Positions 1 to 51,617 of a stretch of DNA of 51,617 nt are shown piece after piece; within the stretch, counting starts at the first letter, position 1, and every line of letters begins with the position of its first letter. Under the pieces are notes generated by a model. The model did no database searches and was not told where the DNA came from. It saw only the letters and a list, made by a program, of their open reading frames with translations. The position numbers were made by a program, and so were the translations under genes. The stretch comes from Guillardia theta CCMP2712. Taxonomy: Eukaryota > Protista > Cryptophyta. The DNA lies in contig NW_005434484.1 of NCBI RefSeq assembly GCF_000315625.1, positions 35,871 to 87,487 of the forward strand. Direction: 5' to 3'.

Positions 1-206
1 CGAGTGAGTACTATGATAATAACGCAAAGGTCCCTTGTTCTGTCGCGCTCTCCCTCTCCCTCTCCCTCTCCTCCTCCTTCTCCTCCTAACTGTGCTCCCC
101 TGTTCTCCTTCTCTCACGCCCTCTTTTTCTCCTCTCTTCCTCATCCACCTCGCCCTGCTGTTGTCGTCGCATGTTCTTCTTGCCCTGATCCAGTCTTGGC
201 GTGCAG

Positions 207-1382
207 GTACATATCATACACGATCAAATGCTGTCGATCGCCCATCTTCGATTCCGCCAACTGTGACGGAGATCAAGTGTTTGAGCTCTCAGGGAGCCAG
301 GAGGGCATCCGGACATGGCCAGTCAACGTCATGATATGGGGAGATGTTCGGATCGAGTTCTACAAGCACAAGTCAAAGTCAAAGTCGTCCCCGAGGAAGC
401 TCGCCTTCTTCTGTGTCTTCAACACCTCCTTCTACAAGGGAAAGACGTTTGTGGAGTTCCAGAAGAGCAAGGTTGACATGCTGAACAAGGACAGGAGGCA
501 TAGGCTGGTCGGCGAAGACTTCTGTCTCCGTTGCAACTTGAGCGCAACCCCGGAGAAGAACGAGCTGATGGAGCTGGAGTCTGACTTCAGAGACATCTTC
601 ATGCAGTATGGCGTCCGGAAGACTTTCTCCAAGGGAGACACTATCATAGAGGAGAACACGAGGAGGAGGATGTTGTACCTGATTGTCTCCGGCTCCGTCG
701 AGGGCGTCGTAAACGACATCACGGACGGCACCAATGTCCATCCTCTTGGAAGGAGCGCAGCAGAGGCGATCTCCTTTGGCAAGACGATCGGGGACGACTG
801 TACCCGCGTCCCCAACGTCTACATGCTCGGGCCGGGCTGGGTGATCGGAGCCTCTCCCTTCCTCTCTGCAGCCAACACCATGCTCTTCCGAGCGCGCACG
901 AGCGTGATCGTGTACGGGGTGAAGCACAGGCAGCAGGAGGCGACGAGCTCGGGGGCGAGTGTGGAGGATGTAGTGCTGGAGGGAGTACCCGCCGACCGGC
1001 TCTCGACCTTCTACAAGGGGCTCAGCGTCGCCCTTGGCACGCAGCTCTCGCGGATCCGCATCGAGTCGATCCGCATCGGAAATCTCAAGGCGTTCAACGA
1101 CCGGCAGACGGTCATGGCGGAGCAGGACGAGTCTGAGAAGCTGCGCAGCGCCTGCATCAAGGAGTTCGGGCTGCCGATGAACGAGAAGCTGGTGACCCGG
1201 CTCAAGTGCTCCTGTCGGTCAGGAAGGATGAGACGGCCCGCCGGATGCGCCTGCTGGTCCTGCTCAACTACCTGGTCCTCGACCCTGAGTTCTACGGGCC
1301 CACCATCTCTCCTCGTTCCGAGCTCTGGTCGGTCCGGCAGGTGAGACTTTTTCTCTTGCTTGTCTCGAAGCTTTTCTTATAC

Positions 1383-1477
<95 letters not shown>

Positions 1478-1487
1478 GCACCACCAC

Positions 1488-1544
<57 letters not shown>

Positions 1545-2745
1545 TCATTCATGATTATCTTCAATGCCATCGTCTTGCATCATCCCTGCGCTACACCATC
1601 ACCTCCTCCTCATCCTCCACCCCTTCCTCCGCCTCGTGACTGTCCTATCAGATGCACAGCGTGGCGCCGGCGGAGGACAGCAATAACAAGTCCATCATTC
1701 TCACCTGCCTCGGCGAGCGGGTCCATGGCCTGGACATCGTCGCGAACCTCATCGAGTTTCGCTTCACGTTCCGAGACTCAAGTCAGACTCGCCACATGTA
1801 CCACGCGCTCTCGAGCATGTGCAAGAAGGCAGAGGAGATCAGAGGGCGGGAAAGGGTCCGTCCCTTCGAGACCGCCAGCATGTCGCAGCTGCTGGAGCGA
1901 TGCTCCCGAGTTCACTTCCTCAAGAAGAACGACAACCTTCCCGAGGCCTCCACCAAGAGCAGCCTCTTCCTCGTCCGCACCGGCGAGATCCGCCTTGTTA
2001 CTCTGTATACTCCTCTCTCCCTCCTCTCTTCCTCCTCTCTTCAATCTCTCCCCCTCCTCTCCGCCTCCCGTTGTCACATCGCTTCCTCCTGTCCTCTTCT
2101 CCCTACCTCCCCTGATCTCTCTCTTTCCCCATTCCTCCCCTGAAGTGCCTCCTTTCCACCACCACCACCTCCTCCTCGCCATCTCTTTTCTCATGGCAGC
2201 GCCGCGTCCTGACCCGAGATGGCAGGGAGGGGAACACGTTCAGGGTGGTGCGGGAGGGCTCCTGCTTCGGAGAGATTAATTTCTCCCTCAACTGCACCGC
2301 AGGTCACTACAAGTGCGTTGCCAACGTCAACTCAGTCGTGCTGGAGATTTCACATCCCCAGCTGCACAAGTATCTCAAGAACCAGCCGCAAAGTCTCGCC
2401 GCCTTCTTCTTCCTCGTCTTCTGCCAGGCTATCGAGAAGGAGATCAGAGAGACGGTCGAAGAAACTTTCCCGGGCACCTGGAGCAAGAAGTTCAGCATGT
2501 CGGCCGATGGGACAGGCACGCTCGGACGGGCTTCGAGAGCAGGAAAGAACCATTCCAAGTCGAAACGAGGCTCCCTGACGTCCACGCCGACGTCTCGGAC
2601 GGGCCTGATGTCGAAGGTTTCCGGGTTCCTCAACGGAGAGGGCGAGAAAAAGCACAACTTCTCGAGGAGAAGGGGGGAAGGAGCCACCTCGCACAACGGG
2701 AATGGAGATTCTAACCATGTCCTTCCACAAGTCACAGTAATCTGA
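207..2745 (+). CDS. 5'-partial multi-exon gene: PTEN/tensin-type C2 domain, cNMP-binding-like domain, GRAM/PH-like domain, second cNMP-binding-like domain
   Basis: Introns 4-206, 1341-1651 and 1997-2199 are GT..AG. PTEN-C2-like: GDVRIEFYKHK..AFFCVFNTSF..KSKVDMLNKDRRH..EDF. CNBD-like: RKTFSKGDTIIEE..LYLIVSGSVE and VVREGSCFGEINF. GRAM-like: FGLPMNEKLVTRLKCS..RLLVLLNYLV. A 1-nt frameshift is needed near 1212. Stop TGA at 2743-2745. Confidence 0.8.
1383..1543. repeat. (CAT)n microsatellite inside an intron
   Basis: Near-perfect CAT run with a short CAC interruption, inside intron 1341-1651. Confidence 0.95.
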
Positions 2746-2874
2746 TGTAATGTATATTTGAACTCCTCCTCCTCCTCCTCCTCCTCCTCCTCCTCCTCGC
2801 TTCCTATCTACTGTTGCTACATCACAACTGCTACTCCTCCTCCTTTCTCACTGCTCGTTCCTGGCTGAACAGCA

Positions 2875-4055
2875 TCACACCTTGACGATGAAGCAGCAGT
2901 CAAGTTTCTTGCACTCCGGCTCTCCATCCCTCCCGCTCGTCTCGCCGGAGCTGATGGTCCGCAGCCTCTCGATCACTTCCTCCATCCTCGGCCTCTTTTC
3001 CGGCTGCTTGCTTATCAGCTCAGACGCCAGGCCCAGCAGCGCCTCCAGCTCTCCTCCTCCTCCTCCTCCTTCACACTGCGGCATCTGCAGCGGGCGATCG
3101 GACGCAAGCTCTTCCAGGACTTCCATCCCCGGCCTGCCAGCGAGGAGGAGGCGGCGACAAACGGCTTCATAGATGAGAACTCCCAGCTGAAACAAGTCAT
3201 GCTCCCTGCTCGCCAGCAGCGGCTCCACCTCTCCTCTCCTCGCCCACAGCGCAAAGAGATGCCGAGCGTGCTCGGGGGAAGGGACAGCAGTCGGCCAGGC
3301 TCCGATCCTGACTCGAGGGGACCACACGGACCAGGGGTACCCCATGAACTCAGTCACCTCCTCCCCCTGTAGCGAGCTCGCGTCAAGATCCGCCAGCTTC
3401 CATGGCCCTTGTCCTCTCCTCATACCCAGCACGTTGCGATGCTTCACGTCCCTGTGGCAGAACCCCTGAGCATGCAGCTCCTGCAGTCCTAGAGCGACAT
3501 GGAGCATGGCGACACTGACAGACGGGATACTTCCCTTCGATCCTGGTGGCCGCATTATGGCATGAGTGAGAATGTCCTCTGCTAGCGGGTACACCAGGCA
3601 CCTGCTCCCGTCCTCCATCTCTTCCACATGCATCGCTGTCATCACATGAGCGCTGCGAGCTACTGCCCGCTCTGCCTCCTCCCCTCGCCATCTTCGCACT
3701 CCCACCACTGTTCCTCTCCCTGATTCTTTCGGCGTGCATTTGATGAAGACTCTTTCCCCATCCTCTCTGTCCCTTGCGATCGCTACGATCTTCCCCATCC
3801 CCTCTCCTCCTCCAACCTCCACACCAACCCCAGCGCTCTGCCCTTCCGCCCCCCTGTCCTCCCCCGACAAAATTTCCCAGCGGCCATTGAGGACGCAGCC
3901 ATTCAGTCCCTGCCGCTCGCATGTCCACCTTCCTCCTTGCCGATGACTTGACCCTTGCCTGCCATGCCCCCCCGGCCCTGATCGCGATGCCCGTGCAGCT
4001 ATTCTCTCTTCTCCCCCGCCTTCCCTCCCCTCCTTCGCCCCCCACACCCCCACCG

Positions 4056-4095
<40 letters not shown>

Positions 4096-4209
4096 CCAGC
4101 CCGTCCCTACTCCATCTTCAAGCTCGTCCTGATGTCTAACAGCACACGCTTCGCTCCTCGCCATCATCGCCGCCATCACCGTCATCGTCATCATCGCTGC
4201 CCTCGCCAT
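2875..4209 (-). CDS. Divergent Ser/Thr protein kinase-like protein
   Basis: Gly-rich GGGEGMGKIV, VFIK lysine, catalytic HRDVKHRN, KLADLD in place of DFG, HDLFQLGVLIYE, and PEKRPRMEEV. Hydrophobic N-terminus and GA repeat; short in-frame introns are possible. Confidence 0.8.
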
Positions 4210-4369
4210 ATCCCCGACCCAGCCTGCTGTGCTGCCTGCTGTCGGGCTGCCCCGACAGTCGTTTCAAGCAAGTTCAACAAGGCGTGTTGAATCATCGGAC
4301 CTAGTAGATGTCGCAGTGTTTTGAAACTCAGTGACTGTCAGTCCGCCACTCATTCTGGCACCCGGTCAC

Positions 4370-5020
4370 GCGCGGCACGCGGCCCCGGCCCGGGGGGGGG
4401 CGAGTCGGATAAGTTGGTCAGGAGATTCGAGGAGGCTTGACCCTGGCACTGTCGCACTTCCAGGAACCAGCCAACTGCTGCCACCAAACTTAAGCGCCAT
4501 GCCAGCGATGTCGCCGCTATGGCCACCGCCGCCGCTGAAGGAATAAGACGATACCGGCCCGGACTCGGGAAAGCGGCACCTTTTGTTGGGCAAGCCTTGA
4601 ACTCGGGAGTCGAATCACCTGTCACAGCAGTGCTATCGGATGAACCGTTCAACAGGCGGTCAGTGACAGTGCTGGCAATCGGATAGGACCGGGAAGAAAG
4701 GCCTTTGGCGGGACGTGCTGAGCATATGCGCCGGGCATTACGATCGAATGCCCTTGGATCTTCCGCTGTGCTGCTGCTTGCAGATTACTCTCGGAGCGAC
4801 TCGGACTGAGGTCCGGTACTACCGGCGTATTCGCCATCATTCAACGGTCAAAAACATGTGACATGCCGCAGTGAAGGTTCAAAGTACCATGACGGTACGG
4901 ACGACGGTCACATGCCCCCCCGCCGGACCGGACTCGATGCCTCGGGAGTCCGAGTGACTACGAGTCCCGAGTCCCGCCCGGCCCGGCGGGCCCGGCCGGG
5001 CCCGGCCCGGCCCCCGCCCA
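4370..5020. promoter_or_regulatory. GC-rich CCGG/GGCC islands in a divergent intergenic region
   Basis: Patches such as gcccggcccggcgggcccggccgggcccggcccgg (4975-5015) lie between the kinase (-) and the giant gene (+). Similar patches occur at other gene starts. Confidence 0.4.
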
Positions 5021-5235
5021 CCCCCCTTCAATTGAGAGGGCAGCGAGTAAACTAATAGAAGAGTAAGCATAGTTTGAAAAGGCAGCAGTTATACGAGGGT
5101 AGGGGTACTTCACAGGTTCAGAGGGGGTTGGGGTAATGGCTATGGGGCTATGCGTTGACGTCTCTTGACCTGTGATGCCGTGGGAGCTCGACGGCAGGGC
5201 TACGGATGGCGAAGAGGAGAAGAAGTGAGCACAGC

Positions 5236-5408
5236 AGAGGACAGGACAGGACAGGACAGGACAAGACAGGAAGGACAGGACAGGACAAGACAGGACAGGA
5301 CAGGATAGGACAGGACTGGATAGGACAGGACAGGATAGGATAGGACAGGACAGGACAGGAAGGACAGGACAGGATAGGACAGGACAGGACAGGACAGGAC
5401 AGGACAGG
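5236..5408. repeat. (GGACA)n pentanucleotide satellite
   Basis: Tandem GGACA/GGATA units. The complementary (CTGTC)n also occurs at ~25440-25476. Confidence 0.95.
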
Positions 5409-5609
5409 AGATTGGATAGAGGAGTAGAGTCTGTAAGAGAGCATGGAGTGATAGAGGTTAGAGATGAGTTGAACGTGAGGACGACATCCAAGACAACTGA
5501 ACACAAGACATCGACGGTGTTGGAGCGCGTGGGATCTGAGGAAAGCTAAGTCAGGAGATGATCCGTGACTGAACCAACTTGCTGCTCTCCTTTGCAATCT
5601 GTTCACTTC

Positions 5610-8600
5610 ATGTCGACTGCTACAAGAGTCCTCCTCTTCCTCCTCCTCAATGTTTGCCACGTGGGATCCTGGTTCCTCCATGGGCATCTCGACTGGACAA
5701 TTAGCAAAGAAAACCCGTTGCTGGTGAACTTCGAGCTGTGGACAGCATGGCGACAGGACGCTTTCAGCAGCCAGCGACTGTCAGAACTCACGCAGTTTGA
5801 GGACGTGCCTGCGCTGAGGAAGGAATGGGTGAGGGGGCTTGCGGGAGGGCCAGGAGGCATTCTGAATGTGACAGAAGGGACGTCGGCTGACATTAGGAGG
5901 AGGATAGTGCTGTGCCCCTTCCCAGGTTGCGAGCTGCAGACAAACGAGTCTCGTTTCAACTTCATCATCACGAGTATGGACGGCTTCCTGGTGCAGGCCC
6001 GCCTGTCCTTCTCCTTCGAGTACAACCATTCGGGCAGGTATAACGTTTCTTTCGTCGGATGCTGCAGGGACCAGGAGCTGGAGAACAATGCAGGAACACC
6101 ATGGAATGTTCGCTCAGAAGTAGTTCTTTACAGCAACATCCAGCAATCTCCCACCTTGCTGCTTCCTCCTATGCTTCACATGCATGCCCCGAGCAGCTAC
6201 AAGGTCTTGGGCCTTTCGGATTCTTGCAGCTTGCAGTATCAACTGGGAAGGTATGAGACGATGAATGGTCTCGAGATGTTGATCAATGACTATCAAAGTG
6301 TCGGGTTCAGTATGCGACCTGACGGCACAATCTCCGTCAGTCAAACGAACCTGAACTGTCTCTACCCGTCGTGTAACTTTCAACTTTCCATCCTGTACAT
6401 TTGTGAATCGACACGCGGAATCTTCGATCTTCTTATTCATTTACACACATCCAAGGCTCCATACTCGGATTTCGACAACTTTCTCGTCACACCCAGGAGC
6501 GCTCCCTGGGCACAAGTCAAAGTGAATTGTAACACGTCAGAATTTTTCCCACCAATCGACACAGAGTACACTGTGTCGGATTGTTTACATGTATCTAGAC
6601 TCTCTGAATTCTCCTGCAAGGGGTTTGTTGGTTTGTGCCCCAGCAGGGATTATCAGGTTGCAACTCAGTACCAGCATCCCTTGTACAACAGGTTGGTTCT
6701 TTTCCGCTGAATTGCTCCACTCCCTACCTGACTGTGTGTTCGACAGTTGCTTTCTTTCCGATCGATGCAGGGCGGACCAGCATCGCCTGTACTGCACTTC
6801 TCTTGCCTTCACTTCATTTCCGAACGATTTCCTCCGCTACGTCTTCAAATCGGATGACAAGGAGATCAGCGTCATTCACCTGATTGGAACCCTGCCAGCT
6901 GAGCTTGAGCTGTTGGACTGCAGCACTCGCAACCTCCTCCAAGGTCACTGCGCGGGCAGCCACCTGCTACCAGGGTCAACCAGTTTTGACGTCAAGTGGA
7001 AACACGTCTGCAGCACCAAGACAAGCTTCTCCCTATGTCTGGTTGCTGAAGACGCCAGCGGCGTTCGCTCTCTACCAGTCTGCCACTTCTTCTCCGTCAA
7101 CCAGTCGATGGCGAGCGACTCTGTCAGCATATTCTCGGCGACTGAGCGGACAGGTGGAAGGCTGCTGGACCTGCCTTCTCAGTCACCTTTACCTTCTCTT
7201 CAAGTTGACAACCAGGTTGAGCTTCAGCTGAGCATCGCGCAAGAGCCTTCCGAGATCATCGCAGGAGAGCCTTTCCTGGTCCAGCCCATCGTCGCTGTCC
7301 TCAACAGCTTCGGGGAGCATCTGGACGGCAAGGGCCTGCTGGTTGAAGCGTCTTTGAAGAACAGAGGGTTCCAATTGCTGGGCAACACATTTGCCGAGGT
7401 GCGATCAGGTCTTGCAGTCTTCACGGACTTATATGTCACTCCCTACGGCTCTTCCCTCGTTATTCGCTTTGATATGCTTTCGGGCAACTTGAGCTGGTCA
7501 GTAGAGACCCCAGGCTTCGCTGTGTTGCCTCCTCCCACACGCCTGATGGTCTTCCCTCAGCCCTCTGCCTCCTACGAGGCAGGCATGCGGATCGTCTCGG
7601 TCGTCGTCTACCTCCTTGACGACGACGGGACCAGTGCTGCTCTTTCTCGCAAGATGGTCGCCATGACAGTGAACCAGCTGGGGGCCGCCGGCTCTCCTCC
7701 TCAGCAGGCGCTCGGGGATACGGTCTACGTGCAGGCCTATAACGGACGGGCAGAGTTCCGAGACATCGTCATCCTTAGCTGCGGCGACTTCGCACTCAAG
7801 TTTCACCTCCGGGACGATGTACAAGTCCAGCTCCAGTCCAGCTCCTTCAAGATCGTGCCTGCAAGACCAGCCCTGCTGCTCGTGACGCGCCAACCCTGCG
7901 CCGTCCCCTGCAACCCTTCAGCTGGGCTCAACCAGATCAGTGGAGACCTGCTGGAGGCGGAGGTGGAAGTGCGCGACAGCTTCGGGAACGTGATCCCCTG
8001 CAGGAGCTCCTCGAACGCCTCGGTGATCCTCCGATTGTTCAGATCGGACTCGAGCAAGCAGGTCAGCCAAGCACTGCTGGGGGGCAGCCGGCATGTTCCT
8101 CCGACCTCGTGCAACCTCTCGGCAGACGTGCTGCGGTACAAGTTCACAGACGTGTCGATCTCGGTCACGGGGCTGTTCTCTCTCGAGTTTCAGGTCGATA
8201 TCGACGACTTTCTCCTCCTCAACACTTCGCTCGTCTTCTCTGTCTCTCCTCCCGTCGAGTACCTCAAGGGCTCCGCAGAGCCTGACCTGACAGGCCAGCT
8301 GACGGCGGGCAAGAAGTGGGATTTCTTGATCAGAGTGGAACTCCTGACGCGTTCGATGCTTTCCACCTCGTCCATGCGCAAGGTTTCAGTGGTTTTCAAC
8401 TCCTCCGACGCCTCCTGTGCTCGGCTTCCTCCCATCAACAGCTCCAACTACAGCTTCTGCCCCGTCCCCGACGTCATCTGCCACCCTGAAGACAGGTTCT
8501 TCGCCATCTCCGAGGCCTTGGCGAGCAACGGGCTCGTCTCGTTCCACCCGTCGGCCACCAACCAGTCCGGGAGGAATTTCTTCATTTCGATTCTGAGCGG

Positions 8601-11600
8601 GGGGGTGCGAGGAGCCTTTGGGCCCCTGCAAGTGGCTGCGGCTGAGGTGAAGACAATGGAGGCTCACTGCGTTAGGAGCGAGAGCGTAGCAGAGAGGCTG
8701 GTGGAGCTCGAGGCGACCTTGTTCCTGCTGGATGAGTACAGGAACCTGGTCAACCTCACGGGTGAGAAGGTAATGGTGAAGGCAGCAGCTGGGGAGGAGA
8801 CGAGGTTGTTCTTACGGGGAGAGGTGGAGGTGGAGGTGAACGACGGCATTGCAACCTTCTCTCAACTCGAGATTGAATGCCTGGAGGTTTTCGTTTTCCA
8901 CCTGGAGTTCTACCTTGTCTCCGATCAGAACTTGAGGGCTACAGTCGAGTTTGACCCTTTCACGATGAAGAAGACCGAAGCTAGGTTTGACATCGAGCAG
9001 CAGCCCCAATCTCTCCCTGCTGGCGAGACGCTTGTCAGCACCAAGGCAAAGATCGCTCCACCTGCTCTCAGTGCGCTGGGTCAGTTTGTTTCTGTCTCCC
9101 TCAACTTCTCCGCGTGCCAGGACCCGACACAAGTTTACTCCAACCAGCGCATGTCGCATGCTCAGCTGTTCGCGTCCTATCCTCTGTATAACAACCAGTC
9201 CTTCTACCTCTCTCACCTGAGGGTCCGCGACGTCTCGGCCCAAGACTTCAATGTCACCATCTTCTTCACGGATGCCTCGGACTCTTGCGAGCAGATTCAT
9301 CAGTCAGACCCCAACATGGAGCAGACTCTCTCTCCTCCTTACCACCTCGCCTGCCGTCCGAGCGAGGGCACGTGCGAGGCCGTAGGGGAGGAGGGGACGA
9401 CGCCTTACCTGCATGTGACGATGCTGCGGGACGTCAGGGGGACCGTTAGCGTGTGTGTCGTCGATCAAGTCAACCGGCCGTACGTCCTCCCCGTGGTAGT
9501 CAACGAGTCGGGGACGTGGAAACCGTTCTTTGACCTCACCGTCTTCTTTCAACGGAACTTGTCAACCGGGATGCTCTCGAGCCAAGAACTCTCCATCGGG
9601 TCTTCACAGGACAACAACACCCTCTGGTTCCTCGGAAAGCAGCTGGATCAGTGCTCGGGGTTCTTCTACATCTCAGAAGACCCGAGGGTAGCTGTCAGCT
9701 TCACCCGAAGCTCCTTCACCAACCGCTCTTCCCCCTCGGACTGCCCGACTGACCCTGAGACTGGCGTCGAGTACTCGTGGGCGACATACAAGGACGTCCT
9801 GCTGTTGAGCACCTTCGCCACGGGAACGTCGACTATTACGATGGGAGCAGTCACTCAGCCTTGCCGGGCGCTGCTGCAGGAGCAGGGGACCAGGAACCAG
9901 TTGATGTTTCGAGACTCGGAGGAGGAGGGGATCGTGCTGGAGTATGTCGGAGACACCAACCTGTCCCTGTCCCGCAAGAAGCCCGAGGACGGAAGGATGG
10001 CAGGACTGATCTGTCTGAGGAGGCTGCAGAGGCAGGAGGTCGACCCTCCCGCTGCACCTTTGCTGGCGTCAATCCTTCAGCTGGAAGTCAGGAGACCTGC
10101 ACAGGTAGATGGTGGGAAGGTCGTTGTTCCAGCAGTGGACCAGAGAGTTCAGCCCGAACGAGACGGACAAGTCGTGGGTTTCACCTGTCAGAACATGACT
10201 ATCCGCTTCTCAGTCACCGCAAGGCTCAACACGTGGACCGGAATCCTCCCCTCCGCCTCCTCCCACCCTCACTTCATCCGTTGGGCAGAGTCAGTCCAGG
10301 GTGTCAAGCCAGACGGGGGGAGGGTGTACGTATTCGGGGACGAGGGCAAGGACTGGGTCTATCCCCAGCAGAGGAACTCGTTTGGTGCCCAGTACATGGA
10401 CGTTTCCCAGCTTGTGGAGCAGGAGGTCATAGCTGGGGAGGCTTGTCATGACTGGCCGCTCGATCTCCCGGTCTACTTGGAGTATCGGGTTGTGACGAAT
10501 AGGAAAGACTTTGACAACTACAAGACTACGGTAGTCTTCCACCGCCTCCCCCTCTCTGTCAACGAGGCCGTGGAGGCTCAGCGGCAGGAGAGAAGCAGGA
10601 ACCTGACGCTGAGCGACGGATCTCGTTGCTCCCACACGTTCCCCGACACCCGCAAGCTGTTCTGCCTTAGGATCGGGGCCCACTGGAACCTGCCGGGGCT
10701 GATAGGAAGCGACTCTGAGAACTGCGACGGAGCAGACTATCCATGTGAAGTGATCAGGTGCGGGGAACAGGTGGCAGAGATCCGAGCTGGAGGTTTCCAC
10801 TCCTGCGCGCTCTTCCAGGACGGCAAGGTCTCCTGCTGGGGAAGGAACTCCCTGGGGCAGACCGACGTCCCATTCAACCTCTCCGCCCCCGCAAAGTCGA
10901 TCGATGCAGGATCATACCACTCCTGCGCCGTGCTGAGAAACAAGAGTATCTCGTGCTGGGGAGATGACACGATGGGTCAAAGCAGGAATCCTCCTTCCCA
11001 GCTCAGCTGGGTCCAGGTCAGCTGCGGAGCCATGCACACGTGCGGCATCAGAGAGGACCTGAATCTCTCCTGCTGGGGAGACGACACATACGGCCAGAGC
11101 TCTCCAGGTGTGCATGCGGCATGGCAGCAGGTCTCGTCCGGCCTCTTCCACACCTGCGGCGTCTCGGTCGAGGGCGACGGATACTGCTGGGGAGGGAGAG
11201 GGTTCGACTTCGGACAGACTGAGATCCCGCAGGGCAAGTGGAAGAAGGTTTCCTCAGGCAACACGCACAGCTGCGGCATCCTCGTCAATGGCACCCTGCT
11301 GTGCTGGGGAAGTAGCCAGTGGGGGATGCTTGAAGTCCCGCCAGCGCTCTATGAAGACGTGTCATGCGGACTGATGCACACGTGTGCGGTGACAAGGATG
11401 GGAAGGATGCTCTGCTGGGGCAACCACTACTGGAACAAGCTGGAAGTGCAGCCTCTGGTGGCGGGATGGCGATCAGTCTCGAGCTCCTACGAGCACACCT
11501 GTGCCGTGCTGAAAACGGGACGAGTATCGTGCTGGGGATCCCCCACGTATGGAAAGCTGGCGCTGTCGTCAGCCCCTTACGTCGAGTTTGCGGACCCTTG

Positions 11601-14600
11601 CACGGTGAAGAGCAACCTGGTGGGCGAGCAGCTGGGAGACTGCAAGGATGAGATCCACGTGACGAGCGTCTTGGTGAGGCTCTCTCAGCACATTCCCAGC
11701 TCGCAAATCTACTTCTCCGTGGACGACGAGGCCTCCCAGCTCTACGCGGCCCCGTTCTTGCTCCGTCGCTCGTCATCCGTCAAGGCCTGGGCCTCTCCTG
11801 GCACAGACCGCGAGGTCACTGGCAGCTCCTCGACCTTCGGCTTCTCCCTCAACAACTTCACCATCAAAAGTGCAGACCCGACGTTTTCTCCTCCTCCTGG
11901 AACCTTCACGACTCAAGTCGCAGTCCTTATGGCTGGCGATGACGTCAACGAAACTTCCATCTACTACTCCCTCGACGGCAGCGAGCCATCGCTCCTCTAC
12001 AGCCCTCCCGTCCTCCTCGGCAACCTCACCGCCAACTCCAGCGGGGTGACGACAATCCGAGCGTACGCGACGCGCGCAAGGACGCTGAGGAGCGAGGAGG
12101 TGAGGAGGGAGTACTTGACAGTGGTAGCGGCGGTCTCGTTCGAGCCCAACAGCACAGACGTGCTGGAGCTGGAGGATGCTCGCGGCCTTTCCGTGAGCTT
12201 GTCATGCGACACACCCGATGCTCACATTCGGTACCGGCTAGTCAATCGGTCGTCCGACGTGTTTGACTACGCCTCTCCTTTCATCGTCAACCACTCTCAT
12301 GCCGTCGTGGAGGCCTGGGCGACCAAAGGGAACCTCGCAGAGTCACCTCGATCTTCTCATCTCTTCCTCATCCGCTTGCCCCCTCCCCTCTTCGACCCTC
12401 CGCCAGCCTCCTACTACCTCTGGGGGCCCATTAACATCTCCATATCCTGCAAGTACGGCTTCTCCGTGGTGTATCAGCTGGACGACCAGCAGGAGGTGAC
12501 TGGAGGCTCATTGGTCGTGATGCTGCTCAGGCAGAACGCGAGCTTGACCGCTACATGCTCGTCGATCGAGGGCTCGTACATGCCCAGCAAGACAGCGAGC
12601 GCGATGTACATGATCAGAGACTTGCGAGTGGAGTCAGCGGAGGTATGGGAAGAGACTTCGCTCCGCTCCTCCCCTAACCACCTCTCGTTGCTCATCGTCA
12701 CTTCTATTCCCATCCCTACCTCAAGCAACATCTCCATCTCCGGCATGGACCGCAACCTCATCCGCTGGGACCTCCCTCATCCCGTCTGCTCGGACTCATC
12801 CTTCTCCCTCACGGGCGGCGAGCTAGCGGTGAGTGGGGAGGACGCCAGGAGGAAGAGATCAGTCGCCTTTGCATCCTTCACTTCCTTCCAGTGCGTCAGT
12901 GGTTACCAGACCGCCCGATCAGCTCCCAGGGTCTGCGACACCGGAGACTGTCCGCCCTTCTTCAATGCTCGTTTTCTTGGCGTCTCCCACAGCAGCTGGA
13001 CCCAGACGGTCTCGATCGACCAGGAGGTGAGGATGAAGATTCACTACAAGTTCACGCGCCCTTGCTCGTTGTCGGAGAGGCTCAACCCTTCGCTGTCAGG
13101 CTGCAGGTCGTTCACTTGGAGGGTCGAGTATCGCTCCCTCAACTCGAGTGGACCCGGGAGGTGGATGGAGAAGAACTCAGCAAACGAGACTTTCTTGTCC
13201 ACTCAAAATCTGACCATCGTTGACAACCAGGGGAACGTAAATCTCTCGGCCTTCTCTTCTCTCTTGCAGATCGTCGACCAGCAGGCCACGTGGGGCCCAG
13301 GTTTCTCCAAATCTTCTCACATCGAATGTTCCTCTGTTGCCTTCGGTAGCTTCGCTCTCGCCCATGGCGTCGTCCAGTCGGTACTAGAGATGAACCTTGA
13401 CGATCGTACAGTCTTCTTCTCAATCTCCGCAAGGAACCCCTCCAGCTCGACCAACGGAACCTCCCGACATGTCACTGTCAGCGGCTGGTTCTCCAACGCC
13501 GCCAACGAGAGTTACAAGGAGTCAGACCCGCACGCGCTTGCCGGCGAAGTCATGACAGGGAAGGGAGGGTCAGGCTTCCTGGCCAGCAACATGTCCAGCA
13601 GGGCAGCTGAAGGAGAGGAGGTTGTGACCCTCAGCCTGCTGGCAAACTTCGATGCCTTGGACGTCTGCAAGAACGGATGCCAGCTCAACATCAGCTCGAC
13701 CCAGGGCGACTTCACCTTCACTAAAGATCTCCTCCACTACGGAGGGTATGACCTCGTCTCCTACACCGAGGAGTCGTTCTCATGCAGGGGAGCTCGCTCC
13801 TGCTCAACGATGCTCCAGGATTACGTTCCTCCCTCCGCCTCCCTCTCGCACGCTGTCATTGACGTCTACGTGGCCTGCACAGACCTCGACGGTCCTGGCG
13901 AGTTCATCGAGACAGTGCGGGTAGGGCAGGAGGAAGTTCGGCAGTTTGACGCAGGGCCATGGCAGGGATGCGCCTCCTCATGCCAGCAGGAACGGCAGGT
14001 GGTTGCCGGACTTGACGTCTCGAAGTTCAACGGCAGTCAATTCACGGTTGATGTTTCGGTGTCGGAAGGCGTCGACTGGTTCACGTGCGAAGACCTTGAC
14101 GTGAATCTGCTGAGAGTGCGAGTGAGGATACAAGTTGGATACACGCTCACAAGTCAGCTGCGAGACAGCAGGATGATCAGTTTTGACCTTCGTCCGATCA
14201 ACTTTGACAGCCAGTGCCTCCTGTTCTCCTCTTACTTTGACGTCTTCGCTGTCAGCCGTGCGGCCCTCAACTCGACGTGCGTCCAGGTCTCGTTTGTATC
14301 GAGTGACGTTTCGTTCCTCTCCTCCTCCAGGAATCTTGAGTTCTCGCTGTCTACTGGGGAGCAAGTCAAGGCAAGGATCAGCTACTGCAGTACAGCAGGA
14401 GCTGAACCGCAAGTGCTCTACCTTCTCAACGATTCCTACGTCTCTCGCAAGCTGCTCCAAGCTGACCAGCTCCCCTTCTGCTCGACCTTTGCTCGCTTCT
14501 CCTTCGTCTGGGAGCCGAGCTCGGCTGAGCTGCAGGCAAACAGCCCAGCAGAGCTGCTCCGCCGGCTTCAGTTCCAGCTGCGTCGAGTCATTGCCACCGC

Positions 14601-17600
14601 TCTCCTCACCCCCATCGACAAGCTTGACATGCAGTTTGAAGGCTGCGCCAACTTCACGTGCGTTGCAGATGTAACGTTCAACTCAACGGCTGACCAGAAC
14701 TGCCGAGAAGCTGCCAAGGCTCTCGAGGACGCCAAGGTCGAAGAGGCTTTGAGGGTCTCGGGGTGGAACGTCAGCGTCTCGTTTGCCGTCGAGCCGCAGG
14801 TGCATCTGGTAGGAGGAGACCTGCTGCCACTTGGGCTGGTTGAGATGATCCCGATGGGAAGCGTCGTCGTCGGAAGAAGCGATCAGTTCAACTTCGCGGG
14901 CTACCCGGCTGTGACTGGGGTGACATTCTACCGGACAGCCTACAAGGACGTCCGTCTGCTGGGCAACAAGCTGGTCTTCTCGTCTGATGGGACGTTTGAG
15001 TTCACAGACTTGCGCATTCAACTTTCATGCCACCTCTACAACCTCGTCCTCACCGCCAACGTGTTCAACGACCTGCTGCTGTCGCAAGCTACTCCCTCCT
15101 TCGCCGTCTCTCCTGCCTCGCCCGTCGCTCTCAAGATCAGCGACACTCCCTCGCTCCTCCCCAACTCGCTGCGATGGCCGTGCCTGAGCCAGCAGGACTG
15201 CGCCGGGAGCTCGTTGCTGGCGGGCTCAGAGTGGCTGGTGTCAGTGACGGTAGTGGACGAATATAACAACACCTGCAACGACGTCAAAGGCAACCTTACT
15301 GTTGCACTCGCTACCGGCGGGTCCGTCATGCAGACCGACGACTTCCTCCTCCTTCAAGGCTCCGCCCTCCTCCCCTTGCGCGTCACCACTGCAGCGAGCG
15401 GCTACCAACAAAACTTCAGCTTTCCCCAGCTCTCCCTCTCCTTCTTGTCTTCGACCTTCTCCGTACTCCCGGCTGCTCTGAGCGTTCTGAATCTAACCTT
15501 CACGGTGCCTCAGTATGACCTGCAGGCGGGCGTCTGTCTCTTCCCTTCCCCCTCCCTGAACCTCCTCGACGCCTACGGCAACTTCGTGACCGAGCGGCTG
15601 CTCGTTTATGTCATGCTGCTCAACCATCCCGCCGACCTGGGATGCCTGCACAGCAACTGGACTGGCATACAGAGTAGCTCAACTTCAGCTGGGCATGTGG
15701 AGTTTGACGGGCTGTATGTCACCCGAGCTGGGCTTCAGCACCGGCTGGTCTTCTTCTGCGAGGGTCTTGTCAACGTCTCGCGGGCCTTCGACGTCCTGCC
15801 TGCCGCCATCTTGTCATCGAGCGACGGGCAGCTGGAGGTGATCTTCAACCCTTCACAGGCAGTTGTTAACGAGAAGTTCCTGGTGCAACCCGCCGTCCGC
15901 GTCCTTGACAGCTACGGGAACTTTGACAGCTCGTACCAGGGGCTGATGTGGGCCAAGAGCGCAAGCAGTGGCAGCTCGTCGATCCTGAGAGGCACGTCAA
16001 TGGTGGCGATCAAAGACGGTACCGCAACGTTCACCGACCTCCTCCTGACGGCAGCTGGGGAGCAGCAGCTGCGGTTCGAGGCTGACCTCGGCTTCTCCGT
16101 CCTCAGCTCGAAGTTCTTTGTGGGTGACTCGATCGCCTCGCTCCAGGTCTTGCAGCAGCCCAGCAGCAACGCGGTGGGCCAGGTTTTCTCAGCATCTCCC
16201 GTCTTGAGCTTGAGTGACGGGCTCGGAGCTCCTGTGCATTTCTCACGGGAGAAGGTGAAGGCAAGCGTTGTGGTGGACTACTTCGAGGCGCAGAAGACCT
16301 TCAGCTGCGACTTTGCGGGATGTTTCGCCTCCGCCTCCTTCGTGAACTTCTACCCTGAGGAGACTCTGCTGGAGAGTGCCTTCCTGGATGTAGAAGTGAC
16401 AGCGTCTGACTACGACGACGTCAACGAGTACGTCGAGGACATTCTGATCAACGGCGTCCCCGTCGACCGAGGGGACAAGAACTATGTGTGCAAGCCGGGG
16501 CTGGCGAATCTTTGTCAGCAGTTCGTCTCGTGTAGGTCGCAGATCGATGTGACCTCGCAGTCGCAGAACAATCTCTTAACTCTGAACGTCAAAGTCTCGG
16601 ACGCTGTCAACGAATTCTGCCATCCAATCTTGACCGTACGAGCGATTTTGACAGGAAACTTCAGGTACAAGCAGTGGCAGCTGGACAGAAGCGTTCTGGG
16701 AGGGCAGAAGGAAGTCATCCCAGACGGGAGGACCGTCCGCTTCTCGGCCCTGCAGATGAACCGGGTGGGCAAGAACTTTCAGCTTGTCTTCTTCACGGAG
16801 AGTCAGGCAGCTCATGTCGAGTCCCTTCCCTTCAGCATCTTCACGAAACCGGCTCAGGTGAGGGTCAGCTGGGCTTGACTTGTGACCTGAAGTGACTTTG
16901 TGCGGCAGATCGTGGTGAGGAAGGAGCCCCAGTTCGTGATCTCCGAGGAGGAGCTGAGCAGTCCGATCGAGGTGGTAGCCCTCGACGAGCAGCAGCAGCT
17001 TGTCAACTCCTTCAGAGGCGAAGTCAACCTCTCCGTCGCCTTCGCTTGGAAGACTCTCGACTGCTCTCAAGCCTTCGACCCCTTTGCCTGGCTCGTGCTG
17101 TCCTCCTCCAACCAGCCAGCTCTCCGCGGGCTCGCCTCAACACGCGCAGCTGGGGGTGTGGCCAAGTTTCCTGGACTGGCTCTGAGCTCCCTGGACAGCA
17201 ACGTCTCTCGGGTCATCCTGCGCGCGAGCTACTGCCTCGACAACTCTTGCTCCTACGCTGACTCCCTCCCCATCCGCGTCCTCCCGCCCGTCGACAGGAT
17301 GGAGGCGGTGGTGTCTGTCGGGGAGGTCTTCCTTGGAGAGCAAGTGACTGCCCGCGTCTCGCTCTACCACACGGTCTGCGGGCAGGAGCGACTGGCTCCC
17401 TCCCATGCCCTCGTCTGCGTCAACTCGTCGACTCCCTTCATCGCCGCCAGCCCCTGCGTGACGTCGAGCGATGGCCTCGCCACCTTCAACGTCAGCTTCA
17501 ACAAGTCCATCGGCCGGGCGCACCTCACCTTCTCGCTCTGCAGCGACTCGTCATGCACAACCAGCCCCCTGCAGACGTCAGCTGATGTTTACCTCGTTCA

Positions 17601-20600
17601 GTTCCCCTCGAGGATCAGAGTTCAAGGGCCCGATCAGGACGTTGTCGTCGGATCCCCCCTGCACTTCGACGTCTTCCTCGAGGATGCCAGCGGAGCCCCA
17701 GCAGAGGAGTCAAACGTCACAGTCACAGCCCAGGTGCTGGGCTTTGACTCCTCGCTTTTCCTCTTCCAGGGGAACCAGACTCTGATCCCCTGGATGGAGG
17801 GAGTGGGAGGCCTCTGTAACCTCAACATCCTTTCAGCGAGGACGAGGAAGGGACACGCGAGCTTCGACTTTAGGGTCGACAAGCTGCAGGCTGGGATTCG
17901 AATCCGTTTCACCGCCTCGCTCAAGAGGTCGCGGATCTGCCCAGCAGGAGGCCTGCAGACGACCACCTGCGACCATCCCTGCGACGCAACCTACTGCAAG
18001 AGAGACGGCATGTCAACGGCGGAAGCATGCGACTCCTCTCCCTTCTGCTTCTTCTCTCCCTCCGATGGCTGCCAGACCCTCTGCCCCTGCCTTTCCTCCG
18101 TCCGCTCTGACCCCTGCAGCCCCTGCTTCGTCGTCGCCGACTACAACGTCAGCACCATCACGGGGGCTCCTCGTGCCCGGCTGCAGCTCGTCGTCCTCCA
18201 TCAGCCGGGGGATACGGATGTCGGGGCGGTGATGACAAGGCCTCCCTCGGTCAAGGTCCTCTCCTGCATCCTGACTATCTGCAATGCCATCCAGAAGCAG
18301 GTCACCGTCAAGGTGGTCCCAGCCGAGCAGGAGAGCCTCACTCCGCCTTGTCTCTCCCAGCAGGGGGGCACCTGCAAGAACGACATCGTGCTCGAGAGTA
18401 ACGCTGACGGGGTAGTGAACCTGCTCGACGTGGCGATCAACAGCACAGTGCGAAGGCTGAAGTTCCTCTTCCTTGTCGGCTCGGTCAACGTCTCGACCAG
18501 ATCGTTCGACGTCTTTCCCAGCATCGAGTCTCAGATCCCGACCATCGACCGCCCCACTGGCGTCTCCTGCTACGAACCGGGAGGGGCGCTACAGACTCTC
18601 TTCATCCGAGCAGACAGCACCTTCAACTTCTCCTTCCAGGCTAGTCTCGCCGACCTCAACTTCGTCCCCATCCCGAGCTACTCGCTGAGGATCGAGGTAG
18701 AGCACTCCGAGCTCCCGCCCGCGTCCTACCTGACGGAGGATCGCCGCTTCTTCAACTGCCAGCACAGGAGAAGGGAGTGGGACCAACGGCTTCAGAGGTA
18801 CACCCCAAAGCCAACCTTCGACCCTCTCCGCGTCTTCCGACAGTTCGTGTGGTCGCCGGTCGCCTGGGCGCCCAACTTCCGCTTCTACTTTACTGCAGTC
18901 CGAGACAGCAACGTGACTTTGACTAGCTGCAGACGAGCTCTAGAGTTCGCCGTGTGCGACAGGCCTCGTTTCGTCTCTCCTTCCCCGATGGATGGCTGGG
19001 AGCTGCCTCTGGTCCTTGCTACCTCCCCCGTCATCTTCACTGTGGCTGCTGCGGGCAACGACGGATCGAACCAGGTTGACATTACCTTCATCCCCTCCAG
19101 CAGCGAGCAGAAGCTCCTCGTTACCCCCGTGCGCTACGAAGTGCAGCAGCTGATCACGGGGCTGGAGCAAACGCGGAGGAACGTTGCGCAGCGAGACGTT
19201 TCGTGGGTCATCGACAGCGACGGGCAGACGCACGAGGTCTGCTTCCGAGCCTGCAACAACCAGAGCATGTGCATCGAAGACCTTACAGAGAGCGGGCTCT
19301 GCTCTGAGGAACAGCTCTGCATCACCTGCACGGCCAACGTCGACGATTTCTACACCTCCTGCTCCTCCTCTCGCCGGACAGACGCAGGAGTAAGTCTCTT
19401 CCCCACCTACGTCTGCGGGGACGGAGTGCTATCAGTGGGAGAGGAGTGCGATGACGGGAACACGATCAGTGGAGACGGATGTGACTCCCTGTGCCTGATA
19501 GAGTGCGGGTTCCATCTCGACGACCACCAGCAGGTGGTTCCGACGTGGAACGACGGGCTGGTTGTGCTGGGAGAGAACTGCGACCTTGGGAACTTGTCAA
19601 ACGCGTCAGGATGCTGCGAGGGGCTGGCGATGAGAGGCTTCCTGTGCTCTGAGTACGACGGTGACGTGTACAATCCCAGCTGTCGTCCAGCTTGCGGTGA
19701 CGGTCTCGTGGTACCGCACGAGGAGTGCGAGACATCCTTCGAGGGCTGCTCGTCGTCCTGCTCGCTCCTCCCGGGCTGGGAGCTGAAGGCTCAATGTCTC
19801 GTCCTCTTCCCGCAGACTCCCGAAGTTCTCAAGTGCTCGTACCAGCAGTTCGAGGTTGACAACTACGTCAAGAGGCAAGTCTGCAGCCCCGACCCCGTCT
19901 GTGGAGACGGTCTGGTTGTTGGGGCGGAAGAGTGTGACGACAACAACACAGTCAGCGGGGACGGATGCAGCGCTTCCTGCACCATCGAGACTCACTACTT
20001 CTGCTCTGACATCGACCCGGCACACCCAGTTTCAGTGTGCAGGCCCGTCTGTGGCGACGGGCACGTGGTGGCCCCGGAGACTTGCGATGATGGGAACCTA
20101 GTAGGAGGAGACGGGTGCTCTGCCACGTGCCAGGTAGAAGCTGGGTTCGGCTGCTCGCAACTAGAGGAAGGCAGGAGTGTGTGCAAGGAGATCTGCGGCG
20201 ATGGATACATCCTCACTCGAGTGTTCGATGACTCCGGCAAGCTGATCTCTTGCGACGACGGGAACGCGCAAAGTTATGATGGCTGCAGCTCAGAATGTAC
20301 AGTAGAGCAAGAGCTGGGGTTCTCCTGTCGTTCAGACCCTTCGCATCACAACCAGTCGCAGTGCAGCCCCATGTGCGGTGACGGCATCCGGACCCTCAAC
20401 GAGATCTGTGACGATGGGAACCTGGTCAACGGCGACGGTTGCAACCAGCGATGCGAGGTTGAGCGAGGCTTCTACTGCTCCATCGGAGCTGCGGGTGTCA
20501 AGGCGACTCAAGTCATCGATGCCAAGACGTGCCTGAGGGACGTGATAGGGGGAGGAAGCTGCTGCATGCGACTTGATGACGAGACGCCTGACTGCCTGCC

Positions 20601-23600
20601 TGGGGCAGACATGAACGACGCCAGGAACGGCACAGTCGTGTGCTTGAACGCTTCTCACCTGTGCACGAGCAGCCTGTGCATGCCCAGCAACGGCAGCTCT
20701 GCCGCTTACTGCGAGGCCATGAGGAGCAAGAGGATGCAAGTCGCGGTCAACATGACAAGCTTCTCCTTGAACGTCACTTTGACTCGCGTCTCCTTCCCCT
20801 CTTACTCTGCTGACCTCTGCACCACTGCCTGCGGCGACGGATATCGAACTCCGGACGAAGGCTGCGACGACCACAACAGGAGGAACGGCGACGGGTGCTC
20901 GAGCACCTGTCTGGTGGAGGAGGGTTGGTTCTGCAGCCCCGCCGGCAACGGCCTTGACTCTTGTCGACCAGTCTGTGGCGACGGCGTCAAGATCTGGCCG
21001 TGGGAGGAGTGCGATGACGGCTCGTGGAGCATGGCAATCGGAGACGGGTGCACCGATCAGTGTAAACTGGAGGGAGGATACACGTGCAGCTACGACCAGC
21101 AGAACCGAAGCCTCGGCCCCTGCTCGCCGACGTGCGGGGATGGAGTCCTGGTGTACCTGGAAGAGTGCGATGATGGAAACAGGAGGAACGGGGACGGTTG
21201 CAGCTCGACGTGCTCGGTAGAGGACGGATGGCTCTGTGGAACGATGGAGAATTGCAGCGAGAGCAACACGAGCTACTGCACCAACATCTGCGGGGACATG
21301 CACATCGTGGGGTCAGAGACGTGCGATGACGGGAACGTGAGGAGTGGAGACGGTTGCAACCGAACATGTCAAACTGAGTTCGGTTACTACTGCAACCAGG
21401 TGGGTCTCTGCTCGACCGCCTGTGGAGATGCGATCGTGATGGGCAAGGAGACCTGCGACGACGGCAATCAGCTCAACGGTGATGGTTGCAGCTCCATCTG
21501 TACGGTAGAAGATGGTTTCCAGTGCGTTCCAGCCTCCTGCCCGGGTTCAGGTGGAAGGTGCATGCCGGAGACAGGAGCGCTTGGCTCGTACTGCGACGCT
21601 TGTCCTCCGGTGAGAAGCAGGCTGATGGAATGTTCGAACCCTCCCTGCCCTCCCCCTCTCATCACTGAGAACTGCTCGGAGTGGACGATGAGCGCAGGAG
21701 GAACATGGGAGCATCTCGAGAACTCCTACCTGGTCAAGCAGGACTGCAGGTCGGAGTGGTACAAAGACGGCTACTGCGATCCCCTGAACAACAAGCAAGC
21801 ATGCATGTGGGACGGGGGCGACTGCTGCCTGTCAACCTGCTCGTGCGGATACGGCTACGAGACCGTCTGCCACCTTGGGGACCAGGGCGGCTGTGGAACT
21901 TTTGCCGGACAGCTGGGAGACTTTCGGTGCCTGGACCCCTCAGCCAAGAGCTCGCCGGCCCCCACGATCGTCCTAGTGGGAGACAAGACGATCAACGGCA
22001 CAGAGGAGGTGTATCTGTCACAAGTTCAGGTCCTCCTCGGCCCGACCTCCGGCGATGCGCTCCTCTTCTACACTCTCGACGGTTCTGCCCCCATGTACGA
22101 GACCGCCAGCAGTCTGGTGGTCAACGGAAAGCAGTACCTCAGCAGCTTCTGGGTCAACGAGACCCTGACCTTGAGGGTAGCCTCCTATCAACGAGGGCAC
22201 AAGATAGCCGAGACGATCCTCTTCGTTCCTCTCCAAGTCGACAGCCCTCAAGTCCTGCCGTCACGATCGTCACTTGGCAGTTCCATAGACGCTCCTCTCC
22301 TCCTCACCATCTCTTCCCGGACAGCAGACGCCACGATCTTCTACAAGGTCACGTCCTTGCTGACTGCGGACACGTCGGCCTGGCAGGTGTATCAGTTCCC
22401 GTTCGCCGTCAGCTCGGCGTCAGTTGTCTCGGCCTACGCGACCAAGAGCAAGTTGATGGACAGCAACTTGACGTCCTTTGAGTTTCCCCTGCGCGCACGA
22501 GCCCCTGCGGTGGTACAGACGAGTCAAGTGACGGGAGTCTCCATTACCGTCAGCATTTCCACCGACACCTTCGGGGCTGACATCTGGTACACAATCTGCA
22601 CGGCCGCTGACTTCCCAGGCGTCAAGAACGTGTCGCTCGGCAACGTCATCCAGACCAAGCAAGATTCCTGCTATCCCCTCTGCAACGGCGTCTGCGAGGG
22701 CGGCCTTCGACCCGGATACGCTTGTGGAGGTTTGACGGACATAAGGACTTGCTTCGGAGGGGGGGTATGCCTCGAGCCCCAGGTTGAGGTCAGGGTCTGC
22801 TTCCCTAACGAGTGGCCGCTTGGAGCCTCGCAGTACGCAGGGACGCTGACCCTGACGAACCCTGGGATGCAGTATCACGTGACCTCCTACGCGCGACGCG
22901 ACGGCCTGCTGGACAGCGAGCTCGTCTCTCAGACCTTCGCCTTCGACGTCTCCAGCCCGAAACTGTTTGTAACCGCCCTGGACGGCATGGTGGACAACCT
23001 GGCCAACGCCTACTACACCAACTTTGCCATCTACTTCTCCGTTCCCACCTCCCTCAGCCGCATCTACTTCGCTATCGACGGGCGGCACCCGACCACTGGC
23101 TTGACGGCTCTGCCCGGTCAGAGCATAGTCTTCAACCAGACGGTCAACTTGACATGGATGGCCTGGGTAGCGGCCGATCGCTTCTCCAACGTCTCTCAGC
23201 AGATGATTTACGTCAAACTTCGTCGCCCTCGCCTCCTCGCCACCGTTGGCATCTCGCCCAAGGTGACGGAGGTGACGGCAGCCTACGCGTATCCTCCTCA
23301 GCCCATGTCGGACCGCAGCAACTACCTGCCGACCATCACGCTCACCATGGTCACCTCAGGAACTCCCAGGATCTACTACAGAGCTGAGAACTCTTCATCT
23401 GGCTGGCCCCAGTATGTGGTGACCAACCAGACCATGTCGCTCTTCTCGTCCTGGCTGCTTTACCGAGGTCCTCTGACAGTCGCTTGGAACGCCTCCTTCA
23501 CCATGATCGCCTCCTACAACAACACCATCGCAAGCGACATGGTCAACGTCTCCTTGTTCTATCGCGAACCTTGCGGCCCTGGAAGGGGAAGCCTCGACGG

Positions 23601-24965
23601 CTTCGCCCCTTGCTCGGGCTGTCCTGTGGACTACGCGGAGACCTGCGACTGCTCTTCTGCTCGCTGCAAGCCTCCGTGCCCCTGCGTCGCCTGCGGGCCC
23701 TCGACCGGGACTCTCGAGCCGGGCAAGACCAACGTGTCCAAGTGCTTCTCCTTCTGCCTGCCAGGCTCCTACAGCCCCGACAACGGGCTCGACCTCGTCG
23801 CCAACGGTACTGACTGCGCCAGGTGTTCAGCTGGGAAGTACCAGGACTCCGTGCGAGCAACGGCCTGCAAAGCTTGTCCGGCGGGTCTGACGAGTTTCGT
23901 GACCGGTTCCGTGACCATCAGCGACTGCGTCATCGTGGAAGGGCTGTCGGCAGGAGGGTTCCACACCTGCGGGATCCGGAGGTCCGACTTTACAGCTCTG
24001 TGCTGGGGGTATGACGCGTTCAGGTGACTACCTTTACCTCCATGACTCGTTTCCTCTGACATCCTCTTCCACCCCCCCCCCCCTCCTCCTCCTCCTTCTC
24101 CTCCTCCTCCTCCTTCTCCTCCTCCTTCAGCCAAACGCAGGTCCCTCAGGTCTCGGGAGGTTTCCGTCAGGTCTCAGCCGGCAGCTTCTTCACGTGCGGC
24201 ATCACTGAGGGCAAGGAGCTGCTCTGCTGGGGGCAGGACTATGACGGGCAAACGGTCGTACCAAAGATCCACCGGGAGGAGCATCCTACCTTCAACGCCA
24301 CGGCGATCAGGAACTGGACGTCTGTCTCCTGTTCCTCCGGCTACCATCACGCGTGCGGCGTAGCTGACGATCGGATCGTCTGCTGGGGCAACAACGAGTT
24401 CAACCAGACCGTCGCCCCGCTGCAGCACAACTGGAGCCAGGCGTCAGCTGGGCAGTACCACAGCTGCGGCCTGACCTTGGACGGAGTGGCTCTGTGCTGG
24501 GGAGATAACACTCACGGTCAGACTTCCGTCCCTCCCCTCCCCGGCCAGCGCTGGCGGCAGATCTCAGCAGGTCACTACCACACCTGCGGGGTCCTCGTCG
24601 ACGGCAGAGGCTTCTGCTGGGGTTCTGCTGTCTACGGCGCCACCTACCTCCCAGCTGACGTGACGTCATGGAGCAAGATCGTAGTCGGCAGGTTCCACTC
24701 GTGCGGGCTGACAGCACAGGGAGGCCTGAGGTGCTGGGGAACGAACCAAGACAAGGTCCTCGACCATCCGCAGGTAGCACAGAGGAAGCTAAGGCTGCTC
24801 CCCGTCACCCTGACCCTTCGCTCGCAGGACGCGCGCGTCTGGCGGGGAATTACTTCCGGTCTCTTCCACGTCTGTGCCGTCGACTCCAACTTCGTGGGCG
24901 TGTGCTGGGGGCGGAGCGCGTACGGCATGACAACTCCGCCAAGCGAACTTTGGCTCTCGTCATGA
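5610..24965 (+). CDS. Giant (~6,300 aa) secreted multidomain surface/extracellular protein
   Basis: ATG 5610 with signal peptide MSTATRVLLFLLLNVCHVGS. Frame-consistent GT-AG introns at 6692-6746, 16858-16908, 24024-24130 and 24774-24827 (possibly also 6573-6620) join the 381, 3429 and 2375 aa ORFs and the last RCC1 exons. Contains Ig-like repeats (QP..AG..F.VQP.V.V.D..GN..G.A.F.DL), RCC1 repeats, Fn3-associated domains (IYYSLDGSEPS, LFYTLDGSAP), CGDG..EECDDGN..GDGC repeats, LNR (DGYCDPLNNKQACMWDGGDCC) and GCC-type Cys repeats. Confidence 0.88.
10770..11565 (+). other. RCC1/BLIP-II-like beta-propeller 1 (7 repeats) within the giant protein
   Basis: Seven units ending in CWG: GGFHSC, GSYHSC, GAMHTC, GLFHTC, GNTHSC, GLMHTC, SYEHTC. 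Confidence 0.88.
19414..21530 (+). other. About 12 Myxococcus-type cysteine-rich repeats (DUF4215-like) within the giant protein
   Basis: Repeated CGDG(x)nE.CDDGN...GDGCS..C.VE.G(F/W).C units. Confidence 0.88.
23935..24960 (+). other. RCC1/BLIP-II-like beta-propeller 2 (7 repeats), C-terminal, split by two introns
   Basis: GGFHTC, GSFFTC, GYHHAC, GQYHSC, GHYHTC, GRFHSC and GLFHVC, each followed by CWG. Confidence 0.85.
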
Positions 24966-24983
24966 AAAGCGAGGCCAGAGGGG

Positions 24984-25091
<108 letters not shown>

Positions 25092-25139
25092 GAGGATGGT
25101 TGTTCTCTTGTTTTCTCTTGTTATGTTGTCAACAAGCGG

Positions 25140-27470
25140 CTAGTCCTCGTCTATCACGATGTACTTCTTCAACCCCATCCAGGCTTCTCGGAACTTGCGA
25201 TACCTTATGGAGGCCTTGGCGAAGAATCTGCATGACGTCAGCGACGCCTCGGGACCCGCCGGCTCTCACTTGGCCTCCCTCGCATGATGCTGGGCGAGCC
25301 GTTGGGAGATCTTAGCTCGCCTCCCGATCTCTGTCACCCGTCCGATGTTCTCTCGTGCCATCCGAGCTGCACCTGCCTCAGCTTCTCCTCCCCTCTCCTC
25401 CCCTCCCTTCCCTTCCCCTCCCCTTTCTCCTCTCCTCTCTCTGTCCTGTCCTGTCCTGTCCTGTCCTGTCCTGTCCTCCACTCCCTCACTCCCCTCCTCC
25501 CTTCCACCTGCGTTGCCGCCTTCTCGAGCTGAGATCTCCCCCGCTGCCTCCAGCTCTGACCAGTCCTTCGACAAGTCGTACTCCCTCGAACCTGCCCAGC
25601 ATCACCCCAGCACGCCTCGCCGCCTCTTCACCTTTGTACTCCCCCATGTTGTAGATCTGAACCTCCCGCGCCCCGTCCCCAAGGCTGTCAAACTCGTCAG
25701 ACCCGTTCACCTCCCCAGCTGCGTCACTTCTGATGGGCCACGATCTCCCCGTGTAGCTCGTCCTCCTTCCAGCTCCCTGACCTCCCAGTCACAGACTGCA
25801 GGGGGAGAAGGGGGAGGGGAGGGGAGGAAAGGAGGAGAAGAGGAAGAGGAGAGGAGAAGAGTAGGGAGGAGGAGAGGGAACAGGAGAGGGAGGCAGCGAC
25901 CGATGTAGGTGATCCCTCCTGACGTCTTCATCATCCCCACGCCCGTCGCATCTTCCCGTCCACGTACTTCCCCTCGCCATTCTCTCACTCCTCCTCCTCC
26001 TCCTCCTCCTCCTCCTCCTCCTCCTCCTCCTCCTCCTCCTCCACCTCCTCTCCTCCTCCTCCCTCTTCCTCCCTCCTCACCATATGCCACCCCCGTCCTG
26101 ATAAGTGGTCTTCCCGTTCCCATGCGCCTTCCCGAGCTTGAAGTACCCCTCATACTTGTCTCCTGCCGCCGCGCCATGGGACTGACCCCACTGGTAAACC
26201 TGCAGGAGGATGAGGCGGGTTTGAACCGGCTCCTCCTCCTCACCCCCAGCCCGTGCTTCTGGTCTTTGAACCATCCACCGATGTAGTACTCGTCGTCCAC
26301 GTAGAGCAAGATCCCCAGCCTGCCTCCTAGTCAGCCCCTTCCTCCTCCTCCTCCTCCCTCCTCCTCCTCCCTCCTCCTCCTCCTCTCCCCCCTCCTCACC
26401 CGTTCATCTGTCCCCGCAGCCATTCTCCGATGTACACTCCTTTCTCCTTGGAGTTGTACATGTAGATCCCCGTCCCCTGCCGCCTCCCGGCATGGTAGGA
26501 GCCCTCGTACCTGCATGCCTCTCACCTCGCAGCTCTCCTGCCATGGCCTACCGATGAGACGCGTAGGGACTCTTCTTCCCGTACACGTACACCCCGTACC
26601 CCTCCATCTTGCCGTGGTGCCACTGCCCCAGGTAGCAGTCCCCATCGAACCAACAGAAAACCCCGTAGTTGTCGGGCAGGTCATGCATCCTGATACCCTC
26701 AGCTCACTCGCGCCCACAGCAGCAGCTCCTGTCACTCACCACAGCCCGTAGTAGCTCTCTCCTCCTCCTAGCGGCGGGTCTGGCCATGCGCAGATGCCCC
26801 TGTTCACTCTCTGGCCATCGATGGTAGTTTCGCCCCAGTACTGGATCTTGGTGTTGGTGTTCTTGCTGTACCAGTACTTCTGTCCAAACGCCTTGATCAA
26901 CCATGACGACTTGCTGCAAACCTAGTCGGTTGATGCTCAGCATTCCAAACCAACTCACGAAGCAATCAAGGATTCGATCTCCTCTCTCCTTGATATCTGC
27001 CATGGCAATGCTGCCTCCGGTTCGCGCCGAAGGAAGAAAGAGAGCATGCTGACAATCAATCCGCCTGAGGGTTGAGGTCACATGGCTACAAGGAGGGGAG
27101 GCAACGATGCTATCGACCTGACGGCTGCTGATGTTCGTCATGGTCAGCATGGTGATCATGGTGATCTCCTTCTTCCTCCAACTTCTTTACCTTTGAGCCC
27201 AGTCAGTACTTCTCCCTTCGCCTCTTCCTCCTCACTCTCTCCCCCGCTCGCTCGCTCCCTCCCTCCCTCCCCTCCCTCCCTCCCTCTCTCCCTGCTTATC
27301 TGTTCAACCTCTGCCTTTCCGAGCTTCAGGATGTCGACGCCTTGGAGCTCCTGTTTCATCTGATCTTCATCAATCACGACCTGCTTCCGCCCCTTGCGAG
27401 CTCCCTTCTTCTTCCCCGCAGCCTCCTCCTCCTCCCCTTCCCTTCCCGTGGCTGCTGCCTGCTTCGACAT
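25140..27470 (-). CDS. MORN-repeat protein (many short exons)
   Basis: Exons read DGDCYLGQWHHGKMEGYGVYVY, YEGSYHAGRRQGTGIYMY, YIGEWLRGQMNG, YYIGGWFKDQKHGLG, DKYEGYFKLGKAHGNGKTTY and GSWKEDELHG. The last exon ends KKYIVIDED* at 25140. Start at 27470 is tentative; there are apparent indels near 25945-26095. Confidence 0.8.
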
Positions 27471-27700
27471 CGAAGTTGGGTAGCGATCAGTCGGACAGAA
27501 AGGGTGGTGGTGGTCCTCGTTAAAACTAGGAGGTGGGGTTATTCCATTACCACCTATCACCCCTACTTTATGGGCTTTTAGCTCGATAAATTGAGGGTGG
27601 GGTATCAATTTGAAGGTGTTGGGGGTGGTAAGGCGGTTGGCCTATGACGGTAGCAACTTGACGAATCTCAAACCAAGACGAACTCCGACAAACAACTCTT

Positions 27701-27747
<47 letters not shown>

Positions 27748-27771
27748 CCTGCTCCTCCTGCTCCTCCTGCT

Positions 27772-27837
<66 letters not shown>

Positions 27838-27897
27838 CCTGGTGCTGGTGCTTGCTGTTGCTGCTGTTGCTGCCTGCCTGCCTGCCTGCCTGCCTGC
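27701..27897. repeat. (CCTGCT)n / (CCTG)n low-complexity repeat
   Basis: Tandem CCTGCT units followed by CCTG units. Confidence 0.9.
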
Positions 27898-29169
27898 TGC
27901 TTCTCCCTCTTCTGCCCCCGCCTCCTCCTACCTCCTCCTTCTACTACTGCCTCTTCCTACACATTATCCTACATCCGTCTCCTCCTCCTGCACCCGTTCC
28001 TCCTGCCTCCTGCCTCCTGCCTCCTCCTGCTTCTCCTCCCCGTCATCGTCGTCGTCGTTGTGAAAAAATTTCTCACACCATATCAGTGAGGAAATTATTC
28101 GAGAGATTCATCAAAATCGTAAGGATTGTTTTGAGAGATTGACAGAATACACACTGAAACATTAAGACCTTACACAAGACTATGAACAAAGCAAAATATG
28201 AGAGCAAAATGGTAACAAAATGAAGAGGGTAAAAACATGAACACACTCCTCCTCCTCCATCACCACCGGAGACTCCTTGGGCCACTGGTCGACTTCTCCT
28301 TCTCGTCCACATGCTCTTACTTGTTCTCCCAGTCTTGCTTTTGTCCCCCTGCCCCCTCATGCGAGCCTTGTCCCTTCAAGACAATCGAGGTTCAGAGGTC
28401 ATGAAGGTGCTCTTGACAGAGTTTACTTCGGGACAGCACGCGCAAACACTCGACTATCCCACATTGCTGGTCTCCGATACCTTATAGCCTCTCTCCCTTA
28501 CGCGATCTTCAATGAGTGTGCGGCGTCAATCTTCGGTAAGATTTGATGCTGGTGCTGCCGCCGCTGCTCCAACTCGCTTCCTGACAGGCTCCTCTTCCTT
28601 GTGATCTTCACCTGCTCCTGCTCACCCTAGCTGTACGTAATCAAAGCTACGATGAAATGAGAACTCAATTGGGCCCCGCTGTCTTTCACCTGCTTTGAAC
28701 TCGACCAGCACACAACACGCTGTGAGCTCTATGCCCTCGTGTCTCTCGTTGTGTTTTGCTACAGCAAGACTTACAGCAAATAGGGAAGTAGAGATTGATA
28801 TCAATCCACTCTCATGCTGATATTCCACTGAACTTATCTAGACTCATCCTATCTGAATCATTTTGATCTCTTGATACCTCTCCCCTCTTTCTTCCCCAAA
28901 TTTTAACATCTTTAACCATCCTCCTCCCATCGACGCCCTCATGAACCTCGCCCAACTTCGCGTTCCCATGCTGCTCCCTTTCTTCCCCTTCCTTGCTCTT
29001 CATGCTTTCCGTTGCTGTCCACATCCATGTCCTCTTCTGCTTCATCCTCACTCTCCCCCTCCCCCTCCCCCTCCCCCTCCCCCTCCCCTCCCCCTCCCCC
29101 TCCCCTCCCCCTCCCCTCTCTCTCTCTCGCTCCTTCCTCGGATTATCGTAGTTCAAGGCTTGCAAGCAC

Positions 29170-29430
29170 CACTACTACCCCTACCCCTCCTCACCCCTTC
29201 TCATGTACCCCTCCGAATCATGTGCGGTTACTTTCCGTTTTGGGGTAATAACTTATGGAAGATACCTTCAAGGGGGTGGGGTGGTATAGAGGTGGGGTGG
29301 GTAGGGGTTGAGCAGTATGGCAGGGGTTTACACCATCTATCAAAAGGGTTTATTTCGTACGGGTACGCGCTTACATACCCATGGGTAGGGTACAACTGAA
29401 GGGAGCAGGGTAGGGTGGTATATCTGGGGG
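29170..29430. repeat. GGGTA/TACCC-enriched tract
   Basis: Multiple ctaccc, ggggta and gggtagggta words. Similar tracts at ~5095-5140, ~27478-27630 and 41995-42775. Confidence 0.5.
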
Positions 29431-30286
29431 AGCGAGCATGAACATGGGGCATGTGATGATGTTGGGGAGGAGGAGGAGGGGAATGGAGAGGGAGCAGGAG
29501 CAGTAGCAGGAGTAGCAGGAGCAGCAGGAGCAAGAGCAGGAGGAGGAGCAGGAGCAGGAGGGGAGACAGGGAGACAAGATGATAGGAAGACGGGGAGGAG
29601 CGGGAGGCAGGGAGGGAGGCAGGGAGTGGGATGGAAAGGGGGAGGTAATTTTAGGGTAGAGGGGGTTGAAAGAGAAAGCGAGGTGGGGCATGCAAGGAGA
29701 AGAGCGGAATGATTGCTTGCAGAAGCAGAGCTGACTGACAGAAGGGAAGAACTTGTGAAATAGAACGAATGTATGTAACTTTTACAGAAGGTCGTAAGAT
29801 GAAAGGTTTCACAAGTGATTCTTGATCGGAACGGAAACGTTTCTGTGAAGCAAGTATGAGAGATAGCAGGTTAAACTCGCACTCTCAGGCATCCTTGTTG
29901 GAGCAGAGGAATTTTCGTGTTATATGAAAGAAAACCTGAATACAGATGCAGAGATCAGGGACTGTGACTATTGAGAGAACATATGAAGTGAGGTGATAGG
30001 CTGTCAGGAGCAGGAGCACGTGATGTGAAGACATCATAAATGGAGGATGCGGTATGCAGCAAGAAATCAGACAAGAATTAGTGAAAATGCAGCTTTATCC
30101 AAGTCTTTTGACAAGGGACCTCAGCGGAACATGCCTGACTGTAAGTTGTGAACAGATGATAAGGATGAACAAGTATAGCTATCTCGGGATATTGTCGTCT
30201 TTCGGTGGTATGTTTGTTGTTGTTTCAGCATGTTCAGAGTGTCTTCAGCTGACTGGCTCGCGGTTTTCAGTCGCGATCTGTTTCAG

Positions 30287-32106
30287 ATGGATTCTAGCGG
30301 AGCTGCATCGGCGGAGGTTGACGATTACGCATTCAAGGCGCTCGAAACTAAAGAAGATTGAAGTCTTGGAATCCAAGTCTGAGGTGGAAGCTTCGATGAT
30401 GATGATCATGAGGAGGGGGGAGGAGGAGGAGGAGCAGGAGGAGCAGGAGGAGCAGGAGGAGCAGGATGAGGAGGTCCTTCTTGGCTCATCAGTCTCCCAC
30501 CAGGTGGCGAAGCATCGGGGATACAAGAACTCAGATATCGAGCTGGTCATCAAGAAGTTGGTGGAGGAGAACGCGCTGGGGATCGATGTGCAGGTACATT
30601 TGACGACGTTTGCCGCCCTCTCTTGACCATGGCACAGCCTGTGGCGATCTGCTATGACATGGATGCTCTGAAGGAGACTCTCTGTGCCCTCAAGTGACCC
30701 TCCCCTGGGCCCTTGCCCGTCCTCACCCTTTCCCCCAGGGTCGCGTTCCCCGGCAACTTCACTCACTGCATAGCGATCAAGAGCAACCCGCTTCCTTTCT
30801 TCTTGAAGTTCGCCGTGAGGATGGGCTGCGGACTGGAGGCTGCGTCGTACGCCGAGGCGCTGCTGGCCTTGAGGTGGGTTTGACGCTTCTTCCTCCTCCT
30901 GAGCCATGCTGAACCCCTGCTGAAGGACTGGCTGCCCTCCGGACAAGATTATGTTTGACTCCCCAGCTAAGACCCGAGCTGACATTCGGTTTGCGCTCGA
31001 GTACAACATCCAGATCAATGCCGACAACTTCTTTGAGCTTGATCGCATCGCGGAGGAACGGAAGAAACTGGAGGTGAAGGACTCGTCTACCTTGTCTTTC
31101 CCCCCTCTCCTCTTGCTATCCCATGCTCCTTCCTGCTCCCTGCGATCTCACGCGCAAGCTGCCACAGGACTCGGGGTTCCTGTCGTCGTCGGTGATCGGG
31201 CTGCGGATCAATCCGCTGGTGGGAGAGGGGAAAATCAAGTCCCTGTCGGTCTCGGACGAGAGCTCCAAGTTCGGCATCGCACTCACCGCAGACGCCAAGA
31301 CGGTGATCCTCGAGTACTTCCGCCGGTTTTCCTGGCTCTCCGCTCTGCACTGCCATGTCGGGTCGCAGGGCTGCACGCTGTCCCAGCACGCGCAAGGAGC
31401 GAAGAAGCTGTTCGAGCTGTGTGAAGAGATCAACAGGGAGGTGGGCAGCACACGAATCAGGCGCATGGACATCGGAGGGGGGCTGCCGGTGAACTTCGAG
31501 TCGGAGGAGATCTCTCCGACCTTCGACGTCTACGCTAAGACCCTCAAGGAGGAGGTTCCCGCCCTCTTCCGCGGCGACCTCACCGTCATCACCGAGTACG
31601 GGCGGTCAGTCAGCGCCAAGGCTGCGTGGGCTGCATGCTCCATCGAGTACATCAAGACTATCTCTGCGGACTACGAGATCGCCGTCATCCAGGCAGGAGC
31701 TGACCTGTTCCTACGCACCTGCTACGTCCCGTCCAACTTCTCCCTCCGCGTCACAGGGCATCACAGACACTCGGGGAAGGAGCTGCAGCCGCACGCCGAG
31801 AACGTCAAGGCCGGCAGCGAAGTCGCTCGCCGGGTGAAGCGATACGACGTGGCGGGCCCGCTGTGCTTCGGAGGAGACAAGATCACCGTAAACCGCTCGA
31901 TGCCGCAGCTCCTCGTCGGCGACTTCGTCGTGGTGCACGACGTCGGAGCCAACACGCTCTCCATGTTCTCTCGCCATTGCAGCAGGCAAGCGCCTCCTGT
32001 CTATGGTTACCGCAGGCGTCAGGAGGGCGATGGGGTCGAGGTTGTTCTGATAAAGGAGATGGAGCCTGTCGAAGACGTCCTCAGGTTCTGGTCTTGTCCC
32101 TTGTAA
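30287..32106 (+). CDS. lysA: PLP-dependent group IV decarboxylase, diaminopimelate decarboxylase-like
   Basis: PLP-lysine motif HCIAIKSNP, GLEAAS, FDSPAKT, INADNF.EL, GLRINP, SKFGI, LHCHVGSQ, DIGGGL, TEYGRS and VAGPLCFGGD. Several short introns; stop TAA at 32104-32106. The start codon is uncertain and substrate specificity is inferred. Confidence 0.8.
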
Positions 32107-32259
32107 ACGTTTATTCTTTCCTAGTTCATAGAAATGTAAGAATTACAGATTTTTCTTTAGCTCTGATCTTCAGATGCTTCTCTCGCACCCTCACGCCAAT
32201 TGACTGAGTTTCTCCTTTAGTGCAACGACCGTCCATGCTGTGAGCAAGCATTGTGGAAA

Positions 32260-33943
32260 TCAAAACAGAGGCTTGGGCTTGGCACCTTTCTTCGTCGATT
32301 TCTTGCGAGTGAACTTGGGTCTACTGCACCTCCGCTTCTTGGGTCGACTCTGTGGACCGCTCTTGGGCTCTAATCGAGTGACTGAGAGATTCTGAAGGTT
32401 CGTAGCGATATCGTCGAGCTCGTCGTGCTCCTCTTGCTCTTCAACTGGCGGAACAAACGCAGCGTATGAGCGATGACGAGTACTGCGGACTTGCTCGACA
32501 CTGTAAGCATTCATGCGACCAACGATTCCTTTTCACTCACCATTGAACAAGTTTGGAGATCGATACTCGGGCGTCTTGACCTGGTCAGTGCTTGCAGGCG
32601 TGGAAACTTGGAGGTTATTTTGAATGCGGTTCTCATTCAAGTCCATCTGTGTGAGTGGTACTTGAACATCGTTTTCCTGAAGAAAGTCACCAAGCCGCTA
32701 GTCACAGTCCATGAATCCCACCTCAGCATTATCTTCGTTGTCGCTGTCTTCCCACATAGCATCGAAGTCATTGTCAATGTAATTTTCAGTGTTCTGCGTC
32801 AATTCTTCAGGCTCCTCTACTGTTGTCTTCACTCGTAATTCGACGGAATGATATGGCGTAGATGATTTTCCAAGCAGGTAATTTTCAGGAGGCGAGGTGT
32901 ACCTAGATAGTATGAAGAAAAGTTTCACATGTCAAATATCACATGATGCAGTCATCAGTCTTCGAGTCTTGGAATCCGGGGATATCAAAGTCTTGTGGAG
33001 GTGGCTGCCAACTTTTGAGATGCATGAGATATGTGACTTTCTTGTAACCCACATTCTTGGGGTCGAAGTAAAGTCGCATTGTGATGCATCTCTCCTTGAA
33101 AACAAAATACGGTCACGGCACATTCTCATTTGATGTGTATAAGTGCCGAAAACAGATGAGAAAGTCGATTGCACCTCGGGCAGAGCGCTCAGAGTCCCAT
33201 TCAGTGAGACCACCGTGCGCACAAACTGGCCTGTGTCAGAATAGCGCTTGCTTGTAAACTCGCCTCTACACGTACCTGTGAGCTGAGTTGCTTCACCTCT
33301 TTCTGAGTATATCCTATGAAATTCTGCACATGGTTCTTTTCTTTACTGTTTCCTCTCTCAATATTCAAGCTCCCGTTTGCGTCAATCTTGAAATACCACG
33401 CCTCCACTGTTGCAATTCAACGTCTGGGCAACAAGGTACAGTGAACTCACCCAAGCAGTTCTGATCCTTTTCAGTGTAAATGCCGAAGACAAGCATCTTC
33501 AAATGATTTTGTTTCAATGCTGTGAAGACACCTGGGAAAGCGAGATTATCCTTCGTTCTTCTGTTCATTGGTACATGAAATTCCTTCTTCTAGCCAATAT
33601 AATATCTTGTCCGCCTTGAACAAATCATCAGAAACAAGATCCTTCATTTGGCAGAATTCGAACATCTTCATTCACGTGCTTGATCAAGGCATGAAAATTC
33701 GTCGCGCCGAACTTCTTCAGTGTGAAGGCATTTTCCGAGAAGATGTTCCGTATGAAACATATCTGATCTTCATACATCAGACTTTAAAATGTTTCCTCCT
33801 CATTTATCTTTGCGACTCACCTCACTCAACAGAGCTGCCAGCAGATTCTGAGTGACATAAAGAGAAGTTTTCTTCGTCATCATCGTCGCCGCTGCTGTTG
33901 CTGCCGTTGCCACCGCCATCGTGGTCTTCGCTGCTCTGGACAT
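32260..33943 (-). CDS. HOP1: Meiotic HORMA-domain protein (Hop1/ASY1/HORMAD-like)
   Basis: Spliced reading gives SLYVTQNLLAALLSE|ICFIRNIFSENAF..ADKILYWLEEGI..ALKQNHLKMLVFGIY..EAWYFKI..RTVVSLNGTLSALPE..KLFF, which fits the HORMA consensus. Acidic linker and a C-terminal RPKKRRCSRPK. ATG at 33941-33943. Confidence 0.78.
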
Positions 33944-33995
33944 CGCTCGACCCACAAACTTTTCTTTGGCGGGATCTTTTCGGTGTTGAACCTTT

Positions 33996-34036
33996 CTTTA
34001 CTCAAAGTTAAGTTAAAAATCAGTACGAGGACAATC
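33996..34036. repeat. Dispersed 41-bp motif, copy 1 (ctttactcaaagttaagttaaaaatcagtacgaggacaatc)
   Basis: 40/41 identical to 45944-45984; the first 32 nt match 37119-37150 with one mismatch. Confidence 0.9.
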
Positions 34037-34597
34037 CGGAGAGTAGTGAGTCCTGAGTGAGTTGCTGAGGGGACTCGATCCGGGCCGGCCGGCCGTCCCT
34101 GGCCCGCCGGCCGGGCCGGCGGCCGGCGCGGCCGGCCGAACAGGCTGACCGTCTTCCGGTAAGTCACGGTCCACGTTAACAAGACTCAGAACAGCCGTCA
34201 CTATGTTTAAGGTTAAGAAGACCGGTATGCACGGTGCCTGGACATACGGCGATCAATGAGGAAAGAGAGATCCTGCTCAGTGATAGTCCTTGTGATTCGT
34301 TCAGAGTACTTCCCCGCGACTCAGAACTTACCTGAGACATCCCAGGTCAAGTCACAGTACTATTCCCGTACTAGTGAGTTACGTTCAAGTTCCAGACTGC
34401 CGTACCGGTTTCAAGTCAGCAGACTGAGCAGCTGAACCAAGACTCAACAAGCAGATTGAAGCGAAAGAACCTTGCCAAACAGAGCGATGCAACACAACAA
34501 GTTCAGCTCTGCACAAGCACTTTGGCATCCACCGTCCTCACTGAGTCATGTCGATCATGGCATCAAGTAGCAAGGCGAGAGTGTGAGGGCAACAGCC

Positions 34598-34755
34598 AGC
34601 ATGTCCTACTACCCTGACTACTACTACCTACCCCCTGGTCAGGGGTACGAGGTCAGAGGCAGCAAGCATGTCCTACTACCCTGACTACTACTACCTACCC
34701 CCTGGTCAGGGGTACGAGGTCAGAGGCAGGAAGCATGTCCTACTACCCTGACCAG
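34598..34755 (+). repeat. 67-bp tandem repeat (2.3 copies) in the IR1 left arm, mirrored at ~36531-36690
   Basis: atgtcctactaccctgac recurs at 34601, 34668 and 34735. Each full unit contains the hairpin cccctg-gt-cagggg. Confidence 0.9.
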
Positions 34756-34831
34756 GATCAGAGCATCAGGTAACAAGGCGAGAGTGGGAGGCCTCACGTC
34801 ATCATCAAGCGTCTATGCCGCACATCGCCTT

Positions 34832-35122
34832 TTATTGCTCACCCCTACACCCCTCAAGCCTCCTCCCTCCTCGCCGCTCTACCCACGCGCAGCTTGTCAA
34901 GGATCTGAGTACGTCTGGCTCGTGGGCATCGGTGAGAAGCTTGATGCAGTGCCGGAGGGCGTCGAGCTGCTTCCTGCGGCTGGGACCCGCGTCGTGACGC
35001 AGCAGGCTTGATGCGGATGTTCCATCGACGGGGGATGCGGAGGAGGAGGGCGGCTTGGCGGAGGAGGAGAGAGCATCAGGAGGCGAGGAGGAGGAGCAAG
35101 GGGATGGGACATGACGAGACAT
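34832..35122 (-). CDS. Small unknown protein, family copy A1 (96 aa)
   Basis: MSRHVPSP...GPSRRKQLDALRHCIKLLTDAHEPDVLRSLTSCAWVERRGGRR. The TAA stop overlaps AATAAA; paralogous to three other copies. Confidence 0.55.
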   Translation of the reverse strand: MSRHVPSPCSSSSPPDALSSSAKPPSSSASPVDGTSASSLLRHDAGPSRRKQLDALRHCIKLLTDAHEPDVLRSLTSCAWVERRGGRRLEGCRGEQ

Positions 35123-35145
35123 GCTTGACAGACGAGAACGGATTC

Positions 35146-35183
<38 letters not shown>

Positions 35184-36107
35184 CTTCGCCGGGATGTGCG
35201 CTAGAGAACAGGATGGAAAGAGCCGAGGGGTTGGACAACAGCACAGAGCTCAAGGGAGGGATGAACGGAGGATCGCAGGGGTAGGAGAGGGTGGACGAGG
35301 AGGAGTGGTGGGGGAGACGTGTGAGTGGAGGGAGGGAGGGGAGCAGTGATCTACTTCAACACTCTCCCCGCCTGCTTCGGGGTCTCCCTCCGTGACCCTC
35401 GTATCCCCTTTGGTAGAGCCCCGTGACCGGTCAGGATTATTATCTACTTTTAAAAGACAGTACCGCAGAGAGTTTACTCATCGAAGGTATGTCGTATCTA
35501 GTCCACGTAACCCAGCTCAGAGTCACGTCTCACAAGTTCGTGACCATCGGGTACGAAAGTGCGCCCAGTGAATCGGCGCCCCGAAGGTCGGCACAGTGAC
35601 AGCGAGCAGCCTCCTGTAAGCTTCTTCCCTTCTTCCCCTCGGATATAACACAGTACGGTACCTCCGGAAAAATCTAGAGAGTCACGAGGGCCCGAAGGCA
35701 GTCTCGAGCACCCACGAATCATATCCGAAGTTTCTCCGCCCCTCTAGAAGACGATTCAGTCGGTTGTATGTGATAGAGCATGACGACGAAGTGACCTCTT
35801 TTCGTATCATGATATGCTGTAAGCTTCGAATCCCCGGAGGTCCGGCAAGGAAGCCTGATATTTTGATACGCTCTCGTGATGGTATGTAAGTAAATCTGTA
35901 GTGGTACAAATGAAACCTGACGGGTCACGAGGACTGTACGAGATGCGAGGGTCACGGAGGGAGACCCCGAAGCAGGCGGGGAGAGTGTTGAAGTAGATCA
36001 CTGCTCCCCTCCCTCCCTCTACTCGCACGTCTCCCCCACCACTCCATCCCCTCTGTTAGTCCTCTCACGTGCATTCACACACCAGCATCCGTTCTCGTCT
36101 GTCAAGC

Positions 36108-36440
36108 ATGGCTCATCGTGACTCGTTATCCTCCTCCTCGCCTCCTGATGCTCTCTCCTCCTTCGCCAAGCCTCAGGCTCAGCATTCCTTGCAGCAGGGC
36201 CACCAGCTCTCCTCCCCCTCCTCATCCGCATCCTCCGTCGATGGATCTCCAGCATCCGCATCAAGCCTGCAGCGTCACGACGCGGGTCCCAGCCGCAGGA
36301 AGCAGCTCGACGCCCTCCGGCACTGCATCAAGCTTCTCACCGATGCCCACGAGCCAGACATACTCAGATCCTTGACAAGCTGCGCGTGGGTAGAGCGGCG
36401 AGGAGGGAGGAGGCTTGAGGGGTGTAGGAGTGAGCAATAA
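36108..36440 (+). CDS. Small unknown protein, family copy A2 (110 aa)
   Basis: Same gtcaagcATG context as A1, with the frame preserved despite indels in the Ser/Pro-rich N-terminus. Core RRKQLDALRHCIKLLTD; the stop overlaps AATAAA. Confidence 0.55.
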   Translation: MAHRDSLSSSSPPDALSSFAKPQAQHSLQQGHQLSSPSSSASSVDGSPASASSLQRHDAGPSRRKQLDALRHCIKLLTDAHEPDILRSLTSCAWVERRGGRRLEGCRSEQ

Positions 36441-37118
36441 AAGGCGATGTGCGGCATAGACGCTTGATGATGACGTGAGGCCTCCCACTCTCGCCTTGTT
36501 ACCTGATGCTGCCAGGGATGTTTCTGATCCTGGTCAGGGTAGTAGGACATGCTTCCTGCCTCTGACCTCGTACCCCTGACAAGGGGGTAGGTAGTAGTAG
36601 TCAGGGTAGTAGGACATGCTTGCTGCCTCTGACCTCGTACCCCTGACCAGGGGGTAGGTAGTAGTAGTCAGGGTAGTAGGACATGCTTGCTGTTGCCCTC
36701 ACACTCTTGCCTTGCTACTTGATGTCTGTCCTGTTGCATCGCTCAGTTGCCAGTCACAGTGTTTCTTCTTTTCCTGCACAAGGCTTGCGAGACTTTGACA
36801 TCCGAAGTTCAAGTAGAAACGCTTGAGCATGACCTGTGTATGCTGAGGCAGTTTGAGTAATCGGATCGGACAAGGCGGCTGACTGCTAGGGGGATCATCA
36901 GTGGAGAAGCTGACTTGGTCGGCAAATGAGGACGGGCAAGGTGGAAAGCAAATCTGAACTTTCGCACGCCAAACGTGACCTTGATCGCAACGCAGTCGCA
37001 GTTACTCACGAGCAGAGCGAGAGTCAGGCTCCTCAGATCGAACCTCGGAACATCCGAGTGTCCTAAGGCCCAGCCATTCCGCTCCTCACTATCATCTCCG
37101 GTGAACGTGACCCAGTTG

Positions 37119-37150
37119 CTTTACTCAAAGTTGAGTTAAAAATCAGTACG
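37119..37150. repeat. Dispersed 41-bp motif, truncated copy 2
   Basis: ctttactcaaagttgagttaaaaatcagtacg. Confidence 0.85.
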
Positions 37151-37357
37151 GGCGCCTGGCAGTGTAAGGAGTCACGAGGCGGAGACCTCGTGTAGTAAAG
37201 AACCATATCTAAAGTTTCTGCGCCCCCTTTCAAGGTTCCAGCCCCTCTACACGAGCCTGGCCCTCTTAAGATACAAGGCAGCCCCTCCCCGCACTCCCTG
37301 CTGCTTGGTTGTATACCTCCCTCTGACCTCTGACGTCTAGCTTCAGCCTCTGTCTTG

Positions 37358-37717
37358 ATGGCTCCTCCTCACGTTCTTCGTCCCGTCCTCCCCCTCCTCC
37401 CCCCTTCCCCCAGCTCGTCCCCGTCGCTTGACCTCTCGTTCTTGCCCTCCCCTCCCGCACCTGCTACGGACTCTGACTCTCCCCCCATGCCCTCGTCGAC
37501 TCCGGCCTCCTCTCTCCCTCCTTCCAGCGGCTCCTCCCTCGGCCTCGGCCCTACCCGCAGGAGGCAGCTCGACGCCCTCCAGCACTGCATCAAGCTCCTC
37601 ACCGACTCGGACAGGCCCGAGGCCCTCAAGTCCTTGCCGGGCGTCACCTGGACAGAACGCCAGGGACGGGGAGGGCAGGAGGCGAGCAGAAGAACAACGA
37701 GAGGAGGGGGGAGATGA
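37358..37717 (+). CDS. Small unknown protein, family copy B1 (119 aa)
   Basis: MAPPHV...GPTRRRQLDALQHCIKLLTDSDRPEALKSLPGVTWTERQGRGG, with AATAAA at ~37775. Confidence 0.55.
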   Translation: MAPPHVLRPVLPLLPPSPSSSPSLDLSFLPSPPAPATDSDSPPMPSSTPASSLPPSSGSSLGLGPTRRRQLDALQHCIKLLTDSDRPEALKSLPGVTWTERQGRGGQEASRRTTRGGGR

Positions 37718-38024
37718 CAAGGAGGAGGAGAGGAGGGAAGGGCTGTGTCGGTGTAGGGTGCGGATACGGCACGTAATAAAGACGTGATAGAAGCTTTCAC
37801 GGGAGGTTGGGCGAGGAGAGGAGAGGAGGATATCATGACAGGTGCTTGCAGTATTAGAGACCTCCGACTTTGACGAATATACCTCCGTACTCACCTTCGA
37901 GTCCTCAGCCACCCAGTCAGACTTTCCTCAAGGAAGTTGAGGCTGCTCTGTGCTGCTGTATGGTATCATAGCCTATCGCTCATTGTAACAGCATACTGCT
38001 GGCGTGCTCTCTCAGCCAACACCT

Positions 38025-38165
38025 CCTCCTCCTCTCCTATACTCGCCCAACCTCCTCTCCCATGCTCGCCCAACCTCCTCTCCTATGTATGCTTGGCCAA
38101 CCTCCTCTCCTCCCCTCGCCCAACCTCCTCTCCTCGCCCAACCTCCTCTCCTATGCTCGCCCAAA
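38025..38165. repeat. Short tandem repeat (ctcgcccaacctcctctc) in the IR2 spacer/inner arm
   Basis: About 6 imperfect copies of cgcccaacctcctctc. Confidence 0.8.
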
Positions 38166-38184
38166 CTTCCCGTGAAAGCTTCTA

Positions 38185-38631
38185 TCACGTCTTTATTACT
38201 GTAATTACTGCTGTATACACCCTACACTGCTTGTCCTCTCCCTCCCCTCCTCCTCCTTGTCCTCTCCCTCCTCCTCTCGTTGTTCTTCTGCTCGCCTCCT
38301 GCCCTCCCCGTCCCTGGCGTTCTGTCCAGGTGATGCCCGGCAAGGACTTCAGGGCCTCGGGCCTGTCCGAGTCGGTGAGGAGCTTGATGCAGTGCTGGAG
38401 GGCGTCGAGCTGCCTCCTGCGGGTAGGGCCGAGGCCGAGGGAGGAGCCGCTGGAAGGAGGGAGAGAGGAGGCCGGAGTCGACGAGGGCATGGGGGGAGAG
38501 TCAGAGTCCGTAGCAGGTGCGGGAGGGGAGGGAGGAGGGGAGGGCAAGAACGAGAGGTCAAGCGATGGGGAAGAGATGGGGGAAGGGGGGAGGTGAAAGA
38601 GGAGGTTGGGAGAAGGATACAGAGGAGCCAT
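38185..38631 (-). CDS. Small unknown protein, family copy B2 (148 aa)
   Basis: MAPLYP...GPTRRRQLDALQHCIKLLTDSDRPEALKSLPGITWTERQGRGG; inverted copy of B1 with a longer C-terminus. Confidence 0.55.
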   Translation of the reverse strand: MAPLYPSPNLLFHLPPSPISSPSLDLSFLPSPPPSPPAPATDSDSPPMPSSTPASSLPPSSGSSLGLGPTRRRQLDALQHCIKLLTDSDRPEALKSLPGITWTERQGRGGQEASRRTTRGGGRGQGGGGEGEDKQCRVYTAVITVIKT

Positions 38632-39009
38632 CAAGACAGAGGCTGAAGCTAGACGTCAGATGCGAGGTCAAATCAGACGCCAGACGTCAAGGGATGTATA
38701 GAGGGGCAGGCAACCATGTGGTAGGGATCCAGGTAACGTGACATAGCGGAACTAAAGGGGGCGGAGAACGGGGAACTCGGAATATATATCGTCAGCCTCG
38801 TGACTGCCTGAAGTGACTTGAAGGAGTCGCATGGGCCTTACAGGCGGATATTTCCATGTTGCCGTGCCAATGCCGTGAGAACAACTTTACGGTAGGAGTC
38901 ACGAGGAAAGTCAATTGATCATATTGAAAACGATTTTTAGTCAATAATTCAAGCACAGGCTAGGCCACTGTTGCCTCGCTACTAGCTTAGCCCACGGTAC
39001 TGAAAAGTT

Positions 39010-39422
39010 TCCCCGCGGGGGCCCGCGGCCGGGCCGCGCTGCCCTGGCCCGGCCGCTGCGCCGGCGGCACGCGGCCGCCGCTGGGGGCCGGCCCCGCCGT
39101 GTGAGCACTGAGCCTGTCACGGTGCCACCGGGTGAGCCGGGCGACCGGCCGTACGCCCGTGACGCGGGCCGGGCCCGCCGGCGCAGTCACCGCGGTCAGT
39201 CCGACCGTCACTTCAAGCCGAATGCCCGGCAGTGCCCGGCACCGTGACCGCACTGTTGCCACGGTACGGTACCTGCCCGGCGGGCCTGACCCTCCAAGCC
39301 TCACAGATCAATGAGCTGCCCGCCGTCCGGCGCCGCGGGCAAGACGGCAGCACGCCGGCGCGGCCCGCCTGCCACGGTACCGTACGGCCGCCCGCCCGCC
39401 GTTCGCCGGGCCGGGGCCCGGC
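39010..39422. promoter_or_regulatory. Very GC-rich CCGG/GGCC island upstream of a + strand gene
   Basis: About 400 bp dominated by ccgg/gccg/cccg words, with no convincing ORF. Confidence 0.4.
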
Positions 39423-39808
39423 AAGTTTAGTTCAGTGTGCGTTTAGCCTAAAGTCTAAATGCGGAAACACAGTGGCGATGGCTTGAGGGGATGGAACGGG
39501 GGCATGATGTGAGAGGAAAAAAGAGGCGAAATGTTGTGATGAAGATGATGGAGAGGAAATGATTCAATCCAGGATCATTGGAAATCTGAAGAAGATAGGC
39601 TGAGGATGAGACAGAGGTAGCCATTTTGTGTTAGCCATGTGTTGATCTGAAGTGAGCGTGTAAGATCAAGCCATCGAAAGCATATGCATAGGTCATATTC
39701 AATTTACAGATCAGAGATAGTGTTTGCTTTCACAACTTGCCTGTACGATCTGTCCAAGTGATCTCTTCATGGCAGGAATCCCATTCTTTGATCAGTTGAT
39801 CCGAGACT

Positions 39809-40191
39809 ATGTTCGCTATCCTGGTCCGGGCGTTTGCTCATGGGGAGATGTTGTACGCGCTCCCCTCAGGCACGGAGAGGGTAAGATGGTTGTTCTCCTG
39901 TGCGATCCCGCTCAATCGATGGCATCTCCAGGTTGTTACCGGGGAGGAGGGGAAGTCCGCAGTGAACTCGGCACTAGCGGCTGCGGCAGGAGGAGGGGCT
40001 CTCGGTCAGAGCGACCTCTCTCTTGCCAAGAAGCTAGCCGTCTCTCCCGAGCTCCTGCACAAAGAGAAGCTCAAGGCCAAGGAAGGTTTCTGCGAGACTG
40101 CCCTCTGGAACTGTACCGATCTCTGTGAGATTACCTTGCGTCTGCTGGTTTGCCTGCTAACCGTGACTGTCCAATAGATGGATCCAACTGA
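39809..40191 (+). CDS. Small hypothetical protein (~93 aa, 3 exons)
   Basis: ATG 39809. Introns 39881-39931 (gtaag..ccag) and 40125-40177 (gtgag..atag) give MFAILVRAFAHGEMLYALPSGTER|VVTGEEGK...CETALWNCTDLYGSN*. Confidence 0.55.
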
Positions 40192-40507
40192 AACATGCGA
40201 GTCACCTGAAGGACAGACGTGCTTCTGAGCAATGAGATCGTTCTATGGGGCTAGGATAGTTTAGTTGATTCTTCAATTTCATTCCTATCTTAGATGAAGA
40301 CTTGTCGCTTTGAAGGAACTGAGACCGACAACAATCAATGAACAAGTACTAAGGTTCACACCAAGTAGAGAGGTACGAATCAAGCTTGAAGCACAAAGAA
40401 CGAACTATAGTACAACACCACAAAGAAGTTAGGTTTCAGTCGAAGCGATCGTCTCCGTAATACTCCTCAGAGTAGACAACAGCCTTTACGATCTGTCAGT
40501 GCCAACA

Positions 40508-41560
40508 ATGGCGCGAGGAAAACCTCACCTGCACAGCCTCACGGAACTCGATCTGCTTCCTATTCAGTCCATTCTTCATCCACCACGACACAAACTCTTC
40601 CTGAGAGATAACGCCATCGCTGGTAACACCTTGTCAGATCTACTTGTCACAGACGAGGAGTTTTCACCCGTTAACGTCGATTTCCCTCAGATATTCGCTT
40701 ATTTCATCGACGTCTCCATAACCCGCATTTCCCAGCACAACTGCAAGACTGCCAACACATCATTCGGATGGGAAATAGTGCCAAATAAATACGCTAACCT
40801 GTGCATTTCAGAATGGTCGATCACGCCATTTTCGTCAAGATCGATAAGAGAAAATGCTTCCTGTTTCCACATCCATCACCCAAAAGGAAAGAGGGAAAGC
40901 AGAACGCACAAGGATACAGTTGATATCTTGCGTATCGGGGCAATTATGCTTCAACCGCTGGCACTTAGAACTGCTGCGAATGGTTGGTTCGTAGTTCATG
41001 GCAGGGCTCATCGCCGCTCCATTCTCGTTCAAGCGAGTGCTGCTGATTGCGCGGAATTCTTTACGGACAGGAAAGAATTGTTTGCGTGTAGCCCTTGACA
41101 CCCCGTTGAAGATGCCGGCAGAAAGTGCTCTTGAGAAATTTATCCTGAGCATCCCGAGAATGCCAAGATGAAGATTTCTGGAAGCTTTTGATGACGATCG
41201 TTGGGGTCTGCAGCAGAAGAAAACAGGATCAGTTTTCGAAACAACAGGAACGAAGCAGAATAAGACACCAATGAAGCGACCCATCTCGAAGAAACCAGAC
41301 ACTCAAGTCAACTAACAAGGAACTCTTCGATATGAGCGAGACAGACATAGAAGGTAAAAGGATAGACCCCTCCAGCTCTAAATCCATAATGAGCACTCCG
41401 TCGTCAACATCGCAGAGCCCTCCCCAAATCTCATCAGCAGCGACCTAAATCTTATCCGTTTCTATCCACTCGACCCGATTTCGATTTCTACGGAACTTTT
41501 GAACCTCTCTTTCTCTCTCTGCTGCCAACTTTATTCCTGCCAACTTGAATAAATTGGCAT
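40508..41560 (+). CDS. Possible multi-exon hypothetical gene; model unresolved
   Basis: A 199-aa ORF and several splice-like signals (gtaac..cag, tttcag, gtaaaag), but no recognisable motif. Confidence 0.25.
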
Positions 41561-41994
41561 GATCCACAGTGAATCAAAGGCATCTACCTCGGCCAACCCT
41601 CCACACACCAAGAAGCAAATCTAGATAGTTTGCATGCATTAAGGAAGTCAATTCCCTCTTTCTTCTATCTCTCTATGTCATCCATGCCCTCCAGCAAAGT
41701 ATGGAAGTTCAACGTCTAGATCAATCCACTTCTTCCCAGCAACGGTACCAAACTCTCACTCAAAAATTCAACACAACTTCGATTCCTTACTCTCAGTGAT
41801 GATCAAGGACAGAGCAATCATGCCCTTCTTCCTCCTCGCTCTCCTGCACGTACATCTGCAAAGAACAAGTCGAAGACGACCCGTGGCTACACTTGCTCCC
41901 GCTGCTCTTGCTTCTGCTCCTTCTGCTCCTCCGCCTGCTCCTGTTCCCCCACATTGCCATTGAAAGATTCGGTTTCACCCACAACAGTCACGCA

Positions 41995-42775
41995 GGGGTG
42001 GGTTGATCTTCAACTTGAGGGGTAGGGTACTTTTTCCACTGTGTATGAGGGGTACTAGGGTGCACATCCACAGGTGGAGGTGTTTAGAAGGATACCCCAG
42101 CCTGTAGCTGACACACTTGCAAATCAAAGGGTGGGGTAGTGTGAACAGGGGTGGGTTGTCCGGATATACTCACAAGGTTAGCTCTGATGGGGTAGGGTGG
42201 GTAGGTCATGACGGTGGGTAGGGGTAATTTTACGTACGACCGGAAGGACAGCATCTCGATAGATCTCATCGGATTCTGGGGGTAGGCAAGACAAAGGGTA
42301 GGGTGTAGTGAAAAAATAAGGGGTACTTTGAGTCGCTCTCTGAAATATTTGGAATAAGTGGGGTAGGGGGTCAATGGTTCTCTATAAAACAAGTTCATGC
42401 CCTAGGTAGTACAGGCTGTATAAGGGGGTACTCTTGAAATTTTGTTTTTTTCCAGGAACCATCAAAACTAGGGGGGTGAGGGGTACTGAAGAGAGGGTCG
42501 TATGTATGTTTCAGCTTGACAGAACCTTGCAGGGGTAGTCCGAGCAGGCTTTTAAACGGGGAGACCGATGCCCATTAGACTACCCTATAAATGGTAGGGT
42601 AGTCCATTGAGGAAAGTAGAGGTGTTGGAAGTACCATTCACGCGCAATGCAATCCTTTACTAGGTGGGGTAGTAAAGGTATAAAGTGAAGGGACTCAAAG
42701 GTAAAAGACCGGTACATTTTCCCAAATAAATCGGGTATTCCAGAGGTAGGGTACTTTTAAAATGGAGGAGGTACG
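41995..42775. repeat. GGGTA-dense non-coding tract
   Basis: About 20 GGGTA words in ~780 bp (counted by eye), nearly all on the + strand and non-tandem. Confidence 0.7.
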
Positions 42776-42794
42776 ACCGCCCGGGACTGTTGAG

Positions 42795-44804
42795 TTATCC
42801 TGGGCTGGTCAACATGGCAGCGACGACTACAAGACTGGAAGCGAAGCGATGCTGGCGTTCTCGTTCCTGCCGGCAAGAAGAGGAAAGATGAGAGACTGAA
42901 AGAAGGAGGAGGAGGAGGAAGGTACCCAGGGAGGGATCTCCAGACTTGCGCCCAGACCTTGTTGGCGCTCTCGTCGCAAGTCTCCTTGAAAACATCCTTA
43001 GCAACAAGATCAGACCGTCTGGGTCTTGCAGTGCGAGGGCAGAGAGACTTACAGGCTCGAAGTCTTCAAGAAGTTCAGCGCTGCAGAGGCAACTTTAGTA
43101 CAAGAGCAGAGAATGAGTCAAGAGGGGAGGAAGGAACGCGAGCATCAGGAGCGCGTGCAAGGCAGGTGATATGAGTCGTAGATGGAAAGATGCATCGAGG
43201 AAGAAGAGAACGGATAGCAAGAATGCAGGTGATAACGGATGAGAGGCAAGAAGACATGGGATCACGAGACTTACTCGCAGTAGACCAAGTCGCTTGCTGA
43301 GAGCATTTCTTCGTCGCCATTGCTCGCAACTTTGCCAGCGTCCCCAGCCTCTGCAAGCAGCCAACCATGATTCTCCAGCTCTCCCTGTAGCTGTCTTGGA
43401 CCCCAGCTGGAGGCAAGTCAACGCATGACCTGCCGCATGGCTCACCCCTCACCCGGCAAAGCCCATGATGAACTTGAAGTCCGAGGTCTTGGCCTCCCCT
43501 CGTCTTACTGTAGGCCCCCGGTGCAATAAGGAGAGATTGAGGAGCGACCGCAGTCAGCAAGAAGAGGAGGAGCAACGAGGGGAAGGGAGGAACAGAGGGG
43601 AGGAGGAGAAGGTGGAGGGACGATGAGCTAACAACAACTTGAATCGACTACAGAATGAGAGAGGGCTGAAGAATGAGCACCAACCTTTCTCGGACGCAGC
43701 GTCCAGGTCGCACTGCCAGTAGACTCCATCCAAGATCTTAATAAATCCAGTCTCAGAGGTATCTCTCTTGGTCGCAAGAGAGGAGGGGGACTCTGCACAA
43801 GTGGAGAGAAGGGTGGAGACAAGGCATTTTGCATCGAGCAGGTGCACAAAGGTGTACCTTGCACGAACCCTCCAAGTCGCCATGCGGATGCAGTATAGAA
43901 ATGAAATTCGACGACATTCCCTGTCAACAGCAGGTCAGATAGCTTCGTCCTCCTCTGCGAGGTGCTCCATACTCCTCCTTTGTACACTGGGCAATCAGCA
44001 AATTCGCGCAGACCTCGCTTCACCTGCCATTGCGATCAGCAAGCTCGACTGTGCGCGCTCGACATGCACATTCTGGCTCCTACTACCGGCCGATGACGAT
44101 TTCATGAGATCTGAAACCTGTCAGGAATCTCGACGTCAGCCATGACAGTCAGGTCCTCACAACAGCTGCATGATACAACCTTCAGTTTCGTTTTCCGATT
44201 CACCATCACTCCCAGAGTTCCATCCGCCTCCTCGTGCTAGACAACGGAGGACATTAAGGAGATAAAAAGGGAGGGGAGAGAGAAAGCTTACCTTCAGGAT
44301 GATCAGGATCCCCCTGTTGAGACTAAATGACAAGAGCGGATGGGCCAGCAGAAACTGTCCTCGTTCGAATGAGCCTTCCTTTGCAACCTTGATATTGTAC
44401 TTCTGCCCAGCACTCGAGGGAACATTGTCGAAAATCCCGAGCTCTCGCGCCTTTGCAAGGTTTCTCTCTAGGACTTTAATCGCGCTGGTAGCAGCATCGA
44501 ATAGAAGGTCCTTGTTGGTATTGCCATCCAACGGAGATCGGAAGGCTTCACGGATGACGTGGACTGCCTTGACCTCTGGCAGGTAGAAGGTTCCTCCACC
44601 ATTCATCTTCCTCACGTAAGGCTCCATAAACCTTTGCTCCTTGGTCGCAACCTTGTCCTCTGAAGGCTTCCAAGATTTGGTCCGATGATCATAAAATCTT
44701 CCAGGGGTGGCGATGAGCAGAGCTTTGATTCCCGGGTTCTTGTCATGCTGCTTGGCCGTTCGAAAAAGAATCCGATAGAAAGATCGTACAACTCTCGCTG
44801 ACAT
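42795..44804 (-). CDS. DUF179 (AlgH/YqgE-like) protein with an LYR-like N-terminus
   Basis: Spliced reading gives GQFLLAHPLL..NRGILII, GTLGVMVNR, PVYKGG, ISILHPHGDL, ILDGVYW, DFKFIMGFAG|WGPRQLQGELENHGW and VWAQVWRSL. The N-terminus reads VVRSFYRILFRTAK..VIREAFR. ATG 44804. Confidence 0.8.
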
Positions 44805-45943
44805 GTTCAAGGATAGGAGGAAAGGTGCTCGTGAACTCAAATCCCTGGATCCTGTGTCATGTGGTCCGGATTTTCATGCATGCCTCGCACACGATCACTG
44901 GTTCCACCAGCCCCTCCTTCTCCAACGAATGTGCAGACGGCCTGCAGAAACCAGTCATCATCCTTGATAAAATTTGTGTTTGCAGCTAATGGAAAGGTTG
45001 GAGGGGGTCCGAGGGAGGCGGGAAACGTGAAGAGAGCTTGTGCGGAGCAAGTGCAATACTTCATGTGAAGATGTAGAGGACATTTGATCAGCACAATACC
45101 ACAGGCACAACATTCTCAAAAATAATAGGTATGCAAAGGCGATAGTAGTTTCTTATAGACTGGATTGTGCGTTATACCAAAACATCCATCTGTTGCACTC
45201 CCTGGTACACACACCATACTGCCAACACAACTCTGTCTGAATCACATGGATAAACATCATTCAATACACTTTTACTTCACTCTCCTCCTCTCCTCTTACA
45301 GTGCCATCAACTTTCCTGTCGACCTCTCTCTAACCACATTTTCGCTCCAACCACAGTGTCGAATCCTTCACAAGTCTCTGTGCCCTCCACCTCTACCTTG
45401 ATCTTTCACCATTATCACTTCTGTCTGAAACCAATCCCTTCTAGTCCACGTAAGCCCTCCTCCTGACTACATGCATCACCCCCAGTATCCATCGAGATCA
45501 TTTCCTTTCCAGCCTCTGCTGGAAAAAACTCCCCGTCATCCTCCTCCCACCATCTCTACCTGTTCCTTCTCCTTCCCTCTGATCGCATTTCTCCATGACT
45601 CCGTTAGCAATTGTTCGTCCCCTTCCTTGCTCTCCTGCTGCTTCCTCCGCTTCCCCCCTCCCCTTCATTCCGTTCCCGGTCACTGCCTATTTGCTACTGC
45701 ATTTTGGACATCACCTGCAAATTCCCTTAAAAAAACATTGTTATATATACATATTTACATTGTTGTGCTGTATACAATTTTGTTGATAGTACAAAATTTT
45801 GTACTATTTTTTATAATTATGTATTTATATTAGCTGATCCTCCAGGTTATTCAGCTTTTATGTTTCTATGTGGGGGAGTCTCTGGTACAAACAAAAACGT
45901 TGTGGTTGACATATAAAATAAAAGGACCGAGGATCACACTAGC

Positions 45944-45984
45944 CTTTACTCAAAGTTAAGTTAAAGATCAGTACGAGGACAATC
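45944..45984. repeat. Dispersed 41-bp motif, copy 3
   Basis: ctttactcaaagttaagttaaagatcagtacgaggacaatc, followed by a palindrome and a GC-rich CCGG patch. Confidence 0.9.
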
Positions 45985-45987
45985 AGC

Positions 45988-46011
45988 CTGATGAGTCACA
46001 TGACTCATCAG
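45988..46011. promoter_or_regulatory. Perfect 11-bp-arm palindrome containing two TGA(G/C)TCA (AP-1/GCN4-like) sites
   Basis: ctgatgagtca-ca-tgactcatcag. Confidence 0.5.
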
Positions 46012-46322
46012 CCTGGGCAGTGATGAGAGTCATCGGACTCTGCCAGAGCCGGACGCCGGGCCCCGGCCCGGCCGGCCGTGCCGGCCGCGCAGAAGCGGCG
46101 GCCCTTTACTAGGCTCACTCGGAAGTTGAAGTGATCATGTCACATCGCCAGGCTATGATAACTGAGTGTTGAAGTGACTCACTGCCGCTATTCTTTTTCT
46201 GGGGGGGGGGCGACCCAGATGATGATGAAGATACTACAGCGCATCGGAGACAGCAGCAACAAGGCTCACCGGAACTCTACCGTGGCAATTCAGGACAGCG
46301 CTATCCACAAGACTCCATGACA

Positions 46323-46831
46323 TGATGGCAAGTCTAGCCGCTGAGCCAGCATACCTGGAACCGTGAAGAGTACCTTCACTGACATACCACGTGACCTCTC
46401 GGGGCGACTCTAGCACAAACTGCTATTGCTCCTACGGAACAGGACAGCACGGCGGTGATACGGAGTCACCTCTGAGAAACTTCTGAGAGCGCCTGCAACG
46501 TGAAACGCCGCGGACTCGAGAGGAAAATTCTCGCAAACGTGAGTTTACTGCACCTCCTCGTGATCAGAACATTTTACAGCTTACCAAGCGCGACCCGACA
46601 TCCAAAGCAAAGGATACCCGCATTTACTCTCAGTCTCTCGCAAGGATGCAATCCAGCGGTAGAAAACGTCTCCACTTCTTCAACAAGAGTCAAGACCCGT
46701 TACAAGATTCTGAAGAGTTGCAAGAACGAAGTACTTCATCAGGGACACGAATCATGAACAGTACCAAGCTCTCGTCTCACAGCACAAAAACAACAGGGGA
46801 CAAAAATTCTGTGGTGGCCGTGATGGCCTGA
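46323..46831 (+). CDS. Possible small multi-exon hypothetical gene
   Basis: ATG near 46323, splice-like sites and a terminal ORF ending VVAVMA*; no recognisable motif. Confidence 0.25.
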
Positions 46832-46889
46832 GTGAGTGCCGCTCGAACTTGAATGCGGTGGAAAGAGGCACTGGATTCATCACGTTCTC

Positions 46890-47844
46890 TCAACCCTCTT
46901 TGCTCATCAAACACCATGACCTGACACCCTCCCTCTGCTCCCGGCGAACTGGAAGATCAAACAGCAGCGTCCAGCAGCAACATGAGTGAAGGTATCTACA
47001 GCTGAGTGCTACCCTTGACACTCTTCCGACGCCCTCACACCGCCTCCACGTCCATCTGCAAGTTGCCTGCTCAACAACCGTCAGCGACCCCCGGCAACCG
47101 ACAAGGGCGAGCGAGACCGAGCAGGTTGAAAGGACGCGACTTGATCTGCCATGGTCCATCACAAGAAAGAACAGGTCAGGTAGTTCCCACCTGGCGCCCA
47201 GCAAACGCGGGGAAGACGCCGGGCCTCGCCCTCGACCTGCTCGCATGTCGGCGCGTTGGTCTTACCCGCTGCAGTAACCCATCAGACGACTTCCTCCTCC
47301 CTCCACGCTCACAGACCGATCTCATCCTCAAACTCGTTCTCTTGTGCTCTTTAGCAGCCTCGAGCCTCTCCCACGTCCTCGCAGATGCAGCAGGAGTGTG
47401 CGAGGCAACATGCTCTTGCCCACCCCTCGCCTGCTGCCCATCGTCCTGTTCGCTGGGGCTCAGAGCCTGCGCGTACTGTCGGAGGGACCCGGCAAGGCTG
47501 GCGAGGATCTTCTTGGACGTGTGCGCTACTGGCTTCTTCAGCTTAGCGATGTTCTTGTCGATGTCGACGGACGCGCTTCTCAGCTCCTCAGCGTCGTACT
47601 TGTGGCCGAGAGCAAGCCGGGCCTCCTTCTCTGCCTCCTTGGCTGCCTGCTGGTAGAGTTTTGCCTTGAGCGAGTAGTCGCTCACTGACTCAGGGGTCAG
47701 CTGCCCCGCTGCCGGTCGCTCCCCCCAGGACCAGCCCGAGCTGAGCTGGAGCAGGATGTGCGAGTCCTGATTCTTCTCGTACACCACGAGCACCACAAGA
47801 GCCAGCGCTGCCATGACGGCAACCAAGTCCCTGGAGAGGGACAT
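46890..47844 (-). CDS. Hypothetical protein with an N-terminal signal/TM segment (multi-exon; 3' end uncertain)
   Basis: MSLSRDLVAVMAALALVVLVVYEK followed by a helical, charged region (222-aa ORF); downstream exons probable. Confidence 0.6.
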
Positions 47845-48779
47845 GGGCTCCGTGATTCACCTAGGCAGTCGCGTCAGCCAAGTGCGGCGATGAGAAGGTT
47901 GTTTCCCTTGTTAGCCTCCAAAACTTTGACCACCACCTCTCTGTTGTTAGCTTACCCTTCCTCTGACCATTAAATCTCACTCAATCAACATGCTCCCAAG
48001 GACGGACCATCCTCCCATCCTGCTAGATATATACACTATCTGCAAGTGTTGTTGACTTTGTTTCACCGGACGCCCCCCCATCCCCCCACCCCCCTTCCTC
48101 ATGATCCTCCTCCTCCTACCTCCTCATGCTCCTCCCCTCTGATGTCATCGATTCCTCCTTGCTCCCTGCTCTCTCCCTGACTATCCCTCCCTCCCTTCCA
48201 CTCAACTCGCATCTGCCATGAAAAGTCGGGGGAGAATTAAATCGGTTTAAATCTTGACTTATCAGAGGGTTTAAGAATTGGATCGAATAAAATCAATTTC
48301 AACCGATTTGATTCGATTCTGTGCTAAATTGGGTTCCATGGCCGAAAGTGGCAATTGGATGTGGATGGCGACGAGGAGGGAGGAGGGAGGAGGGAGGAGG
48401 GAGGAGGGAGGAGGGAGGAGGGAATCTTTAGCGCAAGGAGGAGCCGAGCAGAGCAACGTGAAATTGAGAGAGAGGGTGACGAGGAGGATGATTGAAATGC
48501 CCGAGCAAAGAAGCTGAGAGAGGAAGCAAATGGGAGGAAACAAGCAAGAAGTTGAGCAGGACCCCTTTTGAAGAGGCGAAAATAGGAGAGAGGAAGAGAA
48601 CGAGTGGCAGAAATCCATGGTCATGGTCCTGAAAAGAGACGGGAGAGGATGGAGGTGCTGGATTGTACCCGCCTGACGCGTTGGCAGAAGCCAGGAGTGC
48701 TCGCCCCCCACTCTCCATGTGGAGGTACGACCATCATGGCGACCATCATGGCGATGGCTTGATAGCTCCAGTCTCCTCT

Positions 48780-51617
48780 ATGTCCACCGTCCCTCGAGCT
48801 GCATGGCTCAGCAGATTTCTCTCTGCCGCCCTCATTCTCTTCCTGGCTGTCTGCGCCTTCGCCTTTCTCAGCTCCGATCGCCAGTCGTCGCTGCTCAGCA
48901 ACGAGGATGCAGTTACGAGCCTGGCGATGAAGAGGTGGAAGGCAAGCCTGTCGTTCCATGGCATTCCGGGTATGACGCAGTACGAGTGGGACCTGCTGCA
49001 TGCTGCGGCAGGAACGAAGGTGAAGGGAGCGCAGGTGAGGAGGAGGGGGAGGCGCCTTGCAGTCTGTCTGACGGAGCTGCGCAGAACTTTCGAGAGTCGG
49101 AGGAGAAGAGACTGACGCACGAGCTCTTGCGACAGAATGTCTTCAGCAGCCACTACGACCAAGTGAAGTCCATGCAGGAGGAGGGAGACGCGGGGAGGAA
49201 GGAGAAGGAGGAGGGAGAGGACAGGGCCGAGAAGGCAAGGAAGCCCCGTGAGAGGCTGCGGGCGGTGGAGACTCTTGCTCAGCGGAGGTGGAGGAGAGGA
49301 GAGGAGCAAGGAGGCAGGTGGAAGGAGGACAGGGCCGATCGACCTCTGACGGCTGATGCGGTACGAGGATCCCGTTCTATCGCTGCACCTTATCCGCCTC
49401 GTGTACAGGCGGGGAGTAGGAAGAGTCGCGCGAGCGATAGAGGCTCGCTGGAGGACATGGAGGTTTCCTGCTGCTGTTGATCGCCCTGCTATCGTCCTGA
49501 CTGAATCTGCACAGAAGGGCTTCGATGTCGAGGAGGCCTCGGACAGCAGCCTCCTCCACCTCCTGCAGAGTGAGGAAGAGGATGTGTCGCATGCTTCCCT
49601 CCAAGACCAGGACCATCCTTTCAGCTCCGACAGTGACGACGGCGTTGCTGCTGCTGCTGTTGATCTCAACGACGGCGTCGACTCTGGTATCGACCGATTT
49701 CTCTCGCGGAAAGCTCAACCCCGGGCGAAGGCCCAGCACAAGAATCACCTGCGAAACATCTTGAAGAGGTTGGACAGAGTCCAGCAGGGCCCAAACTCGC
49801 TGGATGCTCTAGAGAAGTCCGAGCGGGAGGAGAGATACCAGAAAGAGGCTGCGGAGGAGAGGGAGACGAGAGAGGAGGATAGGTGGAAGGAGGAGATGAA
49901 GGAGGCGGCTGATGGGGACGAGGTGGAAGGGAGGTGGTCGTCGTCCAGGACTGTCAGGAGGACGAGGAGCGAGCGGGGGACCGCGAAGAGACCGCAAGGT
50001 TCTTCATCCATTGTGACATCGAAGGCTCCACAGGGTGAAATCTCCTCGAAAAGTCTCGAAGAGCGCGTTGCTGCAAGAACGGGTCACCAGCTCTCTTCAT
50101 CCTCTTCCTCCTCCTCTGCTGCTGCTCCTGCTGCAGCCCCTGTTTCGTCCTCATCCTCTCCTGTGGCTGCTGGGCAGGACAAGGACGCGATCCGCAGGCA
50201 GGAGGAGGAAGCTAGGTGGAAGGAGGCGATCGGGAAGGAGATGAGGGGGGCCGAAAGGAGCTCGGCGTCTGCTGGGAAGACCTCAAGGGCCATCGACGAG
50301 AAGTTTGATGAGATCGAGAGGGGCATGACGTCGGAGGAGGACGGGGACGAGGGCAGCGGAAGCTGGGCTGCTGCTGGGGGAGGAGGTGGAGATCATTCTT
50401 CCTCGCCTGCTCCCTCCTCCTCCAAGGTCTCCTTCCAGCTTGACAACCTCGCCAAGGACCTGCTGTCCGGGAGCTCGCAGAATCCTAGCGGCGGAGCAGC
50501 AGACAAAGCAGCGAAGCCGAGCATGCTGGAGAAGGAGAAGGAGGAGGAGGAGGAGGAGGAGGAGGAGAAGCGGCAGGAAGCGAAGCAGAAGCTCGAGAAG
50601 CAGCGCAAGAGGGAAGAGGAAGAGGAGGCGAAAGAAAAGGAAGAGGAGGAGCAGAGAAAGAAACTGGCACGACAGAAGCTTGAACAGCAGAAGGAGAAAC
50701 AGGAGCAAGAAAGGGCAAGGGAGGAGCGGGAGCAGGAAGAAGAAAGGAAGGAGGAAGAGCGGAGGAAGAAACTGGAGAAGCAGAAGCTTGAGCGAGAAAG
50801 AGAGAAGAAAGAGGAGGAAGACGAGAAGAAACAGGAGGAGCGAGAAGAAGCAAAGAGGGAGGAGGAACGACGGCAACTCTTGGAGAGGAGGAGGAAGCAA
50901 CAGCTACAGGCGAAGCAGGCTAAGAGAAAGAAGGAGGAAGAGGAGAAGGAAAGGCAAGAACGGGCCGCCCAGGAGGAGAGGGAGGAGGAGAGGGAGGAGG
51001 AGAGGGAGGAGGAAGCGTCTTCGAGAGCTTCGATGAAGCAGCAGGCTAGTTCGCCCGCAGCTGGGGTGAGTCACTTTACTCGTCCACCTCGCCCCTGACG
51101 CCCAGCAGGACCCGAGCTGGGGTGACCTGCTGTCATTCTTGAAGGGAAGGTCGACGCACTTGACTAGCTCGCCACCTCCCCCACCCTCTGCCCCACCCCC
51201 CCCACCTCCTCCCCCAGCTGAGGTTGAAGAGGCTCCTGCTCCGCAGGTGAGAGCTTGCGCTTAGTTGATGGCTTAGGATGTTATCTTCTTCTGCCCTCCC
51301 CTTTCTCCTCTCCTCTCTTCCCCTCCCCTCCCCTCCCCTCCCCTCTCTTCCCACCTCCTCTTTTCTCTTCTCCTCTCCTACGGGTCTTTTACCCTACTCA
51401 AACGTCTCATTGGCTTCTCCTTCCAGATCTATTCGCCTCCTTCACCATCACCGCAGCAGATTTCAGCTGCACACGAGAACGAGGTCTCATCCTCCTCCTC
51501 GTCGTCGGGTGATCAACAGGAAACGCAGCACGTTGTTCAGCATGCTCAGAAGATCAAGGTATCCCATGAAGCCTCCTCCTCCTCATCATCCTCTTCCTCG
51601 CTCCCTCGCTCCCTCGT
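48780..51617 (+). CDS. Hypothetical membrane-anchored/secreted protein with a long E/K/R coiled-coil; likely continues past the window
   Basis: MSTVPRAAWLSRFLSAALILFLAVCAFAFL is a hydrophobic anchor. Intron 49035-49084, a long exon ~49515-51065 with an EEEKRQEAKQKLEKQ-type region, and a donor gtgagt at ~51066. Confidence 0.65.

Follow-up and report, generated by a model that had tools for sequence, protein, structure and literature searches.

The window analysed here, a 51,617-nucleotide stretch of contig NW_005434484.1 of the cryptophyte Guillardia theta CCMP2712, contains two adjacent inverted repeats, IR1 and IR2, each holding a pair of short open reading frames (ORFs): A1 and A2 in IR1, B1 and B2 in IR2 (Table 1). 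This arrangement had been proposed by a sequence-only reading, and the repeat finder and self-BLAST with which we delimited the arms and spacers place both repeats as claimed; ORF coordinates and strands likewise bear out that A1 and A2 point outward and B1 and B2 inward. By the same two methods the IR2 arms are 89% identical with gaps and 98% identical across a 294-nt core. Within IR1 and within IR2 alike, 38 substitutions separate the arms, plus indels of 1–91 nt.

Table 1. Features of the cassette, in window positions.
Feature	Position	Strand	Remarks
IR1 left arm	34561..35405	.	contains A1; inverted match to 35942-36724, blocks of 85-99% identity
67-nt tandem duplication	34593..34726		3' flank of A1; mirror at 36533-36666
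A1 CDS	34832..35122	-	96 aa; start codon ATG at 35122; AATAAA overlaps the stop; family HMM E=3e-31
IR1 unique spacer	35406..35941	.	536 nt; common 5' intergenic region of divergent pair A1/A2
Related copy of B1 upstream module	35680-35750	+	
IR1 right arm	35942..36724	.	contains A2
A2 CDS	36108..36440	+	110 aa from ATG; 123 aa from GTG at 36069
B1 upstream module	37170..37235	+	AGTCACGAGG ... GTAGTAAA ... TTCTGCGCCCCC; ~140-190 nt ahead of B1 ATG
IR2 left arm	37329..37829	.	contains B1
B1 CDS	37358..37717 (alternative start 37355)	+	119 aa; TGA at 37715-37717
IR2 spacer	37830..38141	.	312 nt; between convergent 3' ends of B1/B2
CT-rich tandem repeat	38011-38178		18-27-nt units; begins within IR2 spacer and extends into right arm
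IR2 right arm	38142..38660	.	contains B2
B2 CDS	38185..38631 (alternative start 38634)	-	148 aa
Related copy of B1 upstream module	38740-38805	-	

All four ORFs carry the common core GP(S/T)RR(K/R)QLDAL(R/Q)HCIKLLTD...W.ER.G, and the synonymous difference between A and B in the KLLTD codons is as it was first quoted. The polyadenylation-like hexamer AATAAA sits at or near each 3' end: at 36436–36441, overlapping the stop of A2, at the mirror position 34831–34836 for A1, at 37775–37780 for B1 and, on the minus strand, at 38192–38197 for B2. Relative to A1, A2 has a 42-nt in-frame insertion. B2 has GGA where B1 has TGA; this one base change, at the position that aligns with 37715, makes the B2 ORF 29 amino acids longer. 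The G+C-rich, low-complexity sequence keeps long ORFs open on the opposite strand of the cassette as well, so that openness of a frame counts for little by itself at this locus. None of the cassette ORFs has a significant Pfam match, an exact-sequence look-up did not find A2 or B1 in public assemblies, and a word-index protein search with A2 alone as the query found nothing. The A and B copies, and related copies on C144, are unannotated and occur in none of the protein collections searched. As for the upstream module of B1, AGTCACGAGG and TCT(C/G)CGCC precede few family members only and thus give no family-wide promoter signature.

Copy number in the genome had been suggested as a check, and we find at least 84 six-frame matches to the family on 33 contigs of the CCMP2712 assembly. 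Sixty of the 84, the copies that we inspected, are grouped in 18 clusters; the other 24 or so are singletons. Adjacent copies do not always sit in inverted pairs: 26 of 42 such pairs are tandem, 8 convergent and 8 divergent, so that palindromes are not obligatory. The genes are intronless, approximately 80–130 codons long and arranged in tandem or inverted clusters, a pattern that the A/B cassette fits, and the annotated 103-amino-acid protein GUITHDRAFT_113903, a 100% match that serves as the type member, equals an uninterrupted ORF. Against a family HMM, the E-values of A and B are 1e-31 to 1e-33. Among 1.84 billion proteins there are 38 representatives, of which all the named ones belong to G. 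theta or Hanusia phi, several deriving from MMETSP transcriptomes; a word-index protein search with the family profile returned, among the matches listed, GUITHDRAFT_113903 only. Pfam searches with 35 members gave nothing significant, and we found no description in the literature either of the family or of a dispersed 45-nt element that also occurs in the arms. The family is an undescribed set of small nuclear genes without introns, known to date from G. theta and its sister Hanusia phi alone. The window adds four unannotated genes to this orphan family, which numbers at least 84 in the reference cryptophyte genome and now has a motif, a fold model and a copy map; the result is of use for re-annotation of G. 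theta and for work on lineage-specific microproteins and on concerted evolution in protists.

Canonical members are approximately 100 amino acids long. They open with an acidic-hydrophobic motif (Q.DF..L.L / PSF.DLSL), continue with a disordered acidic/Ser-rich linker and close with a C-terminal module, PSR.KQL.AL.HCI.LL...RP.V.SATG....L, that ends at the stop codon with Leu or Met as the last residue. For this module AlphaFold2 confidently predicts a single amphipathic helix that packs against a β-hairpin (helix 71–86 and strands 92–94 and 100–102 of a canonical member, pLDDT above 90). In A2 only helix 63–78 is modelled with confidence (pLDDT 84–94), with a low-confidence helix and no hairpin at the hairpin position. 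Alignments and the HMM show the helix motif PSR.KQL.AL.H(C/S)I.LL in A1, A2, B1 and B2. In A and B, EP(D/E).L(R/K)SL....W.ER.G takes the place of the hairpin motif and is followed by another 15–45 residues, and possible remnants of the N-terminal motif (PSLDLSFL in B, PPDALSSF in A) lie in Ser/Pro-rich low-complexity sequence. The sequence-only reading had not recognised the family, and this held up: searching the PDB with a sequence profile found nothing, Foldseek against the PDB (best E=3.1) and a wide VIA-align search (best Z=3.2) gave no fold match, and an ESM Atlas fold search reached TM ≤0.32. Atlas look-alikes by feature and structure (Arm/IBB-like, 0.88–0.92, with few common features) were at chance level, and a homodimer prediction for the C-terminal module scored 0.02, with no answer returned by the predictor, an outcome that speaks neither for nor against binding. 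We infer that these are most likely small docking or adaptor proteins, which would combine a folded helix module with disordered short linear motifs.

The relatives of A and B comprise GUITHDRAFT_113903, _113934, _114867–114871, _107929–107931 and _145577 together with EukProt/MMETSP transcripts of Hanusia phi, an uncharacterised set with no Pfam entry. A and B share with them the helix PSR.KQL.AL.HCI.LL, a similar length, the lack of introns and the clustering, but are unannotated, do not have the RP.V.SATG....L-stop hairpin at the end, show at best a degenerate form of the acidic N-terminal motif, and extend past the ancestral stop into an RGG-like tail. The missing C-terminal hairpin is a derived state common to an eight-member clade (A1, A2, B1, B2, two C144 copies, the 72-kb copy on C71 and Hanusia P0028) that has support of 100/100 in the tree, within which A1 joins A2 (100/98) and B1 joins B2 (98/87). 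Where the nearest canonical copies (C45, C280 and C286) have TGA, A and B have GAG or GAA, and the tail of A aligns with the 3' UTR of C280. In this sub-branch the ancestral stop has been lost, the hairpin motif replaced, and the reading frame extended into the former 3' UTR to give an Arg/Gly-rich tail, a clean case of C-terminal extension through stop loss. We considered and rejected selenocysteine insertion or read-through at the in-frame TGA of the canonical relatives, since the codon aligned with it specifies Glu, not Cys, in A and B. The sub-branch, which has a transcribed Hanusia member, is older than the split between Guillardia and Hanusia.

We interpret the cassette as the probable product (a probability of roughly 0.6) of two independent local inverted duplications of neighbouring paralogues, one of type A and one of type B, from the undescribed Guillardia/Hanusia family, and not as mobile elements. 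The four genes retain the helix and fall in an old sub-branch with a lost stop, a replaced hairpin and an Arg/Gly-rich tail from former 3' UTR; recent duplication, arm-to-arm gene conversion or both would keep the arms alike, and the in-frame indels would stem from slippage in the low-complexity N-terminal region. A single-event model, in which tandem duplication of an A–B unit was followed by one inversion, predicts homologous spacers; those of IR1 and IR2 are not homologous, and we rejected it.

Whether the copies still make protein bears on an alternative that we consider possible but clearly the less probable: that they are decaying pseudogene relics, young inverted duplicates of an A–B pair with no working protein, their palindromes being selectively neutral side effects of the genome's tendency to inverted duplication. 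One RNA run, of which approximately 6% was sampled, gave zero reads on any of the four, and almost none of the sampled words occurred in 13 other putative RNA contig sets. Absence from annotation and from transcriptome-derived protein sets, loss of the hairpin motif and the canonical stop, degeneration of the N-terminal acidic motif, and the one substitution that separates the stop positions of B1 and B2 fit relics as well. So do arm-to-arm dN/dS values near 1 (1.2 for A1/A2 and 0.7 for B1/B2, from few and partly misaligned differences). However, core dN/dS between A and B is 0.31–0.37 (approximately 0.35) at dS of approximately 0.7, and 0.24–0.65 across the sub-branch; the sub-branch is older than the split from Hanusia and has a transcribed member there; and W.ER.G is preserved in A, B and C144a. 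All four arm indels within coding sequence are multiples of three (6, 42, 6 and 12 nt), and none of the seven outside it is (26, 91, 13, 1, 2, 8 and 1 nt). The sequence-only reading had taken the in-frame indels as a sign of protein-level selection. That claim stands in part: the coding indels are in frame and the core is constrained, but arm-to-arm ratios are close to 1 and, because the indels lie in triplet-like low-complexity sequence, slippage bias contributes to the pattern. The outcome it had named as counting against its claim, a dN/dS of approximately 1 with no transcripts, is seen between arms and in the sampled RNA but not in the core. On these data, protein-level constraint on A and B is moderate.

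Two further explanations of the palindromes can be given very little weight. One is a fold-back chimera of the assembly: no long read spans the cassette, and the only DNA runs found are probably those of the original genome project. Logan contigs of these 2011 runs, whose source reads are thus probably the project's own, nevertheless independently re-assemble the IR1 centre (35372–35975) and the IR2 centre (37775–38197), recovering each unique spacer and its junctions with the arms; the substitutions and indels that set the arms apart, and similar palindromes at many other loci of the family, also speak against an artefact. The other, which the sequence-only reading had offered, holds that the four copies are non-autonomous foldback or inverted-LTR (DIRS-like) elements with a cargo ORF. 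In its favour, the cassette consists of two compact, adjacent inverted-repeat structures, with inverted terminal repeats around a central segment as in such retroelements, and the family is multi-copy and spread over 33 contigs. Yet in a search of the whole 87-Mb genome the arm DNA matches, beyond itself, only coding cores on C144 and C71, the dispersed element (31–45 nt) and CT-rich simple repeats; outside the coding core it has no other copy, and dispersed copies with common terminal repeats were not found. Arm DNA that occurs nowhere else does not support a transposon. Between family loci homology is limited to the coding sequence, with unrelated flanks, and many copies form plain tandem arrays. 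As the sequence-only reading had noted, no transposase, reverse transcriptase or integrase lies nearby, nor does a tyrosine recombinase, and among the neighbouring ORFs Pfam matches just one, an Orn/DAP/Arg decarboxylase-like gene. The arm ends have no target-site duplication apparent by eye, and the cassette differs from DIRS-like elements in having its ORFs inside the arms and unique flanks. The foldback reading is thus largely refuted. Two local inverted duplications remain the preferred account; this is ordinary local gene amplification and reveals no new kind of genetic element.

More speculative, and in our judgement improbable, is a broader picture of a Guillardia/Hanusia-specific adaptor set with a VP16-like acidic N-terminal motif and a new 35-amino-acid helix–hairpin docking fold, evolving in concert via conversion tracts limited to coding sequence. 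A and B would here be a neo-functionalised stop-loss form, with a 3' UTR-derived, RGG-type, possibly RNA-binding tail, expressed solely during, for example, a sexual stage or under stress.

The preferred account of the cassette leaves room for conversion, and the sequence-only reading had proposed a gene family maintained in palindromes by exchange between arms. A large family with Hanusia orthologues and a core dN/dS of approximately 0.35 is real, but the palindromes are not obligatory, and for the window's own pairs, whose arms are 95–99% identical outside the coding sequence too and compatible with young duplication, a recent inverted duplication accounts for the data no less well than conversion. 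Ampliconic palindromes whose arms undergo gene conversion are known from the human Y chromosome (P1–P8), and the Drosophila hsp70 genes at 87A form a converted inverted pair. The cassette resembles both in its inverted gene pairs and in 95–99% arm identity around a unique spacer; it differs in that its arms measure just 0.5–0.85 kb, its conversion is putative, and it has no known connection with sex or stress. At no fewer than five other loci of the family, arms of 275–620 nt are 93–99% identical and roughly co-extensive with the coding sequence, between unrelated flanks. Such near-identity confined to coding sequence recalls hsp70-type concerted evolution and, at the level of sequence comparison, favours gene conversion within the family generally; short palindromes of this kind are a recurrent route for small genes to amplify and stay alike in G. 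theta.

The cassette consists of two adjacent inverted repeats, IR1 and IR2, found with a repeat finder and self-BLAST over 33.8-39.3 kb and set in ordinary gene-bearing DNA; the decarboxylase-like ORF upstream is probably one exon of the neighbouring gene. The IR1 arms match in blocks of 99%, 99%, 85% and 96% identity, broken by indels (self-BLAST), around a unique 536-nt spacer, and those of IR2, which flank a 312-nt spacer, are 89% identical with gaps counted and 98% identical within a 294-nt core. The arms of each differ by 38 substitutions, plus indels. A (GT)n microsatellite lies in the A1 arm only, directly upstream of the A1 start, as part of a 91-nt indel between the IR1 arms. The centre of IR2 is a CT-rich tandem repeat (unit about CTCGCCCAACCTCCTCTCC), with copies at 70-77% identity on contigs C327, C186, C89 and C13. 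The assembly containing the window (C190:35871-87487) comprises 87.1 Mb in 669 contigs. Logan contigs from 2011 DNA runs, probably the genome project's own data, re-assemble both palindrome centres (35372-35975 and 37775-38197), arm junctions included.

Positions of the features discussed (window coordinates unless a contig, C, or an inspected stretch of the same genome, L, is named)
Feature	Position	Strand	Remarks
Decarboxylase-like ORF	31123-32106	+	Orn/DAP/Arg decarboxylase domains PF02784, PF00278 (domain match)
IR1 arms	34561-35405, 35942-36724		repeat finder, self-BLAST
A1 ORF	34832-35122	-	IR1
(GT)n microsatellite	35147-35183		
A2 ORF	36108-36440	+	IR1
IR2 arms	37329-37829, 38142-38660		repeat finder, self-BLAST
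B1 ORF	37358-37717	+	IR2
CT-rich tandem repeat	38011-38178		18-27-nt period; begins in IR2 spacer, continues into right arm
B2 ORF	38185-38631	-	IR2
Dispersed element, ~45 nt	33996-34045, 37119-37166, 45944-45993	+ (all)	
Upstream module	35680-35750, 37170-37235, 38740-38805	+, +, -	
CDS-limited palindromes, examples	C71:130-133 kb, C45:406-408 kb, C71:58-60 kb, C71:342-344 kb		
Small palindromes	L034:3144-6095, L037:3377-5312, L032:6785-7962, L036:3335-4861, L029:3565-5053		other clusters of the family; arms 93-99% identical, ending within about 50 nt of CDS ends; flanks unrelated

The sequence-only reading was accurate on this layout: the A ORFs are divergent and the B ORFs convergent, all four aligned ORFs share the core that it had picked out, their AATAAA sites lie at or near the 3' ends, and A and B differ synonymously in the KLLTD codons. 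A1 and A2 are 86% identical, A and B about 46%. With A2 as query, a six-frame search of the genome gave 28 matches, and a profile built from 18 members gave 84 on 33 contigs, one of them 100% identical to GUITHDRAFT_113903 of G. theta CCMP2712, which bears out the cryptophyte source implied in the sequence-only reading. Sixty of the 84 are grouped in 18 clusters. Inverted pairing is common but not obligatory, since adjacent copies are tandem in 26 cases, convergent in 8 and divergent in 8; half of the tandem pairs (13) belong to three long arrays, on C62, C81 and C79.

Canonical members, read from 20 genome loci, are ORFs that run without interruption for about 85-125 codons and have a three-part architecture: the N-terminus bears an acidic-hydrophobic motif (Q.DF..L.L or PSF.DLSL), a disordered linker rich in Ser and acidic residues comes next, and the C-terminal block, PSR.KQL.AL.H(C/S)I.LL...RP.V.SATG....(L/M), is conserved and followed immediately by the stop codon. 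AlphaFold2, run with the family alignment, predicts for this block a helix (71-86) and a beta-hairpin (92-94, 100-102) with pLDDT above 90, and the remainder is of low confidence. Nothing similar was found in Pfam or among PDB sequences, nor did Foldseek against the PDB (best E=3.1), VIA-align wide (best Z=3.2) or Atlas folds (TM ≤ 0.32) match the fold; an Atlas feature search performed at chance level. A docking or adaptor role is suggested by the pairing of a small folded helix(-hairpin) with disordered acidic segments in which short linear motifs occur. No homologue supporting a specific role was found, and a homodimer prediction for the C-terminal module returned no verdict.

When 1.84 billion representative proteins were searched exhaustively with the family profile, only 38 matches reached E ≤ 0.001. 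Among the 30 looked up, all named ones come from G. theta CCMP2712 or Hanusia phi (EukProt/MMETSP transcripts); five are ENA contigs without a name, 0.65-1.6 kb long, and two of these five co-cluster with named G. theta proteins. Many Hanusia members originate in transcriptome assemblies, and in G. theta at least GUITHDRAFT_107930 agrees letter for letter with the product of an MMETSP transcript; taken as a whole, the family is therefore transcribed and older than the Guillardia-Hanusia split. The maximum-likelihood tree contains at least eight Guillardia-Hanusia sister pairs. Although the orphan family is new and undescribed, its kind is familiar: lineage-specific small genes that have been amplified in tandem and inverted clusters and evolve in concert. 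It includes a neat stop-loss sub-branch.

The same tree unites A1, A2, B1 and B2 with two copies on C144, the copy at 72 kb on C71 and Hanusia P0028 in one clade, on a long branch with 100/100 support (A1+A2, 100/98; B1+B2, 98/87; A with C144a, 91/79). In a codon-level comparison, A, B, C144a and C71_72k have GAG or GAA where the nearest canonical copies (C45, C280, C286) have their TGA stop, and the A tail is alignable to C280 3' UTR sequence; the sub-branch has thus lost the ancestral stop and hairpin motif, its reading frame entering the former 3' UTR. Read in frame past the TGA, the 3' UTRs of the C45, C280 and C286 copies (L037, L041, L042) resemble the A tail at 36394-36440, so this tail is a captured 3' UTR. 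The added tail is Arg/Gly-rich (ERRGGRR..., ERQGRGG...RGGGR). In the AlphaFold2 model of A2 the conserved helix is retained (63-78, pLDDT 84-94), with a low-confidence second helix where the canonical hairpin would be.

We favour the reading that the four ORFs are live but divergent genes (probability roughly 0.5-0.6). Over the 38-codon core, A and B differ at pS 0.44-0.48 and pN 0.20-0.21 (omega 0.31-0.37), omega across the sub-branch is 0.24-0.65, and W.ER.G is conserved across a dS of about 0.7. All four coding indels between arms (6, 42, 6 and 12 nt) keep the frame, as the sequence-only reading had noted; the seven non-coding ones measure 26, 91, 13, 1, 2, 8 and 1 nt. Moreover, the clade is old and has a transcribed Hanusia member. 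That the ORFs are relics is the less probable alternative; several observations point that way. The A, B and C144 copies are neither annotated nor present in any protein collection searched; a roughly 6% sample (764 million letters) of one raw RNA run gave no reads on the four ORFs, and 13 putative RNA contig sets contained almost none of the words sampled. Between arms omega is about 1, from few differences. A single T/G difference between 37715 and the aligned B2 site moves the stop by 29 codons: B1 stops at 119 aa, and the B2 frame crosses its own AATAAA and reaches 148 aa. Equally long ORFs are open on the opposite strand, owing to the G+C-rich low-complexity sequence.

The sequence-only reading had offered a gene family in converted palindromes or a foldback/DIRS-like element. 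The latter is unsupported, because the non-coding arm DNA is unique, recombinase, RT and transposase are absent (it had itself seen no transposase, RT or integrase), and the flanks of other members are unrelated. Searched against the whole genome, 34400-38900 matched only the cassette itself with its own inverted arms, the coding cores on C71 and, at 74-80% identity, on C144, a dispersed 31-45-nt element, and CT-rich simple repeats. The former alternative is largely right. At other family loci inverted arms of 275-620 nt with 93-99% identity coincide with the CDS to within about 50 nt, and spacers and flanks are unrelated, which suggests conversion tracts confined to coding sequence; conversion between old paralogues would yield this repeated coincidence. 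The A arms in the window, however, reach 270-280 nt past the CDS on both sides, and a fairly recent inverted duplication fits equally well. A one-step origin, by A-B tandem duplication and one inversion, predicts homologous spacers, and self-BLAST showed none, so two independent inverted duplications are the simplest history. The A/B split is older than the palindromes, since C144 carries A-type and B-type neighbours in tandem.

The 222 kb inspected contain 12 copies of a dispersed element some 45 nt long, with core ACTCAAAGTT(A/G)AGTTAAAAATCAGTACGAGGACAATCAGGAGAG. Nine copies lie outside the window (L032, L035, L037-L040, L044, L047), and the element is often roughly 240-900 nt upstream of a gene and in its orientation. 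In DNA contigs its words reach a depth of about 2000, versus about 6 for unique sequence, and RNA reads and contigs contain the element. It may serve as a promoter or 5'-leader element across the genome, or may be a very short repeat; its sequence was not found in the literature. An upstream module, AGTCACGAGG ... (GTAGTAAA) ... TTCT(C/G)CGCCCC, precedes the B1 and B2 start codons by 136-187 nt and that of A2 by about 375-430 nt. TCT(C/G)CGCC is present at only 4 of 21 loci, and GTAGTAA or its complement within 500 nt upstream of members, in either orientation, at more than half of the inspected loci.
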